This document shows positions 1-64,000 of a DNA stretch of 64,000 nt, piece by piece. Each line of letters begins with the position of its first letter. The stretch's first letter is position 1. The notes beneath the pieces were generated by a model. That model was not told where the DNA came from. It worked only from the letters and a program-made list of their open reading frames with translations, and ran no database searches. This stretch comes from Ectothiorhodospiraceae bacterium (lineage in GTDB: Bacteria; Pseudomonadota; Gammaproteobacteria; Nitrococcales; Aquisalimonadaceae). Both the position numbers and the translations under genes were made by a program. Location of the stretch: positions 714-64,713 of the forward strand of contig JAFIFV010000125.1 of assembly GCA_020831845.1 (NCBI GenBank), read 5' to 3'.

Positions 1-242
1 TCAACGGGGTCTGCCCGGATTGCCGATCACGGCAGCAGGGTGAACAGGATCGAGGGCTGTCTTGATCACGCAGGACCAACCGATTGGCTGACCGATCGGT
101 TAGCTTGCCTCTGACCGCTGTTCGTCCTATCGTTCGATAGCGTCATGGATGGGAGCTTCGCCGGGACACGCCCGGCGCACACGACCAACGCACACGGTCG
201 TTCGTCCGGAAATGCTCAGCATGCTCCGGAGCCTCAGGCCAC

Positions 243-1688
243 ATGGAATATTTGACAAAATCATCAAGGACTTGCGACATGATCAAGCGCAAAGCCGGAT
301 CACTCCGGCTCCTGGCCGTCTGCGCCCTGGCGCTGGCCATGGCGGCCCCCGCAGCCGCCCAGACCAGCCTCTCCCAGCTGGGACCCAGGGATCTTGCCGA
401 GATCTACCGCCTGGCCGTGGATCGTGATCCGCAGTTGCGGGCGGCTCAGGATCGGCGGCGCGCGGCGGACGAGCTCCAGCCCCAGGCGAGAGCCCTGTTC
501 ATGCCTGAAATCAACCTGGAGGCCCAGGCCGGCCGCAACTGGGAGCGTATCGAGGGGGGACTGGGGGCGATCGTACCCGGCCCGGACGAGCAGGAGCTCT
601 ACTACAACCAGTGGACCGCCGGCGTCAACCTGACCCAGCCCCTGTTCCGCATGGAAAGCTTCGCGCTGCGCGCCCAGGCCGGCATTCTGATGGACCAGGC
701 CGGCCTGCAACTCGCGCAGGCACAGCAAGGCTTGATGCTGCGGGTTGCGGAAGGCTACTTCAACGTGCTGCTTGCCCAGGACACGGTGTCGACCATCGAC
801 GCCGAGATCGCGGCCATCGAAACCGAACTCCGTCGGGCCCGCCGGGCGCTGGATGTGGGCACCGGAACCATTACCGACGTCAATGACGCCCAGGCGCGCT
901 ACGATCTGGTTCAGGCCCAGCGTTTGCGGGCACAGAATCAGTTGCAGATCGCGCGCGAGAGCCTGCGCCGGCTGATCGGCGAACCTGCCGGCGAACTGGC
1001 CGGCCTGCGGGAAGACTTCATTGCCCAGGCTCCCAGTCCGTCGGATCCAGAGATCTGGGCCGATCGCGCTGAGCGCTACAACCTGGAAGTCCGGTTCTCC
1101 GAACAGCAACTGGCCCGGTCCCGGGAGGAAATCCGCCAGGAGCGTGCCGGCCACGCGCCGCGGGTGGATCTGGTGGCGAACTACGGCCGCAACTACCAGA
1201 GCGAGACGCAGTTCAGCTCACAGAGCCAGGAGGGCGAGCAGGCTGCCGTGGGTGTTCGGCTGCAGGTACCGCTGTTTGCTGGCGGCTCTGTCTCGTCCCG
1301 GGTGCGGGAAGCCCAGGCCAATCGGGACGCCACCTTCCAGGATACGCTGGACGCCAAACGCCAGGCCGGCCTGCAGGCGGAATCCGCGTATCTCAATCTG
1401 GTCTCCAGCCTGCAGCAGATCCGGGCGCTGGAACAGGCGCTGCGTTCAATTCGCAGCACCGAACAATCCACCCAGCGGGGCCTGGAAGTCGGAGTGCGCA
1501 CCACACTGGACGTACTCAACGTGCAGCGGGAACGCTTCGAAACCGAGCGCCAGCTGGCCGAGGCCCGCTACGACTACCTGCTCAATTACCTCGAACTGCA
1601 GGTGGCGGTGGGTGGTGGCGTGGATGACTCCAGCATCGAGGATGTGAACTACTTCCTCGCCGGCGATCGCGGCCCCACGGAAGAGTGA
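243..1688 (+). CDS. tolC: TolC-family outer membrane efflux/type I secretion channel
   Basis: 481-aa ORF with signal peptide (..LLAVCALALAMAAPAAAQ) and the two-repeat TolC-like coiled/beta layout. The alternative ATG at 279 (MIKRKAGS..) is probably the true start. Confidence 0.85.
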   Translation: MEYLTKSSRTCDMIKRKAGSLRLLAVCALALAMAAPAAAQTSLSQLGPRDLAEIYRLAVDRDPQLRAAQDRRRAADELQPQARALFMPEINLEAQAGRNWERIEGGLGAIVPGPDEQELYYNQWTAGVNLTQPLFRMESFALRAQAGILMDQAGLQLAQAQQGLMLRVAEGYFNVLLAQDTVSTIDAEIAAIETELRRARRALDVGTGTITDVNDAQARYDLVQAQRLRAQNQLQIARESLRRLIGEPAGELAGLREDFIAQAPSPSDPEIWADRAERYNLEVRFSEQQLARSREEIRQERAGHAPRVDLVANYGRNYQSETQFSSQSQEGEQAAVGVRLQVPLFAGGSVSSRVREAQANRDATFQDTLDAKRQAGLQAESAYLNLVSSLQQIRALEQALRSIRSTEQSTQRGLEVGVRTTLDVLNVQRERFETERQLAEARYDYLLNYLELQVAVGGGVDDSSIEDVNYFLAGDRGPTEE

Positions 1689-2689
1689 GCCGCATGGCCG
1701 CGCCGAATCGGCGCCGGCAGGGTTCCGCGGGGATTCTTCCCGCCCTCCTGCTCGCGCTTGTCGCCATGGGGGCTGGAGGCTGCGCCAGCCTCACCGCAGT
1801 GGATCAGGATCAGGCCTTCAGCGAACCGCCACGGACCGTGGAGCTGGAGGACGTTCCCTATTTCCCGCAGGAGGAACTGCAGTGCGGACCGGCCGCCTTG
1901 GCCGAAGTGCTGAGCTGGACCGGCCAGCCGGCAACGCCGGAGGAGCTGAAGCCCGCACTGTTCATCCCGGCACGGGAGGGTACCCTGCAGGCCGAGCTTG
2001 TGGCCCAGACGCGGCAGCGCGATCGCGTACCCACCATCATCGAACCCACGTTCGACGCGATGCTTGCGGAACTGCATGCCGGAAACCCGGTTCTCGTCTT
2101 CCAGAACCTCGGGCTCGGCTGGTGGCCAGTCTGGCATTATGCCGTCGTCGTGGGCTATGACCCGGAACAGCAGGAGTTCATCCTCCGGTCAGGCACGGAA
2201 AAGCGCGTGCTCACCTCGCTGGATCTGTTCCGCCGCACCTGGGACCGCGCCGACCGTTGGGCGATGGTGGTCACCAGGCCGGACCAACCGGCAGCCACCG
2301 CCACGGCCACCGGTTGGCTGCGCGGTGCGGTGGAACTGGAGCAGACAGGCCGTGTCGAAGCGGCTGTCGAGGCTTACGAGACCGGCCGGGATCATTGGCC
2401 GGAAGAGGCCGGGTTCCATTTGGGGCTGGTCAATCTGCTGTACGCGGAGGGCGAGCTGGAACTGGCCGCGGAGGCAGCGGAAACCGGCATCGTGGCGGAT
2501 ACCGCTCGCAAGGGAGTACTGTTGAACAATCTGGCGTTGATCCGGGCCCAGCAGGAACGCTGGGATGAAGCCGAACAGGCCGCACTGTCTGCGGTGGCGG
2601 AAGGTGGACGCTTTGCCGACACCTACGAGCAGACACTGCGACGTGTCCGCTGCCGGGGCGACGATACATGCCTGCAGCGGGCGCGCTAG
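1685..2689 (+). CDS. PA2778-family (C39-like) cysteine peptidase lipoprotein with C-terminal TPR region
   Basis: GTG overlaps the tolC stop (GTGA). Lipobox-like ..GAGGCASL. C39-like nucleophile context QEELQCGPAALAEVL, later WHYAVVVGYD His motif, and a TPR-like C-terminus. Alternative ATG at 1694. Confidence 0.7.
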   Translation: MSRMAAPNRRRQGSAGILPALLLALVAMGAGGCASLTAVDQDQAFSEPPRTVELEDVPYFPQEELQCGPAALAEVLSWTGQPATPEELKPALFIPAREGTLQAELVAQTRQRDRVPTIIEPTFDAMLAELHAGNPVLVFQNLGLGWWPVWHYAVVVGYDPEQQEFILRSGTEKRVLTSLDLFRRTWDRADRWAMVVTRPDQPAATATATGWLRGAVELEQTGRVEAAVEAYETGRDHWPEEAGFHLGLVNLLYAEGELELAAEAAETGIVADTARKGVLLNNLALIRAQQERWDEAEQAALSAVAEGGRFADTYEQTLRRVRCRGDDTCLQRAR

Positions 2690-2767
2690 CCCGACATGGT
2701 ATACTGCGCCGCATCCGCGGAGCGCACGCGCCCCGCAGGTCACGCAACCGCTGGAGGTGATGGCACG

Positions 2768-3013
2768 ATGGACGAGAATACCCGCACCGAACTGGAAGCT
2801 GCTGCCTTCCGACAGCTGGTGTCGCATCTGCGCGAGCACACCGAGGTGCAGAATATCGATCTCATGAACCTCGCCGGCTTCTGTCGCAACTGCCTGTCGA
2901 AGTGGTACAAGGCGGCGGCCGAGGAGCGAGGTCTGGAAGTGGATTACGAGCAGGCCCGGGAGCTGATCTACGGGATGCCGTACGAGGAGTGGAAGGCACG
3001 CTACCAGAAGTAG
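2768..3013 (+). CDS. DUF1244 family protein
   Basis: MDENTRTELEAAAFRQLVSHLRE..NLAGFCRNCLSKWY.. matches the conserved small DUF1244 pattern. The ORF-track start at 2696 is probably an upstream extension. Confidence 0.75.
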   Translation: MDENTRTELEAAAFRQLVSHLREHTEVQNIDLMNLAGFCRNCLSKWYKAAAEERGLEVDYEQARELIYGMPYEEWKARYQK

Positions 3014-3039
3014 CGCCGCCCGACACCCGCGGAGCACTC

Positions 3040-3684
3040 ATGGAAGTCCTGAACCCGCAGCACCTGGCCGAGTTGATGGCCACGCATCCCCACTACGTGG
3101 CTGCGCTGCTGTTCACCATTGTTTTTCTCGAGGCGCTGATTGCGGTGGGTTATCTGATTCCTGCCGGCACCGTGCTGTTCTCGGCGGGCGCACTGATGGC
3201 CAGCGGCACAGTATCACCACAGGCCGCCATACTGGGGGCCAGTCTTGGCGCGGCGGCGGGCAGCAGTGTGAGTTATCTGGCCGGGGCCCGGCTCTCCACC
3301 CGGCTGGAACGGATCTGGCCATTCACGCGCTACCCGGCCCTGCTGGAACGGAACCGCAGCTTCGTGCGGCGCCACGGCGGCAAGAGTGTGTTCCTGGGCC
3401 GTTTCACCAAGGCCTTGCGGCCCACCGTCCCCGCCGTAGCCGGTATGCTGGGCATGAGCTACCGGCGCTTCACCTTCTTCAATCTGAGCGGCTGCCTGGC
3501 CTGGTCCCTGGTCTACCTGGGCATCGGCTTCCTGCTCGGTTCCTCTGCCGGATTCAACCCGCAACAGACCATTCAGTTGTCGGCCTTCCTGCTCACTGCA
3601 ACGCTGCTGTTCGCAATGACCGCGATGATGGTCCGGCAGCGCCGCGCCCGCCTGGCCGAACGCCCCCTCGACGACGACCGCTAG
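3040..3684 (+). CDS. DedA-family membrane protein
   Basis: ATG at 3040 (MEVLNPQH..). FLEALIAVGYLIPAGT and GRFTKALRPTVPAVAGM motifs are typical of DedA/SNARE-associated proteins. Multiple TM helices. Confidence 0.8.
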   Translation: MEVLNPQHLAELMATHPHYVAALLFTIVFLEALIAVGYLIPAGTVLFSAGALMASGTVSPQAAILGASLGAAAGSSVSYLAGARLSTRLERIWPFTRYPALLERNRSFVRRHGGKSVFLGRFTKALRPTVPAVAGMLGMSYRRFTFFNLSGCLAWSLVYLGIGFLLGSSAGFNPQQTIQLSAFLLTATLLFAMTAMMVRQRRARLAERPLDDDR

Positions 3685-3693
3685 AGTTCCGTT

Positions 3694-3710
3694 GCAGGGG
3701 CAAGCCCTGC
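3694..3710. terminator. short GC hairpin between convergent dedA-like and znuB genes
   Basis: gcaggg-gcaag-ccctgc, a 6-bp stem with no clear U-tract. Confidence 0.25.
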
Positions 3711-3711
3711 C

Positions 3712-4503
3712 TTAGCGCCTGCCCAGCAGCCGTAGCGGCACCAGCAGCACCAGGCAGGCCGTCAGCACCGGGCCGATCGGCAGATCCAGCAACATTGCCC
3801 CGACGAAGGCCACCAGATAGGCGGCGAGTGCCAGCGCGGGAGCCAGGATAACGGCAGGCCGCCAGCCCGGCGCCAGCGCAAACGCAACCCAGGCGGGAAC
3901 GAAGATCAGGGCGAAGGCGGGGATCACGCCCACCGCCGTAGCGCCGAGCCCGACCGAGGCCGCCACCAGCAGATTGAACCCGATTCCCAACCGGCGTACC
4001 GAATGGCCGTTGGCCTGGTCCTGACCGGGAAACAGGCGCGCACGCAGCAGCCGCGGTGACAGACGAGGCATGAGCGCGATGACCACCAGCGCAAGCGCCA
4101 GGGCAGCCCAGAAGTGCTCGCTGCCGGTGAAATACAACTGCCCATCCACCAGTGCCTGCCCGAGCATTTTCGCGTGGTGGCTGAACGATGCTCCCAGCAA
4201 CATGACCGACCAGCCAAGCAGGATCATCGCCGCGTATGCATCGTTGCCCCCCCGCCGGAAAGCGGCCTGGGAAACCACCCCCAGCCCAGCCAGCGTCATT
4301 GCGCTGGCCACCATGGGTAACGCGGTCAGGCTGGCCAGAACCCCGCCGGCGGCGGCCAGGTGCGCGAAGCCCAGAGCCGCCAGCCATTCCTGGCGCAGCC
4401 GCAGGTAGAGCCCGAGTACAGGCAGAAGCACGGATAGCAGCGCACCCGTAACAAAGGGCAGCCGGAACAGCGGGTCGAACAGCAAGTCGAACTGCTGGGT
4501 CAT
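3712..4503 (-). CDS. znuB: metal (zinc-type) ABC transporter permease
   Basis: 263 aa, highly hydrophobic ABC-3 family layout. Overlaps the upstream ATPase gene by 4 nt. The operon sits behind a Zur box. Confidence 0.8.
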   Translation of the reverse strand: MTQQFDLLFDPLFRLPFVTGALLSVLLPVLGLYLRLRQEWLAALGFAHLAAAGGVLASLTALPMVASAMTLAGLGVVSQAAFRRGGNDAYAAMILLGWSVMLLGASFSHHAKMLGQALVDGQLYFTGSEHFWAALALALVVIALMPRLSPRLLRARLFPGQDQANGHSVRRLGIGFNLLVAASVGLGATAVGVIPAFALIFVPAWVAFALAPGWRPAVILAPALALAAYLVAFVGAMLLDLPIGPVLTACLVLLVPLRLLGRR

Positions 4504-5072
4504 GCCCTGCCCACCTCCACCACCCGATCGGCGACACGATCCAGGAAATCCGGTTCGTGGCTGATCACCAGCGCGCCGCGTCCGGCCGGCAGTTCGGATA
4601 GAGTGGCGACCAGCAATGCCTCACCATCCGTGTCGAGATTGTTCGTGGGCTCGTCCAGCAACAGGATTTCCCCCGGATGCAGCAATGCTGCCCAGACCAG
4701 CAGCAACTGACGCTGGCCGCCGCTCAGTCTATCCACGCGCTGATCGAGCAGCGCATTCAGGCGGGCAGGCAGGGTCGTCGGCAAACTGCCGGCGTTCAGC
4801 GCCAGCAGTTCGCCGGCACGGAGCGGGAGCTCCTGGATCTCCGGCGGCTGCTGATCCTGATAGGCGTACCGACTATCCGCCCGTCGACGCACCGCACCCT
4901 CGAAACGGGTCGCCTGTCCGGTCAGGGCGCGCAGTACGGTGGATTTGCCCACGCCATTACCGCCAGTGAGTCCGACCACTTCTCCAGGGTAGAGTGAAAA
5001 CGACAGGGGGCCGACAACCGGCCCCCTGTATCCGGCCACCAGATCGGTGACCGTCAGTAGCGCATCCGCCAT
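4500..5072 (-). CDS. znuC: metal ABC transporter ATP-binding protein (short form)
   Basis: Walker A GGNGVGKST, signature LSGGQRQ, Walker B LLLDEP. Confidence 0.85.
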   Translation of the reverse strand: MADALLTVTDLVAGYRGPVVGPLSFSLYPGEVVGLTGGNGVGKSTVLRALTGQATRFEGAVRRRADSRYAYQDQQPPEIQELPLRAGELLALNAGSLPTTLPARLNALLDQRVDRLSGGQRQLLLVWAALLHPGEILLLDEPTNNLDTDGEALLVATLSELPAGRGALVISHEPDFLDRVADRVVEVGRA

Positions 5073-5089
5073 CCAGTCCTCTCTTCAGG

Positions 5090-5980
5090 TCAGCTCCCGA
5101 GGCGGCTGATGGCGCTGACCCACCGATCCAGCAGCGCGAAGTAGTCCTCGGCGGAGCCTCCCACTTCCACATTGGTGGGCAGAACCACGGTGTTCCAACC
5201 CAGTTCGCCGGCGACAAAGTCCGGACCGCGAGAGGAATGATAACCCGAATAGATGATCACGCCCTCACGACCATCCAACCCTCGGACCAGCGACTGCAGA
5301 TGGGACGCTGTCGGAGGTACACCGGGGACCGGCTCCAGGTAGCCCAACTCCGGCACGCCCAGCAACTCCAGCAGATACTTGGCGTCCTCATGGAACAGCA
5401 CGACGCCAGGCGCTCCGTCGGCTTCCTCACGCCAGCGCTCCACCGCACTCTCCGCCTGGTCTCGGAACGCCGCAGCGTTTCTACGGAAGCTATCAGCATT
5501 GTCGCCGTCCAGTTCGGCCATGCGTTCCGCCAGGGCCTCGGCGACATCGGCCATGCGCAAGGGGTCCATGTAGACATGCGGGTTCCCCGTGGGATGGACA
5601 TCGCCGAGGGACCGATCGGCCGGCGCACCCTCATCCAGCCGGTCCACCTGGGCACCGGCCTCGAAGTAACCGCTGCGGCCGGGGTTCAGACGCGGATTAT
5701 TCGACCGCTCGATAGCCAGCGGCAGCCAGCCCACCTCCAGTTCGGCTCCCACCGAAACCACCAGATCGGCACGGCGCAGCGCCACCATCATGTTGGGCCG
5801 CACCTCCAGGTAATGGGCGTCCCGATCCGGCGGCGCCAGCACCCGCACGCTGACGTGCTCCCCGCCCACTGTTTCCGCGAGCATACCCATGTTGCTGGTG
5901 CTCGCGACGACGTTCAACTGCGCGCTGGCCAGACCACTGACCATCATGAGCAGTGTTGCCAGCAGGATGCGATTCAGCAT
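5090..5980 (-). CDS. znuA: metal ABC transporter periplasmic substrate-binding protein (TroA/ZnuA-like)
   Basis: Signal peptide. DAHYLEVRP and HPTGNPHVYMDP metal-ligand motifs are typical of cluster-9 binding proteins. Confidence 0.8.
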   Translation of the reverse strand: MLNRILLATLLMMVSGLASAQLNVVASTSNMGMLAETVGGEHVSVRVLAPPDRDAHYLEVRPNMMVALRRADLVVSVGAELEVGWLPLAIERSNNPRLNPGRSGYFEAGAQVDRLDEGAPADRSLGDVHPTGNPHVYMDPLRMADVAEALAERMAELDGDNADSFRRNAAAFRDQAESAVERWREEADGAPGVVLFHEDAKYLLELLGVPELGYLEPVPGVPPTASHLQSLVRGLDGREGVIIYSGYHSSRGPDFVAGELGWNTVVLPTNVEVGGSAEDYFALLDRWVSAISRLGS

Positions 5981-6065
5981 GTTTGCCTCCTCGTTCGATA
6001 CGTTGTGTATGAGCGGCGCGCCGTTCCCTGCATCGGGGGCGCGCCGGGATGCAATACCCTGCGGA

Positions 6066-7514
6066 TCAGAAGTCGTGGGCGCCGTGGACGCCCAGACTCA
6101 CGTTGTACTGCAGCATTACGCTCCAGGCGCCGTGATCATGGTCGTCGCCGTTGTCGTCGGCATAGTCCATGTAGTTGGTCTGCAGCCGGATCCGGGAGAA
6201 TTCCGTGGGCATGAACGATACCTGGGCCGCATAGCGGTAGGAGGTGCCGAAGGACTCGAAACGATTGTTGCCGCGGTCCGGGTCCAGGCTGTTATTGGTG
6301 AGGCCCAGCGCTTCTGCCCGCAGGCCGGCGTTCCAGCGCGGGGCGAAACCGTAGATGGCCTGCAGGTAGGCGCCGTCCTGCTTGGCGGTACCGGAGAAGA
6401 CATCCGCCGTGCCACCGGAGACGGTGGGCGCCAGCGTACTGCCATCGACGAAGTCGCGCGAGGCGTAGTCAACGTCGATCTCGCGGTAGAAGTACTCGCC
6501 CTGGACCACCCAGTTGCCATGGCCATAGGCACGGCCTGAATCGTACTTGTAGACCGCGTCCACGCCCGCAAACCAGGCATCCCCATCCCAGGTCTCCAGG
6601 CGCCCGGAACTGTGTCCTTCCTGATTCTGCCAGGTGCGCACGTAGCCGCCTGAGAGGCCGAACTGGGCTGCATGACTGTAGCCGAGATCCGGCGCAAACT
6701 TGGCGAAGGCGGTAACCAACCTCGGGCCACTGGAATCATCCAGGTCGTTATCGGCGCGCCAGCGCAGACGTGTCGGCCCTTCGGTACCGGGGTCGCCGCC
6801 GTAGCCGACGATGGTGTGTTCTTCGGAACCTACATAGTTGGCGATACCACCCCGGCCCTGCAGCACCTCGATACCAAACCGGCTGTAGAATGGCAGCGGC
6901 GCCAGCCAGGAAAGCTGGACACCCACGTCCTGCAGTCCATGGTCGCCGAACAGGTATTCGCTCACCAGCGGCCGGTCGACGAACTGCCAGTCATGCGGAT
7001 GCTGCTTGTTGATGTAGCCGATATCGGAGAGGAACTTGCCGGCCTTGATCTGAAGCCCGGCAGGGAGGCTCCGAGTGGTGATGTAAGCCTCCTCCAGTTC
7101 CACGTTATCACCGTCCACTGCCAGGATGGCAATGGCATCGAAATAGTTGTCCACTGAGGCGGAGAAGGCGAATTCCGTCTCGCGCAGGTTGAACCCGTCT
7201 TCCATGCCATGACCATGATCGTGCCCATGGCTGTGGTCATGGCCACCGTCGAATCCGGCAGGGCTATGTGCCTCGCCGCTGAAAGTGTTCTTGTAGACAC
7301 CGTCGAGTATCACGGAGATGGCGGGATTGAAGGCGGTGCCGGAAGTCACCCGGTCCCGGCTGCCAGCCAGGTTGTAGGTGCCGATTCCCTGGCTGTCCAA
7401 CGGATCCTGTGCCCCAACGCGGGTAGGATTCTGCTGTTGCTGAGCGCTGGCACCGGACGCAGCGATAAGCAATGCAAGCCCAACGGGAAGCGATGCAGCG
7501 TTGATTCTGGACAT
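6066..7514 (-). CDS. histidine-rich outer membrane beta-barrel protein, first gene of the Zur-controlled operon
   Basis: Signal peptide (start MSRINAASLPVGLALLIAASGASAQ at 7514). GGHDHSHGHDHGHG tract (about 7203-7250). Alternating beta-strand pattern and C-terminal ..GAHDF typical of OMPs. Confidence 0.7.
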   Translation of the reverse strand: MSRINAASLPVGLALLIAASGASAQQQQNPTRVGAQDPLDSQGIGTYNLAGSRDRVTSGTAFNPAISVILDGVYKNTFSGEAHSPAGFDGGHDHSHGHDHGHGMEDGFNLRETEFAFSASVDNYFDAIAILAVDGDNVELEEAYITTRSLPAGLQIKAGKFLSDIGYINKQHPHDWQFVDRPLVSEYLFGDHGLQDVGVQLSWLAPLPFYSRFGIEVLQGRGGIANYVGSEEHTIVGYGGDPGTEGPTRLRWRADNDLDDSSGPRLVTAFAKFAPDLGYSHAAQFGLSGGYVRTWQNQEGHSSGRLETWDGDAWFAGVDAVYKYDSGRAYGHGNWVVQGEYFYREIDVDYASRDFVDGSTLAPTVSGGTADVFSGTAKQDGAYLQAIYGFAPRWNAGLRAEALGLTNNSLDPDRGNNRFESFGTSYRYAAQVSFMPTEFSRIRLQTNYMDYADDNGDDHDHGAWSVMLQYNVSLGVHGAHDF

Positions 7515-7590
7515 GGGGAGCCCCTGTTCTCTAATTGGTTTCGATGATGGCGGCAAGAGAACGGCGAGCGAACGCTCACCGAACATGAGA

Positions 7591-7605
7591 TGTTATCGTA
7601 TAACA
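7591..7605. promoter_or_regulatory. Zur box
   Basis: Perfect palindrome TGTTAT-CGT-ATAACA within GAGATGTTATCGTATAACAAC, 77 nt upstream of the OMP start. A second 10/12 palindrome TATAACGTAATA lies at 7626-7637. Confidence 0.7.
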
Positions 7606-7766
7606 ACCACGATGGAATGCAATTCTATAACGTAATAAAAGCCCGACACTTGTCTCGGGAAACTCACCGGAACCAGCAATACGAAGAATTTCCCGGGACG
7701 CCCCCGGTCAGCCCGCTTCCGACCCGAACGCGGATCGACCACGCGCAAGCGCCAGGGAAGCGCTGA

Positions 7767-8153
7767 TCAATCCCCGCGCTTGAAGCCGGCGAGCTGCCGC
7801 CGGTCGTGCTTGCCGGGGCGACGATCAGGCTGCGGAAACGCCACCGCCTGGGCACGCAGTTGGGCGCGCACCCGCTCACGTTGGTCCCGGCTTTCCTCGG
7901 TTTCGCGATACAAGGTCTGCGCCACCGACGCCGGCCCGCGACGATCAGCCAGACCCTCGACGATCAACTGATAGTCCAGCGCATCCTTGCGCAGGCGAAT
8001 CTCGTCACCGGTACGTACCAGCCTGGCAGGTTTCGCCCGATGGCCATTGATCTCCACCTTGCCTCCGTTGATGGCATCAGTGGCCAGTCGGCGGGTTTTG
8101 TAGAACCGCGCCGCCCACAGCCACTTGTCCAATCGGACGCCTTCCTCGCTCAT
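7767..8153 (-). CDS. hslR: ribosome-associated heat shock protein Hsp15 (S4 RNA-binding domain)
   Basis: VRLDKWLWAARFYKTRRLATDAINGGKVEINGHRAKP is the canonical Hsp15 N-terminus. Confidence 0.9.
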   Translation of the reverse strand: MSEEGVRLDKWLWAARFYKTRRLATDAINGGKVEINGHRAKPARLVRTGDEIRLRKDALDYQLIVEGLADRRGPASVAQTLYRETEESRDQRERVRAQLRAQAVAFPQPDRRPGKHDRRQLAGFKRGD

Positions 8154-8653
8154 TCCGCCTTGCCGTCCACCATACCCACGGAAGGACCATAGCTGCCGTA
8201 GATGTAGTCCGTAAGCTCCGCGATGCGATGCTCCTGACCATGCACCACGCTGCCGACCAGGTCGCGCACGGACAGCATCCCCACCAGTCTTCCCTGCTCC
8301 ACCACCGGCAGGTGACGACAGTTCTTGTTGTCCACCAGAACCAGCGCCTCACCCACGGTAGTCTGGGGCCGCACCACCACCAGTTCCCGCGTCATGACGC
8401 TGGAGACCGGCGTCTGGTCCGGATCCATGCTGCCATCAATGACCCGGCGAAGCACGTCCCGCTCGGTGAATATACCGGCCAGACGGCTGCCCTCCATCAC
8501 CGCCACCGCACCGATATTGCGCTGGTTCATCAGATGCACGGCCTCGGTCACCGTGGCCGAGGGCTGCACGGTATGCACCGCGCTATCCCCCTTGCCGGCC
8601 AGAAGCGTGCTTACCGGTGTCTCCATCACTTCCCCTCCATTCTCTTGTTTCAT
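8150..8653 (-). CDS. CBS domain pair protein
   Basis: Two CBS repeats (..VHLMNQRNIGAVAVME.. and ..LVDNKNCRHLPVVEQGRLVGMLSVRDL..). 4-nt overlap with hslR. Confidence 0.85.
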   Translation of the reverse strand: MKQENGGEVMETPVSTLLAGKGDSAVHTVQPSATVTEAVHLMNQRNIGAVAVMEGSRLAGIFTERDVLRRVIDGSMDPDQTPVSSVMTRELVVVRPQTTVGEALVLVDNKNCRHLPVVEQGRLVGMLSVRDLVGSVVHGQEHRIAELTDYIYGSYGPSVGMVDGKAE

Positions 8654-8667
8654 ACCTGCCTATGTGA

Positions 8668-9150
8668 TCAGCGGTGCAACGCCTCGGCGGCCACGATCAC
8701 GCCATCATGATCGGCGTAGAGCCAGTCACCCGGGTGGAAGCTCACACCCGCGAAGGTCACCGGCACGTCGCGATCGCCCACGCCTTTCTTGACACTCTTC
8801 AGCGGGTGCGTGTTCAGCGCCTTCACCCCGATGTCGATGCGGGCCAGGTCGGCCGCATCCCGGACACAGCCATACACCAGCACACCCGCCCACCCGTTTT
8901 TCTGGCCCATCTCCGCCAGGTTGTCGCCTAGCAGCGCGCAGCGCATGGAGCCACCGCCATCCACCACCAGCACGCGATCTTCACCAGGCTCTTCCAGCGC
9001 ACCGCGCACCAGCGAGTTGTCCTCGAACACCTTCACGGTCGTGACCCTGCCATGAAACATCGGCTTGCCACCGTAGTCGCGAAACAATGGGCTGAGCACA
9101 CGCAGGCTGTCGGAATGGTCATCACAGAGGTCGGTGGTTTTCAAGCGCAT
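8668..9150 (-). CDS. rraA: ribonuclease E activity regulator RraA
   Basis: Full-length match to the RraA pattern (TTDLCD...VLVVDGGGS.RCAL.GD.LA......GW.G....G..RD). Confidence 0.9.
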   Translation of the reverse strand: MRLKTTDLCDDHSDSLRVLSPLFRDYGGKPMFHGRVTTVKVFEDNSLVRGALEEPGEDRVLVVDGGGSMRCALLGDNLAEMGQKNGWAGVLVYGCVRDAADLARIDIGVKALNTHPLKSVKKGVGDRDVPVTFAGVSFHPGDWLYADHDGVIVAAEALHR

Positions 9151-9272
9151 CGGGCAGCTATCCTTTTTTCTTCAACCGGGATGGGCATCATCCTAGCAGT
9201 CTTTGGACATTCGCTCCCGCAGCGATTGACAGTGCGCCGTTCGCGGCAACAATGGCTGTTCCTTGACGCCTA

Positions 9273-9539
9273 GGGAAACACTGATTAATTCCCGCGCTCG
9301 CGTTATAGTTGGATTTTCGCGATGCTAGGCGCGGTGCGCAGTGCCGTGGTCATTCCACGGTCAAGCGCCGCAACAACGCAGCGCGAAAAATCCAACTGTA
9401 ACCCCTCCGGGCTCGGCCGCATCGCCCGTGGCGGTGTCGCAAGCCACCGCAGGTAGAATGACTACCTGCGGCACCTTGCTTCTAGCCACGAACGAAAATA
9501 GGACTCGAGCGCGAACGTGTCAATTAATCAGTGTTTCCC
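9273..9539 (+). mobile_element. MITE-like non-coding element, intact copy 1 (267 bp)
   Basis: 18-nt terminal inverted repeats GGGAAACACTGATTAATT / AATTAATCAGTGTTTCCC flanked by TA (9271-72, 9540-41). Internal ~20-bp-stem hairpin at 9302-9402. A homologous copy lies at 52287-52497. No ORF. Confidence 0.75.
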
Positions 9540-9554
9540 TAGGCAGTGGCAGGC

Positions 9555-10595
9555 ATGAATCAGCAAGCGAACCCTCTGGAGCGCAGGCAGACCGATCTTC
9601 GGGCACAGCTCCGACAGGCCGAGCGCCCGATTCTGCTCGGTGTTGCCGGCGACAGCGGCAGCGGCAAGACCACCTATACCCATGGCATACGACGCCTGCT
9701 CGGAAACGACATGGTGACCACCATTGCGCTGGACGGCTACCACAAGGAGGACCGGGCCCAGCGCAGAAAGAGCGGCCGGCTACCACTGGACCCGGACGCC
9801 AACCATCTGGATCTGGTGGAGGAACATCTGCGCGCGCTCCGGACCGGGCAACCGGTGGAGGTGCCCATCTACAATCACGGCACCGGCTGCTTCGATGCAC
9901 CCCAGATCGTTCGCCCCGCACAAGTCGTGGTGATCGAGGGCCTGCATGCGCTGTACTCCCAGTTCCTGCCGCTGCTGGATTTCTCGCTGTACGTGGACTC
10001 TGACCAGGACGTGAAATGGCGCTGGAAATTCGAACGCGACGTTGTTGCCCGAGGTCATGACCCGGAAGATCTGGAAAGCGAGATCCAGCGCCGGGAGGCC
10101 GCCTACAAACAGTGGATCGATTTCCAGAAAACCCATGCCAATGTGGTCATCAAGGTGCATGAGAGCCATCTCTCGGCACTGGCGCACCAGCAGTATGACG
10201 GTTCGCTACCGGACAACTGTTATCATATGGAAATAATCGTCAGCCCAAGCGAACTGCCGTTGCACCCGCTGAACCTGCCGGTGAACCTGAATGGGCTGAC
10301 CATGCTGGATGCGCAGCCGTTCATGCTGGCTTCGGTACCCAGCACCTACTGGGGCAGACGCGTCAACGTGATCCATGTGGACGGCATATTGCCGATGGAG
10401 GCCATGCACCGCCTGGAAGAGGACATCATGGCGTTGACCGGAATCGCGACCGAGCTGGATACACGCGTCCTCACCGAGCAGGCACAGAACTCCACCATGC
10501 GATTCACCCAGTCGCTGGTGGCCTGGCCGTTCCTCGGCCGGATATCGGCACTGCTTTCCGGTGACGCACCGGACACCGAGGAGTTCGACACCTGA
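9555..10595 (+). CDS. phosphoribulokinase/uridine kinase family protein (PRK-like)
   Basis: P-loop GVAGDSGSGKTT. The ~347-aa length and sequence resemble long (class II-type) PRKs. The ORF-track GTG at 9546 is an alternative start. The start lies 14 nt after the repeat element. Confidence 0.75.
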   Translation: MNQQANPLERRQTDLRAQLRQAERPILLGVAGDSGSGKTTYTHGIRRLLGNDMVTTIALDGYHKEDRAQRRKSGRLPLDPDANHLDLVEEHLRALRTGQPVEVPIYNHGTGCFDAPQIVRPAQVVVIEGLHALYSQFLPLLDFSLYVDSDQDVKWRWKFERDVVARGHDPEDLESEIQRREAAYKQWIDFQKTHANVVIKVHESHLSALAHQQYDGSLPDNCYHMEIIVSPSELPLHPLNLPVNLNGLTMLDAQPFMLASVPSTYWGRRVNVIHVDGILPMEAMHRLEEDIMALTGIATELDTRVLTEQAQNSTMRFTQSLVAWPFLGRISALLSGDAPDTEEFDT

Positions 10596-10603
10596 ACAGC
10601 GGT

Positions 10604-10816
10604 ATGCGCCTGGGGTTGGCGGTGGCCTGCGCGTTGCTGGTCATCGGTGCCTATATCGCCCTGCTGTGGGCCTTCGTGCGCTGGATCTGGCCGCTGCTCC
10701 CGACCTGGGCAATGTTGCTGGTATTCCTGGCGCTGGCCGTCCTGGTGATAGGCTCTCCCATCACGGCGCTACGCGTTTACAACAAGGTTCGCGGGCGCGA
10801 CGACAACCCGCCCTAG
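10604..10816 (+). CDS. small two-TM membrane protein (hypothetical)
   Basis: 70 aa with two clear hydrophobic helices, 9 nt after the prk-like stop. Confidence 0.45.
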   Translation: MRLGLAVACALLVIGAYIALLWAFVRWIWPLLPTWAMLLVFLALAVLVIGSPITALRVYNKVRGRDDNPP

Positions 10817-10889
10817 GGAAACGCGACCTGTTCAACGCGACCCTGAGGCGGGAGACTGCCGCCGCACGCTCGACACCCGTGGAGAAGAC

Positions 10890-11960
10890 ATGACCGAATC
10901 GCCTGCTTCGTCCTGGACTCGGCAACTGCAGACTGCACTGGACGCGCAGCATCAGGCCATGGAAGCCATCACCGAACTGCAGCAGAGCCTGCCCCCCACC
11001 CTCTCGCCGGGCAGAGAGCACCCCGACCTGCCCCGGGCGCTGGAAGCAGTGGCAACGGCATCCACCACCGACCTGGCGTTGACTGCGTTCTGCGAGTGGT
11101 GGCTGCGTCTGGACCGCCGGCTGAAGGGAACGGTGCTGCTTCAGACCGCGGAAGGCAACCCGCCCTCCATCGCCGCGGCCTGGGATACCGACAATTACTG
11201 GGTGGACAGCGTGGAATCCATGGGGCGCCACCGGGACGACGACCAGGCTCACCAGGTATTGCAGGAACTGCGCTCCCTGCCGCCGGAACGCGTGGGAACC
11301 GCACCGCTGGACGCCTTTGGTGCCACCTGTGGGGAGATCCGTTACTGGAGCGCCGATGACGGTGAACCGGTGCTGGGGACCAGCCAGCGAATCCTGGCAC
11401 AGGGCCTGGCGATGACGCTGGCAGCGCTGTCGCTGCAGGTGATCAACCGACAGCGCTCCGTACGGGATCCGCTAACCGGCCTTTTCAACTGGCGATATCT
11501 GGAGGAAACGCTGCACCGGGAGTTCCACCGCAGTCGCCGCACCGGTCAGTCTCTGGGGCTGCTGCTGGTCGATCTGGACGGGTTCGCCGCGTTCAACCGG
11601 GACCATGGCACAGCCAACGGGGACCGTCTGCTGCAGATCGTGGGCGGCCTGCTGCAGGCTTCGTTCCGGGGCTCGGACGTGTGCTGCCGCATGGACGGAG
11701 GACAGTTCGCCGTGGTCATGCCGGATGCCAGCATGGAAGACACCGCCCGGCGCGCCCGCGACCTGCTCACGGCACTCCGCGGCACGGGTGTCAACCGCGG
11801 CGGGCGCAGTATTCCCGCCCCGACCGCGTCCATCGGCGGGGCCGCCTATCCCCTGCACGGCAGCGAGGTGAGCGTGCTACTGGACGCCGCGGACAGCGCA
11901 CGCCTGCTGGCGCGCCAGGAGGGCGGCGACTGTATCCGTATCGCCGAACGGCTGGAATGA
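10890..11960 (+). CDS. GGDEF-domain protein with degenerate active site (DGGQF) and retained RxxD I-site
   Basis: RDPLTGLFNWRYLEE..DLDGFAAFNRDHG..RGSD-VCCRM-DGGQF (motif 11694-11708, RxxD 11667-11678). The ~180-aa N-domain is unassigned. Confidence 0.85.
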   Translation: MTESPASSWTRQLQTALDAQHQAMEAITELQQSLPPTLSPGREHPDLPRALEAVATASTTDLALTAFCEWWLRLDRRLKGTVLLQTAEGNPPSIAAAWDTDNYWVDSVESMGRHRDDDQAHQVLQELRSLPPERVGTAPLDAFGATCGEIRYWSADDGEPVLGTSQRILAQGLAMTLAALSLQVINRQRSVRDPLTGLFNWRYLEETLHREFHRSRRTGQSLGLLLVDLDGFAAFNRDHGTANGDRLLQIVGGLLQASFRGSDVCCRMDGGQFAVVMPDASMEDTARRARDLLTALRGTGVNRGGRSIPAPTASIGGAAYPLHGSEVSVLLDAADSARLLARQEGGDCIRIAERLE

Positions 11961-13069
11961 TCACCATGGGCAACCAGTTCACCGTCCACTACCGCCTGCA
12001 TTGTGCCCCCGGGGAAGATCCGATGCAGAAAGCACGCGGCATCGCCCTGGAACAGACCGTGGAACTGCCCGCGGATTGCCTGCGTCCGGACATCGCCGAT
12101 ACCTGGGTGGGCCAGATCCAGTCACTGGAAGAACAGGCGCCGCGGCAATGGAACTGCGCCATCGCCTACGACAGCCGGCTGGCCGGCGAGGAACTGAGCC
12201 AGCTGCTGAATACGCTGTTCGGCAACATCTCGCTGAAAAGCGGCATCGTGGTGGACGCGGTGGACTGGCCGCACAGCCTGCTGGAATGCTTCGGCGGGCC
12301 GCGCCACGGCATCGAGGGGCTGCGGCAGATGACCGGCGTACCCGCCGGCAAGCCGATGACCTGCACGGCCTTGAAACCAGTGGGCTACAGCGCGGAAGAG
12401 CTGGCCGCACTGGCCTATGCCTTTGCGCTCGGCGGCGTGGATATCATCAAGGATGACCACGGCATCGCAAACCAGCCCACCGCGCCTTACCTGGAGCGGC
12501 TGCACGCCTGCCAGCAGGCGGTGGAGCGGGCGAACCGTGAAACCGGCGGCTCCAGCCGCTACTTCCCCAATGTCACCGCCCCGCATCATTTGCTGAAACG
12601 CCGGCTGGACGCCGCGGCGGATGCCGGCTGCGAGGGAGCATTGATCAGCCCGTGGCTCACCGGGCTGGACTCCCTCCGCTGGGCCCGCGACCACAGCGGC
12701 CTGGCAATGATGGCCCACCCGGCGCTCACCGGCGGCCAGATGGGCGAAACCCACGGCCTGTCGCCCGCGCTGCTGCTCGGGGAGCTTTTCCGACTGGCCG
12801 GCGCGGATGCCTCCATCTATCCGAATACCGGCGGTCGCTTCGGCTTCACAGAGGACCAGTGCCACGCCATCAATCGGGCACTGCGTGAACCGCTAGGGGG
12901 GCTGAAACCATCGGCACCGACGCCCGGCGGCGGCATGGATGCCGAGCGGGCACCGTATTGGATTGAACGCTACGGCCCCGATACCATCATACTGATTGGC
13001 GGCAGCCTGTACGCCCAGGGCGACATAACGGCTGCCTCCGGGAACCTGCTCAAGGCACTGGGAAGATAG
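11957..13069 (+). CDS. RuBisCO-like protein (form IV large-subunit homologue)
   Basis: ATG overlaps the GGDEF stop (ATGA). GGVDIIKDDHGIANQ replaces the RuBisCO GG.DF.KDDE segment. About 370 aa with no small-subunit gene nearby. The 11681-11956 part of the ORF-track entry is an out-of-gene extension. Confidence 0.85.
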   Translation: MITMGNQFTVHYRLHCAPGEDPMQKARGIALEQTVELPADCLRPDIADTWVGQIQSLEEQAPRQWNCAIAYDSRLAGEELSQLLNTLFGNISLKSGIVVDAVDWPHSLLECFGGPRHGIEGLRQMTGVPAGKPMTCTALKPVGYSAEELAALAYAFALGGVDIIKDDHGIANQPTAPYLERLHACQQAVERANRETGGSSRYFPNVTAPHHLLKRRLDAAADAGCEGALISPWLTGLDSLRWARDHSGLAMMAHPALTGGQMGETHGLSPALLLGELFRLAGADASIYPNTGGRFGFTEDQCHAINRALREPLGGLKPSAPTPGGGMDAERAPYWIERYGPDTIILIGGSLYAQGDITAASGNLLKALGR

Positions 13070-13075
13070 GCATCA

Positions 13076-13522
13076 ATGGCCAAGATCATACGCGCACGCG
13101 ACTACCGCTGGGACGTTCCGCTAAAGGAATACAAGACCGACGGCACCGGGTTCCGCGACATCACCCGGCAGACCATCCTCGGCGAGGGAGAAAACGAGGA
13201 GCGCCTGAACTTCCTGACGCGCTATTTCGAAGTCCAGCCTGGAGGGTACTCCTCGCTGGAGCACCATGAGCATCCCCACGCCGTGATCATCATCCGCGGT
13301 GAAGGGGAGGTGATCCTGAAGGACAGCGTGGAACTCGTGGGCCTGCACGACTGCGTGTACATCTCGCCTCACACCTACCATCAGTTCCACGCCACCGGCA
13401 ACGAGCCACTGGGGTTCCTGTGCATGGTGGACCGGGAGCGGGACAGGCCGCAGATTCCCGGCGAGGAGGAAGTCGAGCAGCTCAAGCGGTCGCCCGAGGT
13501 GGCCAAACGACTGAAAGTCTGA
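13076..13522 (+). CDS. cupin-domain protein
   Basis: Cupin motifs GGYSSLEHHEHPHAVIIIRGEG and YISPHTYHQFHATG. 6 nt after the RLP stop. Confidence 0.8.
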   Translation: MAKIIRARDYRWDVPLKEYKTDGTGFRDITRQTILGEGENEERLNFLTRYFEVQPGGYSSLEHHEHPHAVIIIRGEGEVILKDSVELVGLHDCVYISPHTYHQFHATGNEPLGFLCMVDRERDRPQIPGEEEVEQLKRSPEVAKRLKV

Positions 13523-13557
13523 GGCAGCAACGAGGTATTCGCGGTGACGTGAATGCT

Positions 13558-14112
13558 TCAGCGTTTCCACTTGATGCTGCAGCCCACGCTGGGCCGCTGC
13601 GGAATGTCGATATCCTTTCCGGTCAGTACCGCCGTGGCGGCGATACGCAGATCCTCCCCGCTGACCGACTTGCCATTGCCGGGGCGGCTGTCGTCGAACT
13701 GCCCGCGATAGACCAGTTCGCGCTCGCCATCGAACAGAAAGAAATCCGGGGTGCAGACGGCGCCATAACTGCGCGCCACTTGCTGCGAGGCGTCATGCGC
13801 ATAGGGAAACGGGTAGCCCACCCGCGCCTTCTCGCGCACCATGGCCTCGAAGCTATCCTCAGGAACCCGCGCCTCGTCGTTGGAATTGATCGCCACTATG
13901 GCCACCCCCCGGGGAATGAACTCCCGGCCGAAGCTGGCAAGGCCGGCACTGAGGTGACGGACAAAGGGGCAATGGGTGCAGATGAAGGCCACCAGCAACG
14001 CGGGGGCATCGGCGAAATCGTCCCGGGCGACGATGCCGCCGTCGGTCTCCGGCAACCGGAAGTTCGGCGCCTGCGTTCCGAGTGGAATCATGTCCGACGT
14101 CAATGGCGGCAT
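13558..14112 (-). CDS. thioredoxin-fold (AhpC/TSA-redoxin like) protein
   Basis: APNFRLPETDG...LLVAFICTHCPFV CxxC context. Confidence 0.8.
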   Translation of the reverse strand: MPPLTSDMIPLGTQAPNFRLPETDGGIVARDDFADAPALLVAFICTHCPFVRHLSAGLASFGREFIPRGVAIVAINSNDEARVPEDSFEAMVREKARVGYPFPYAHDASQQVARSYGAVCTPDFFLFDGERELVYRGQFDDSRPGNGKSVSGEDLRIAATAVLTGKDIDIPQRPSVGCSIKWKR

Positions 14113-14171
14113 GCAGTGAAGCCTCCGAAAACGCGTGACCCGGGCCCGGTATGGGCCCGGGTCGGATCACA

Positions 14172-15194
14172 TCAGCTGTCGGCGTCCTCGACCAGTTCCA
14201 GAAGCAAATCGAGCAGGCGCTCACCCCGCTCACCAACCATGTCCACGAAGGTATCGCGCACAGGCACACTCAACTCACGAAAGGCCTCGCGCTCCTCGGC
14301 CGTCAGTTCGACGATCTGGATATCACTGTTTTCCTTGATGGTATCCAGCCGTTCTTCATTGAGTTCAACCTGGACCTCGTGAATGTACTCCACCAACTCG
14401 GCGGCCACGTCTTCCACGATTTCCTTCAGCTCGTCGGACAGGCCGTCATACCAGTCGCGGTTGCCCATGAAAGTGGCGATGAATTGCGCCTGATTGGCGA
14501 ACACAAGGTAATCCTGTACCTCGTAGAAGCTCATTTCCTCATGCGCGAATACCGGCTGGATGTTGCCCTCGATCTGGCCGAGCTGCAGGCCACTGTAGAT
14601 CTCGCCGTACTCCATTGTCGTGGGATCGGCACCATAGGCCTGATAGGTTTCGCGCAACAGGCGGTTATCCATGGTCCGGATGGCGATGCCCGAGAAATCC
14701 TCCGGCGTCCGCACCTCCTCCTGCAGGCCCCAGACCTGCCAACCTTCCGGAACCACCGCAAGCGGGTGCAGATCACGGTCTCGGAACGCGCCCTGGAAAT
14801 CCTCGCTCTTCAGGAACTCATCCGAATTCAGAACCTGGGTGTTGGTCCATTCATCGTCGGTGAGGATGAAATTCAGGCTGAACAACTGGCTCTCGGGAAC
14901 GGTGCCGCCGAGGAAACCGGAGCCGAACGCCAGTTGAATGGCGCCACTCTGCACCGCATCGTAGATGTCGGTCAGGCCGCCGATCTGGCCGTACGGAAAC
15001 AGTTGGACAGTGACGGCGCCATCCGTGCGCTCCTCCATCAGCTCGGCAAAGCGTGCACCGTACTCGTACTGGACGCTGCCTTCGATTTCCTCGAGACCGA
15101 AGCGCCAGGTCTGCGCCTCGATGGCGTGGGAAACGCCGGAGCCGAACACTGCCACACCCAGCGCGGCCGAAATAACTCCATGATGCCAACGCAT
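14172..15194 (-). CDS. dctP: TRAP transporter substrate-binding protein (DctP family)
   Basis: Signal peptide and typical DctP-family N-terminal half (..FPYGQIGG..DAVQSGAIQLAFGSG..). Divergent from dctQM. Confidence 0.8.
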   Translation of the reverse strand: MRWHHGVISAALGVAVFGSGVSHAIEAQTWRFGLEEIEGSVQYEYGARFAELMEERTDGAVTVQLFPYGQIGGLTDIYDAVQSGAIQLAFGSGFLGGTVPESQLFSLNFILTDDEWTNTQVLNSDEFLKSEDFQGAFRDRDLHPLAVVPEGWQVWGLQEEVRTPEDFSGIAIRTMDNRLLRETYQAYGADPTTMEYGEIYSGLQLGQIEGNIQPVFAHEEMSFYEVQDYLVFANQAQFIATFMGNRDWYDGLSDELKEIVEDVAAELVEYIHEVQVELNEERLDTIKENSDIQIVELTAEEREAFRELSVPVRDTFVDMVGERGERLLDLLLELVEDADS

Positions 15195-15437
15195 CTCTCT
15201 ACCTCCTTCTTCGTCTTAAAGGCTGTTCCGGGAACTCATCGTGCTCCGCCCCGTTCGACGGGAAACTCCATCGCACTGTATGCGGACCGACTCCCACCGG
15301 ACTGCTAGACGTCGCCGAGTCTTCCTGGGGGTTACTTTCAACCTTAACACACCCCCGGACCTTGTCTACGCGGTGTCCAAGCGCCGGCATCTGGGCTATG
15401 GTGATTAGGAAATTGCTGCTGTTACGGGGGGTGGGAC

Positions 15438-16061
15438 ATGGCCGAAACCGGCTCGGATCAGCCGTCGCGGAAACGCGGGGGACCGCTACTGAAACTGATA
15501 CGCGGCATCGACCGGGGCCTGGAATTCGCGGAGATGACCATCGTTGGGGGCTCCATTCTGATCATGGCACTGGTCATGGTGACGCATGTGCTGGGTCGCA
15601 CCTTCTTCCGCACCGGCATACCCGGCGTGACCGAGATCACCGAGCTTCTGATCATCCTGATCACCTTCGTCGGCGTCAGCTACGCAGTCCGACGCGCTCG
15701 TCACATATCCATGTCCGCAATCTACGATCAACTGGGCGGCATGATCCGCAAAGGCATGCAGGTGCTCATCTGTGTGGTAACCGGGGCGCTGTTGCTCTAC
15801 CTGGCGTGGGAGGCACTTGGCTACACGCAGACCATCTACGCTCGTGGACGCACCACCTCGGCGCTCAACATTCCCCTCTGGATCATCTATGCCGTCCTGC
15901 CCGTGGGCTTTTTCCTCGCAGGCATTCAGTACTGGCTGACCGCGCTGCGCAATCTCACCACGCGTGAGATGTACCGCTCATTCACCGAGCTCGAACTCTA
16001 CGACGACGTTCCGGCCGACGGCACGAACTCTATCCCGACGGAGAATACGGAGAAAAACTAG
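15438..16061 (+). CDS. dctQ: TRAP transporter small permease (DctQ family)
   Basis: Four TM helices, size, and position upstream of dctM. Confidence 0.8.
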   Translation: MAETGSDQPSRKRGGPLLKLIRGIDRGLEFAEMTIVGGSILIMALVMVTHVLGRTFFRTGIPGVTEITELLIILITFVGVSYAVRRARHISMSAIYDQLGGMIRKGMQVLICVVTGALLLYLAWEALGYTQTIYARGRTTSALNIPLWIIYAVLPVGFFLAGIQYWLTALRNLTTREMYRSFTELELYDDVPADGTNSIPTENTEKN

Positions 16062-16096
16062 GCCCAGGCCCACGGCCGCAAGGGAGAAAAGTCACC

Positions 16097-17383
16097 ATGC
16101 TCACATGGCTCATCATTCTGATGGTGGTTCTGCTGCTGCTCGGTTTCCCCATGATGGTACCGCTGCTGGCCGCCACGCTGTTCATGATGTTCACGGACAT
16201 GACCTTCTTCGGTCCGGATCAGGGCATCAGCTGGATGATTACCGGCGTCAGCAACTGGGTACTCGCTGCGGTGCCCATGTTCATCTTCGCCGCCGACATC
16301 ATGACCAAGGGACACACGGCGAACCGGCTGCTGGACCTGGTCAGTGCCTTCTGCGGCCACCTGCGCGGCGGCCTGCCGATCACCACCGCCGCAAGCTGCA
16401 CGCTGTTCGGCGCCGTCTCCGGTTCCACCCAGGCGACGGTGGTGGCCATGGGCGGCCCGATGCGGCCCCGCCTGCTGGCCAAGGGCTACAAGGACAGCTT
16501 CACGCTGGCGCTGATCATCAATGCCAGCGACATCGCGCTGCTGATCCCGCCCAGCATCGGCATGATTGTCTACGGCGTGATCGCGCGCGGAGCCTCCATC
16601 GGTGACCTGTTCATCGCGGGCATCCTCCCCGGGCTGATGATCCTGCTGATGTTCTCCATCTACTGCTATGTCGCCTCGCGCATCATGGGCATCGAGGCGG
16701 AACCCCGCGCCGGCTGGAAGACGCGTCTGCGGGCGCTGCGCGGCGCACTGCTGCCGCTGGGCTTCCCGCTGCTGGTGGTCGGCGGCATCTACACGGGCAC
16801 CTTCAGCCCGGTGGAAGCCTCGGCCATGGCCGTGCTCTACGCCTTCGTGCTGGAAGTGATCATCTACCGCAAGGTCAGCCTGAAGGACATGGGCTCCATC
16901 GCCCTGTCCACCGGCATGATCACCGCCGTCGTCTTCGTGCTGGTGGCCGCCGGCTATGCCTTCTCCCAGGCACTGAGCACCGCCGGCATTCCCCAGCAGA
17001 TCCTGCAGCCCATCATCGCCGCCTTCGGAGACAATCCCACCGCGGCGCTGGCGCTGATCGCGGTGGCCTATTTCATCGGCTGCATGTTCGTGGACCCGAT
17101 CGTGGTCATTCTGATCCTCACGCCGCTGTTTGCGCCGCTGGTGCAGGCCACGGGTCTGGACCCGGTGCACGTGGGCGTGGTGGTGACTTTGCAGGCGGCC
17201 ATCGGGTCGGCAACACCGCCCTTCGGCTGCGACATCTTCACCGCCATGGCGGTATTCCGAAGGCCCTATCTCGATGTGATACGCGGCACGCCGCCGTTCA
17301 TCTTCATATTGCTGATCGCCACCGTGCTGGTGATCCTGTTCCCGCAGATTTCCCTGTGGTTGCCCTCGATGGGCGCCCAGTAA
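16097..17383 (+). CDS. dctM: TRAP transporter large permease (DctM family)
   Basis: 428 aa, about 12 TM helices, DctM-like sequence throughout. Confidence 0.9.
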   Translation: MLTWLIILMVVLLLLGFPMMVPLLAATLFMMFTDMTFFGPDQGISWMITGVSNWVLAAVPMFIFAADIMTKGHTANRLLDLVSAFCGHLRGGLPITTAASCTLFGAVSGSTQATVVAMGGPMRPRLLAKGYKDSFTLALIINASDIALLIPPSIGMIVYGVIARGASIGDLFIAGILPGLMILLMFSIYCYVASRIMGIEAEPRAGWKTRLRALRGALLPLGFPLLVVGGIYTGTFSPVEASAMAVLYAFVLEVIIYRKVSLKDMGSIALSTGMITAVVFVLVAAGYAFSQALSTAGIPQQILQPIIAAFGDNPTAALALIAVAYFIGCMFVDPIVVILILTPLFAPLVQATGLDPVHVGVVVTLQAAIGSATPPFGCDIFTAMAVFRRPYLDVIRGTPPFIFILLIATVLVILFPQISLWLPSMGAQ

Positions 17384-17400
17384 GCGCAATAGGCTCAGAC

Positions 17401-18747
17401 ATGCGATTTGATTTCGCCACAGCAACACTGATCGGAGCGGCCTCACTTGCTTGGCTGGCCCCCACCGCCATTGGCATGGAAGCCGAACTGGAGGACGAGG
17501 AACAGAATATCTTCCTGCCCGTAGCTGAGGAGCGCACCGACCGGCTGAAGGTGGCAGTCCTCTACAATGACTCCCATGTCCAGATTCGGTACGAATACCC
17601 CACCGATCGGCCAAGCTGGTATCACCAGGTCTGGAAGTACGAGGACGGCGAGTGGGTACGCTACGGCTCCGGCGGCCGCGGCCCGGACCAGCACGGCCTG
17701 TACGAGGACCGCATCTCCATGATGCTGGACGATGGTAGCGTGGACGGTTTCGATCGATACGGCGGCTGGATGCTGGCACATGAGGGCATGCGCACGCTGG
17801 GTTCGGCCGCCGACGCCGATGCTGTGAGGGAGCACCCGAAGCTGGGCCGGGACATGGGCCGCAGTGACGTGCGGAAGTATCTGCCGGGCACGAGGGATGC
17901 GGAGCCGGAGGAAACCTCCTGGGACCGCGTGAAAGACGATGAAACCCTGCGCGCCTTGCAGGAAAACGGCTATTTCCTTGACCTCTGGCAATGGCGGGCC
18001 CACCGCAGCCACCCGGTGGGGCATGCCGACAACGGCTACGTGCTGCATTACCGCCTCTCCTCGGAAGGCCGGGGCATGTATACAGACAACTGGAACGACG
18101 ATGCCGGCCAGCCAGCCTACATGCTGGACCCCGGGAAAACCGGCAAACGCGCGCTGCGCTGGGAGAAACTGCTGGAACGCGGCTACAGCCAGGACGATGC
18201 GTACTTCATCTCGGAAGACAACGCCACGGCCTTCGACCCGGACCACGACTGGCAGGAAGGTGACGTCATCCCCCAGCGCTTCCTGCGCCAGCCGGAGGGC
18301 AGCCGGGGCGCAATCAGCGCCGGCGGCAGGTACCAGGACGGCGCCTGGCGGATCCGGCTTACTCGCACACTGGAGTCCCCCAACCCGCTGGACAGCAAGG
18401 CACTGGAACCCGGCGGCAGCTACACGGTCGCCTTCGCCGTGCACAGCGGCGGTGTCGGCGCACGCTGGCACCGGGTGTCACTGCCGCAATCGCTCAGCCT
18501 CGGAGATGACGGCGATGCCGACATCCAGGCCACCCGCGTGGAAGGCAACCTGGACGAGGCGGGGGCCGAGTGGACGGACATTCCCCTGGTCTACCCCGGA
18601 CAGGTCACCTGGCAATGGCTGCATGGGGATCACCATCCCGGCAGTCCGCTGGTCCGTCAGGGGGCCCTGGGCGTGCGGGACATGCATGACACCCAGCAAC
18701 TCAGCGACTTCATTGCCGACCATGAACGGCGACTGAAGGATCAGTAG
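17401..18747 (+). CDS. secreted ethylbenzene-dehydrogenase-related (EB_dh/DOMON-like haem-binding) domain protein
   Basis: ATG at 17401 with signal peptide. Segments YEYPTDRPSWYHQVWKYEDGEW and DLWQWRAHRSHPVGHADNGYV resemble the EB_dh gamma-subunit-type domain. 18 nt after dctM. Confidence 0.6.
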   Translation: MRFDFATATLIGAASLAWLAPTAIGMEAELEDEEQNIFLPVAEERTDRLKVAVLYNDSHVQIRYEYPTDRPSWYHQVWKYEDGEWVRYGSGGRGPDQHGLYEDRISMMLDDGSVDGFDRYGGWMLAHEGMRTLGSAADADAVREHPKLGRDMGRSDVRKYLPGTRDAEPEETSWDRVKDDETLRALQENGYFLDLWQWRAHRSHPVGHADNGYVLHYRLSSEGRGMYTDNWNDDAGQPAYMLDPGKTGKRALRWEKLLERGYSQDDAYFISEDNATAFDPDHDWQEGDVIPQRFLRQPEGSRGAISAGGRYQDGAWRIRLTRTLESPNPLDSKALEPGGSYTVAFAVHSGGVGARWHRVSLPQSLSLGDDGDADIQATRVEGNLDEAGAEWTDIPLVYPGQVTWQWLHGDHHPGSPLVRQGALGVRDMHDTQQLSDFIADHERRLKDQ

Positions 18748-20714
18748 TCGATGGACAAACCGACGGTAAGGCTGCGCCCCAGCCGCCAGCCATAGTCGCT
18801 ATCCCCACGGTCGGAGGCAAAGACGTTCCCGGCGTCCAGGGTCAACCGGGCCAGCCGCGACAACTGCTGCCAGGCACGCAGGTCCACCACCGTATGGGCA
18901 TCCACCCGCTGATTTTCCGCATCGTCCCTGTACTGGTGGCCAACCCGGGCGATGCGCGCACCAGCGCCGAAACCGCCGCGCCCGGTCCACTCCGGCGCCA
19001 GACCCACGCTGTAGCGGGGAACGAAGGGCAGGCTGCTGCCCGAACTCCGGTCCTCCGCTTCCGTGTAGGCCGCGCTTCCCGAGAGCCTGAAACCGGCCGG
19101 CAGTTCCGCGCGCCATGACAGCTCGGCGCCCTGTATCAACGCCCGATCCACGTTCGCATAGGTGTGAATGGGAATGCCGTCATCCGCATTCACCTCGCCG
19201 CTGTCCCGCCGGATCACACGATCTCGCACCGTGGTACGAAAGTAGCCCAGGCTGTACCAGCCCCGCCCGTCCGCCAGCCGCTGCTCCAGGTTCAGCGTGC
19301 CGCTGTAGGCGGTTTCCGGGGCCAGATCGGGGTTGGACTCCACATAATAGCCGCCGTGCCGCATCAGACCATCGTAATAGAGCTGACGGATCGTGGGGGA
19401 CTTGAACGCCCGACCGGCGGAGGCCCGCACCGTGGTGTCCCGGGTTGCACGCCAGAGCGCGCTCAGCTTGGGGTTGAACTCGTCGCCGAAGGTGTCGTGG
19501 GATTCGTAGCGCAGCCCCGGCACCAGCACGAAGCGGCCACCACCCATCTGGATTTCGTCCTGGACATAGATGCTGTAGGTATTCACGCGCTCATCCACGT
19601 CCACCGGTGGCTGCTCCTGACCATTGACGTAGCTCAGCGAACGGTAGTCGAGACGCTGCCGTTGCCCCTCCGCACCCACGGTCAGCCAGTGCCGGTCGCC
19701 GAAGCGGGTGGCGATGATCTCGGCCTGACGGTAGCCGATGTCGCCCTGCCGGTAGCCATGGTCGAAGCCCGGATACCCCTGCGTGAAATCCTGCTGGTAG
19801 GTGTATCCCTGCACGGCGATCCGGTAACGCCCCTCGTCGTAGGCGGTGCGGGCAGCCAGTCGGTAACTGTCGTATTCCCGGTCGAACCGGCTCGGACCGG
19901 CCGGCAACTCGCGCCGACTACGTTCCACGTCCGCGCTCAGCCCCAGCGAGAAAGGTCCAGGGAAATCTGTTTCCCACCGGCTGAACAAGGCATCCCGCGT
20001 CGTCAGGCGGGAGCTCGCGTCGTTGCCCTCGTCTTCCTCCCGGCTGTAGTGCAGATAGTAGCCTGAGCGTTCGCCGACGCGGTCACCGTAGGCGGCATGG
20101 CTACGCAGCCGGGTACGAACCCTGTCCCTGGGCGACTGGCCGGCACGGTCCAGCATCTCGTAGCGCCCGAAGCTGGTTCCGGCCGAGGCCACCGGGCCGG
20201 AGGGGACCGGCCGGGTGATGACATTCACCACGCCGGCCATGGCATCGGCTCCGTAGAGCGCCGACCCGGCCCCCCGCACCACCTCCACGCGCTCCACCAT
20301 GGACAGCGGGATCTGGTTCAGGCTCACCCCGTAGTCGCCGTGCGCTCCCAACCCGCCATGCACGCGCTGGCCGTCCACGAGAATCAGGCCGTAGCCCTCG
20401 TTGAACTGCAAACCCCGCATGCTGCTGCGCAGGTTGTCGGCGCCGATCACGTCATCCAGCAGGCTGGTATCGATACCGGGTACGGTGCCCAACGCAGCGG
20501 CGAGGTTGCCGGCCCCGCTGCGCTCCAGGTCTGCGCGGTCCAGCAACACGGTTTCCACGGGCACCGAGTCCAGTGCGTGCGGGGTGCGGGTACCCGTAAC
20601 GACCAGCGGCTCCAGCGCCCGGGCATCGATCGGGCCGGTTCCGGTTTCGGCCAGCGCCACGCCCGAACAAGCGATCGCCAACGGCAGCAGAGCCGCCCTT
20701 CGCCATGGGTGCAT
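18741..20714 (-). CDS. TonB-dependent outer membrane receptor (last gene of nik operon)
   Basis: Start MHPWRRAALLPLAIA.. at 20714. Plug motifs (LEPLVVTGTR, VEVVRGAGSALYG). C-terminal ..GLSIDY. Start codon lies 1 nt after the nikO stop. Confidence 0.9.
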   Translation of the reverse strand: MHPWRRAALLPLAIACSGVALAETGTGPIDARALEPLVVTGTRTPHALDSVPVETVLLDRADLERSGAGNLAAALGTVPGIDTSLLDDVIGADNLRSSMRGLQFNEGYGLILVDGQRVHGGLGAHGDYGVSLNQIPLSMVERVEVVRGAGSALYGADAMAGVVNVITRPVPSGPVASAGTSFGRYEMLDRAGQSPRDRVRTRLRSHAAYGDRVGERSGYYLHYSREEDEGNDASSRLTTRDALFSRWETDFPGPFSLGLSADVERSRRELPAGPSRFDREYDSYRLAARTAYDEGRYRIAVQGYTYQQDFTQGYPGFDHGYRQGDIGYRQAEIIATRFGDRHWLTVGAEGQRQRLDYRSLSYVNGQEQPPVDVDERVNTYSIYVQDEIQMGGGRFVLVPGLRYESHDTFGDEFNPKLSALWRATRDTTVRASAGRAFKSPTIRQLYYDGLMRHGGYYVESNPDLAPETAYSGTLNLEQRLADGRGWYSLGYFRTTVRDRVIRRDSGEVNADDGIPIHTYANVDRALIQGAELSWRAELPAGFRLSGSAAYTEAEDRSSGSSLPFVPRYSVGLAPEWTGRGGFGAGARIARVGHQYRDDAENQRVDAHTVVDLRAWQQLSRLARLTLDAGNVFASDRGDSDYGWRLGRSLTVGLSIDY

Positions 20715-20715
20715 G

Positions 20716-21489
20716 TCAGCTCCATTCCTGGTGTGTATGTATCCGGACCGCTTCGCCGCGGCGGCGGCGATGACGGTGGGCGAGGTTGGCCCGCCACAGC
20801 AGTTCCTGATCCGACAGCGCGGCGGCCAGCGGACCGTCATAGATCAGCCGGTGGTCCTCGGACAGCATCAGGGCGCGGTCCCCCAGCTCGGCAGCCAGAC
20901 TCAGGTTGTGCGTGCTGACAACCGTGGTGACCTGCTCCAGATCCAGCAGGAAGTCCACAAGCCAGCCGGTGGCGCGTGGATCCAGGTTGGCGGTGGGTTC
21001 GTCCATCAGCAGGAGCGCCGGCTCCAGCACCAGTACCGCGGCCAGGCACAGCCGCTGCTTTTCGCCGCCACTGAGGCGGAATGGAGGGGTATCCAGCAAG
21101 TCCGACAGGCCCAGCTCGGCCGCCCAGTGCCGGATACGCCGATCCCGCTCCTCAACCGGGAGCTGACGCAAGCTGTAGCCGATCTCCTCGGCCACGGTGG
21201 GATTGAACAGCATGGCGTCGGGATCCTGGAACAGCAGCCCCACCTGACGACGGAATTCGCGGCTCCAGCGTCGGTCCCGCAGCTGCCCGTGCGTCAGCGC
21301 CGTCCCCTGGAAAAGCACCTGCCCCTGCTGCGGAAGCAACAAGCCATTCATCAGTTTCAGCAGCGTGCTCTTGCCGCAGCCATTGGCGCCCAGCAACACC
21401 ACCCGTTCGCCGGCCGCGATGTGCAGGCTGACGTTGTCCAGCGCAACGCCGTACTCGTGGTGGAAACTCACACCGTCAAGGACGATCAT
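20716..21489 (-). CDS. nikO: ECF-type Ni/Co transporter ATPase (CbiO/NikO)
   Basis: Walker A GANGCGKST, LSGGEKQR, LLMDEP. Confidence 0.85.
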   Translation of the reverse strand: MIVLDGVSFHHEYGVALDNVSLHIAAGERVVLLGANGCGKSTLLKLMNGLLLPQQGQVLFQGTALTHGQLRDRRWSREFRRQVGLLFQDPDAMLFNPTVAEEIGYSLRQLPVEERDRRIRHWAAELGLSDLLDTPPFRLSGGEKQRLCLAAVLVLEPALLLMDEPTANLDPRATGWLVDFLLDLEQVTTVVSTHNLSLAAELGDRALMLSEDHRLIYDGPLAAALSDQELLWRANLAHRHRRRRGEAVRIHTHQEWS

Positions 21490-22033
21490 CGAACACCCCG
21501 CGCGAACGCATGCCCTGACTCAGCGATTCCGCCTGCGCCTGCGCCTTGTCCATCAGCACCACGCCCTGGCGGGCCGCGCTGCGGTAATGATCCCGCAGTC
21601 GTGGCGGCTGAACGCTTCGACTTCTGAACGCGTGGCGGTAGTCCTGCACCAGGCGGCGCATCAGCAGGATCTGGTTGATCGCGACCACGGCCAGAAAGCG
21701 GCTGGCCGGCCCAACGGAAAGCGCTCGAACCAGATCGATCCGGGCCGCCAGCCAGAGCGTCAACACAGTCAGCAGCAGCACCCTCAGGTTCAGTCGGATC
21801 ACCGTCAAGGCCCAGGGGTTGCCCTGCCACAGGGACAATGCGACATAACCACCACTGACCATCAGGTTCACCAACAGCACCGCGAGCAGCGCGCGCCAAA
21901 GCAACCGGGGAGCCAGCCGGCCAGCCGCCAGCAGTACGGCAAGCAGAATGATTGCCAGCCAGAGCGGCTCGTGCAGGAAACTCACCGCCACCACTGCCAG
22001 CAGATAGGCAGCCAGCCAGAAACGCGGACTCAT
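21476..22033 (-). CDS. nikQ: ECF transporter transmembrane component (CbiQ/NikQ)
   Basis: 185-aa polytopic protein between the M and O components, overlapping both. Confidence 0.7.
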   Translation of the reverse strand: MSPRFWLAAYLLAVVAVSFLHEPLWLAIILLAVLLAAGRLAPRLLWRALLAVLLVNLMVSGGYVALSLWQGNPWALTVIRLNLRVLLLTVLTLWLAARIDLVRALSVGPASRFLAVVAINQILLMRRLVQDYRHAFRSRSVQPPRLRDHYRSAARQGVVLMDKAQAQAESLSQGMRSRGVFDDRP

Positions 22034-22677
22034 GGCATTGCTCCCGAGCGCCTCGGTCCTGCCATGCGCAGGATCATCCAGGTCAGCAAACCCTCGCCCA
22101 GACCAATCAGAAGATGGGGCAGCACGATGGCCGGCACCGTGACCGCCGCCGTGAACGGAAAGAACAGCGGCCGCCCGGCATCATCCGTGGCCAGCAGCGG
22201 CTGTGCACCGAGCACCAGTGCCATTGCCGTGGCCGAGAGCAGCACCGAGAGCCAGACCGCCACAACCTGAGCGGTTGCTGCGTGCCAGCGGCGCAATAGC
22301 CCATGCAGGCCCACCGCCAGCGCCGCGCCCAGCAGGCCCATGATCAGTGCGTTCACCGGCAGGCTGGTGATGCCTCCGGCACCGAACAGCAGCGCCTGCA
22401 GCAGCAGGACCAGGCTGTAGGCGAGGAAGGCCGGCCAGATACCGAATGCCAGGGCCAGCAGGCCGACGCCCAGCAGGTGTCCCGAGGTGCCGCCGGGCAG
22501 CGGGATCATGACGGTGGTCAGCACAAAAGCAAGTGCGGTCAGCACCGCCAGCCTCGGGATGGTCTGCTCGTCCAGTTGCGCCGCCACCCGGCGGACGGCG
22601 TACATCCAGGCGGGAACGGCCAGCGCGGCGGCGGGCAGAAAGGTTTGTGGCGACAGAAAGCCGTCAGGGATATGCAT
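22030..22677 (-). CDS. nikM: Ni/Co ECF substrate-capture component (CbiM/NikM)
   Basis: Diagnostic N-terminus MHIPDGFLSP and about 6 TM helices. Confidence 0.9.
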   Translation of the reverse strand: MHIPDGFLSPQTFLPAAALAVPAWMYAVRRVAAQLDEQTIPRLAVLTALAFVLTTVMIPLPGGTSGHLLGVGLLALAFGIWPAFLAYSLVLLLQALLFGAGGITSLPVNALIMGLLGAALAVGLHGLLRRWHAATAQVVAVWLSVLLSATAMALVLGAQPLLATDDAGRPLFFPFTAAVTVPAIVLPHLLIGLGEGLLTWMILRMAGPRRSGAMP

Positions 22678-22679
22678 GG

Positions 22680-23117
22680 TTACGAGCCAGCCCGATGCCG
22701 GTGCCTCCAGAACAGCAGCAGGCCACCCAGCCCGAGCAGGTAGCCGACACCTGCCAGCACCGCGGCAAGGCGTGGCAGGCCGGGCCCATGGACTTCCTCC
22801 AGTTGGGCCTGCGCGTCGACTGCCAATGTCAGTTCGAGCCCGTGGCCATCGTCCGTGGTGACACGCAGACGCCAGTCGCCGGGGCGATCGGGCACCAGTG
22901 TCACCCGGCCGAGGCCATCCGTGCGGCCGACTTGGAAAGCAACGGATTCTTCCGGCCGAAACACTTCATAGGATTCGTAGATGGGCGGATCGCCGTATGG
23001 GAAATCCAACTCCACCACCAGGGCCTGTCCCGCCTGCACCCGGTACTGGATATCGTGGGCCAGAACCCCTGGCGAGCAGAGCCCCAGCACCACAAGCAGG
23101 CCCAGCCAGCGCATCAT
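22680..23117 (-). CDS. nickel-transport accessory protein (NikL-like; signal peptide + beta domain + C-terminal TM)
   Basis: Position between nikK and nikM. Signal peptide and C-terminal helix LAAVLAGVGYLLGLGGLLLFW. Confidence 0.5.
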   Translation of the reverse strand: MMRWLGLLVVLGLCSPGVLAHDIQYRVQAGQALVVELDFPYGDPPIYESYEVFRPEESVAFQVGRTDGLGRVTLVPDRPGDWRLRVTTDDGHGLELTLAVDAQAQLEEVHGPGLPRLAAVLAGVGYLLGLGGLLLFWRHRHRAGS

Positions 23118-23896
23118 TCGTCCACCGCCACATGGAACGTCAGTGTGGCGGCAAATGTCTGCGTATCGCAGACCTCAGGGTCAGGATAGGGCGTGCTGGC
23201 GTGACTGCGCAGCATCCAGCGCCCACCGGCATTCAGCGGCACCGTCGCGAAACCCTCCCCATCGGTTTCGGTCTCCAGCGCCGGCGTTTCTCCGTTCGAC
23301 TCGCTCAAGGCCACCAGAGGCCCCTGGTAGGGGCTCCCCTGGAACAGCACCAGGACGCGCAGCGTGTCGCCGCGCCGCAAGCCCGTCACATCGGATTGCG
23401 GCACCACTTCCAGCACGTGCCCCACCGGCGCAGCGGGCACCGGAGGGGCGGGCGTCCCGACGCGCACCATCGTCTTCATGCTGTTACCGGAATAGCTGCA
23501 GCTCACCGCATCCGGCACATCCCGGCGCGACTGCCGGAGGCCCCCCGCAGGGGTCCGGGACCAATACCCCCGGACCTGGGTGGCTGCGGCCAGATAGACC
23601 CCGGGGGGTGTCAATGCATCGCTATGAAACCCCTGATCGCCGTCCCGGGATATCGAGACGTCCGCGCCGTCAGCCGAGAGAATTCGAAGCCCCGCTATCC
23701 TGTCAGCCTCCAGCACGGCTTCGTCCCCGAAATGATGCCCCCAACCGGGTGTGATGGACAGCGAGTCTCCGGGCTGGAGCCGGAAGCTTTCCGGAACCAG
23801 CCAGGGGTAGTGCGCCAGCCCGGCACCCGTATACGCCATGCAGCAAATCACCACTGACCAGCGCAACGCACTTGTCAGGACCAAAGCCCGGATCAT
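23114..23896 (-). CDS. nikK: DUF4198/NikK periplasmic nickel-uptake component
   Basis: AHYPWLVP.. N-terminus and length typical of DUF4198. First gene of the operon. Confidence 0.7.
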   Translation of the reverse strand: MIRALVLTSALRWSVVICCMAYTGAGLAHYPWLVPESFRLQPGDSLSITPGWGHHFGDEAVLEADRIAGLRILSADGADVSISRDGDQGFHSDALTPPGVYLAAATQVRGYWSRTPAGGLRQSRRDVPDAVSCSYSGNSMKTMVRVGTPAPPVPAAPVGHVLEVVPQSDVTGLRRGDTLRVLVLFQGSPYQGPLVALSESNGETPALETETDGEGFATVPLNAGGRWMLRSHASTPYPDPEVCDTQTFAATLTFHVAVDE

Positions 23897-23915
23897 CCCC
23901 CTCTCCCCGCATGCA

Positions 23916-23943
23916 GTATGAAAAAAAGATCGTTTTTTCTTAT
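23916..23943. promoter_or_regulatory. candidate NikR operator
   Basis: GTATGA-N16-TCTTAT (E. coli type is GTATGA-N16-TCATAC), 20 nt upstream of the nikK start. The inner A6..T6 is near-palindromic. Confidence 0.4.
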
Positions 23944-24101
23944 CACAAGATATGCCAACGCATGCGTACTTGCCCGCTTTTCCGCTGATTCAGGAACATG
24001 GGAAACTTGCCGTCCGGTCGCCAGGATGCGTAACGGCCACCGGACGCACTAATAGTGTGCAGAACCTGCTATCGAATGCCCGATATTGGGGCGCACCTCG
24101 G

Positions 24102-24521
24102 TCAGCCCGTCTGCACCAGTGCCAGCGGCACCACTTCCAGATGGCCGTGGCGCACGCCGCGGCGGGTCATGGTCTCCTCCGCAAACGCCTGAAGCTGCGC
24201 TCGCGGGCCACGCAGCACCACCGTCTCCAGGCAGTTGTCATGGTCGAGGTGCACATGCAGCGTGGCGATTCCCAGATGGAAATGACTGTGGTGATCGGCG
24301 ATCAGGCGCTGACCCAGCCCCCAGGCGTGGTGATCATAGACATAGGTCAGCACGCCCAGGCACGGCTCATCGTCCGCACCGGAATCAGGCGTGCTGGCCA
24401 GCAACTGCCGCAGAAGATCCCGGACCGCTTCGGAGCGGCTGCTGTAGCCCCGCCGCTTGCGATAAGCATCGAAGGCCTCGGCCAGCCCCTTATCCAGCGA
24501 GACGGTAAAGCGCTCGGTCAT
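24102..24521 (-). CDS. nikR: nickel-responsive transcriptional regulator NikR
   Basis: RHH N-terminus (RFTVSLDKGLAEAFDAY..GYSSRSEAVRDLL) and C-terminal His/Cys metal site (HHSHFH..HVHLDHDNCLE). Confidence 0.9.
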   Translation of the reverse strand: MTERFTVSLDKGLAEAFDAYRKRRGYSSRSEAVRDLLRQLLASTPDSGADDEPCLGVLTYVYDHHAWGLGQRLIADHHSHFHLGIATLHVHLDHDNCLETVVLRGPRAQLQAFAEETMTRRGVRHGHLEVVPLALVQTG

Positions 24522-25366
24522 TGTGCTTCCTGCTTCTTCCCTTCCCCGTCAAGCTCATGGTGATACAGGTGCACATCCCGCTGTGGGTAGGGAATGGTAA
24601 TTCCCTCTTCGTCGAAGCGCCGCTTGATACGCTCCGTCAGATCCCAGTACACGCCCCAGTAATCCTCCGCCTTTACCCAGGGCCGCACAATCCAGTCCAC
24701 ACTGGAGTCACCATGGGCCGACATGCGGATGTTCGGCGCCGGCTCCTTCAGCACGCGCTCGTCGCTGTCGACGATGCCGCGCAGCACCTCCCGCACCTTG
24801 TCGCTATCGTCGTCGTAACTGACGCTGGCGACCAGGTCTACCCGCCGGGTCGGATGGGAGGAGTAATTGGTGATGGTGCCGCTCATCATCTGACCGTTGG
24901 GCACGATCACGCGCCGGTTGTCCGGCGTGTTGAGCACAGTGGTGAAGATCTGCACCTCGTCAATGGTGCCGGCCACACCCCCGCCCTCAATATAGTCGCC
25001 GACACGGTATGGGCGGAAGATGATAATCAGCACGCCGGCCGCGAAATTGGCCAGCGAGCCTTGCAGCGCCAGGCCAACCGCGAGGCCAGCAGCACCCAGC
25101 ACTGCGATCAGTGATGTGGTCTGGATACCCACCTGGCTGATCGCCGCCAGGACGACGAATATCAGCAACAACGCGTAGATCATGTTGCCGAGGAACTTGA
25201 CCAGGATGGGTTCGAGCTTCGCTCGCTCCATCGCCTTCACGACCAGACGATGCACGAACAGCGCCACCCAGCGCCCGACAAGAAAGATGACAATCGCGGC
25301 GAGCAGGTTCAGAACCAGCTCCGTTCCGCTTTCCTGAATAACCAGGACGATTTCTTCTGTTTCCAT
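24518..25366 (-). CDS. mscS: small-conductance mechanosensitive channel (MscS family)
   Basis: Three TM helices followed by FRPYRVGDYIE..GTIDEVQIFTTVLNTPDNRRVIVPNG. Confidence 0.9.
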   Translation of the reverse strand: METEEIVLVIQESGTELVLNLLAAIVIFLVGRWVALFVHRLVVKAMERAKLEPILVKFLGNMIYALLLIFVVLAAISQVGIQTTSLIAVLGAAGLAVGLALQGSLANFAAGVLIIIFRPYRVGDYIEGGGVAGTIDEVQIFTTVLNTPDNRRVIVPNGQMMSGTITNYSSHPTRRVDLVASVSYDDDSDKVREVLRGIVDSDERVLKEPAPNIRMSAHGDSSVDWIVRPWVKAEDYWGVYWDLTERIKRRFDEEGITIPYPQRDVHLYHHELDGEGKKQEAQ

Positions 25367-25591
25367 GGATAGGCTCTCTTCTGACTTGCGCTACAATGCC
25401 CGGGGTAATTTCGCCTGACGGGACGAACAGTCCGATGCAGTCAGGCTGCTGAAGTATGGAACACAATCACAAAAGACGGACCGCATCACAGCATTGCCGT
25501 GCCGAGGGGCTCATGATGCGGGGTATACGGAAGCCCTCGCCAGCGGCGCCACGGAGAAGCGCACGGTAATGAACCATTCACTGACCGTTGC

Positions 25592-27487
25592 ATGAGCATA
25601 CCTCGCCTGCCCATCGTTGCTCCACGCCGCCGTCTGTCGGCGTGCTGGCTGTGCCTGCTGCTCATGCTGCTGGCCAGCGCAACGTCCTCCGCCGGTGAAC
25701 GCCTGGATGTTGCCGCCCGTGATTTCCCCCTGGTTCTCGGCCCCCACGCGGAGATCCTGGAAGACCCGGATGGCGGGTTATCCATCAACACTGTGCTGGC
25801 CGGGCTGCAGGCGCAGGACTGGCAGCCCTCCAGGCAGCAGACGCTGAACTTCAGCTTCTCCGATTCCGCCTACTGGCTGCGCTTCGAACTCGGCAATGAA
25901 TCAGACAGGGATGTGACCCGCCTGATGGAGTTGGCGATGCCGCTGCACGACTACCTGGACGTGTACCTTGTGGCGGGAGGCGAGGTCCTGGAAGCGCTGC
26001 GCTCGGGAAACCGGCTGCCGTTCGCATCCCGCCCGATCAATTATCGCAACGTGATCGTACCGATCACGGTCCCGGCCGGAGAACAGCGCCAGCTGTATCT
26101 GCGGCTGGCCACCCACGACGGCCTGTATGACGCTACACCGCTGTACCTTTGGGGCCAGGAGGCGTTCTTCCTGAGAGCCCAGGGAGAACTGCTCTGGTAC
26201 GGTGTGTACTATGGCGCCCTCCTGGCCTTGCTGGCTTACAACCTGTTGTTGTTCATCTCCACCCGTGAGCGCCAGTTCATCTACTACGTGGCCTACCTGA
26301 CGGCATTCTTCGTCTGGAATTTCACCTTCCGTGGCTACGCCTACCAATACTGGTGGCCGGAATGGCCGACATTGAACAGCCAGATGGTCGCCGTGAGCAG
26401 TGCCCTGATCTATGTCACCCTCACCCTGTTCAGCATCGACTTCCTGGATCTGCGGCAGCAGGCACCGCGCCTGCGGCGGATACTCATCGGCCTGACAGCG
26501 CTGATTGCGGCCACACTGCCACTTGCCCTGCTGGGCCATTACGCACTGACATTCCGCCTGCTGATTCCCGCCGGCATTGCCTATCTGCTGTTCATCTATG
26601 CGCTGGCAGCGCTCCTGAGCTGGCGCGGACACGCGCCGGCCCGCATTTACCTGCTGGCCTGGAGTGTGCTGGTCGCCGGCGCCGTGTTGTATTACCTGCG
26701 GGTCCTGAACGTACTGCCATCGAATTTCATTACCGAGAACGCGCTGCAGATAGGTTCCGGACTGGAGTTCGTCCTGCTGGCCTTCGGCCTCGCCTACAAG
26801 CTGAACCGCCAGAAGGCGGAGCGGCTGGATGCGGAGAAGGCGTTCAGCGCCATCCAGACCCAGCTCAGCCAGGAGCTGGAAGATAAGGTGCGCGAACGCA
26901 CCACCGATCTGGAAGCGCTGAACCGCCGGCTGCAGGAGATGGCCGCCACGGATGTGCTGACCGGGCTCGGCAACCGGCGTCATTTCAACGCCCTGTTCAA
27001 CCGCGAATTCGACCGCAGCAGGCGCCAGAACAAGCTGTTCTGCTTCTGCATCATGGACATCGACCGGTTCAAGGAATACAACGACAGCTACGGCCACCAA
27101 GCCGGCGACGAGGTCCTGCGGCGCGTGGCCGGCCTGCTCAGCGATCACCTGCGGCGTGCCGGCGACCATGCCTTCCGGCTCGGGGGCGAGGAGTTCGGCA
27201 TCATGCTGGATGTGGATAGCACGGAGCAGGCCGTGGATCGCATCGAGACGGTCCGCCGCGCAATCGAGCAGCAGCGCATCGAGCAGGAATCGGCGCCGGA
27301 TGGCATCCTGACCGCGTCTTTCGGGCTGGTCTGCTGCACCGATTACAAGGTCATGAGCCGCACCCACGACGTCTACCTGGCGGCCGACAATGCGCTTTAC
27401 CGCGCCAAGGCGCAGGGCCGGAACCAGCTCAGGATCCACGGCCCCGGAGAGCGCCAACCCGAGCCCCCTCCACCCGCACCGAGGTAG
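25592..27487 (+). CDS. 7TMR-DISM sensor diguanylate cyclase
   Basis: Signal peptide, periplasmic DISMED2-like domain, 7 TM helices, GGDEF domain with RAGD I-site and GGEEF. Confidence 0.85.
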   Translation: MSIPRLPIVAPRRRLSACWLCLLLMLLASATSSAGERLDVAARDFPLVLGPHAEILEDPDGGLSINTVLAGLQAQDWQPSRQQTLNFSFSDSAYWLRFELGNESDRDVTRLMELAMPLHDYLDVYLVAGGEVLEALRSGNRLPFASRPINYRNVIVPITVPAGEQRQLYLRLATHDGLYDATPLYLWGQEAFFLRAQGELLWYGVYYGALLALLAYNLLLFISTRERQFIYYVAYLTAFFVWNFTFRGYAYQYWWPEWPTLNSQMVAVSSALIYVTLTLFSIDFLDLRQQAPRLRRILIGLTALIAATLPLALLGHYALTFRLLIPAGIAYLLFIYALAALLSWRGHAPARIYLLAWSVLVAGAVLYYLRVLNVLPSNFITENALQIGSGLEFVLLAFGLAYKLNRQKAERLDAEKAFSAIQTQLSQELEDKVRERTTDLEALNRRLQEMAATDVLTGLGNRRHFNALFNREFDRSRRQNKLFCFCIMDIDRFKEYNDSYGHQAGDEVLRRVAGLLSDHLRRAGDHAFRLGGEEFGIMLDVDSTEQAVDRIETVRRAIEQQRIEQESAPDGILTASFGLVCCTDYKVMSRTHDVYLAADNALYRAKAQGRNQLRIHGPGERQPEPPPPAPR

Positions 27488-27727
27488 CAGCCTCTTCCCC
27501 GTTGCTGTAGGGTGCTTCCCTTCTCGCTGCGAAGCCACATCGCAGGTCGCCGGGCACGGCTGGCAACCAGCTGTACTACCCTTGCAGACAGTATTGCCTG
27601 ACTTTTCCTTGGCCTGCACGGCGCAAACCGACGCCACTGGCATGCAGCCGGCCTGCCGCCGGCAGGCCAGATCTCTGCAGGACGGCATTCCATGCCGAAA
27701 CCCACATCAGCAATCTGGAGTCGCACC

Positions 27728-28951
27728 ATGGACAAGAATCCGGACAAGGGCTACGTCGCTCTCCTCGGTTGGTCCCTGAACGCCGTTGAAGCCGCCGAGG
27801 ACTTCGACAGGCGGTACATCGTGGTGGCACCCGACTGGGCCGAGGACTACTGCAAACAACACGACATACCCTACGTTCCCTGGAATTTCGAACGCCTGAA
27901 CGACCGGTCCATGGAGATTGCACAGACTCTCAAGGACATGGGCGTGGACGTCGCCATTCCGCTGTTCGAGGAAACGGTGGAATGGGCAGGCGCCATCAAC
28001 TCCCTGCTGATGGACAACCCGCGCTTGCTCGGGCAGTCCATGCTGATGCGGGACAAATCGCTGATGAAGCGCCGGGCCCAGCTGGGTGGAATACGGGTGG
28101 GCATCTTCGAGGAAGCCCACGACCGCGAGGATGTGATGCGCTTTCTGCGCCGCGTCAACCAGACCTTGCTGAAGCTGGATGGCGACCTCAACGACCCCAT
28201 TCATTTCAAGGCCTTCGACAAGGCCGGCTGCCTGGGACATCGGGTCATTCGCACGCCGGACGACGTGGACGCCATCCCGGAAGAAGAATTCCCGGCGCTG
28301 ATGGAATCACACCTGGACGGCTGGGAATTCGCTGTCGAAGCCTGGGTGCACAAAGGCAAGATCCGCTTCCTGAACATTTCGGAGTACGTGACACTGGGCT
28401 ATTCGGTGCATGTTCCGGCGTCGCCGGAACTGGAACGCTATCGCCCGCAGATCAGGCAGCAGATCGAAAAACTGATCCGCACCTTCGAGATCGATTTCGG
28501 CTTCGTGCATCCGGAGTACTTCGTCACCAGCGATGACGAAATGTACTTCGGCGAGGTCGCCTACCGTCCACCCGGCTTCAAGGTCTTCGAACTGCTGGAA
28601 CGGGTTTACGGCTTCAATGCCTACCAGGCGCTGATCCTGGTCTTCGACCCCAAGACCAAGGAAGAGGAGGTCGCGGCGTTCTTCCCGAAGGAAATCGAGG
28701 ATGCCAAGTGCTACGCCGGCTGTTTCGGCGTCTATCCGCGCCGGCGCGTGGTCAGCCGACTGGAAATCCCGGAGGAAACCGAGGACCATCCCTACTTCGA
28801 GTCCCATGAGCTGACGCCGCCACTGGAGGAAACCGTGACCAAACGCACGGCCTTCGGGACGCATTGGGGATTACTGTTCTTCAAGGGCGACGATCCGAAG
28901 CAGATGCACGCCCTGCTGAAACGCCAGGAAGAATTGGACTTCTACGTCTAG
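27728..28951 (+). CDS. ATP-grasp superfamily ligase (unassigned subfamily)
   Basis: About 407 aa with a pre-ATP-grasp N-domain. Central LMKRRAQLGGIRV..HFKAFDKAGCLGHRVI and C-terminal HPEYFVT..YFGEVAYRPPG segments are consistent with the ATP-grasp fold. The ORF-track start at 27692 is an alternative. Confidence 0.6.
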   Translation: MDKNPDKGYVALLGWSLNAVEAAEDFDRRYIVVAPDWAEDYCKQHDIPYVPWNFERLNDRSMEIAQTLKDMGVDVAIPLFEETVEWAGAINSLLMDNPRLLGQSMLMRDKSLMKRRAQLGGIRVGIFEEAHDREDVMRFLRRVNQTLLKLDGDLNDPIHFKAFDKAGCLGHRVIRTPDDVDAIPEEEFPALMESHLDGWEFAVEAWVHKGKIRFLNISEYVTLGYSVHVPASPELERYRPQIRQQIEKLIRTFEIDFGFVHPEYFVTSDDEMYFGEVAYRPPGFKVFELLERVYGFNAYQALILVFDPKTKEEEVAAFFPKEIEDAKCYAGCFGVYPRRRVVSRLEIPEETEDHPYFESHELTPPLEETVTKRTAFGTHWGLLFFKGDDPKQMHALLKRQEELDFYV

Positions 28952-29003
28952 CGTTCGTGGAGTCCTGGAGATTGCTGGCAGAATCGTTCGTCGAGGAGTC
29001 GGC

Positions 29004-31040
29004 ATGACAGGCGATACAGACGACAAACCCGCGGCTGCCGGGAAGCTGGAACTGCTATTGGAACGGCTTGACGAAGCCATCTCGGTGCTTGCCAGGGCAC
29101 GCAGCTTCGCGAAACCGGGCAAGATGCAGCGGGTGTTTGAGACGGCGCGTCGCGTGCTGCTGCAGGAGGGCGGCTGCGGCGCGCTGGAGGCAAGAGCGAG
29201 ACACCTTGAGGAGGCCGGCATCTTCGAAGGATCGGACTGGGCCTCGCCGCAGATCCTGATCCCGTCGCTGAGCACGCATTCCCTGCAAAGCCCGGTGGAA
29301 GACACGGTCATGGTGGAGGCGCTGAGCGAACTTCGGCTGCTGGCCGTGGCCCTCGGCGACTATCGCCACCCCCTGATCTCTCAGGAACAGGCGCACCATT
29401 ACCTGACCCAGGTGCTTGCCATCAACCTCACCATGCTGTTCACACCGCCCAGTGAGGCGGAGCGCGAGACGCAGGGACGGCTGGCGCAGGTTTCGAGGCG
29501 CCTGCTGCGGCACCTGGCGGACCGCATCGGGTTCGAACACATCATCGACAAGCTGATCGAGGAGATCTGGCGCGTCCTGCAGCAACGCCCGATCCAGGTG
29601 GACTCGGTGAAGCAGATGGTGACCCAGATCGCCGTCTGCCAGGCCAATCCCAATATCGAGCTCGGCGGCAGCGGCCAGGGCGGGGAGCGGTTGGTCAGCA
29701 GCCTTTACGGCCCCAGCCTGGGATGCCGCGAAGACCCCGGGCTGGAAGTCTACCGGGAACGTCTGCAACGCATGGACCGGGGTGCCCTGCAGGGCGAAGC
29801 CACCGGCTTTGCCCGGGCCATGCACGACACCGGCCTGGTCTCCCCCTACCATCCGGTGCTGCTCCATCACCTGTTGGATCATGGCGATCATCTGCTCGCT
29901 GAGGCGCTGGGCCTTTCGGCCACCGGACGCGACTGCATGCTCTGCTACAACGAACTGGTGCGGGAGTTGGTGCGTACTGCAGTTCTCCCGCCCACAGCGC
30001 AAGCCGTCTACGGCCTTGCATTGATGCTGGAGCGGGGCATCCTCTACCAACCGCCGGTAGCCCCCGCCATATGGCGCCAGATCAACCTGCCACTGTCTGA
30101 ATGGTCACGAGAGCATCTGCTCGCGGCGTACGGCCACGATGCCCCCCCGGAAGCCCGTCTGCTGGAGGGCGTGCTCTGCATGCTGGGACTCCCGCTGGGG
30201 GTCGGCCAGGGAAACAACCCTACCTGCCAGTCGGCACGCGCCCTGTCCATGTGGGCCTACAACGATCCCGACTACCTGCTGCAGATGGTGGCCTGGGCCG
30301 CCCGTGACGACGAAATCGTCATGCATTTCGAGGGTCAGCCCATCTCCTCGCAGGACAGTGTCCTGGGGGTGGCCAAGGAACTGCCGATGGACCTGGACCC
30401 GCTATCGCTGCTGGTGGTCCCCCATCTGGACCGGATCTACGCGGAGATGGGACGCCGTTGCGTTGCTCGCGAAGGCGACCCGCATCGCTGGGTGAATCCG
30501 GAATTCCACGGCTGGTGGGCGGGGCGGGGATTCAGCATCAACGTGGATGTAGAAACCGGACAGCTCGTAGACCTGGATCGGTTCCTTCGACATTTCTACG
30601 CCTGCTACCACCCCTACTACAACGGTAACCAGCCATTGATTCACCCGCAGCCGGCCGGCATCGCCTTCACCGACAGCGCCGCGCGTTTCATCGGCTGGCA
30701 TGCCATCACCATTCTGCGTACAGCGCTGGACCCCCAGGATGTGATGCGGGTGTACTTCTTCAACCCGAATAATGACAGCGCACAGGACTGGGGCGACGGT
30801 GTGGTGGTCAGCACCTCCGGCCGCGGAGAACGCTACGGCGAGGCCTCCCTGCCATTCGAGCAGTTCGCCTCACGGCTCTATATCTATCATTACGACCCGC
30901 TTGAAGGCGGCGAACTGGCCAGCGTCTCCGATGAGGAACTGGAGCGGGTCAAGGCTTACCTCTATCGGAGTTGGGGGGCGGACCGGATTCCTGCAACAGA
31001 TCTACAGGCCAGTCCGGCTAATCCGAACGACAGCCACTGA
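29004..31040 (+). CDS. large hypothetical protein with C-terminal papain-like Cys/His/Asn(Asp) constellation
   Basis: GAGGAG RBS. 678 aa. Q402-x5-C408 (GQGNNPTCQS), H566 (GWHAITI), N588-D591 (FFNPNND). The ~400-aa N-terminal region is helical and unassigned. Confidence 0.55.
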   Translation: MTGDTDDKPAAAGKLELLLERLDEAISVLARARSFAKPGKMQRVFETARRVLLQEGGCGALEARARHLEEAGIFEGSDWASPQILIPSLSTHSLQSPVEDTVMVEALSELRLLAVALGDYRHPLISQEQAHHYLTQVLAINLTMLFTPPSEAERETQGRLAQVSRRLLRHLADRIGFEHIIDKLIEEIWRVLQQRPIQVDSVKQMVTQIAVCQANPNIELGGSGQGGERLVSSLYGPSLGCREDPGLEVYRERLQRMDRGALQGEATGFARAMHDTGLVSPYHPVLLHHLLDHGDHLLAEALGLSATGRDCMLCYNELVRELVRTAVLPPTAQAVYGLALMLERGILYQPPVAPAIWRQINLPLSEWSREHLLAAYGHDAPPEARLLEGVLCMLGLPLGVGQGNNPTCQSARALSMWAYNDPDYLLQMVAWAARDDEIVMHFEGQPISSQDSVLGVAKELPMDLDPLSLLVVPHLDRIYAEMGRRCVAREGDPHRWVNPEFHGWWAGRGFSINVDVETGQLVDLDRFLRHFYACYHPYYNGNQPLIHPQPAGIAFTDSAARFIGWHAITILRTALDPQDVMRVYFFNPNNDSAQDWGDGVVVSTSGRGERYGEASLPFEQFASRLYIYHYDPLEGGELASVSDEELERVKAYLYRSWGADRIPATDLQASPANPNDSH

Positions 31041-31074
31041 TTCCGAGCTATCGCCGCCCGTGAACAGACAGAAG

Positions 31075-31731
31075 TCACCCGGCCTCGGCGGCTCTCGCAC
31101 GCTGGTAGGACGGCAACGCCTGGAACCGGCGCACGTAGTCGCTGATGGCCGGATAGCGGGTGCCGATCTGCAGCCGATCCAGCGCCGCTTCCAGAGGGTA
31201 GCTCATCTGGATATCGGCCGCGGTGATCCGGTCGCCCACCAGCCATTCCCGCTGCCGCAGGCACGTGTCCACGAAATCCATATGGGTACGGGTCTGAGGC
31301 CCGATGAACGCCCTGTCGACGCCATCGGCAATCCTCCGCGCGATAGGACGGACGAAGAATGGCATCGGGCTGGTCCTGACCTTCCCGAAGACCAGTTTCA
31401 ATAGCAGCGGCGGCATCAACGACCCCTCGGCGTAATGCATCCAGTAGGTGTAATCCAGGAACGCAGGGCTGTCGTCCGGAGGAATCATGTGCTCCCGGCC
31501 ATAGCGTCTCGCCAGGTAATCCAGAATGGCGCCGGATTCGGCCAGGGTCAGGTCCCCATCCGTGATGACCGGCGACTTCCCCAGCGGATGGACCTGTTTC
31601 AGGCTCTCGGGTGCCAGCATGGTTTCCGAATTGCGCTGGTAGTGCCTGATTTCGTAGGCCAACCCCAGCTCCTCCAGCATCCAGAGGACTCGACGTGAGC
31701 GGGATTCGTCAAGGTGATGCAGGACGATCAT
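31075..31731 (-). CDS. glutathione S-transferase
   Basis: Start MIVLHHLDESRSRRVLWMLEELG at 31731, with PLGKSPVITDGD..ESGAILDYL. The ORF-track extension to 32133 is non-coding. Confidence 0.85.
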   Translation of the reverse strand: MIVLHHLDESRSRRVLWMLEELGLAYEIRHYQRNSETMLAPESLKQVHPLGKSPVITDGDLTLAESGAILDYLARRYGREHMIPPDDSPAFLDYTYWMHYAEGSLMPPLLLKLVFGKVRTSPMPFFVRPIARRIADGVDRAFIGPQTRTHMDFVDTCLRQREWLVGDRITAADIQMSYPLEAALDRLQIGTRYPAISDYVRRFQALPSYQRARAAEAG

Positions 31732-31857
31732 GGCGTGCTCCTTGTCGTTAAAGCAGTGCCTCCCTAATACCATGCATTGCCTCGTGCCACATCCCCCGTT
31801 AGGGATGTGCGCCCGCTGCGGGCGCCCGTTTGGGTGGCCAGGGAAAGGACTAGAGGA

Positions 31858-32015
31858 TTGGGAAAGCGGCAGGCCAACACTGCGTTGCCCCCGCCCCACG
31901 CGAGACCGGTTTTCGTTCGCGGCCGGGCGCAAACCGACGCAGGTGGTGGATCGGCCCGCGGTGACTTGCGGAAAACCCGCCTGTACCGCGAGTATGGGAA
32001 CGAAACAGTATTTCC
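31858..32015 (-). repeat. degenerate copy of the 9273-type element (approximate bounds)
   Basis: The core at 31901-31963 is about 75% identical by eye to 51176-51239 and to the reverse complement of 9440-9510. No intact TIR pair. Confidence 0.45.
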
Positions 32016-32089
32016 CTGGCCACTGTTCAGGACGCTGCCTTGAATCACGCCTATCATGACAGCCAGGAAAAGAGAAAAGGGAAATCGCC

Positions 32090-33193
32090 TTGATTGGAGA
32101 TCGTTCCGTCATCGTCATCCACGATGAGCGCATGCTGAATCACCAACCCGATGCCAAGGACCCCTATCTGCCCGGAAGACTGGAGCGCCGGGTCCGGGAG
32201 ATACTGAACGGCCTAGCGGTGCAATGGAACTATCCGGAACACCCGGGACGGCTTCGCGCCATACTGGAACTCCTGAAGGCGGAACCGGTCCCGGGCACAG
32301 GGTCCCGTAGCGCCGAAGCAGCCACCCACGAACAACTCGCGCGCGTTCACGGCACCGCCTACCTGCATGAGATCGAGCGCCTCCGCGGCAAGCACGCTTG
32401 GCTGGACGTGGACACCACGGCGGTCTCTCCGGGCAGCGTGGAGGCGGCAGAGGTCGCCGCCGGCGCAGCCATCGCAGCTGTGGAGATCGTGTGCCGGGGC
32501 GAGGCGGACAGCGCCTTCGCACTGTGCCGGCCCCCCGGCCATCACGCCGAACCGGTACGCGCACGCGGCTTCTGCCTGTTCAACAACGCGGCCGTGGCCG
32601 CCGCACATGCCCGGGAGGCGCTGGGCTGCGAACGGGTGCTGATCGTGGACTGGGACGCCCACCACGGCAACGGCACCCAGGATATCTTCTGGGCCTCACC
32701 CGACGTGATGCTGTTCGACACCCACCGCGCCGCACCCTTCTATCCGGGCTCCGGCCATCTGGAGGACGTGGGCGCGGGCCTTGGCGAAGGCACGATTGTC
32801 AACGTGCCCCTGCCAGGCGGCGCGGGCGATGCCGCCATGCTGAACGCCTTCCGGAACATCCTCGTACCCGCCGCGGAATGGTTCAAGCCGGATCTCATTC
32901 TGGTTTCAGCCGGCTTCGACGCGCACCGCCTCGATCTCTGTCTGAATGTCAGCTATGAGGGGTTCGGTGCGATGACAGCCGTGGTGCAGGAGCTCGCCGA
33001 CCGGCTTTGCCAAGGGCGTCTGGCGCTGGTCCTGGAAGGGGGCTATCACCTGGAAGCACTGGCCCGCGGGGTGCGTTCGGTCCTGCAGGTGCTCGCCGGC
33101 GGGGAAGCCCCGGCCCCTTCCGAGATCGGCATTCAGGAAGTAGCGGAGGCCGCCGAGTATCATCGGACGGCATTCACCGGGGACTTCGATTGA
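32090..33193 (+). CDS. histone deacetylase-family (acetylpolyamine/acetoin-utilisation type) hydrolase
   Basis: RPPGHHA, DWDAHHGNGTQ and EGGY motifs. TTG start. Confidence 0.85.
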   Translation: MIGDRSVIVIHDERMLNHQPDAKDPYLPGRLERRVREILNGLAVQWNYPEHPGRLRAILELLKAEPVPGTGSRSAEAATHEQLARVHGTAYLHEIERLRGKHAWLDVDTTAVSPGSVEAAEVAAGAAIAAVEIVCRGEADSAFALCRPPGHHAEPVRARGFCLFNNAAVAAAHAREALGCERVLIVDWDAHHGNGTQDIFWASPDVMLFDTHRAAPFYPGSGHLEDVGAGLGEGTIVNVPLPGGAGDAAMLNAFRNILVPAAEWFKPDLILVSAGFDAHRLDLCLNVSYEGFGAMTAVVQELADRLCQGRLALVLEGGYHLEALARGVRSVLQVLAGGEAPAPSEIGIQEVAEAAEYHRTAFTGDFD

Positions 33194-33215
33194 CAAGTGT
33201 TCCCTCTGGCGTCAC

Positions 33216-34940
33216 TTAGGCGTTGAGGGGGCGAGCCAGGTGGATCCGGTTTCGGCCCCCGGCCTTGGCGGTGTAAAGTGCCTCATCAGCAGCCTGCAGT
33301 GCGTCGTCCGCCAGGCCGTAATCCAGCAACGAAGCCAGACCGGCGCTGAGCGTGACCGAGAAATCCTCCGTGGTTCCGGTGAACGGTAACGCCTGCAGCC
33401 GACGCCGCACATCATCGAAGATCTCTTCCGCCTTGTCGACATCGCAGTCCGGCAATACGGCCACGAACTCCTCGCCGCCATAACGCCCCAGGACATCAGT
33501 GCGCCGCAGGCGATGCCGAAGCAGATTGGCCAATGCCTTGATGACGCGATCACCCACGGCGTGGCCATACGAATCGTTGATTCGCTTGAAACGGTCAATG
33601 TCCAGCATGGCGACAGTCGCCGGACGGCCGGTCCGCTGCGCGCGCTGGAATTCCACTGCAAGCGCTTCCTTGATGCGGGCATGCGTCAATAGGCCGGTCA
33701 GGCTGTCCCTCGCGATCAGTTCGCTCAGCTTGCGCGCACGGCGGCAGCGTGCGAGCACGGCGGCAACCAGATGACGGTCGGCAATGGGTTTGGTGATGAA
33801 GTCATCCCCACCCTGCCCCAACGCGTTGATCTGTTCATCAATGTCAGTCTCTGCCGACAGAAATACGATCGGCAGACCGGCCCACTCGTCCTGCATGCGG
33901 ATCATGCGTGCGAGATCAACGCCGAAAAACTCCGGCATGTGCATGTCCATCAGCACCAGCTCCGGCCGGCTGCCGTGGACCGCCTCCAGCAGCCCACGCG
34001 GCCTTGTTACCAGCGTCGCGGTCATGCCTGCCGCCTGCAGCGTAAGCCGGTAGTGCTCCCCCAACTCCTGATCGTCGTCCACGATCAGCACTCGGTAGGG
34101 CTCCGCACTGCTGGCATCCAGCAGCGACTCCACCCGGTCGGCCAGCTTCGCGGCGTCTACCGGCTTCAGGTAGTAGCCCTCACCGCCAGCCCTGGCGACC
34201 GCGTGCCGAGTGTCGAAACTGTCGTGGGAACCAATGAAGATGGTCGGCGGCACCATAGGGCCGCTGCGTTGCCACTGTTTCAGGAAGCGCGTCGCGGGCT
34301 CGCCCTGATCCTCGAATTCGGCGTTGATGACCAGCACGTCGGGAGATGTCCGATCCAGGAGCTGACGCAGATCGGCAGCGTCGCCCGCCAGGGAAGTCCG
34401 ATAACCGAACTGATCCAGCGCCCCTTGCAGCTCACGGCCGGCGGCGGCTTCCGCTTCGGCCACAAGAATATGGGCTGTGGCTGGCGCACGCTCGCGCGCG
34501 GCGCCAGCGCGCGCTTCTGTAACGATCGACCCGGAAACCGTCCGGGCGAGATGGTTGGCAAGAAGCAGCACGCGATCGGGAAAATCGTTATCCAAGGCCT
34601 GGTGTGGGGGCCGGGCATCGGAAATGGTTTGATCCAGTTGCTGTTCCAGCAGACGGGCCTGATCGGACAAGGCGGGGTAGCCGAATGTGCCCGCGGTCCC
34701 GACCATCCTGTGGAGCCCCAGCCGAAGCGACGCCAGGCGTGCCTCGGCCGTGCGCTTGTCACGGCTCTCCATCAGTTGCCCGGCCAGCGAGGCCAGATCA
34801 GCGATCTCCCGCCCCAGCCGCTCCCGATAGCGCTCCCGCAAGAGCTCCAGTTGCGTCTGGAAACGATCATCCTCCGGCGTGTCGGCCACAGGTGGTCTCC
34901 CAGATACACCGCACCTCCTGTGCCAGCGACATCGGATCAA
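33216..34940 (-). CDS. Hpt - pseudo-receiver - receiver - GGDEF diguanylate cyclase
   Basis: Hpt His in LHRMVGTAGTFG. The first REC has Asn at the acceptor position (LVINAEF) and the second is canonical (LVLMDMHMP). RRTD I-site and GGEEF present. Start uncertain (TTG 34940 or GTG 34889). Confidence 0.8.
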   Translation of the reverse strand: MIRCRWHRRCGVSGRPPVADTPEDDRFQTQLELLRERYRERLGREIADLASLAGQLMESRDKRTAEARLASLRLGLHRMVGTAGTFGYPALSDQARLLEQQLDQTISDARPPHQALDNDFPDRVLLLANHLARTVSGSIVTEARAGAARERAPATAHILVAEAEAAAGRELQGALDQFGYRTSLAGDAADLRQLLDRTSPDVLVINAEFEDQGEPATRFLKQWQRSGPMVPPTIFIGSHDSFDTRHAVARAGGEGYYLKPVDAAKLADRVESLLDASSAEPYRVLIVDDDQELGEHYRLTLQAAGMTATLVTRPRGLLEAVHGSRPELVLMDMHMPEFFGVDLARMIRMQDEWAGLPIVFLSAETDIDEQINALGQGGDDFITKPIADRHLVAAVLARCRRARKLSELIARDSLTGLLTHARIKEALAVEFQRAQRTGRPATVAMLDIDRFKRINDSYGHAVGDRVIKALANLLRHRLRRTDVLGRYGGEEFVAVLPDCDVDKAEEIFDDVRRRLQALPFTGTTEDFSVTLSAGLASLLDYGLADDALQAADEALYTAKAGGRNRIHLARPLNA

Positions 34941-35259
34941 ATGGTTTCCTGATAACCCCCGCGGCGCCGAGCGCCCGATACCTCTCGACTTCCTCGCACT
35001 GGGCCTTGGCAGTCATGAATATCGCCGGGACATCCTGCAGCGCCGACTGCTTGCGAAGTTCAAGCAGGGTTTCCGGGCCATCCATGCCGGGCATCATCAC
35101 GTCCAGCAGCAGCTGTGGCCGGAAGCCCGCGGCTTGGCCCAGTGCCTGGAGCTCGGAGCTGCAAAGGTGAACCCGATAACCGCCAACGACCTCCAGGGCG
35201 AGCTGTGCCACCGCCTGGATATCCGTATCATCCTCCACGTACAGTATACGCTCCAGCAT
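34867..35259 (-). CDS. single-domain CheY-like response regulator
   Basis: ILYVEDD..LLLDVMMPGMDG..FMTAK. Confidence 0.85.
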   Translation of the reverse strand: MLERILYVEDDTDIQAVAQLALEVVGGYRVHLCSSELQALGQAAGFRPQLLLDVMMPGMDGPETLLELRKQSALQDVPAIFMTAKAQCEEVERYRALGAAGVIRKPFDPMSLAQEVRCIWETTCGRHAGG

Positions 35260-36218
35260 CTCGCTTCATCCGTTCCGGCTGCTCCGCACGCCTCGAGTGA
35301 CGGGTTACTGGACCAGATCTCCGGCTCTCCCTCCGGCGATCGCACCAGAACACCGTTCAGCAAGACCTGCAGTCGCCCCCCGCCACGGCAGAGGTATTCC
35401 TTCTCGAACGGCCCGAAACGGCCGAGTTTCCTGAGATTTTCCAATTGCTGCAATTGCGTATCCACGAACTCCGCGGGGGTGATATCCCAATCGGTCATGG
35501 CCAGGAACTCGTTTTCCCGGTAGCCGGTCATGCGCAGCATTTCTGGATTCGCTTCCAGCAACCGGCCATCCGACAGCCGTTCGCGTACCATGCCGACCGG
35601 GGCGAGGTCGTGCAGGGTTTGCAAGCGCTTGGCTATGCGCTGCTGCTCCTCCGCCACTTGCCGCAACTGCATCTGGCTGATTGCCTGGCGGGCCAGCGCT
35701 TTCAGTGCCTCCTGCTCCGAGTTGGAGAACGTGCGCGGACGCGTATCCAGGACGCACAGCGTGCCCAGCGCGTCGCCCTCCGGCGTTACCAGTGGCGCGC
35801 CGGCGTAAAAGCGCAGCCATGGCTCACCCACCACCGCGCGGTGCCCGCGGAAACGGGGATCCTGCTGTGTGTCCTCCACCACCATGACATGTCTTGGAGC
35901 ATTGATGGCGTAGGCGCAGAACGCCTCGTCGCGCCGGGTTTCGCTCTCCTCGAATCCGACGCTTGCCTTGAACCACTGGCGCTCCTCGCCGATGAGTGTT
36001 ACCAGCGCGATCGGCACCTCGAACAGTCTGCTTGCGAGAAGCACCAGATCATCGAAGCCCTGCTCCCTGGGCGTGTCCATGACCCGGTAGGCTCGCAGTT
36101 GCTCGACCCTACGCTGCTCGTTCTCGGGAACCGGCGGCTTCAAGCTGCTCTCCGTCTCTGGTGGTGGCCCACGGCTACTCCAGAGCGTACTCGCCGATAC
36201 CGAGATCGGGCAATCCAC
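35097..36218 (-). CDS. GAF-PAS sensor protein (no output domain)
   Basis: ENEQRRVEQLRAYRVMDTPREQGFDDL GAF-type N-terminus, then a PAS domain. The last ~54 codons overlap the CheY gene in another frame. Confidence 0.7.
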   Translation of the reverse strand: MDCPISVSASTLWSSRGPPPETESSLKPPVPENEQRRVEQLRAYRVMDTPREQGFDDLVLLASRLFEVPIALVTLIGEERQWFKASVGFEESETRRDEAFCAYAINAPRHVMVVEDTQQDPRFRGHRAVVGEPWLRFYAGAPLVTPEGDALGTLCVLDTRPRTFSNSEQEALKALARQAISQMQLRQVAEEQQRIAKRLQTLHDLAPVGMVRERLSDGRLLEANPEMLRMTGYRENEFLAMTDWDITPAEFVDTQLQQLENLRKLGRFGPFEKEYLCRGGGRLQVLLNGVLVRSPEGEPEIWSSNPSLEACGAAGTDEARCWSVYCTWRMIRISRRWHSSPWRSLAVIGFTFAAPSSRHWAKPRASGHSCCWT

Positions 36219-36240
36219 CCACGCAGAAGAACCGAGGCGA

Positions 36241-36762
36241 TCAATAGGCGTCGGTAAAGCGCTGGATGACCACCTGCATGGCTTCCCGCCACCGCCGCTC
36301 CAGCGCGGGAGTCAACTGCGGATCGCTCTCGCGAATGGTCTGGACCAGGCTTTCCAGCCAGCAGGTGTAATAGCGCGGCTCCACAGGGGCACGCCCAGCC
36401 CGGCTATGCACGTGGGCCATCGTGGCGACGCCCTCCTCGACGAACGACTCGCCGCCGGCATACATCAGGGCCGTGCTGATCCCTCGGCGCAGCGCGCGGC
36501 GCTGGGCGCTGAAATCGGTCCTGGCGAAAGCGGGCCGCATGGCCGGGTGGCTCTCCATCAGCACCTCGTAGAATCGATCGATGAAGCGTTTGGTCTGCAG
36601 ACAGCGGCCATAGCTTTGCTGTACGTCGTGGTAACGATCCAACTCCGGTTCCCCCCTGCTTGATCCAAGCAGGCAAGATGCCGACACCGGCGGCCGGGGG
36701 TCTTGACCTGCATCAATCGGATGAGGGAACCCGGGTCTCCCCGACAAGCTGATCACCGCCAT
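36241..36762 (-). CDS. single-domain sensor-type globin
   Basis: VQQSYGRCL..FIDRFYEVLMESHPAMRPAFARTDFSAQRRALRRGIS..MAHVHSR. resembles protoglobin/globin-coupled-sensor globin domains. Start uncertain (a TTG at 36642 would remove the overlap with the upstream gene). Confidence 0.65.
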   Translation of the reverse strand: MAVISLSGRPGFPHPIDAGQDPRPPVSASCLLGSSRGEPELDRYHDVQQSYGRCLQTKRFIDRFYEVLMESHPAMRPAFARTDFSAQRRALRRGISTALMYAGGESFVEEGVATMAHVHSRAGRAPVEPRYYTCWLESLVQTIRESDPQLTPALERRWREAMQVVIQRFTDAY

Positions 36763-38827
36763 AGAACCTCATCGTATTACGCCCGGCTGCCTTGGCCTCG
36801 TAGAGCGCTATATCGGCACGCTTGATAATGCTGTCTGCGGTATCCCCGGTATCACCGTAGAGACTGACACCGATACTTGCCGAGCCCTGGTAGGTGCCGC
36901 CGGGCATGTGCTCCATCCGGTAGGCCTGGTTCAGCGCCGCTCCGATCTGCTGTGCCAACCGCTCGGCACACCTGGCAGCAATCTCCCTGTCCGGCGAAAG
37001 ACCGCCCAGCATCACGATGAACTCGTCCCCGCCCAACCTGGCGACGGTATCGCTTTTCCTGGCGCAACTGGTCAGGCGGCCTGCCACCTGGACCAGCAAC
37101 TCGTCACCGACGTCATGGCCCCAGGTATCGTTCAGCCGCTTGAAATAGTCCAGGTCCACGAACAGCAAGGCCCCGTGCGTGCCGGAGCGGAGTGCCGCCT
37201 TCAGGCCGTGGTCCAGGCGGTCCGCCAGCAGGCGGCGATTCGGCAATTGCGTGAGCGGATCCTGGAACGCCAGTTTCCGGATGGTTTCCTCGGCCTTCTT
37301 GCGCTCCGTAATATCGGAGAACGCAAGCACGTAGTGCGAAACCCAGCCCTCGGCACTTTTCACCGCGGTCGCCATCGCCCAGGCGGGAAAGTCCGCACCG
37401 GTTGCCGACCTGACCCAGAGTTCGCCCTCCCAGCGGGATTGGTGGCGGACCGTCTCGGCCATGGTCTCGTAGAAAGCCGGTTCGTGGCTGGGTGTGCGGA
37501 ACATGCTCAGCGGCTGCCCCACCGCCTGCTCCGGCAGGTAACCGGTCAGTTCCGTGAACCGGCGATTCACCCGGATGATGGTTCTGCACTGGTCGGTTAC
37601 CAGCATGCCCTGCTGCGACTCGAAGGCGACAGCGGCAATGCGCAACTCCTCTTCCGCCTGCTTGCGCTCGGTGATGTCATGCAGCACGCAATGGAAACGG
37701 ACGAAGCTACCGCTGACGTCGCGTTGCACGCGCATATCCATGACAACCGTGAGCGCCTCCCCATCGGACCGCAGCAGTTCCAGTTCGGCCCGCATCTGCC
37801 GCCGATGCGAGGCCTTGCTGAACAATTCAGCGTTGCGCTCCAGCGTGGCCGCGCTCCAAAGCTGCTGGAACGGCTTGCCGAGCAGATCCTCGGCGTCGAA
37901 ATCCACCAGATCAAGCAGAGGCCCGTTCATGTCCTGGACCGCGCCGTAGTGATCCAGCGCCAGATAGGCAACAGGCGAATGCTCGAACAGTTCCCGGAAC
38001 CGGGCTTCGCTCTCCCGAAGCGCCTGTTCGGCACGCACGTGCTCGGTCAGGTCGATGTTGGTACCGGCAATCCGAACGGGGTCACCCGCGTTGTTCCGCA
38101 CGATGAACCCGCGTGAATCCACCGGCACATAATGGCCCTGCTTGTGGCGAAGCCGGAACGTAATGGCGTAGTTGTCAGGCCCCTTGGCGAGAAACCCCGC
38201 GAGCGCCTTGTTGACCCGCTCACGGTCTTCCGGGTGCATGAACTCCCGCCACAGCTCTTCGCGCGGCTCGAGTTCACCCACCGCATAGCCGAGCATGCCC
38301 CACCAGCGGGGGGAGTAATAAAGTGCGCCTGATTCCAGGTCCCAGTCCCAGAGCGCGTCGTTTGCCCCCTTCAGCGCCAGAGCAAGCCTCTCCTCGCTGC
38401 GCTCCAGCGCCTCGCCCGCCTTGCGACGTTCAGTGATATCGGTCATGAAACCGTGCCAGAGGACGCTGCCGTCCTCCAGCCGCCGGGGCGTCGCATGACC
38501 CTCCAGCCACCGCAAACCCTTGCGGGGCAGGATGATTCTTCCTTCATCGCGCCAGACATCCAGGGTCAGCGCCGAGCGCCGGATACCCGCTTCAATACGT
38601 TCGAGGTCGTCGGGATGTATCCGCTGGAACACCTGCTCGGCGCTTCTGCTCAACACGTTCGGGGACAACTCGAACAGTTCGTTCGCGGCATCGTTGACAT
38701 AGGGGTAGCAGGAGGAACCGTCGGGACGCAGCAGGAACTGGAAAATCACGCCGGGCACCTGGGAGGCGAGTTCCTCAAGCAGCTTGGCTTTCCAGACATC
38801 GGCAGGTGTCTTTCGGTCGGAACTCAT
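36713..38827 (-). CDS. multi-PAS diguanylate cyclase
   Basis: Several PAS/PAC repeats (..DITERK.. x3), GGDEF domain with RKSD I-site and GGDEF. Confidence 0.85.
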   Translation of the reverse strand: MSSDRKTPADVWKAKLLEELASQVPGVIFQFLLRPDGSSCYPYVNDAANELFELSPNVLSRSAEQVFQRIHPDDLERIEAGIRRSALTLDVWRDEGRIILPRKGLRWLEGHATPRRLEDGSVLWHGFMTDITERRKAGEALERSEERLALALKGANDALWDWDLESGALYYSPRWWGMLGYAVGELEPREELWREFMHPEDRERVNKALAGFLAKGPDNYAITFRLRHKQGHYVPVDSRGFIVRNNAGDPVRIAGTNIDLTEHVRAEQALRESEARFRELFEHSPVAYLALDHYGAVQDMNGPLLDLVDFDAEDLLGKPFQQLWSAATLERNAELFSKASHRRQMRAELELLRSDGEALTVVMDMRVQRDVSGSFVRFHCVLHDITERKQAEEELRIAAVAFESQQGMLVTDQCRTIIRVNRRFTELTGYLPEQAVGQPLSMFRTPSHEPAFYETMAETVRHQSRWEGELWVRSATGADFPAWAMATAVKSAEGWVSHYVLAFSDITERKKAEETIRKLAFQDPLTQLPNRRLLADRLDHGLKAALRSGTHGALLFVDLDYFKRLNDTWGHDVGDELLVQVAGRLTSCARKSDTVARLGGDEFIVMLGGLSPDREIAARCAERLAQQIGAALNQAYRMEHMPGGTYQGSASIGVSLYGDTGDTADSIIKRADIALYEAKAAGRNTMRFYGGDQLVGETRVPSSD

Positions 38828-39029
38828 TCGACAGGCCCACTCCCGTTCAGTTTCGCAGGGAATGCGCCCACAGAGTCCCGAACGCCGTGCCGGGAATCGT
38901 GAGAGCGTCCCTGGCGTTCAGCCGTTCCGCGGAGTGCGTTTTCGCTTTTCAGCAACCAGCGCATTCAACGCGCCAGCGTGCCTCTTTTCTTACAAGTAAA
39001 GTACAGCAGCCCGTTACCCGCAACACGCG

Positions 39030-39500
39030 TTAGCCGCCTCTACCGGCCCCAATGCCTTCCGGCTGGACCACGAAGCGCCCTTCCAGCGTGCCGACAACGA
39101 TGTCTCCCAGCAGCAACTGTGCCTGCAATTCCAGTCGGGCGGGCCGCTTGCGCCCAAGCAGCGAAACCGCCTTTTCCCAGTCCGGCGCGGCAGGCGCTTG
39201 CGCCACCGCCAGGAAATCGCCGGCAATCGGTTTCAAGTAGTTCATGGTGTGGCTCTGGATGACCACGTTGCCCGGGATGCCTGCAGCCCGCAGCCTGGCC
39301 ACCACCATCAGCCAGGCTGACAAAACGCCAATGGCCGCGGCGCTGCCGCCGAACACCGTGCCCTGATGATTGACATTCGGAGTCAGCGGCGCGGAGAGCG
39401 TCAACGTGGACTCATCGGCCTGCTCGAGATGCACTTCCATGGCCCGCGCCATGGGTATGCGATCGAGCATATAGCGTTCCAGTTCATGAAGGTCCGGCAC
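39030..39500 (-). CDS. YiiD C-terminal-type hotdog thioesterase
   Basis: ..PNVNHQGTVFGGSAAAIGVLSAW.. pattern and size. Confidence 0.65.
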   Translation of the reverse strand: MPDLHELERYMLDRIPMARAMEVHLEQADESTLTLSAPLTPNVNHQGTVFGGSAAAIGVLSAWLMVVARLRAAGIPGNVVIQSHTMNYLKPIAGDFLAVAQAPAAPDWEKAVSLLGRKRPARLELQAQLLLGDIVVGTLEGRFVVQPEGIGAGRGG

Positions 39501-39510
39501 GACTATTTCC

Positions 39511-40035
39511 TCAAAGCACTTTTCGCAGAATCTCGAATTCCAGCGCGGCTACCTTCGGAATGCCGAACCGCTCCGACGCGGGGAAAGGCTGGCGTTCACC
39601 TGTGGTCTGGTATCCGCGACGGTGGTAATAGGCAATGAGCTCATGCCTGAGCGTAATCACCGCCATCAGCATGTTCCGCGCCTGCCATCTGGCACGGGCG
39701 AAACCCTCTGCCTCCGCCATCAGCCACTTGCCGATGCCCGCCCCCTGCATGCCCGGTCGCACTGTCAGCATGCCCAGATGGACAGCGTCGCCATCCAGGC
39801 GCAAGTGAACCACTCCCACCAGCCTGGATTGCTGGAACCCGAGCAGGAAGACGGAGTCAGCCATCGCCATCAGTTCGGAAATTTCTTCCTCGTCGGTACG
39901 CTGACCTCCGAGGAGATCGGCCTCCGTGGTCCACCCCAGGCGGCTGCTGTCGCCGCGGTAACCGGCGTTCACCAGCGCGACGATGTCGGGAATATCCGCG
40001 CCCCCCGCCCGCCGCACATGCAGCGCCTGCTCCAT
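39511..40035 (-). CDS. GNAT family N-acetyltransferase
   Basis: Acetyl-CoA motif LTVRPGMQGAGIGKWLM. Confidence 0.8.
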   Translation of the reverse strand: MEQALHVRRAGGADIPDIVALVNAGYRGDSSRLGWTTEADLLGGQRTDEEEISELMAMADSVFLLGFQQSRLVGVVHLRLDGDAVHLGMLTVRPGMQGAGIGKWLMAEAEGFARARWQARNMLMAVITLRHELIAYYHRRGYQTTGERQPFPASERFGIPKVAALEFEILRKVL

Positions 40036-40752
40036 CTACAAGGCAGCCTCGTAGGCCTGTTTGCGGCGGGTGAACTCCGCGATGAATTCCTGCAAGCGTT
40101 CCTCGTCGTACTCCCGCAGGCCACTGATCACCAGCTTCTTGGAGCCGCTGCCCACCGACTGCCCACCTGCGGTAATACGGAAATGCAGCCGCGACTCCCC
40201 GCGCTTGCCGGCAACGTCCATGGACGCGCTGGCCAGTTCCATGTCCAGCTCCCGTGCGTCCAGCATGTCCAGTTCGAACCCCATGCTGTCGTAGATGACC
40301 AGCGGGCGATCCGGGTTGAACATGACCTTCTTCTCCGCCATCAGCGGCTTCATGTAGTGGGGAAAATTCTTGCCGGAGAACGCCACGTAACGGCGTACGA
40401 AGGCCTCGATGAAGTCGGGCTCTCTATTGATGCACCCGGAGCGCTCGACGCGCAGGTAGGTCTTGCCGGCATGGTCCACCACGTCGAGCACGGTGTCGTC
40501 TCGGGCGACGATACTCAGCGGCACGTCTGCTCCCACCATACCCTGGAAGATGAACTGCATGCGCTCGGAAACACCCTGATAGGCGAGCACCAGCGCAAAC
40601 AGCAGGTCACCGGGCACACAGAAACGCTTCGCGTCCTCGTCATGAATCGGGTTGTAGTCGCCAGCCACTTCCTTGGCGAAACGGCTGGCCTGCCTCGCAC
40701 TGATGCGGATGGCGCCTTCGGCGGAATCGTGGAACTGGTCAAGAAACATCAA
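40036..40752 (-). CDS. DUF3581 (MaoC-like hotdog) protein
   Basis: FAKEVAGDYNPIHDEDAKRFCVPGDLLF. Stop codon abuts the GNAT start. Confidence 0.7.
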   Translation of the reverse strand: MMFLDQFHDSAEGAIRISARQASRFAKEVAGDYNPIHDEDAKRFCVPGDLLFALVLAYQGVSERMQFIFQGMVGADVPLSIVARDDTVLDVVDHAGKTYLRVERSGCINREPDFIEAFVRRYVAFSGKNFPHYMKPLMAEKKVMFNPDRPLVIYDSMGFELDMLDARELDMELASASMDVAGKRGESRLHFRITAGGQSVGSGSKKLVISGLREYDEERLQEFIAEFTRRKQAYEAAL

Positions 40753-40770
40753 GGGTGCACCTGAGTCTGC

Positions 40771-43700
40771 TCATTCGTTTTCGCGGGGTTCCCCGGCCAT
40801 TCTAGCCGATCCGGGCGAGGAAACGCCCGGGGCTGCAACACCCAGGCTGGGATGCTTTGCCACCGGACGGTCGAGATGATACCCCTGCACCAGGTCCACG
40901 CCCAGCTCACGCAGCATATCAAGCGTCGACGCGTCCTCGACGAATTCCGCGACCACTTTTTTCCCGAGCCCGGACGCAACGTCGATCATCGCCTTCACGA
41001 AGGCCTGGTTGTCGGGGTTGTTGGGCAGGTCGCGAATGAACATGCCGTCGATCTTGAGGATCTGCACGGCCAGGTACTTCAGATAGGCGAAGGTGGAGAA
41101 GCCGGAGCCGAAGTCGTCCAGGCACACCATGCAACCGGTCTGCTGCAGCAGCTCGATGAAGCGCTGGGCGTCCTGCATCTCCGACACGGCTGCCGTTTCG
41201 GTGAGTTCGATGATGAGGCGCTCCGGAGCAACCCCATGCTGTTCCAGCAGCCCCTGGATGTACTGGGGCAGGCCCGGCTCGTCGAAGCTGCGGCCGGAGA
41301 TGTTCACAGCCAGTGCGGGGACCCCGGGGTGCTGCAACAGGGTCTCCACGCTCTTGCGCAACACCCAACGGTCGATCTCCAGGATCTGGCCCGATTTCTC
41401 CGCCACCGGAATGAACTGCCCGGGCATCAGCAGACGATCCTGCGCTCCGGGGTCGTTCATCCGGACCAGGGCCTCCAGATGGCTCAGTTGGCGATTCTCT
41501 GCGTGGTAGACGCCCTGAAAGTGCAGTTCGAAGGCATCCTGCTCCAGCGCCTGGGCAATGCACCTTCCCCACGACATGCGCTCCAGCATGGCTTCGGCGT
41601 CGCCCCTGTTCGGGTCGTAGATCGCCCAGGTGTTCTTGCCCTGGTTCTTGGCCTGGTACATGGCGGTATCCGCATGCGCCACCAGATCCTCGGCCTCCGT
41701 GCCGTGCAGGGGGAAGATGGCGATGCCGACGCTGGCCGTCAGACGGAAATTGCTGCCCCGGAAGCGCAGCGGAATGGACGACACCGCGTGCACCACCCGC
41801 TCGGCCAGGCGCACCGGATCATCCTTGCCGGAGAGCTCCGTCAGAATGGCGAATTCGTCGCCGCCCAGGCGCGCAAACATCTCACCGCTACGCACCAGAC
41901 TGGACACTTCGCCCGCCGCCCTGACCAGCACCGTATCACCGGCCCGGTGGCCGAAGGTGTCGTTGATGTGCTTGAAGTCGTCCAGATCGAAGTACATCAG
42001 TGCGAAACGGGACTCCACGCGGCGTGCTGTCTTGATCATGCGTTCCAGGTGTTCCTGGAAGCGGTGACGGTTGTGCAGTCCGGTCAGCGGATCATGCTCT
42101 GCCAGGTAAACCAGCTGCTGCGCGGTCTGGCGCTCATGGGTCACGTCCTCGTAGATCCACAGCCGGCCGATCAGCCGGCCTTCGGTATCGGTCACCGGGT
42201 AGGACAACTGGGTAAGGACACGGCCGTCGTAGAGATCGAGCTCGAAGCGCTCGCTGATCTCGTGCGTATCCAGCACCTGCAACACATGCCGCGATGCGTG
42301 GTCCGGTCGGGCGAAGCGGTGCGTGGAATGCTCCAGCACCTCTTTGGTCGGACGTCCGACGAGTTGTACGCGATCATCGATCGCCCACATCCGGCGGAAC
42401 GAGGGATTCACGTACTCCACCCGTGAGTCCCTGTCCTCGAACAGAATGCCGATGCTCATGCCGGACAGCAGCGCGGCCATCCTGCCCTGTTCACGCTGAG
42501 CCAGCTCCCGCAGTTCCCGGTGGCGCTGCTCGGATTCCTTGAGTTGCTCCATGGAACGCTGGCGCTCGCTGACATCCTGCAGCGTGCCGACGAAGCGCAC
42601 CGCGCGTCCGGCTCCATCCCGCTGGCAGAAGAACGTCGGCGCCAGGTAGCGCGTTGCGCCGAGATCCGGGTGGGTTCGAAAGACCGCCGGCACCGGGTCC
42701 TCGCCAGTGCTGAGCCCCCGGAAGGCCTCGGCAACCAGCTCCCGATCATCCGGATGAATATGGTCCAGGTAAGTCTCCAGATCGGGGATGCCCCGGGCAG
42801 GGTCAAACCCCAGCAGACGATACATTTCCCTGGACCAGTGTCCTTCGCCGCTCGCCACCTCGATCTCCCAATGGCCCAGCCCGGCGTGGCGCTCCGCCAT
42901 TTCCAGCCGTTCCTTGGCTTCCCTGAGCGCATTCTGGGACGCGACGCGCTCCGAAATGTCGTGGACGATGGCCACGAAACACGGTTCCACGCCAGCCTCC
43001 GCAACGTACTGCAGGAAAACTTCCACCGGTACCCGGTTGCCGGCCCGGGTCATGTGCGCAGTCTCGAACCGGAGAACGCGAATGCTGCCCGCCAGTAGCG
43101 GCGCAATCAGGTCGCGAAACCGGGGTTCCGGGTAGTCCGGCTTGATGTCGTAGGGGTGCATCCGCAGCAGTTCATCCACACGATAGCCGAGCTGTTGCTC
43201 CGCTCCCCTGTTGACGTACGTGAATTCCAGGGAGTCGGCATCGAAGATGAACACCGCGTCCAGCGTCCGGTCGAGAGTATTGCGAAACTGCTCCAGCTCG
43301 ACCCGCGCCTTGTGCAAGGGACTGGCATCCACCACATGCCCTTCCAGGAATTTGAGCTGGTCGTTGTCGTCGAAAACCGGCCGGCCGCGCTCGAAACACC
43401 AGCGCAGCTCTCCGTTGCGGGCGACGAGCCGGTAGCTGACGTGGTAGCTTCGCCGCTGGGCGACCGCTTCCTGGACTTCCTGCCAGACGCGCTCACGGTC
43501 ATCCACATGCAGCAGCCGCTCGAAGGTGATCGTGCGCGAGGAGAGAAAGTCCGAAGCCGGGTAGCCGGTGATCTCCTGTACCTCGCCCGCCATGTAGATC
43601 ATGCTCCATGCCCGGTCGTTGCGGCTGCGGTAGACCAGACCGGTCACTGTCTCCAGCACCCGGACCAGATCACCGGTGGCGCTGGTGCTGATACTGCGGA

Positions 43701-44394
43701 CCAGCGCCACCAGCGCAACGCTTGCCACCACCGTGCAAGCGGCTCTCATCAGCCGGACGGGCACACTGGTCCAGGCCAGGAAATCCGCCTCCGTGGGCAG
43801 CCATCCGGGCAGACCCGCCACCGGCGACAGGATGAAAGGGACAAGCAGGCCGTAACCCAGCAGCGCCACACCGGCGAGGCGCAACCAGGGAACGTAGGCA
43901 CGCAGTTCCTGATACGCCTGCGACACCTGGCTCACCGCCAGCAGGGCCGCAGCGCTCAGCAGCGCACCGGGAAAACCGAGGAATAACCTGGAACCTGCCG
44001 CCAGACCGGCCAGGCTGGCCTCCGCAAGCACGACGCAGAGCAGTACGCCCGCGGCAGCCAGGGGGTACAGAGTCAGGGCTGGAATTCGAGGGCCAGTAGG
44101 CAGATCCCGGAATACTCGCCGACCAAACTCCAGCAACGGCAGATAGGACAGGGGCAACAGGAGGCGTACGGCGTACTCCAGCCACATTGCGGGCTCACGG
44201 CTCATCTCCCAGCCGAGGAAGATCACAAGGCCATGGAGCAGCCCGAACAGGCCAAGCAGCCATAAATGCGGAGCAAGCAACAGCGCTCCCCCGCGGCGCG
44301 GCAGCATCAGGGCGACCACCCCGAGCACCACAAAGGCCAGACCCTGAATCTGGTATACCAACCCAAGGTGCAAAATCGACCAGTCAATCAACAA
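40771..44394 (-). CDS. membrane-anchored multi-PAS GGDEF-EAL protein
   Basis: N-terminal polytopic region (~230 aa), PAS repeats, GGDEF (ARLGGDEF), EAL (EALVRMN, DDFGSGFS). Confidence 0.9.
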   Translation of the reverse strand: MLIDWSILHLGLVYQIQGLAFVVLGVVALMLPRRGGALLLAPHLWLLGLFGLLHGLVIFLGWEMSREPAMWLEYAVRLLLPLSYLPLLEFGRRVFRDLPTGPRIPALTLYPLAAAGVLLCVVLAEASLAGLAAGSRLFLGFPGALLSAAALLAVSQVSQAYQELRAYVPWLRLAGVALLGYGLLVPFILSPVAGLPGWLPTEADFLAWTSVPVRLMRAACTVVASVALVALVRSISTSATGDLVRVLETVTGLVYRSRNDRAWSMIYMAGEVQEITGYPASDFLSSRTITFERLLHVDDRERVWQEVQEAVAQRRSYHVSYRLVARNGELRWCFERGRPVFDDNDQLKFLEGHVVDASPLHKARVELEQFRNTLDRTLDAVFIFDADSLEFTYVNRGAEQQLGYRVDELLRMHPYDIKPDYPEPRFRDLIAPLLAGSIRVLRFETAHMTRAGNRVPVEVFLQYVAEAGVEPCFVAIVHDISERVASQNALREAKERLEMAERHAGLGHWEIEVASGEGHWSREMYRLLGFDPARGIPDLETYLDHIHPDDRELVAEAFRGLSTGEDPVPAVFRTHPDLGATRYLAPTFFCQRDGAGRAVRFVGTLQDVSERQRSMEQLKESEQRHRELRELAQREQGRMAALLSGMSIGILFEDRDSRVEYVNPSFRRMWAIDDRVQLVGRPTKEVLEHSTHRFARPDHASRHVLQVLDTHEISERFELDLYDGRVLTQLSYPVTDTEGRLIGRLWIYEDVTHERQTAQQLVYLAEHDPLTGLHNRHRFQEHLERMIKTARRVESRFALMYFDLDDFKHINDTFGHRAGDTVLVRAAGEVSSLVRSGEMFARLGGDEFAILTELSGKDDPVRLAERVVHAVSSIPLRFRGSNFRLTASVGIAIFPLHGTEAEDLVAHADTAMYQAKNQGKNTWAIYDPNRGDAEAMLERMSWGRCIAQALEQDAFELHFQGVYHAENRQLSHLEALVRMNDPGAQDRLLMPGQFIPVAEKSGQILEIDRWVLRKSVETLLQHPGVPALAVNISGRSFDEPGLPQYIQGLLEQHGVAPERLIIELTETAAVSEMQDAQRFIELLQQTGCMVCLDDFGSGFSTFAYLKYLAVQILKIDGMFIRDLPNNPDNQAFVKAMIDVASGLGKKVVAEFVEDASTLDMLRELGVDLVQGYHLDRPVAKHPSLGVAAPGVSSPGSARMAGEPRENE

Positions 44395-44425
44395 GTGCCG
44401 CCATCCCAGGGTTCACCGTGCCCTT

Positions 44426-44908
44426 TCAGAAGTACCCCACCAACCGCCCGAGCAGCAGCACCATCAGCCAACCGCAGAGCGACATCACTGCCGCCACACG
44501 GACGGTTATCGGCAGCCTGCCGGTGGATAATAGCCAGAAATCCCGGCTTACCGGCCAGAGCCGCAATGCCAGGATATTCAGCAAGCCCACCACCAGCACC
44601 GCCATCTTCAACAGGAACAGACTGGAGTCCGTGTACTCGGTGGCCCGCGTCATGAAGAGCAGTATGCCGGTAAGCAGTGCAAGGCCGAAGCCCACCGCAG
44701 CCATTCGGGAGAGCACGCGCCAGAGTGGGCGGAGCGGCACGCTGGGCCAGACCCCCAGCAGCCGCAGATCCAGCGGCACGATTGCACCCACGAGCAAGGC
44801 AACCCCGAGAATATGCCCAGCATTGACCAGCGGGTAGAGCAGGAAGGAGCGCCTCAGGCCGGCGGCGAGCGACATGGCCTCGAGTGCGGCCAGCCACTCC
44901 CCGATCAA
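44426..44908 (-). CDS. integral membrane protein (hypothetical, about 4 TM)
   Basis: Hydrophobicity pattern. Co-directional with the upstream small secreted protein. Confidence 0.55.
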   Translation of the reverse strand: MIGEWLAALEAMSLAAGLRRSFLLYPLVNAGHILGVALLVGAIVPLDLRLLGVWPSVPLRPLWRVLSRMAAVGFGLALLTGILLFMTRATEYTDSSLFLLKMAVLVVGLLNILALRLWPVSRDFWLLSTGRLPITVRVAAVMSLCGWLMVLLLGRLVGYF

Positions 44909-44950
44909 GCGCCGAGGCTCCCGGGATTCATGGTCAGTCCAAGGTCGACA

Positions 44951-45337
44951 TCACGGGACCCGCCCCGGGTACAAATCATGATTATGCCCATCGATCACCA
45001 CCCGTACCGCCTTGATCAGGCGTTCTTCTTCGTTCGCGGACCGGTTGCCGATAACGGTGATCATCGCACCTTCGGTGAGCAGTTCCTCGGTCAGGCCGGC
45101 CCGCTCGTTACGCCAGGGCTGGCCGACTTCCGCCGTCCACTCCCCGTCCGCGGTCTGCATATCCACCTCACCGTGGGGATTGCCCAGACGCACATCCGTG
45201 ATACGGCCGCTGATCTCGACGAGTTCGTCCTCGGCCCAGCCCCAGCCATGGTGGGCCATCGCTGTCACGGTGACAAGGATGCCGGCAAAGGCCAGCATCA
45301 ATCCGGACGAAAACGGATTTCTTCTCATGGCCTGCAT
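44951..45337 (-). CDS. small secreted DUF6152-like protein
   Basis: Signal peptide ending ..AMAHHGW, plus a later NPHGE motif. Confidence 0.5.
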   Translation of the reverse strand: MQAMRRNPFSSGLMLAFAGILVTVTAMAHHGWGWAEDELVEISGRITDVRLGNPHGEVDMQTADGEWTAEVGQPWRNERAGLTEELLTEGAMITVIGNRSANEEERLIKAVRVVIDGHNHDLYPGRVP

Positions 45338-45529
45338 GTCTCAACCTCCTGCGCCTGCCTTGGGAGCTGCCGAACCATTTCCGCGGTCGCGATAATACGT
45401 CGAAGGCTCCCTCGGCGTTATCGGTAGAGGCATAGACCAGAAAAACGGCCGGCGGTTGCCGACATCGTCAGGCTGCTGCCCGCAGCGGAGGACTGCTCCG
45501 GACAGCAGAACCGGAACGCATGCCGGGCC

Positions 45530-46672
45530 TCAGTACCCCCTGTCGGCTGCGAAGCGGTCGGCGTGGTAACGGTAGTCGCCGAACAGCTGTTGCATCGGAC
45601 GGGCGCGCTTGACGAACAGGCCAATATCGAACTCGTCTGTCATGCCCATGCCACCATGCATCTGGATGCCTTCGTTGGTGGCCAGCTCCGCCACCTCACT
45701 GGCCTTCGCCTTGGCAAGGCTGACCAGTTGCGCGGCGGAGTCATCCTGCTGATCCAGCGCGGTCAACGCCTTCAGCACCACCGATTTCATCAGCTCGATT
45801 TCGCTGAACAGATGGGCAGCACGATGCTGCAGACCCTGGAAGGAACCAATGGTGACGCCGAACTGCTTGCGCTCGTGCAGATACTTCACGGTGCGATCGA
45901 ATGCTTCCTGCGCAATACCCAGCAGTTCTGCGGCAAGCATGGCATTGCCCACGTCCAGCGTCTGTTGCAACACCGCATAACCATCACCGGCCTTCCCCAG
46001 CACGGCGTCCTTCGGTACCGCTACCTGATCGAAAGTGACCACGGCCGCGTTACGGCTGTCCACCATGATGGTACGTTCCACCGTCACTCCGGCTGCGGCA
46101 CGGTCCACCAGCAGCAAGGTCAGACCGTCGGCGTCTCCGGGCTCGCCTGCGGTCCGCGCCGACACCACCAGCTTGTCGGCCACATGCCCGTCCACCACCG
46201 CGACCTTGCGTCCGCTGATGACAAAGCCGTCACCCTGCGCTTCAGCGCGGGTCTCGACATAATGCGGCGCGTGGCGGGCGCGCTCGTCCACCGCCAGCGC
46301 CATGATCATGGAGCCGTCGGCGATGGCCGGAAGCAACGCCTGCTTCTGGGCATCCGAACCGGTGTTCCGGAGCAGTGTTGCGCCGAGCACAGCAGTGGCA
46401 AACAAGGGGCTGGCGGTGAGATTCCGGCCGACTTCCTCGAACACCTGTCCCATGCCCACATACCCGAAGCCGGAACCGCCGTATTCCTCATCGATCAGCG
46501 TGCCGACGAAGCCCATTTCCACCATTTCCTGCCAGAGCTCCCGGGAAAATCCCGTCTCGTCTCGCTCGTCACGCAGCTTGCGCAACTGGCTGACCGGTGC
46601 ACGCTCCTGCATGAAACGCCGGGCAGCGTCCTTCAGCATCTGCTGTTCGTCGTTCAGTACCAGACCTGTCAT
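45530..46672 (-). CDS. acyl-CoA dehydrogenase
   Basis: Start MTGLVLNDEQQML at 46672. ACAD pattern throughout (..QMHGGMGMTDEFD..). Confidence 0.85.
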   Translation of the reverse strand: MTGLVLNDEQQMLKDAARRFMQERAPVSQLRKLRDERDETGFSRELWQEMVEMGFVGTLIDEEYGGSGFGYVGMGQVFEEVGRNLTASPLFATAVLGATLLRNTGSDAQKQALLPAIADGSMIMALAVDERARHAPHYVETRAEAQGDGFVISGRKVAVVDGHVADKLVVSARTAGEPGDADGLTLLLVDRAAAGVTVERTIMVDSRNAAVVTFDQVAVPKDAVLGKAGDGYAVLQQTLDVGNAMLAAELLGIAQEAFDRTVKYLHERKQFGVTIGSFQGLQHRAAHLFSEIELMKSVVLKALTALDQQDDSAAQLVSLAKAKASEVAELATNEGIQMHGGMGMTDEFDIGLFVKRARPMQQLFGDYRYHADRFAADRGY

Positions 46673-46695
46673 GTCTTTGTTCTCCCTGGGATCTG

Positions 46696-47874
46696 TCAGC
46701 GCAGCCCGAGTATGTTGCGGGCAATGACGTTCAGCTGCACTTCGGAGGTGCCGCCCTCGATGGAGTTGCCCTTGGACCGCAGCCACTGCCGCGCCAGCGC
46801 CCCCTCGTTCCAGGCTTCGCCCTCCCAGACCATCGCGTCGCTGCCATGGATGGCCATCAGCAGTTCCTGCCTGCGCTTGTTCAGTTCGGTGCCGTAGTAC
46901 TTGAGCATCGCGGAGGCGTTGCCCACGCCCTGACCTGCCTTCGCCTCGTCCACCACGCGCTCGGCAGTGAACTCGAAGGCCTTTGCGTCCAGTTCCCAGC
47001 GGGCGATATCGCCACGCAGCATCCCGTCCGCCAGCCGGCCCTGCTCGACTCCCAGCGCCTCCACCGCCTGCTGGGGCAGGGTTTTCTGGCCCGCGGCAGT
47101 GCGGCCGAAACCGCCGATCATTTCGCGCTCATGGGTCAACAGGTACTTGGCGATGGTCCAGCCCTGATCAACCTCGCCCACCACCTGGTTCTTCTCCACA
47201 CGGACGTTTTCCAGGAAGGTTTCGCAGAACGGTGAACTTCCGGAAATCAGTTTGATGGGGCGCGTGCTGACACCAGGCGTGGCCATGTCGAACAGCACCA
47301 GGCTGATGCCCAGCTGCTTTTTCACGTCAGGATTGGTCCGCACCAGGCAGAACATCCAGTCGGCCTTGTCGGCGTAGGATGTCCAGATTTTCTGGCCATT
47401 GACGATGAAATGATCACCCTTGTCCTCGGCACGCGTCTGCAACCCGGCCAGGTCAGAGCCCGCATTGGGCTCGCTGTACCCCTGGCACCAGCGGATTTCT
47501 CCCCGCACGATCGGCGGCAGGTGCTGCCGCTTCAGCTCCTCGGAGCCGAATTTCAGAATCGCGGGACCGATCATCCAGACGCCGAAACTGTGTAGCGGCG
47601 GCCGCGCCCTGATGCGCGCCATTTCCTGCCGTAGCACCTTCACCTGTTCGCGGCTCAGCCCGCCGCCGCCGTACTCGCTGGGCCAATCGGGCGCGGTCCA
47701 GCCCTTCTCCGCCATGCGCTCGAGCCACAGGCGCTGGTCCTCGCTCTGGAACGTCCAGTTACGACCGCCCCAGCACTGATCCTTGTCGCTCATCACCGGC
47801 GAGCGCATGCTCTGCGGGCAATTCTCCTCCAGCCAGGCTCGGGTTTCCCGGCGAAACGCCTCAAGATCGGACAC
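46696..47874 (-). CDS. acyl-CoA dehydrogenase
   Basis: GTG at 47874 preceded by GGAGGAG. ..WCQGYSEPNAGSDLA.. and ..SIEGGTSEVQLNVIA.. motifs. Confidence 0.85.
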   Translation of the reverse strand: MSDLEAFRRETRAWLEENCPQSMRSPVMSDKDQCWGGRNWTFQSEDQRLWLERMAEKGWTAPDWPSEYGGGGLSREQVKVLRQEMARIRARPPLHSFGVWMIGPAILKFGSEELKRQHLPPIVRGEIRWCQGYSEPNAGSDLAGLQTRAEDKGDHFIVNGQKIWTSYADKADWMFCLVRTNPDVKKQLGISLVLFDMATPGVSTRPIKLISGSSPFCETFLENVRVEKNQVVGEVDQGWTIAKYLLTHEREMIGGFGRTAAGQKTLPQQAVEALGVEQGRLADGMLRGDIARWELDAKAFEFTAERVVDEAKAGQGVGNASAMLKYYGTELNKRRQELLMAIHGSDAMVWEGEAWNEGALARQWLRSKGNSIEGGTSEVQLNVIARNILGLR

Positions 47875-47948
47875 GTCAGTTCTCCTCCAGGTCGGGGTAG
47901 TAACGGGCAGGCGCGGCGGTTGACTCCGGGTTCTGCCCATCAAAACGG

Positions 47949-48431
47949 TCAGTCGCGAAAATTCTCATACTGCAGGGGCAGATCCAGTTCGGCCTGCTTG
48001 AGCAGGGCGATGACCTGTTGCAGATCATCGCGCTTCTTGCCGGTGATCCGCACCTTGTCACCCTGAATGGCGGCCTGCACCTTCAACTTGGCATCCTTCA
48101 CCAGCTTCACGATCTTCCTCGCCAGGTCACTGTCGATACCGTGGCGCAGCGTTATCTGCTGATGGGCGTACTTGCCAGCCTGTTCCACCTTGCCCAGCTC
48201 GACGCAGCCGATGTCCACGCCGCGCTTGCTGAGCTTGGCGTAGAGAATGTCCAGCATCTGCTGGAGCTGGAATTCGGATTCACTCGTCATGGTCACCACA
48301 TGGCCGTCCAGCGAGAAATCGGCCTTGCTGCCCTTGAAATCGAAACGGTTGCCCACTTCCCGCGATGCCTGGTCCACGGCATTCGAGACTTCATGCAGAT
48401 CAATTTCGGAGACAACATCGAATGATGGCAC
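47949..48431 (-). CDS. yajQ: YajQ-family nucleotide/c-di-GMP-binding protein
   Basis: MPSFDVVSEIDLHEVSNAVDQ..NRFDFKG. Full-length match to the YajQ pattern. Confidence 0.9.
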   Translation of the reverse strand: MPSFDVVSEIDLHEVSNAVDQASREVGNRFDFKGSKADFSLDGHVVTMTSESEFQLQQMLDILYAKLSKRGVDIGCVELGKVEQAGKYAHQQITLRHGIDSDLARKIVKLVKDAKLKVQAAIQGDKVRITGKKRDDLQQVIALLKQAELDLPLQYENFRD

Positions 48432-48476
48432 GATCTATCCTCTTCAATAATATCGAAACGGCAGTGCTCCGGTCGC

Positions 48477-49379
48477 TCACGGCAGCCCGGCGCCGGCAAC
48501 GTCCACCCGGCAGGTGAAGAGTACCGCTTCACGGTTGGCGGCACGGCGTTTCGCGGCGGAATCCGGCGCACAGCATAGCAGCAGCGTTCGGCCGTCCTCG
48601 CCGCCAAGCATGCAGGCGAACACGCCCAGCCCATCCGGTGCCGGAATCTCGTCGAGGATATCACCGCCCTCGGCAACCCGCAGACAACGACCGCCGACCG
48701 CATCGGCCACCCAGATACAGCCATCGGCATCCAGGCAGCAGCCGTCGGGGGCAACGGCTAGTGCCTTCACTGCCTCGGCGCGACTGCTTAGCGGTGGTGT
48801 GGGGGCAAGTTGCGCCCACACCCGCCGCCCGGACAATGATCCATCGTCGCCGATGTCGAACGCCGTCATGCGAGCCGCAAACGTCTCACCGACAATCAGC
48901 GTCCGGCCGTCGGGGGTGATCACGGTTCCGTTGGGGAAATACAGATCCTCGGCAACGACAGCGACCGCTCCGTCCGCCTCGACACGGACGAGCACAGCCG
49001 GTCGGGGATCATCTCCCGCCATCAGGTCGAAGCCGAAATTACCAACCCACGCCCTGCCCCGTGCATCCACCACCATGTCATTGACGTACCCGCCTGCGTA
49101 ACGCGACAGATCCGCGTGCGTGGTCACCCGGCCGTCCGGATGGCGCCGCAGCACGCGCTGGTCCTTCATCGAGACGATCAGCATGGAATGGTCAGGCAGC
49201 CAGCCGATACCCGAGGGCTGTCCCGGCACTTCCAGAAACGTCTCCGCCTTGCCATCGGGGCTCAGGGAATAGACGGTATGCCGGTAGAAGTCCGACACCC
49301 ACCAATGGCCATCGCGCCAGCGAGGGCCCTCGTAGAACGACCCGCCGCGCAACAATTCCCGCATCGCATGCTTGACCAT
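48477..49379 (-). CDS. SMP-30/gluconolactonase/LRE-family beta-propeller protein
   Basis: ..EGPRW..; ..NDMVVD..G..W..; ..FPNGTVITPDGRTL.. repeats. Confidence 0.8.
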   Translation of the reverse strand: MVKHAMRELLRGGSFYEGPRWRDGHWWVSDFYRHTVYSLSPDGKAETFLEVPGQPSGIGWLPDHSMLIVSMKDQRVLRRHPDGRVTTHADLSRYAGGYVNDMVVDARGRAWVGNFGFDLMAGDDPRPAVLVRVEADGAVAVVAEDLYFPNGTVITPDGRTLIVGETFAARMTAFDIGDDGSLSGRRVWAQLAPTPPLSSRAEAVKALAVAPDGCCLDADGCIWVADAVGGRCLRVAEGGDILDEIPAPDGLGVFACMLGGEDGRTLLLCCAPDSAAKRRAANREAVLFTCRVDVAGAGLP

Positions 49380-49688
49380 GGCGCCGCCACTCCTCCGTTT
49401 TGTGCTTTCTTTGCAGAGTACCGTATAGCAAGCGGCGCCATATTCACACCGTGAGACGCGGCGTAGGGGCCGTCCTTCCTGGCGACGTTCCTGCCACTGC
49501 GCATCCCCCGACGCGGCGTGGTCGGCCCGGTCTGACAGTCAATCGAGCAATAACGACGCAATGACCTTATCGATACATAATCAAGTAACGATTCAATTAC
49601 ATCAGCAGATCCCCGCCGACGCAGCGTCACAACTCCATGACATTCTTTTTATTAACATCAAGTACCACTGTCTTCAATACAAGACATG

Positions 49689-49717
49689 TTGACAGACTAC
49701 AGATGCATTGCTAGATA
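49689..49717 (+). promoter_or_regulatory. candidate sigma-70 promoter in AT-rich tract
   Basis: TTGACA-17 nt-TAGATA, about 190 nt upstream of the hydrolase ATG. Confidence 0.3.
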
Positions 49718-49910
49718 TTGCATCTTAAAGATACAAATTGATTTTTTGTTTCCTAGAACAACAACACGCTGGGAAGCATGACTTGCGACCGCCCTTGCCG
49801 GCAGTCCTGTTCGGTTCCAGGCAGGGATGATGGAGATCACCCCTCCAGGAAGCCCGTTTCACCAGGAAACGGGCAGCTGAAGAAAAACCGCAAAGAGAGG
49901 AGCATCGAAA

Positions 49911-50780
49911 ATGAAAGGAATGAGAACAACAACAATGTGGCTTGCATCGCTGACACTTGCAATAGCATCCAGCGCTGCCCTGGCCACCAACCCTGGAGGC
50001 GACCCTCCCCCCGAAGGCGAAACCGGAACCGGCTTCCCGCTGGTCGGCGACTTCGCTGCGGATGGTCCCTACAGCGTCACGAGCAGCAACGTCAATCTGA
50101 GCTGCCGCGTCTACCGTCCCGAGGATCTGGGGGCGGGCAGCTTGCAGCATCCGATCATCATCTGGGGTAACGGCACCGGCGCCACGCCAACCACCTACCG
50201 CGGTCTGCTGGAGCACTGGGCCAGCCACGGCTTCGTGGTCGCCGCAGCGCGAACGTCCAACGCCGGCAGCGGCGAGCAGATGATCGGCTGCCTGGATTGG
50301 CTCGAGTCCCAGAATGCCAGCAGTTCCGGTACCTATGCTGGAAATCTGGACATGAACCGGATCGGCGCCTCGGGACACTCCCAAGGGGGCGGCGGCTCCA
50401 TCATGGCCGGCCGCGACAGCCGGATCACCGCAACGGCACCCATGCAGCCGTACATCCTGGGCCTTGGCCATGAAACCTCGTCCCAGCGGCAGCAGCACGG
50501 CCCGATGTTCCTGATGTCCGGCAGCCGGGACACAATTGCCGGCCCCCGGCTCAACCAGCAGCCGGTGTTCAACCGCGCCAATGTCCCGGTCTTCTGGGGA
50601 ACATTGTCCGGGGCCGGCCATTTTGAACCGACCGGCAGCGCCGGCGATTTCAGAGGCCCGGCCACCGCCTGGTTCCGCTACCAACTGATGGATGACGAAC
50701 TGGCAATGGACGAGTTCATAGGTCCGACCTGCGGACTTTGCCAGGACCGCTCCTGGGATGTGGAGCGGAAAGACCTGTAG
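49911..50780 (+). CDS. secreted cutinase/PETase-like alpha/beta hydrolase (dienelactone hydrolase fold)
   Basis: Signal peptide. Nucleophile elbow GHSQGGGGS, acid SRDTIAGP, His GAGHFEP. C-terminal Cys pair CGLC. Confidence 0.75.
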   Translation: MKGMRTTTMWLASLTLAIASSAALATNPGGDPPPEGETGTGFPLVGDFAADGPYSVTSSNVNLSCRVYRPEDLGAGSLQHPIIIWGNGTGATPTTYRGLLEHWASHGFVVAAARTSNAGSGEQMIGCLDWLESQNASSSGTYAGNLDMNRIGASGHSQGGGGSIMAGRDSRITATAPMQPYILGLGHETSSQRQQHGPMFLMSGSRDTIAGPRLNQQPVFNRANVPVFWGTLSGAGHFEPTGSAGDFRGPATAWFRYQLMDDELAMDEFIGPTCGLCQDRSWDVERKDL

Positions 50781-50806
50781 TTTCAGTCGCACGGACTGAA
50801 GCAGGT

Positions 50807-50856
50807 AGCCCCGTTCCGCTGGAATCCTCCGCCCGGCGGTTCGGGGCTTTCTTTTC
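50807..50856 (+). terminator. hairpin + T-tract after hydrolase gene
   Basis: agccccg...cggggct stem with an inner sub-hairpin, followed by tttcttttcc. Confidence 0.45.
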
Positions 50857-50909
50857 CCCTGGCTAAACGTTGCAAGGCCAGCCGCCGCGCTACGACCGCA
50901 GGGTTTCCA

Positions 50910-51119
50910 CTAATAATGTGGCGGGATCTCTTCCTGGTGCCCGCCCCCGTCCGGCACCAACGCGGCCAGTTTCCGCAACTGTTCCTGCAATTGCGCATGG
51001 CTGCGTTCCAGCACATCAAGTTGCCGCTGCTGGCGCACGACCACATCGTTCAGCTCGCCAATCGTGTGTTCCTGGTATGCCAGCTTTTCCTCGAGCCTGA
51101 TCAGCCTGATATCGCTCAT
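50910..51119 (-). CDS. slyX: SlyX family protein
   Basis: LEEKLAYQEHTIGELNDVVVRQQRQLD coiled-coil, 69 aa. Confidence 0.85.
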   Translation of the reverse strand: MSDIRLIRLEEKLAYQEHTIGELNDVVVRQQRQLDVLERSHAQLQEQLRKLAALVPDGGGHQEEIPPHY

Positions 51120-51146
51120 CGGATTGGTTCCATTGGGGAAACGTTA

Positions 51147-51243
51147 AGGAAGCGCTGAAGTATTCACGTTGTCGCGCTCGAGACCGGTTTTCGCTCGTGG
51201 CCAGGAGCAAGACGCCGCGAGTAGTGGTTCTACCTGCGGTAGC
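51147..51243 (-). repeat. truncated copy of the 9273/52287 element (one TIR end only)
   Basis: TA|AGGAAGCGCTGAAGTATTCACGTTGTCGCGCTCGAG.. matches the reverse complement of the right ends of copies 1 and 2. Homology is lost after ..CTACCTGCGGT. Confidence 0.6.
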
Positions 51244-51289
51244 TGGGTGTATCCGGGGCCCGCTTCAAGGTCACCGGGAAGTGAGTCTA

Positions 51290-51327
51290 CCAGAGAAGAA
51301 AAAGAAGGCCGGCAGTTGCGCCGGCCT
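51290..51327 (-). terminator. Rho-independent terminator for the DUF1328 gene
   Basis: ggccggc-agttgc-gccggcc stem, followed on the minus strand by TTCTTTTTCTTCTCT. Confidence 0.6.
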
Positions 51328-51442
51328 GAAGGGGATCCATCGACCAGGGAACTGCGGCTGGAGGAGAGAGGGCCGCATTCCCGGCGACGGTCAGAGACTC
51401 CAGCCGAGGCTGGAATACATCGGGGCGTCCCAGCCCCGGAAT

Positions 51443-51616
51443 CTACATGGGTGGTCTCCCTCGAAGCGCGCCGGCCACCAGCGAGATGACCAGCAACACC
51501 AGGAATATGAAGAAAATGATCTTGGCGATTTCCGCAGCGGCTCCGGCGATGCCGGTAAAGCCCAGCAAGGCCGCGATAATCGCGATGATGAAGAACGTCA
51601 ATGACCATGACAGCAT
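51443..51616 (-). CDS. DUF1328 (UPF0391) small membrane protein
   Basis: Not in the ORF track (57 aa). My translation is [57 protein letters not shown], preceded by a GGAGAAG RBS. Confidence 0.8.
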
Positions 51617-51728
51617 AATCTTCTCCAGTATGCGCAGTACGCATTGTTCGTATCAGCAAGCCGCGAAGCGGATGGAGGGCGGCACCGGGTGCAATCCTTC
51701 ACGTCTCACCGCCCCCCCGAAACCTCAA

Positions 51729-51884
51729 TCAGTCGTCAAAGGCATCCCCGATGTCCTCGGCGGTGTCATCGATTTCCTCTCCAGCCTCTTCTGCCGGCCC
51801 CTGGTCGTCACAGGCAACCAGCCCGAACCCACTGAAGGCCAGCAACATGAACAGCAAAAATACCCAGGTACGCGTTTTATCCAC
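51729..51884 (-). CDS. small acidic lipoprotein (hypothetical)
   Basis: GTG at 51884 after AAGGAG. Lipobox FGLVAC. Acidic tail EEAGEEIDDTAEDIGDAFDD. Confidence 0.5.
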   Translation of the reverse strand: MDKTRTWVFLLFMLLAFSGFGLVACDDQGPAEEAGEEIDDTAEDIGDAFDD

Positions 51885-52286
51885 AATGGACTCCTTGATC
51901 TTACGAATTCGGAAAGGGTTATTGCAGAAACCGTGCCTGAAAATGTAAATCATTGAAAAAACTAATTTCCACTGAAATTCTGATCCGGTGAATGTGTCAA
52001 AATGTCACAAGCAAGCACAATAATGTTTCCAAATGGCAACGATGCCAAAAGGCGAATTGGTTCCGATTTCCATTCGCTGCTAATTCAAAGTACGCGGCGC
52101 GATCCGGTTTGGTTCCACCACAGGAAACAATATCTCGTTCCCCGGTCGGATTACACGCAGATGATTGCCTGCCCCAAGCCAGGGGAAGCGCTGAATTCCC
52201 CTGCTTGCAGGTCCGGGCTGGCCACAACGACAGCAACAGGCTTCTGCCCATGGCCCAGGTCTTGCGGCCTCAGTGGACGATGCTTA

Positions 52287-52497
52287 AGGAAGCGCTGATT
52301 AATTCCGGCGCTCGCGTTACAGCTGGATTTTTCGCGATGCCAGGCGCGGTGCGCAGCGCCGTGGTGGTTCCACGGTCAAGCGCCGCAACAACGCAGTGCG
52401 GACGATCCGGCTGTAATCCTCTGGGGCTCGGCCGATTTTCGCCCGTGGCGTTAAAGTCGGACTCGAGCGCGAACGTGGGAATTAATCAGCGCTTCCT
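52287..52497 (+). mobile_element. MITE-like non-coding element, intact copy 2 (211 bp)
   Basis: TIRs AGGAAGCGCTGATTAATT / AATTAATCAGCGCTTCCT flanked by TA (52285-86, 52498-99). Collinear with copy 1 except for a ~55-bp internal deletion. Confidence 0.75.
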
Positions 52498-53153
52498 TAA
52501 ACGAGAAAGGGAACCAATCTGGCGACTCGAGCGTATAGTAGAAAGTGGCGGTGCTGCCCCGCGGAATGGCGGTAGCCAAATCAGCATGAAACAGCGCCTT
52601 TCTGGATCAAACCCTGTCATATTGACAGGTGCGAACTTTCGCGCTGCGCCACATGACTTCCACTCCCAACAATGAGCAAGCCGAGAGGCGAAACAGGAAG
52701 ATGCGCGAGAAAAACCACTCAGAGCAAGACACCACTCCACCCCCTCCCTGCAACCGGATCAATGACTCGAGTCAGCTCCGGTCGCACACGTTCCGGCCCC
52801 CGTCCTCGCAGAGTGACGATGAAGCCGAGCGCGCGTTCGCACGGCATCTGGAAGAGCGCTGAAGCATGGCAGCCAACGACACCCGGGCATCGCCACGTCG
52901 GGTGTGCTACTCTCCCAGCAAGCAGCGTCCGGCGCACGCAATGCTGGTGTAGCTTGTTTTTTCTGCACCGGGTTCGGAAAGGACGCCCGATGGCCTGGCT
53001 GCCCCAGCCATATGACGCCCACGGATGTGCAACGCCGGAACTCGATAATATATGCGGCTCGCCGGCAACCCGCGGATGTCCCTCTCCCGCCGTACGTCGG
53101 TCGTGGGACTATCGCAGCGAGGCTGCGCGTGGCCGGCCGCGAGGGATGATCGT

Positions 53154-53663
53154 ATGGACAGTCTTCGCTCACGCATTGAGGCGGAGATACCGCATCTGCG
53201 GCGATACGCGAGGGCACTCGTCGGGGGAATCGAAGAAGCCGACGACCTCGTACAGGCATGTTTGGAACGTGCCCTTAGCAGGGCTTCTCAATGGGACCCC
53301 ACCAGAGGGCTCAGGCCCTGGCTGTTCCGCATCCTCCACAATTTGTACGTATCGTGGCTTCGGGGCCGCGACCGTGAATTCAACTTTCAGCGGAAATATC
53401 CCGAACACGACGGCTTCGACGCCGACCACGAAAGTTCCATCGCGCTGGATGTAGTGGGTGCGGCCATGGAAAAATTGCCCAGAGACCACCGGGACGCGAT
53501 ACTGCTTGTCGCCGTCGAGGGGCTCTCTTATCAGGAAGCGTCCTCGGTATTGGCGGTTCCAGTAGGGACCGTGCGCTCCCGCCTCTCCAGGGCGAGGGAA
53601 ACATTACGCGAACTGGTTGAGACAGCTCCCGGCGAAGATGATCGCAGGAGGGGGGCGGAATAA
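53154..53663 (+). CDS. ECF (group IV) sigma-70 factor
   Basis: Region 2 LVQACLERAL..WLFRILHNLY and region 4 LSYQEASSVLAVPVGTVRSRLSRAR. ATG at 53154. Confidence 0.85.
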   Translation: MDSLRSRIEAEIPHLRRYARALVGGIEEADDLVQACLERALSRASQWDPTRGLRPWLFRILHNLYVSWLRGRDREFNFQRKYPEHDGFDADHESSIALDVVGAAMEKLPRDHRDAILLVAVEGLSYQEASSVLAVPVGTVRSRLSRARETLRELVETAPGEDDRRRGAE

Positions 53664-54514
53664 TGACAGAGCGACGCGACTGGCTCGATCCGGAGATCCT
53701 TGGCGCCTACGTGGACGACGAGCTGGACGCGTCGTCACGCGCCGAGGTTGCCCGCAGGCTGGCGGAAACCCCGGACGCCTTCCGGCGCGTGCAGAGCTAC
53801 AAGACCCAGAACGATACCCTGAATCGCCTCTATGGCCCCGTTGCCGACGAGCCGGTTCCGGATCGCCTGTTGCGTGTCCTACGGGAAACGCCAATGGAGG
53901 CCACCAAAGTCTCCGGAGCCCCCCCCGGCCGGCCGCCCTGGGTAAAGCGCACCATGGCGCTTGCCATGACCGCAGGCGTGGCGCTGGCCGTAGGACTCAC
54001 GCTCGGCTGGCAGGTGCGCGGCAACCTGTACCACCAGGAAGCGGAACGCATCGCCATGGAAATGTTCCTGCATCAGGCCACCAACTCCTACTCCCTCTAT
54101 GCCAGCGAAGACTCCCCTTGGAGGGAAGGCGGGGTCCAGGAGGACCGGACGGAATTCGCCTCCTGGTTCAGGGAGCGCATGAACGCCGAGATTTCCACCC
54201 CGGAATTCGATGAGGCGGGCTTCGAGTTCGTCGGCGGGAGGGCACTGCCCGCCGCCCGCGGCTCGGCCGGCCAGATGCTCTACCGTGATGCAGACAACCG
54301 GATCATCGCCATCTACTTCGAATCACGAGGCGGCGATGAGGGCGTGCGGCGCGCCGGGGGCGGCCTGAACGGCAGCATCATCAAACAGGAGGACACCTCG
54401 GTCTACTACTGGCAATCGGAATCCGGCGGCACCAGTTACGCCATGATCGGCGCGATAGATCGCGATTTGCTGGCATCGCTGGCGGAATCCATCCTGGAGC
54501 AATTCGGCAACTGA
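53663..54514 (+). CDS. anti-sigma factor (single-pass membrane)
   Basis: TAATG overlap with the sigma gene. N-terminal LGAYVDDELDASSRAEVARRL, central TM helix, periplasmic domain. Confidence 0.75.
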   Translation: MTERRDWLDPEILGAYVDDELDASSRAEVARRLAETPDAFRRVQSYKTQNDTLNRLYGPVADEPVPDRLLRVLRETPMEATKVSGAPPGRPPWVKRTMALAMTAGVALAVGLTLGWQVRGNLYHQEAERIAMEMFLHQATNSYSLYASEDSPWREGGVQEDRTEFASWFRERMNAEISTPEFDEAGFEFVGGRALPAARGSAGQMLYRDADNRIIAIYFESRGGDEGVRRAGGGLNGSIIKQEDTSVYYWQSESGGTSYAMIGAIDRDLLASLAESILEQFGN

Positions 54515-54535
54515 ACAGACGGGACCGCTGCCCCG

Positions 54536-55003
54536 TCAGCCTCCGGCCGCGTCCAGCCCGGCGCGCATGCCTGCCGCCTTGATGCCGGCCAGCGCCGCAG
54601 CCTCGTCATTGTCGGATGAATCGCCGCTCACACCAACAGCACCAATGATCCTGTCCGACCCATCCAGCACCAGCACGCCCCCCGGAACCGGAACGAACTG
54701 CCCTTGGGAAACCGAGGCCACCGCGGCCAGAAAATGATGGCGGGACTGGTTGCGCTGCCCGATGGTACCGCTGGAGATGCCGATGCCGAGCGCCGCGTAG
54801 GCCTTGCCCCGGGCGACTTCCACCCGCAGGATGCCGGAGCCGTCCTCGCGATCCATGGATACAATGTGACCACCCGCATCCAGCACAACAATAGTGAGCG
54901 GCTGCATGGACTGGCCACGCCCCTCCGCCAGTGCTCCTTCGATAATCGCGCGAGCGCCGGCAAGGGAAAGGGACTCCATCAAGGAATACACATCTGCTGC
55001 CAT
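54536..55003 (-). CDS. GlcG/HbpS-like haem-binding (DUF336) protein
   Basis: ..VVLDAGGH..ARGKAYAA.....GGV.....G..IGAVGVSG....D motifs. ATG at 55003. Confidence 0.75.
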   Translation of the reverse strand: MAADVYSLMESLSLAGARAIIEGALAEGRGQSMQPLTIVVLDAGGHIVSMDREDGSGILRVEVARGKAYAALGIGISSGTIGQRNQSRHHFLAAVASVSQGQFVPVPGGVLVLDGSDRIIGAVGVSGDSSDNDEAAALAGIKAAGMRAGLDAAGG

Positions 55004-55097
55004 TATTCTGATACTCCGTAGACCAATGACTACCCCAGTGTAGGGAAACGCGGCACGCTTCGCACGACAGCGGTTTCCCGCGCCCCGGCGATACTGC

Positions 55098-56153
55098 ATG
55101 ATGTATGGCATGAGTTCACAGATGCAGCAGGGGCAGCCACGCATCGGGATACTGTACACCGGAGGCACCTTCGGTATGGTTCCCTCCGAGCGTGGCTACG
55201 TACCCTCGGACGATCTCCCTGACCGCGTGGAAAGGGCGCTGAGCGGCGAACTGCGCTCATGGCTGCACTGGATCGAGCACGGCGCCGGTCCGCCGGTCAA
55301 CAGTGCCGATGTCTCGCCCCGGTACTGGTACCGGCTGGCGGAGGCCATCCGCTCCCGGGCTGACGCTTATGACGGCTTCGTCGTCATCCACGGCACGGAC
55401 ACGCTGAGTTATACCGGCTCCGCCCTCTCGTTTCTGCTGGCGGGCCTGGGCCACCCGGTGGTGGTCACCGGCTCCAGCCTTCCACTGGTTGAGGAAGGCA
55501 GCGATGCCCTACCCAATTTCGAGGGCGCGTTGCGTGCCGCGGCCTCCCCCCGGCTGACCGACGTCGGCCTGGCATTCGGCGATAGCCTGTTCCGGGCGAA
55601 CCGCAGCAGCAAGCGCTTCGGCACGTTCGACAACCCCTTCGCCAGCCCCAACGCCGCCCCCCTGGCCCACCTGGGCAACCCCCTGCGCTGGCGGAACGCA
55701 ACGCCATGCCCGTCTGACGTGCTACCCACCGCCCGCTGGCAGCCGGAGATCAAGGTTACGCTGTTACCGGTCTTCCCCGGCATCGAGGGAAGCCTGCTCC
55801 GGAGCGCGGCCGAGAATGGTGCACGTGGGTTGCTGCTGGAATGCTACCCCTCGGGTATCGGCCCGGGAGGCGATCCGGACTTCGTCGCCGCCATCAGTGA
55901 GCTGACCGCAGCGGGCGTTACCGTGGCCGCCATCCCGCAGAATCAGCACGGCCGGGTGCGCCTGGGGCAATATGCAAGCAGCTCACCGCTACGGGACGCC
56001 GGGCTGATCAGCGGAGCCGACATGACGCGGGAAGCAGCACTGACGAAGCTGCATTATCTGCTGTCGACCGATCTGGAGCCGGACAGTGTCGCCCGGTATT
56101 TCTGCAGCAACCTTCGCGGCGAGCTTACCGAGCAGGATCCGAACGCGACCTGA
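55098..56153 (+). CDS. ansA: type I (cytoplasmic) L-asparaginase
   Basis: ILYTGGTFGM and VVIHGTDTLSYT motifs. Alternative start at 55110. Confidence 0.85.
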   Translation: MMYGMSSQMQQGQPRIGILYTGGTFGMVPSERGYVPSDDLPDRVERALSGELRSWLHWIEHGAGPPVNSADVSPRYWYRLAEAIRSRADAYDGFVVIHGTDTLSYTGSALSFLLAGLGHPVVVTGSSLPLVEEGSDALPNFEGALRAAASPRLTDVGLAFGDSLFRANRSSKRFGTFDNPFASPNAAPLAHLGNPLRWRNATPCPSDVLPTARWQPEIKVTLLPVFPGIEGSLLRSAAENGARGLLLECYPSGIGPGGDPDFVAAISELTAAGVTVAAIPQNQHGRVRLGQYASSSPLRDAGLISGADMTREAALTKLHYLLSTDLEPDSVARYFCSNLRGELTEQDPNAT

Positions 56154-56165
56154 CACAGCCGGCAG

Positions 56166-57461
56166 TCAATGCAGTTTCAGGCGCGGGCGCACCAGTTTGT
56201 TGAAGCGGCCCGCGATCAGCAACATGATGGTTCGCGGCCAGCCGTACAAGGCTGCCTGGTGCATGCGGTACAACCAGATATACATCACCCTTGCCAGCCA
56301 GCCTTCAATGAAGAAGTTTCCGCCTTTCATCAGGCTGCCCATCAGCGTGCCCACGGAACTGTAGCTGGACAAGGAAACCAGCGAGCCGTGATCCTTGTAA
56401 CGGAACGCGGTGACCGGTTTGCCGGCCATCAGCCGCTGGATATTGGCGGCTGCATGGTAACCCATTTGCTGGGCTGACTGCGCCCGAGGAGGAATGGGCT
56501 TGTCAGCTCCCTCCGGGAGCAGATAGGCGGCATCACCGATCACGAAGACGCGGTCCTGGCCGCGGGCCTGGAGACTGGACATCACCTCGACCTGATGCGA
56601 GCGGGTGGCATGCAGCCCCTCGATGTCACTGAGCACCGCGGGTCCCCTGACTCCTGCCGCCCAGACCAGAAGCTCCGCCTCGACCCGCTCCCCGCTCCTG
56701 GTGATAAAGGCCTGTTCCACCGCCTCCGCGACGGCCTCCCCCGTACGCACCTTCACTCCGAGCGCCTGCAGGCGCCTGCTCGCGGTTGCCGACACCCGTT
56801 CCGGCAGGGCCGGCAGGATGCGCGGCGCTGCCTCGATCACATCCACCTTCAACTGGTCGCGATCCAGATGTTCGTGCCCATAAAGCCTCAACATCGCCAC
56901 GGCGTGATGGATCTCCGCTGCCAGTTCAACGCCGGTGGCACCGCCTCCAACAATCGCGACGGAAACCGGCGCATTCAGATGATTGGCCTGCAGACAGGCG
57001 TTCATGAAACGCTCCCGAAAGCGTTCCGCCTGCTGACGGCTGTCCATCATCATGCAATGCTGCGCGACGCCGGGCGTGCCAAAATCGTTGCACAGGCTAC
57101 CCACGGCAAGAACCAGGTAGTCGTAGGGAAGCTGTCGCTCGGGCAGTATTTCCTCACCCTCGGCGTCGCAGATGGGGGCCAGCGTGACGGTTCGCTCGCG
57201 GACATCCACACCCGTGAGCGTTCCCGGCTCGAAACGGTAGTGATTCAAGCGCGCGTGGGCGCGGTAATCCACGGCATCCAGATCGGCATCGATGGCGCCG
57301 GTGGCCACTTCGTGGAAACGCGGCTTCCAGACATGCACGTTGGTGGAGTCGACCAATGTGACGTGAGCCGTTCCAGGTTTGCCCAGCTTCTTTCCCAGTT
57401 GCGTCACCAGCGGCAAACCACCCGCTCCACCGCCGACGACAACGATCCTCGGTTTGTCCAT
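56166..57461 (-). CDS. ndh: type II NADH dehydrogenase (NDH-2)
   Basis: Two Rossmann motifs (VVVGGGAGG, AIVGGGATG) and GDAA near the C-terminus. Confidence 0.8.
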   Translation of the reverse strand: MDKPRIVVVGGGAGGLPLVTQLGKKLGKPGTAHVTLVDSTNVHVWKPRFHEVATGAIDADLDAVDYRAHARLNHYRFEPGTLTGVDVRERTVTLAPICDAEGEEILPERQLPYDYLVLAVGSLCNDFGTPGVAQHCMMMDSRQQAERFRERFMNACLQANHLNAPVSVAIVGGGATGVELAAEIHHAVAMLRLYGHEHLDRDQLKVDVIEAAPRILPALPERVSATASRRLQALGVKVRTGEAVAEAVEQAFITRSGERVEAELLVWAAGVRGPAVLSDIEGLHATRSHQVEVMSSLQARGQDRVFVIGDAAYLLPEGADKPIPPRAQSAQQMGYHAAANIQRLMAGKPVTAFRYKDHGSLVSLSSYSSVGTLMGSLMKGGNFFIEGWLARVMYIWLYRMHQAALYGWPRTIMLLIAGRFNKLVRPRLKLH

Positions 57462-57529
57462 GGTAGTCCCTTTCTGAATCATCGGGCCGCGGCAGCCTTG
57501 GGAAGCACTCTTTGGTTCCCGCGTTCGCG

Positions 57530-58165
57530 TCAGGAGAACACCGTTTCCACCGGCTCCCCGCCATCCAGCAACAGGTGCTCACGGTGCCTGAGGGCCCGGT
57601 TGGTCGCAACTGCCAGCAGCACCTGCGCCACGTTCCCGCGGGAGATGGTGTTATGGGCAACCGCTTCCGGATCGGTGGTGATGCGTCCAGTGGGCGGTTC
57701 GTCGGTGAGGCGGCCAGGCTTGAGAATGACGTATTCCAGTCGCGACCGCCGCAGGAGCACATCCGCGGCATACTTTGCCGCCATGTACGGCCGCAGCTTC
57801 TCCGGTGCCTGCATGGGTTGCTCGGCGCGCATGGCGCTGACCATGATGAAACGACCGATACCCAGTTCCTCGGAAAGCTCAATTGACCGCACCGCCCCGT
57901 AGAGATCCACGAGCAAGGTCTTGTCCGGCCCGGTGTTAGGTCCGGATCCGGCCGTAAACACAACCTGATCGCAGCCCTCGAAGGCCGCCGAAAAGTCCTG
58001 CTCGAGGTCAGCCACCACGGTTTCCACCCCGATCTTTTCGAAGTCCTCGCTTTGCCCGGCGTCACGGATCATTGCCCGGATCGGGAAATCGGCGGCTGCG
58101 GCAAGCGTGCAAAACTGGTAGCCGATCTGGCCGTGCGCTCCGATGATCAGCGTTTTCATCGCCAC
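57530..58165 (-). CDS. NAD(P)H-binding (atypical SDR/NmrA-like) protein
   Basis: LIIGAHGQIG Rossmann motif, 211 aa. Confidence 0.75.
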   Translation of the reverse strand: MAMKTLIIGAHGQIGYQFCTLAAAADFPIRAMIRDAGQSEDFEKIGVETVVADLEQDFSAAFEGCDQVVFTAGSGPNTGPDKTLLVDLYGAVRSIELSEELGIGRFIMVSAMRAEQPMQAPEKLRPYMAAKYAADVLLRRSRLEYVILKPGRLTDEPPTGRITTDPEAVAHNTISRGNVAQVLLAVATNRALRHREHLLLDGGEPVETVFS

Positions 58166-58397
58166 CCCCTTGTCCTGATTTTGTGACGTGGATCACACAC
58201 GAATTCATCACCATGATAAAACTATGCGCCTCGGAGAGTTTCCTTTTTGGCAGCGGAGCCTCCGGCAGGCTAGTATCGGGAAAGGCACAGGAGTGCCAGC
58301 ACTAACCTTTCGTCAAGGCTAGAAAGTCGGATGACGGCTGCTCTCCCCGTACCCAATATGCATATCAAGTCCTCAACCCAAGGGGCAAAGGTGCTCG

Positions 58398-60380
58398 ATG
58401 ATCGGCTCGACCGGTAAACCCGGACCCGGCTCGGAAGAGCCGCCAGGCACGTCCTTGCCGGAACTGAACGGAAAACTGGGCTACAACGCCGTCATGATAG
58501 CCTGTCTGTTGGGTGCGGTGGGCTGTGCCTATGGTGTTCTCGTCGGCACGCTGGTGGGGCTGAGCCCCTGGGAGTGGGCAACCATTCCGTTAATGGGGGT
58601 GGTATCAAGCAGCATTGCCTGGTTGCTCTGGCGCACCGGCGAACGCTATCTGACCAGCATTTCCGTGTTCATCGTCGTCTGGCTGTCATTCTATCTTCTC
58701 AGCAACCTGACCAATACCATTTACGTAACGCGGGAACTCAATGCCGCGTTTATCTACCTCCCCTGGTTTCCCGTGCTGTTCGCCTTCATCGTCGCGCTGT
58801 TCCAGGGAAGGCTGGGCATACATCTGAGTTGGGTGATCTATTCGGGCGTCGCGCTGATCCTGTTGCGCGCCGCCTATATCGAAACACGCTTTGCCATGGA
58901 TGACCCGTGGACGGCGGCCGTGGTAGTCAGCCTGATTGCCCTGCCCACATTCATAACATTGCTGTATGCGGTGGCTGCCTTTCGCGAGCAGTTCGCCGCC
59001 TCCCACGCCCGCAGTCGGCTGCTTGCCGAGCATGCCAACAAGCTGGAGCATATCGCCTATCACGATGGTCTCACCGGCCTGCCCAACCGCAAGCAGCTCG
59101 AAAATCGCCTTATCGCCCGGCTGTCGGACAAACACACGCAGGACCTGGCGGTTCATCACATCGATCTGGACGGGTTCAAGGACGTGAATGATTCCCACGG
59201 CCATGCCGCCGGCGACATGATCCTGCGGGTGCTTGCGGACCGCCTGCAGCAGCTGACCGGGGACAACGCGGACCTGGCACGCGTCAACGCGGATGAATTC
59301 GTGATAGTCCAGCAGTCCATGGATATCCACCGTGACGCCACCCAGATGGGGGAACGCATCCTGGCGCTGATCTACCAGCCCCTGCATGTTGCCGAGACGG
59401 AAGTCCGCATGAGCGCAAGCGTAGGGACGGCCCTGTGGACAGGCGCGAGCGGCGGCAGTGCGGAACGGCGCCGAGCCGTCTCCCGTGTGTCGGCCGACCT
59501 GCTCAGCCAGGCGGACATGGCCATGCTGGCGGCGAAGCAGGCCGGCGGCAATGCGCAACGGCTCTACGAGCCGGCCATGCTGCGCGCCGCCGACCGACGC
59601 CTGGAGACGCGTACCAGTCTTCGCCGCGCCCTGGCCAACGGTGAATTCGAACTTTACTACCAGCCACAGATCAACATGGCCACCGGCGAGCTGGTCGCTG
59701 CCGAGGCCCTGATCCGCTGGCACGATCCGATCAACGGCTTGCGCAGCCCCGCGGATTTCATTCCCATCGCCGAGGAATCCGGCTCCATAACCGATATCGG
59801 TCACTGGGTACTGGCGGAGGCATGTCGTACCGCGGCAGCCTGGCCCACGCAGAACCTGAAGATCGAAGTGAATATTTCGCCGACCCAGATTGACCGCGGG
59901 AACCTGCTGGGCTCGGTTCAGTCCGCGCTGGCGGAAAGCGGCCTGGCGCCGGAACGGCTGGACCTGGAATTGACCGAAAGCGTGTTCGCCCGCACCGACG
60001 ACGCTCATGTGCGCAATACGTTCTCCGCCCTGAAGTCGCTCGGGGTCGGTCTGGTGGTGGATGATTTCGGTACCGGCTATTCGTCGCTGCTTTACCTGAA
60101 GCGTTTCCCCATCACGATGATGAAGATCGACCGGGCATTCACCGCCGGCATCGAGAACGGGTCCACGGACTATGCCATCGTCAAGGCCATCATCACGCTA
60201 TCGCGCGCCATGGGCGTGCAGTTGGTGGCTGAAGGTATTGAAACGGAGCAGCAACGAGACATACTCGTTCAGGAAGGCTGTGTTGTCGGCCAGGGTTTCC
60301 TCTACGGCAAACCCATGAACAGGGCAGCATTTCAGGCCATGTACTTTCCCGACCAGGCCTCGACCGTCAACAGGGATTAG
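58398..60380 (+). CDS. membrane GGDEF(degenerate NADEF)-EAL protein, probable phosphodiesterase
   Basis: About 6 TM helices. RVNADEF replaces GGDEF. The EAL domain is intact (EALIRWH, DDFGTGYS). Confidence 0.85.
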   Translation: MIGSTGKPGPGSEEPPGTSLPELNGKLGYNAVMIACLLGAVGCAYGVLVGTLVGLSPWEWATIPLMGVVSSSIAWLLWRTGERYLTSISVFIVVWLSFYLLSNLTNTIYVTRELNAAFIYLPWFPVLFAFIVALFQGRLGIHLSWVIYSGVALILLRAAYIETRFAMDDPWTAAVVVSLIALPTFITLLYAVAAFREQFAASHARSRLLAEHANKLEHIAYHDGLTGLPNRKQLENRLIARLSDKHTQDLAVHHIDLDGFKDVNDSHGHAAGDMILRVLADRLQQLTGDNADLARVNADEFVIVQQSMDIHRDATQMGERILALIYQPLHVAETEVRMSASVGTALWTGASGGSAERRRAVSRVSADLLSQADMAMLAAKQAGGNAQRLYEPAMLRAADRRLETRTSLRRALANGEFELYYQPQINMATGELVAAEALIRWHDPINGLRSPADFIPIAEESGSITDIGHWVLAEACRTAAAWPTQNLKIEVNISPTQIDRGNLLGSVQSALAESGLAPERLDLELTESVFARTDDAHVRNTFSALKSLGVGLVVDDFGTGYSSLLYLKRFPITMMKIDRAFTAGIENGSTDYAIVKAIITLSRAMGVQLVAEGIETEQQRDILVQEGCVVGQGFLYGKPMNRAAFQAMYFPDQASTVNRD

Positions 60381-60398
60381 TCACCAGGAGACCGAGAC

Positions 60399-61163
60399 GT
60401 GTCGCAGGAACCGCAAACGGACGCACTGGCACGTTTCTTCGAGTTCCAGCACGCCTGGTCCGAGGAGCAACGAAACCTGGTTCACCGCATCCGTTACGCG
60501 GTCTACTGTCAGGAGTTCCGCTTCGAGCGCGAGGAAGACTGCCCCGGAGGCATGGAGCGGGACGACTACGACGATGATTCCCGCCACTGCCTGCTGATCC
60601 ACCGGCAGACCGGCACGCCCGCCGGTTGCGTCCGGGTGATAGAACCCGGACGCGGGAGCGATCACAAGCTGGCGCTGGAGCGTTTCTGCGGAACCAGCCT
60701 CGAGCACCCGACATTGCATCCGGCACGCTTCCCCAGGGATACCGTCTGCGAGGTGTCGCGCCTGGCGGTGCCAGCCTTCTTCCGCCGCCGCCAGGGCGAG
60801 AACCTGACACCGTACGGAAACGTGGAAGAACTGCGCGTGTCCGACGCCGAAACGCGCACCTTTCCCCTGATCGGCATGGCCATGTTCCTGGCAGCCACCG
60901 CACTGGTGGGTCTGGCCAACCGCCCCCACGTATTTGCCATGATGGAGCCACGGCTTGCGCGACTGCTGTCCCGTGCCGGACTCAATTTCGTGCAGGTTGG
61001 ACGCATGATCAACTACCATGGACCGCGGGCGGCGTTCTATATCCACCAGCACGAAGCGGTGGACGCCCTGCAGCCTCCACTGAAACGGCTCTACGCCACC
61101 ATCCTGCAGCAACTGACCTCGCCGCCGGGGGAGCCCATGGCGAAAACAGGCAGCGACGGCTAG
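60399..61163 (+). CDS. N-acyl amino acid synthase-like GNAT (PEP-CTERM/exosortase-associated acyltransferase family)
   Basis: GTG start. IRYAVYCQEFRFE..DDYDDDSRHCLL..CEVSRLAV pattern of FeeM/NasY/LuxI-fold acyltransferases. Confidence 0.65.
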   Translation: MSQEPQTDALARFFEFQHAWSEEQRNLVHRIRYAVYCQEFRFEREEDCPGGMERDDYDDDSRHCLLIHRQTGTPAGCVRVIEPGRGSDHKLALERFCGTSLEHPTLHPARFPRDTVCEVSRLAVPAFFRRRQGENLTPYGNVEELRVSDAETRTFPLIGMAMFLAATALVGLANRPHVFAMMEPRLARLLSRAGLNFVQVGRMINYHGPRAAFYIHQHEAVDALQPPLKRLYATILQQLTSPPGEPMAKTGSDG

Positions 61164-61165
61164 CG

Positions 61166-62794
61166 GTGACAACGGACTCCCATATACCCGCGCCCCAGGC
61201 GGTGCAGCAGGCGATGGCCGAATGGATTGCGCGCATCGGCGACGAGGCGGTGATCGACGACCCGACCGAGCTGCAGCGCCGCAGCCGCGCCACCTTCGGC
61301 ACGTACAGCAGGCTGCTGGGCATCATACGCCCGGCCGGAGTCGAACAGGTGCGCGCGTGCCTGGACATTGCCCGGCGGTACAGCGTGCCGGTCTACCCGT
61401 GCAGTACCGGCAAGAACTGGGGCTACGGCTCGATGGCCCTGCCCGGCGACGGTGTCGCTCTGCTACTGGACCGGATGAACCGTATTCGCGCCTACGACGA
61501 CGAGTTGGGAACGGTGACCGTCGAGCCGGGCGTAACCCAGCGCCAATTGCACGACTATCTGGCCCAGCAGGGAGGGCGCTACTGGCAGGACGTCACCGGC
61601 TCCAGTGCCGATTGCAGCGTGCTGGGCAACACGGTCGAGCGCGGCTTCGGCCATACCCCGTACGCCGATCACTTCGCCAATGTCTGTGGGCTGGAAGTGA
61701 TTACCGCCACCGGCCGCGTCGTCCGGACCGGCTTTCAGCGTTTCCACAATGCCCAGGCCGCCCATGCCTACAAATGGGGCGTGGGGCCTTACCTGGACGG
61801 ACTGTTCTCCCAGTCCGGGCTGGGCGTGGTTACCGCGATCACGCTCTGGCTCATGCCCCGCCCGGAAGCATTCCAGTATTTCCAGGTCAGCGTCCGGGAT
61901 GACGCTGATCTGGAACCGCTGATAGACACCCTGCGCGAGCTGCGCATGGAGGGCAGCGTGCAAAGCGCGGTGCATATCGCGAACCGCTTCAAGGTGTTCA
62001 GCGCCATGGAGCCTTACCCCTGGGAGGCGCTGAACGGGGAGACACCATTGCCGGAAACCTACGTGGAACAGCGACTGCGCCAGTTGCGGCTGGGCGCGTG
62101 GAGCTTCTCGGGGGCTCTCTACGGCACGCGACAGGGAGTGGCCCTGGCCCGGAAGCGGATACGCCGGCAATTGCGCGGGCGCGTGCACATCCAGCAGATG
62201 CGGTTCATGAACCCGTCCAGGCTCGCCCTGCTGGACCGCTTCAAGACACCGCTCTCGCGACTCACGGGGCTTCCCCTGGAACGCATGTTGGGATTCATGC
62301 AGGTGCTGTTCGGTATCAAGCAGGGGGTGCCGACGAACCGCATGCTGGCCAGCGTTTACTGGCGCAAGCGCACGCCGCCTCCGGCGGACCCGGACCCTGA
62401 CCGCGACGGCTGCGGCCTGTTCTGGTGCGCACCCGTGGCGCCGCTGAAGGGCGCCGACGCCCGCGCCATGGTCACAATCGCCAACACCGTCTTTGCACGC
62501 CACGGCTTCGAGCCCATGCTATCGATGACCGTGATCTCGGAACGGGCCCTGGATAACGTGATCGCCCTGCACTACGACCGTGACATTCCGGGCGAAGACG
62601 AACGTGCTTTCGCCTGCTACGAGGAGTTGCTCAACCGGATGATGGACGCTGGCTACTATCCCTACAGGCTGGGTATCCAGAGCATGGAAGCCTTACGGGA
62701 GCGCAGCAGCAGCGAGTGGAACCACACACTGGCCGACATACGCCAGGCACTGGACCCTGATGGCATTCTCGCCCCCGGGCGCTACCCCGCCTGA
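61166..62794 (+). CDS. FAD-binding (PCMH/VAO-type) oxidoreductase
   Basis: ..VYPCSTGKNWGYG.. FAD-binding segment. GTG at 61166 lies 3 nt after the upstream stop (alternative ATG at 61214). The 60626-61165 part of the ORF-track entry is an extension. Confidence 0.75.
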   Translation: MTTDSHIPAPQAVQQAMAEWIARIGDEAVIDDPTELQRRSRATFGTYSRLLGIIRPAGVEQVRACLDIARRYSVPVYPCSTGKNWGYGSMALPGDGVALLLDRMNRIRAYDDELGTVTVEPGVTQRQLHDYLAQQGGRYWQDVTGSSADCSVLGNTVERGFGHTPYADHFANVCGLEVITATGRVVRTGFQRFHNAQAAHAYKWGVGPYLDGLFSQSGLGVVTAITLWLMPRPEAFQYFQVSVRDDADLEPLIDTLRELRMEGSVQSAVHIANRFKVFSAMEPYPWEALNGETPLPETYVEQRLRQLRLGAWSFSGALYGTRQGVALARKRIRRQLRGRVHIQQMRFMNPSRLALLDRFKTPLSRLTGLPLERMLGFMQVLFGIKQGVPTNRMLASVYWRKRTPPPADPDPDRDGCGLFWCAPVAPLKGADARAMVTIANTVFARHGFEPMLSMTVISERALDNVIALHYDRDIPGEDERAFACYEELLNRMMDAGYYPYRLGIQSMEALRERSSSEWNHTLADIRQALDPDGILAPGRYPA

Positions 62795-63372
62795 CGGCGT
62801 GCCCCCCGGGATTCAAGCGCCAGTACGCGGCGCTCGATGGCGAAGACATGGGGATCGCTTTCGCCCATGGCGCGCAGGGATTCGGCCAGCAGCAGCAGAT
62901 ACTCCCGGTTGCTGCCGCTGGGTCCGACGGACCGGGCAATCTGCGTCGCCAGTTCCGGTTCCGGCGCCGGTCCCAGGAAGGCGGCGTTGTCTTCGGTGGC
63001 GATGTACACCAGCCCCTGGGCATGGTCGCCGGTGCTGAAGGTCATCTCGGTACTGAAGCGCAGATAGCCGTTCTTTTCGCGACAATCCAGGTGGTCGAAG
63101 ACCTCCGGGCCGATGAGATAGGCCATGCCTGCACAAACGGTCTCCGGCGCCGGCACCAGCGTCACCACGCGCCCCGGCGTATCCGGCGTGCCGCGATGGT
63201 CATGCGAGCCCTGCCAGAATCGGCGCGCCCAACCCCGGATGCTTGCCGGGCGCCGTTCCAGGTAGGGGAAATCCACCTTGTAGATCAGCGAACCATAGCC
63301 GAACAGCCAGACCTGTTCCTGGCCGTGGAACAGGCCCCCGGCACGGTTCGCTGCAATCGTATTCACTGACAT
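62782..63372 (-). CDS. chaC: ChaC-family gamma-glutamylcyclotransferase
   Basis: WLFGYGSLIYK..RGTPDTPGRVVTL..REKNGY. Confidence 0.85.
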   Translation of the reverse strand: MSVNTIAANRAGGLFHGQEQVWLFGYGSLIYKVDFPYLERRPASIRGWARRFWQGSHDHRGTPDTPGRVVTLVPAPETVCAGMAYLIGPEVFDHLDCREKNGYLRFSTEMTFSTGDHAQGLVYIATEDNAAFLGPAPEPELATQIARSVGPSGSNREYLLLLAESLRAMGESDPHVFAIERRVLALESRGARRQAG

Positions 63373-63819
63373 TCAAACACCGATATCCTCGTTCCAGACG
63401 TCCGGATGCGCTTCGATGAAGCGGCGCATCAATTCCATGCATTCGGGCGATTGCAGCACGTCCACCTGCACGCCATGATCGCGTAGCAAGGCCTCCTCCC
63501 CCAGGAAGGTATGGTTCTCCCCCACCACAACCCGCGGGATGCCGTAGAGCAGGATGGCGCCGCTGCACATCGGGCAGGGCGACAAGGTGGTATAGAGCGT
63601 ACATTCACGATACACCGCGCCCGGCAGACGCCCGGCATTCTCCAGCGCATCCATCTCGCCGTGGAGCACGGTGCTGCCCTTCTGCTGGCGCTGGTTGTGA
63701 CCCCGGCCGATGACCCGGCCCTGATACACCAGCACCGAACCGATCGGGACACCGCCTTCCTCCAGCCCCTGTCTGGCCTCGGAAATGGCCGCTTCCATGA
63801 ATTGATCCATGCACTGCAT
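63373..63819 (-). CDS. CMP/dCMP-type zinc nucleoside (cytosine-like) deaminase
   Basis: HGEMDA and PCPMCSGA zinc motifs. Confidence 0.85.
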   Translation of the reverse strand: MQCMDQFMEAAISEARQGLEEGGVPIGSVLVYQGRVIGRGHNQRQQKGSTVLHGEMDALENAGRLPGAVYRECTLYTTLSPCPMCSGAILLYGIPRVVVGENHTFLGEEALLRDHGVQVDVLQSPECMELMRRFIEAHPDVWNEDIGV

Positions 63820-63828
63820 ACCTCTGAA

Positions 63829-64000
63829 TCAGTTGCGGGAACCGGCTGGCGCGATTGCCTGACCGGCCAGGCGTTCCAGCACCAGATAGGCCGCTCCCGC
63901 CACCAGCACGCCCACGACCGGCGCGATGAAGGGGGAGAAGTACGCCACCGCCGCCCCGATCCCATAGGCCGCCAGGCCCGTCCACAGGTAGTCTGGCAGG
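63829..64000 (-). CDS. 3' end of a membrane protein gene (partial, runs off window)
   Basis: My translation is ..LPDYLWTGLAAYGIGAAVAYFSPFIAPVVGVLVAGAAYLVLERLAGQAIAPAGSRN*. Hydrophobic and in the codon-usage style of its neighbours. Confidence 0.4.
   Translation of the reverse strand, partial: LPDYLWTGLAAYGIGAAVAYFSPFIAPVVGVLVAGAAYLVLERLAGQAIAPAGSRN

Follow-up and report, generated by a model that had tools for sequence, protein, structure and literature searches.

The locus described here lies within a 64,000-nucleotide stretch of an Ectothiorhodospiraceae bacterium genome (contig JAFIFV010000125.1), referred to below as the window, and contains two genes on the forward strand. The corresponding ORFs run from 27692 to 28951 (gene 1, 419 aa) and from 29004 to 31040 (gene 2, 678 aa). 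The initial annotation had described them as co-directional, 52 nt apart, with a GAGGAG ribosome-binding site before the second gene, and all three points are confirmed from the sequence (Table 1). While both ORFs are present as annotated, the start of gene 1 shifts from 27692 to 27728. The true start is almost certainly Met13, because nearly all homologues are 406–418 aa long, covering 96–99% of the 419-aa ORF (120 matches listed), and because a GGAG site precedes this codon; AGGAG-type sites are found at the same place upstream of gene 1 in related loci. Homologue searches returned more than 2,000 sequences for gene 1 and likewise for gene 2, and the Halomonas elongata orthologues are transcribed (see below), so both are genuine genes and not chance ORFs.

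Table 1. Coordinates of the two genes, their landmarks and selected neighbors in the window
Feature	Position	Strand	Remarks
MscS mechanosensitive channel gene (context only)	24518..25366	-	Pfam MS_channel domains
GGAG, ribosome-binding site of gene 1	27717..27720	+	7 nt upstream of ATG 27728
Gene 1, ATP-grasp carboxylate-amine ligase (by sequence)	27728..28951	+	407 aa; ORF as listed begins 27692
GAGGAG, ribosome-binding site of gene 2	28993..28998	+	Sequence read directly; 5 nt to ATG 29004
Gene 2, N-terminal all-helical domain	29004..30188	+	Residues 1-395; AlphaFold2 model
Gene 2, C-terminal alpha/beta domain	30189..31040	+	Gln-Cys-His-Asn constellation; clan CA-like, calpain-like spacing
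Gln402 codon (30207-30209) to Cys408 codon (30225-30227)	30207..30227	+	Proposed oxyanion Gln and nucleophile Cys
His566 codon	30699..30701	+	Kept in 42/43 homologues; in strand 562-575 of model
Asn587-Pro588 codons	30762..30767	+	Proposed third triad residue; N587 42/43, P588 43/43
HDAC/AphA-type deacetylase gene	32090..33193	+	Pfam Hist_deacetyl E 1.3e-94

Pairing, Distribution and Expression

The two genes are co-conserved and adjacent across genomes. Searches with gene 2 led to 80 genome loci, of which 74 have a full-length gene 1 directly upstream; of 78 informative metagenome loci reached through gene 1, 77 have gene 2 directly downstream. Both genes are present in all ten loci from distant lineages (Bacillota, Myxococcota, Planctomycetota, Bacteroidota). 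In the remaining six genome loci an intact gene 2 occurs without an adjacent full-length gene 1, with gene 1 remnants visible in three; consequently, gene 2 may act on its own, provided that those genomes carry no further copy of gene 1 elsewhere. Genomes of at least 570 species carry the pair, as do many marine and saline metagenomes, and its hosts are overwhelmingly halophilic or marine, a distribution suggestive of a role in salt-adapted bacteria. Sequence conservation is high. Gene 1 is 79–90% identical over 71 genome loci and 79–80% identical in Nocardia, while gene 2 is 68–78% identical across families of Gammaproteobacteria; the median identities across these gammaproteobacterial families are 84% for gene 1 and 74% for gene 2.

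Apart from the two genes themselves, which are all that the genera have in common, the flanking regions are unrelated between genera. Comparison between genera revealed no conserved small ORF, no conserved upstream sequence and no candidate target gene beside the pair, and no transporter is co-conserved with it. Some neighbors do recur. In three loci (L086, L088, L089) argC and argB, both above curated cut-offs, share an operon with GNAT genes, and L089 additionally contains an aminotransferase gene; in three others (L087, L093, L094) an alanine racemase gene lies directly 3′ of the pair. Homologues of the HDAC-like deacetylase listed in Table 1 lie within a few kilobases of the pair in six loci (L031, L032, L033, L036, L086, L091), and the aphA gene of H. 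elongata (HELO_2053) is two genes away from HELO_2051/2050 (PMC9006882). The association is weak, and the deacetylase is a possible accessory to the pair. An MscS homologue occurs about 1–6 kb from the pair in 26 related loci, which represent few independent events because most belong to Halomonadaceae.

Expression data are available for H. elongata, where the orthologues HELO_2051/2050 are transcribed (PMC9006882, Table S2). Relative to 2 M NaCl, transcript levels at 0.17 M are raised 2.9-fold for gene 2 and 1.7-fold for gene 1, and ectABC shows the opposite salt direction (PMC9006882). Per nucleotide, the gene 2 transcript is about fourfold more abundant than that of gene 1, and the two are regulated somewhat differently (PMC9006882). 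Because high salt does not induce the pair in this organism, a part in making a high-salt osmolyte is unlikely.

Features of the Two Proteins

Judged by its sequence, gene 1 is an ATP-grasp ligase. The ATP-grasp layout that the initial annotation had recognized is borne out by a Pfam match to ATP-grasp_4 (E 2.5e-4, under the gathering score), with PF13535 precomputed for many close homologues, and by searches of the PDB with a profile of 15 homologues. This profile matches two L-amino-acid ligases, 4wd3 (RizA, E 6.7e-9) and 3vot (BL00235, E 4.1e-5), as well as the ATP-grasp structures 4dim, 2pn1 and 3orq; the match to RizA and BL00235 spans the central and C-terminal ATP-grasp domains and covers residues 101–315 of gene 1 only. 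An alignment over five phyla (Gammaproteobacteria, Bacillota, Bacteroidota, Myxococcota, Planctomycetota) shows that K161, E193, E200, E263, E276, R280 and G283 are invariant. The catalytic set of ATP-grasp enzymes is composed of a phosphate-binding Lys, a hinge Glu, two Mg-ligand Glu residues and a catalytic Arg in an E-x-[NA]-x-R motif, and we take K161, E193, E263, E276 and R280 to be this set, based on the alignment to RizA and on the known architecture of the fold. A sequence relation to the superfamily is thus detectable and the expected ATP/Mg2+ residues are conserved. Gene 1 reaches no curated family cut-off in Pfam or NCBIfam, including those for D-Ala-D-Ala ligase, biotin carboxylase, PurK/PurT and glutathione synthetase. 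The best NCBIfam scores are 12.4 bits (cut-off 302) and, for D-Ala-D-Ala ligase, 10.4 bits (cut-off 449), and identification as an ordinary carboxylase or D-Ala-D-Ala ligase was rejected on these values. Amide-bond formation is the chemistry that would be expected by analogy with the family.

Gene 2 is labeled hypothetical in every public source examined. Its AlphaFold2 model (pLDDT 87.3) begins with an all-helical domain of about 390 residues and ends with an alpha/beta domain, and the approximately 24 helices over residues 10–395 agree with the helical N-region of some 400 aa described earlier; modeled alone, the C-terminal domain has a pLDDT of 86.7. The helical domain has no significant fold match in the PDB or BFVD. 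Its invariant polar residues include S108, R111, N141, R154 and E187, and Q194, R195, Y250, E265 and H283 are invariant as well. Very high conservation together with a large helical domain would also suit a macromolecular target. The full-length protein fits none of the sequence families in Pfam, NCBIfam, PADLOC or the PDB, known non-catalytic families included, and searches against PDB sequences returned nothing with either the single sequence or a profile. No peptidase family appears among the families listed for 54 gene 2 homologues, there is no Pfam family for the window protein, and the PADLOC anti-phage defense models match neither protein of the pair.

The motifs GQGNNPTCQS, GWHAITI and FFNPNND are all present in gene 2, and the codon positions previously given for Cys408 and His566 are correct. 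Among 43 diverse homologues, with identities down to 29%, Gln402, Cys408 and Pro588 are conserved in all, and His566 and Asn587 are conserved in 42. In a separate 54-sequence alignment (A3), Gln402, Cys408, His566 and Asn587 are all invariant. The one exception among the 43 (P0307) has lost His566 and Asn587 together with His494, Arg412 and Gln409; at the level of sequence, a set that is otherwise conserved and is lost jointly in one divergent outlier behaves as expected of a working catalytic center. The third triad residue had been placed at 588–591. The conserved residue is instead Asn587, just outside that interval, which lies 21 residues after His566 and is followed by the invariant Pro588, while Asp591 is variable (Asp in 16 and Glu in 24 of 43). 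In the model, Cys408 opens helix 408–420, His566 lies in strand 562–575 and Asn587 directly follows strand 581–586; the clan CA residue order Gln, Cys, His, Asn and its expected secondary-structure placement fit this model.

The best PDB match of the C-terminal domain in Foldseek is m-calpain (3df0_A; E 0.016, probability 0.87, TM 0.37, 303 columns), and the other leading matches are also papain-kind cysteine peptidases (staphopains, Pd_dinase, cathepsin L, falcipain, bromelain). Clan CA cysteine peptidases are the sole structural neighbors found for the domain, and they are matched weakly, with no clan CA match at E <1e-3. Comparison by hhalign with the calpain-2 core and with papain gave probabilities below 1%, a weak test because the templates were single sequences, and neither Pfam, the PDB nor hhalign linked gene 2 significantly to any known clan CA family by sequence or profile. 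Membership in the calpain family (C2) was considered and rejected, as there is neither a Pfam Peptidase_C2 match nor an hhalign alignment and the likeness is confined to spacing and local motifs. Support for the papain-like reading of the initial annotation is limited to motif order, residue invariance, secondary structure in the model and the weak Foldseek matches, none of the sequence or structure matches being significant. Gene 2 is predicted to represent a previously unclassified family of papain/calpain-like cysteine enzymes.

Proposed Function and Alternatives

We propose, with roughly even confidence, that the pair works as a self-contained operon, its two enzymes first making and then processing a single amide-linked small molecule of the cytoplasm. 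First, gene 1, as a member of the L-amino-acid-ligase lineage, would convert a carboxylate to its activated acyl-phosphate and couple this to an amine, so that the product would be dipeptide-like or an N-acyl-amine. Next, gene 2, a cytoplasmic 678-aa enzyme with a divergent papain/calpain-type thiol domain at its C-terminus, would attack the same kind of amide via a thioester acyl-enzyme. The side chain of Cys408 would serve as the nucleophile, His566 as the base and Asn587 as the orienting residue, Gln402 would contribute to the oxyanion hole, and the helical domain would most likely function as a substrate-recognition platform. Finally, the acyl-enzyme could be hydrolyzed, erasing the bond as in glutathionylspermidine synthetase/amidase, or the acyl group could be passed to another amine in a transfer or polymerization reaction, as in phytochelatin synthase, BtrH and CtaG. 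The residues and fold of gene 2 are supported by the analyses above, whereas its activity and the direction of that activity are what we infer. The building blocks may be N-acetylated or basic amino acids of the glutamate-ornithine-arginine branch, or alanine; this suggestion is speculative and derives from the argB, argC, GNAT, AphA-type deacetylase, aminotransferase and alanine racemase genes that neighbor the pair in distant phyla.

The main alternative, which we consider unlikely, is reversible tagging of proteins or peptides. An amino acid or short peptide would be attached by the ATP-grasp enzyme to a protein side chain or terminus, and the calpain-like enzyme would take this tag off or cut the protein that bears it, with the helical domain docking the protein substrate. 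The sequence identities reported above, including those of gene 1 in Nocardia, are unusually high for a metabolic accessory, the conserved helical domain carries many invariant polar residues, and the nearest structural neighbor, calpain, is an enzyme of limited proteolysis on proteins. However, the ligase is nearest to ligases of free amino acids and not to RimK- or TTL-type enzymes, the two genes alone are common to the genera, with no target gene candidate co-conserved, and the neighbors in distant phyla are small-molecule amino-acid enzymes. The analysis leans towards a small-molecule pathway over protein tagging, because the nearest ligase relatives are L-amino-acid ligases and the recurrent neighbors are enzymes of amino-acid metabolism.

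A broader reading, to which we assign a similarly low likelihood, is that the pair forms an unrecognized cytoplasmic system in salt-adapted bacteria of at least five phyla, in which the calpain-like enzyme uses the ligase product as an acyl donor and either builds a peptide oligomer in the style of phytochelatin synthase or reversibly tags cellular targets. If true, this would represent a new layer of adaptation to shifts in salinity, separate from the classical compatible-solute genes.

It is rather improbable that the two proteins form a stable complex in which gene 2 acts mainly as a scaffold or regulator of the ligase and the Cys-His-Asn residues form a binding or sensing site, such as a redox switch. 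The tight linkage of the pair, the failure of gene 2 to match any active peptidase family significantly, and its higher and somewhat differently regulated transcript level in H. elongata are consistent with such a role, but the full Gln/Cys/His/Asn set is kept and is lost jointly in the single divergent outlier, and intact gene 2 outlasts decayed gene 1, which is unexpected of a pure accessory subunit. A graspetide-like RiPP pathway, in which the ATP-grasp enzyme macrocyclizes a ribosomally made precursor whose leader is cut off by the thiol peptidase, is very improbable: microviridin-type clusters do combine an ATP-grasp enzyme with a peptidase, at times with a GNAT, and GNAT genes adjoin the pair in several distant loci, yet there is no conserved small ORF beside the pair, the two genes are 52 nt apart, the sequences upstream show no relationship from one genus to the next, no transporter is co-conserved, the ligase sorts with L-amino-acid ligases and with no RimK-type enzyme in the PDB profile search, and 80–90% identity across families is unlike RiPP clusters.

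Solving the function of the pair would define a new cysteine-enzyme family and its new helical domain, would extend the substrates of ATP-grasp ligases by one more, and could uncover an unrecognized metabolite or modification in salt-adapted bacteria. The locus tags in H. elongata, an industrial model halophile that expresses the pair, open it to direct study by genetics and metabolomics.

Comparison with Known Systems

Gene 1 resembles RizA and BL00235, its best profile matches, and is of similar size (about 410 aa). The conserved E-x-A-x-R-x-x-G sequence (E276, R280, G283) presumably corresponds to the motif of these ligases. In contrast to RizA and BL00235, to which the match is partial, the gene 1 family forms its own tight clade and is nearly always paired with gene 2. 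Gene 2 shares the order Gln-x5-Cys...His...Asn-Pro with calpain (C2), papain (C1) and staphopain (C47). The spacing from Cys to His is 158 residues and from His to Asn 21; we take the values in human calpain-2 to be 157 and 24 (sequence verified against 1kfu), so that the catalytic spacing of the two is almost identical. Unlike calpain, gene 2 is bacterial and cytoplasmic, shows no calpain-type accessory domain in Pfam scans and possesses the unique N-terminal helical domain.

At the level of the pair, a close parallel in logic is E. coli Gss, in which an ATP-dependent, amide-forming synthetase is coupled to a cysteine amidase of papain fold (CHAP). The amidase reverses the bond that the synthetase makes, and the level of a small conjugate is set in this way. 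The logic of the pair would be alike under our proposal, but the Gss activities are fused in one polypeptide and those considered here would be divided between two genes; Pfam scans detected neither the CHAP nor the GSP-synthetase family in the pair. Butirosin BtrJ/BtrH and closthioamide CtaD/CtaG likewise combine an ATP-grasp enzyme with a transferase of cysteine-protease fold that works via an acyl-enzyme, and these pathways use carrier proteins and are encoded in large, narrowly distributed clusters. In contrast, the present pair stands alone in its many host species, without a carrier-protein gene. The combination of a synthetase with a thiol amidase or transferase is known logic, of which this pair would be a new form, and the gene 2 family is previously unclassified.

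Organization and linkage of the two genes

The two co-directional ORFs that the initial annotation placed 52 nt apart, with a GAGGAG sequence ahead of the second, are borne out by the sequence (see the table of features). The first gene (gene 1, the predicted ATP-grasp ligase) is located as described; its start was put at 27692, and the start is most likely Met13 at 27728, because nearly all of the gene 1 homologues listed are 406–418 aa long and a GGAG sequence sits 7 nt 5' of this ATG. The source is an Ectothiorhodospiraceae metagenome-assembled genome, whose two proteins (P0001 and P0121) match those of the window at 100% identity.

Features of the window in and around the two genes
Feature	Position	Strand	Remark
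NikR-type regulator gene	24102–24521	-	
MscS-type mechanosensitive channel gene	24518–25366	-	~2.3 kb upstream of the pair
Diguanylate cyclase gene	25592–27487	+	
Gene 1 ORF	27692–28951	+	419 aa
GAGGAG	28993–28998	+	5 nt ahead of gene 2 ATG
Gene 2	29004–31040	+	678 aa
Glutathione S-transferase gene	~31075–31710	-	
HDAC/AphA-type deacetylase gene	32090–33193		a few kb from the pair
Diguanylate cyclase gene	33216–34940	-	

The linkage of the two genes has been probed from both sides. Gene 2 has a relative in at least 579 species, and among 80 genome loci retrieved with it (one genome per species) a full-length gene 1 lies directly upstream on the same strand in 74, such that the adjacency on which the initial annotation built a two-gene module recurs in other genomes. 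Gene 2 is intact while gene 1 is reduced to a C-terminal remnant in L040, L054, and L076, and no gene 1 is found in the 6 kb upstream of an intact gene 2 in L055, L065, and L077. The gene upstream of an intact gene 2 in two Marinobacter loci looks like a malate:quinone oxidoreductase. Retrieval with gene 1 from metagenomes gave 80 loci, with a full-length gene 2 downstream in 72; of the others, 5 are truncated where the contig stops, 2 leave no space for it, and 1 is without gene 2. Contig OGCK01004740.1 (L117) is the sole gene 1-retrieved locus with more than 1.1 kb downstream yet no gene 2. Both genes are present in all 10 loci drawn from the most distant clades, adjoining in 8 and within ~4 kb of each other in 2. 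Furthermore, gene 1 is better conserved than gene 2 in 71 of 71 loci (median 84% versus 74% identity). Apart from the pair, no gene was common to loci of different genera, and the unit is therefore gene 1 plus gene 2.

The two diguanylate cyclases that flank the region consist of a 7TMR-DISM sensor with GGDEF in one case and Hpt, response-regulator receiver, and GGDEF domains in the other; neither these nor the NikR-type regulator or glutathione S-transferase are conserved beside the pair in other genera. A consensus scan of 27300–31400 for promoters and terminators found none. A sigma-54 promoter (TGGCAT-N5-CGGC, 90 nt upstream in the window) was considered since sigma-54 activator genes adjoin distant loci, and was rejected as no more than 2 of the 77 upstream regions carry the motif. 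A riboswitch or leader RNA was likewise rejected, with no Rfam match at E up to 1 and upstream regions that are not conserved.

Catalytic domains of the putative ligase and thiol enzyme

Gene 1 alone gives a sub-threshold match to Pfam ATP-grasp_4 (E 2.5e-4, 21 bits vs 27). It reaches no NCBIfam family, and the model for D-Ala-D-Ala ligase, an ordinary enzyme of this fold that the initial annotation had named, scores 10 bits where 449 would be required. The ATP-grasp assignment gains its support from a profile of 15 homologues (Gammaproteobacteria, Actinomycetota, Bacillota, Bacteroidota, Myxococcota, and Planctomycetota), which matches the solved ATP-grasp structures of RizA, an L-amino-acid ligase (4wd3, E 6.7e-9), 4dim (E 2.6e-5), and the ligase BL00235 (3vot, E 4.1e-5). 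Residues K161, E193, E200, E263, E276, R280, and G283 are invariant, include an E-x-A-x-R-x-x-G motif, and are assigned to the ATP-grasp catalytic set. Based on these matches and residues, gene 1 is apparently an ATP-grasp carboxylate-amine ligase in working order. The characterized L-amino-acid ligases are nearest to gene 1, yet gene 1 falls outside them.

Gene 2 has no match in Pfam, NCBIfam, PADLOC, or the PDB sequences, whether searched as a single sequence, as a 54-sequence profile, or as 54 homologues one by one, and consequently falls in no known non-catalytic family in these collections. Just 277 clusters (E up to 0.001) came out of an exhaustive search through 1.84 billion cluster representatives. 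Full-length relatives are ~570–700 aa and most align across nearly the entire query, so the two-domain architecture looks constant. Domain shuffling was rejected, as of the two proteins concerned (P0343 and P0287) one is full-length but divergent and the other is probably frameshifted. The homologue from Desmospora profundinema (P0461, 661 aa) carries the UniRef label 'RelA/SpoT domain-containing protein', which looks like an annotation artefact because no RelA/SpoT family is among those listed for the 54 homologues (Pfam, E up to 1).

The AlphaFold2 model of gene 2, built from a diverse alignment (pLDDT 87.3, pTM 0.83), agrees with the helical N-terminal region read from the sequence: residues 10–395 are entirely helical, and residues 396–660 are alpha/beta. 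The full-length model has no significant Foldseek neighbor in PDB or BFVD, only helical-repeat noise, and the C-terminal domain was therefore modelled separately (residues 361–678, pLDDT 86.7). Its top-ranked PDB neighbors are cysteine peptidases of the papain kind, all weak matches; the best is m-calpain (E 0.016, probability 0.87, 303 aligned columns, TM 0.37), followed by staphopains, Pd_dinase, cathepsin L, falcipain, and bromelain.

The three gene 2 motifs and the codon positions of Cys408 and His566 were correct on re-reading. The third residue needs correcting, as the conserved pair is Asn587-Pro588 and not Asp591. In the model, Cys408 starts helix 408–420, His566 lies within strand 562–575, and Asn587 follows strand 581–586, a predicted placement like that in papain. 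Gln402 and Cys408 do not vary among 43 full-length representatives, which range down to 29% identity, and His566 and Asn587 are each present in 42. The sole exception, P0307, keeps Gln402 and Cys408 and has lost His566, Asn587, His494, Arg412, and Gln409 together, the pattern that a co-operating site would show. With 611 aa and 29% identity to gene 2, P0307 diverges most of all family members and may be a paralogue that lost its activity or took on another role.

The distances from Cys to His (158) and from His to Asn (21) in gene 2 are close to the calpain-2 values (157 and 24), and the local motifs QG-x4-C, HA-x-[ST], and N-P are also like those of calpain. However, hhalign of gene 2 against the verified calpain-2 core sequence and against papain, as single-sequence templates, gave no alignment. 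Consequently, we call gene 2 a new clan-CA-like family with calpain-like geometry, and not a calpain.

Hosts, neighborhoods, and expression

The pair is found overwhelmingly in bacteria of saline or marine habit: among Gammaproteobacteria, these halophilic or marine hosts are Halomonadaceae, Marinobacter, Alcanivorax, Ectothiorhodospiraceae, Haliea, and Marinimicrobium; Halobacillus, Gracilibacillus, and Pontibacillus among Bacillota; and marine Myxococcota, one planctomycete, and Fulvivirga. The copies in Nocardia rhamnosiphila, N. testacea, and N. wallacei (L079, L081, and L082) share 79–80% (gene 1) and 70–71% (gene 2) identity with the gammaproteobacterial type, far above the 44–52% and 35–40% of the Bacillota and Myxococcota copies, which suggests that the two genes recently passed together from one phylum to another. 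The gene 1 alignment of L081 begins only at residue 142. The pair is chromosomal, its single plasmid match being a 1.8-Mb Halomonas record; this match and the lack of any PADLOC match led to rejection of a defense system or mobile element, and a defense role is unlikely.

The neighboring genes hint at the substrate class. In Myxococcota- and Planctomycetota-type loci the pair shares an operon with argC and/or argB, each scoring above its curated cut-off, and with one or two GNAT acetyltransferase genes, and a sigma-54 activator gene is divergent upstream; in L089 the pair also has a class I/II aminotransferase on its downstream side, and genes for an M20 peptidase and argininosuccinate synthase are close by. 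The deacetylase gene seen in the window also lies within a few kb of the pair in L033, L086, L091, and the Halomonas elongata group (HELO_2053). In three loci taken to be Bacteroidota, the gene immediately after the pair encodes alanine racemase. These neighbors, few and in some cases of common ancestry, would suggest alanine or those amino acids of the Glu-Orn-Arg branch that are basic or N-acetylated. A further arginine-related neighborhood is that of Halobacillus halophilus (L085, 9402–12765), where the pair is closely followed by genes for an Eis-like GNAT, a guanidino-modifying enzyme of the DDAH/ADI type, and a DUF2817 protein, presumably M14/AstE-like.

Other neighbors include an MscS-type gene immediately downstream of the pair in L005 (83% identity), a large MscS-domain gene (~1,100 aa) downstream in 25 Halomonadaceae loci, a BCCT transporter downstream in Alcanivorax loci, and a Na+/H+ antiporter upstream in L091. 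Such MscS, BCCT, and antiporter genes, along with the halophilic hosts, had been the basis for proposing compatible-solute synthesis at high salt. In RNA-seq of H. elongata DSM 2581, where positive log2FC denotes higher expression at 0.17 M than at 2 M NaCl, the orthologues HELO_2051 (ligase; baseMean 961, log2FC +0.73) and HELO_2050 (gene 2; baseMean 7064, log2FC +1.53, padj 1.7e-144) are higher at low salt, opposite to ectABC (-2.8 to -3.8) (PMC9006882). The genes are therefore expressed, not high-salt-induced, and not in a fixed ratio, and the compatible-solute proposal was rejected; any link to salinity would be putative. HELO_2050 mRNA is ~4x HELO_2051 mRNA per nucleotide, and log2FC on acetate versus glucose is -0.02 for HELO_2050 and -0.61 for HELO_2051 (PMC9006882, Tables S2–S4). 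The unequal abundance and response hint at a separate promoter or differential mRNA stability.

Proposed role of the pair

The best-supported proposal is that gene 1 would serve as a synthetase and gene 2 as a thiol amidase or transferase, both acting on one small amide-linked metabolite. The analysis establishes both catalytic domains at the level of fold, the conserved catalytic residues, the obligate linkage, and the expression of the pair, whereas the chemistry, the direction in which gene 2 works, the substrate class, and any tie to salinity are inferred. Protein tagging is a serious rival, as the high conservation of the pair, the large docking-like domain of gene 2, and its calpain-like structural neighbor would all fit. 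A RiPP role is unlikely given the unconserved upstream regions and the lack of a further gene common between genera.

Source names of the examined homologues are all 'hypothetical protein' or generic, and literature searches on the pair, on HELO_2050/2051, and on halophile systems that join ATP-grasp and papain-like enzymes yielded no specific account and no mention of the H. elongata genes. The gene 2 family, its helical domain, the gene 1 ligase clade, and the fixed pairing across at least five phyla are new. The combination of an ATP-dependent amide ligase with a papain-fold thiol enzyme is a known design. The synthetase and amidase of glutathionylspermidine follow the same logic as that proposed for the pair, as would phytochelatin synthase and BtrH/CtaG if gene 2 transfers rather than hydrolyses.
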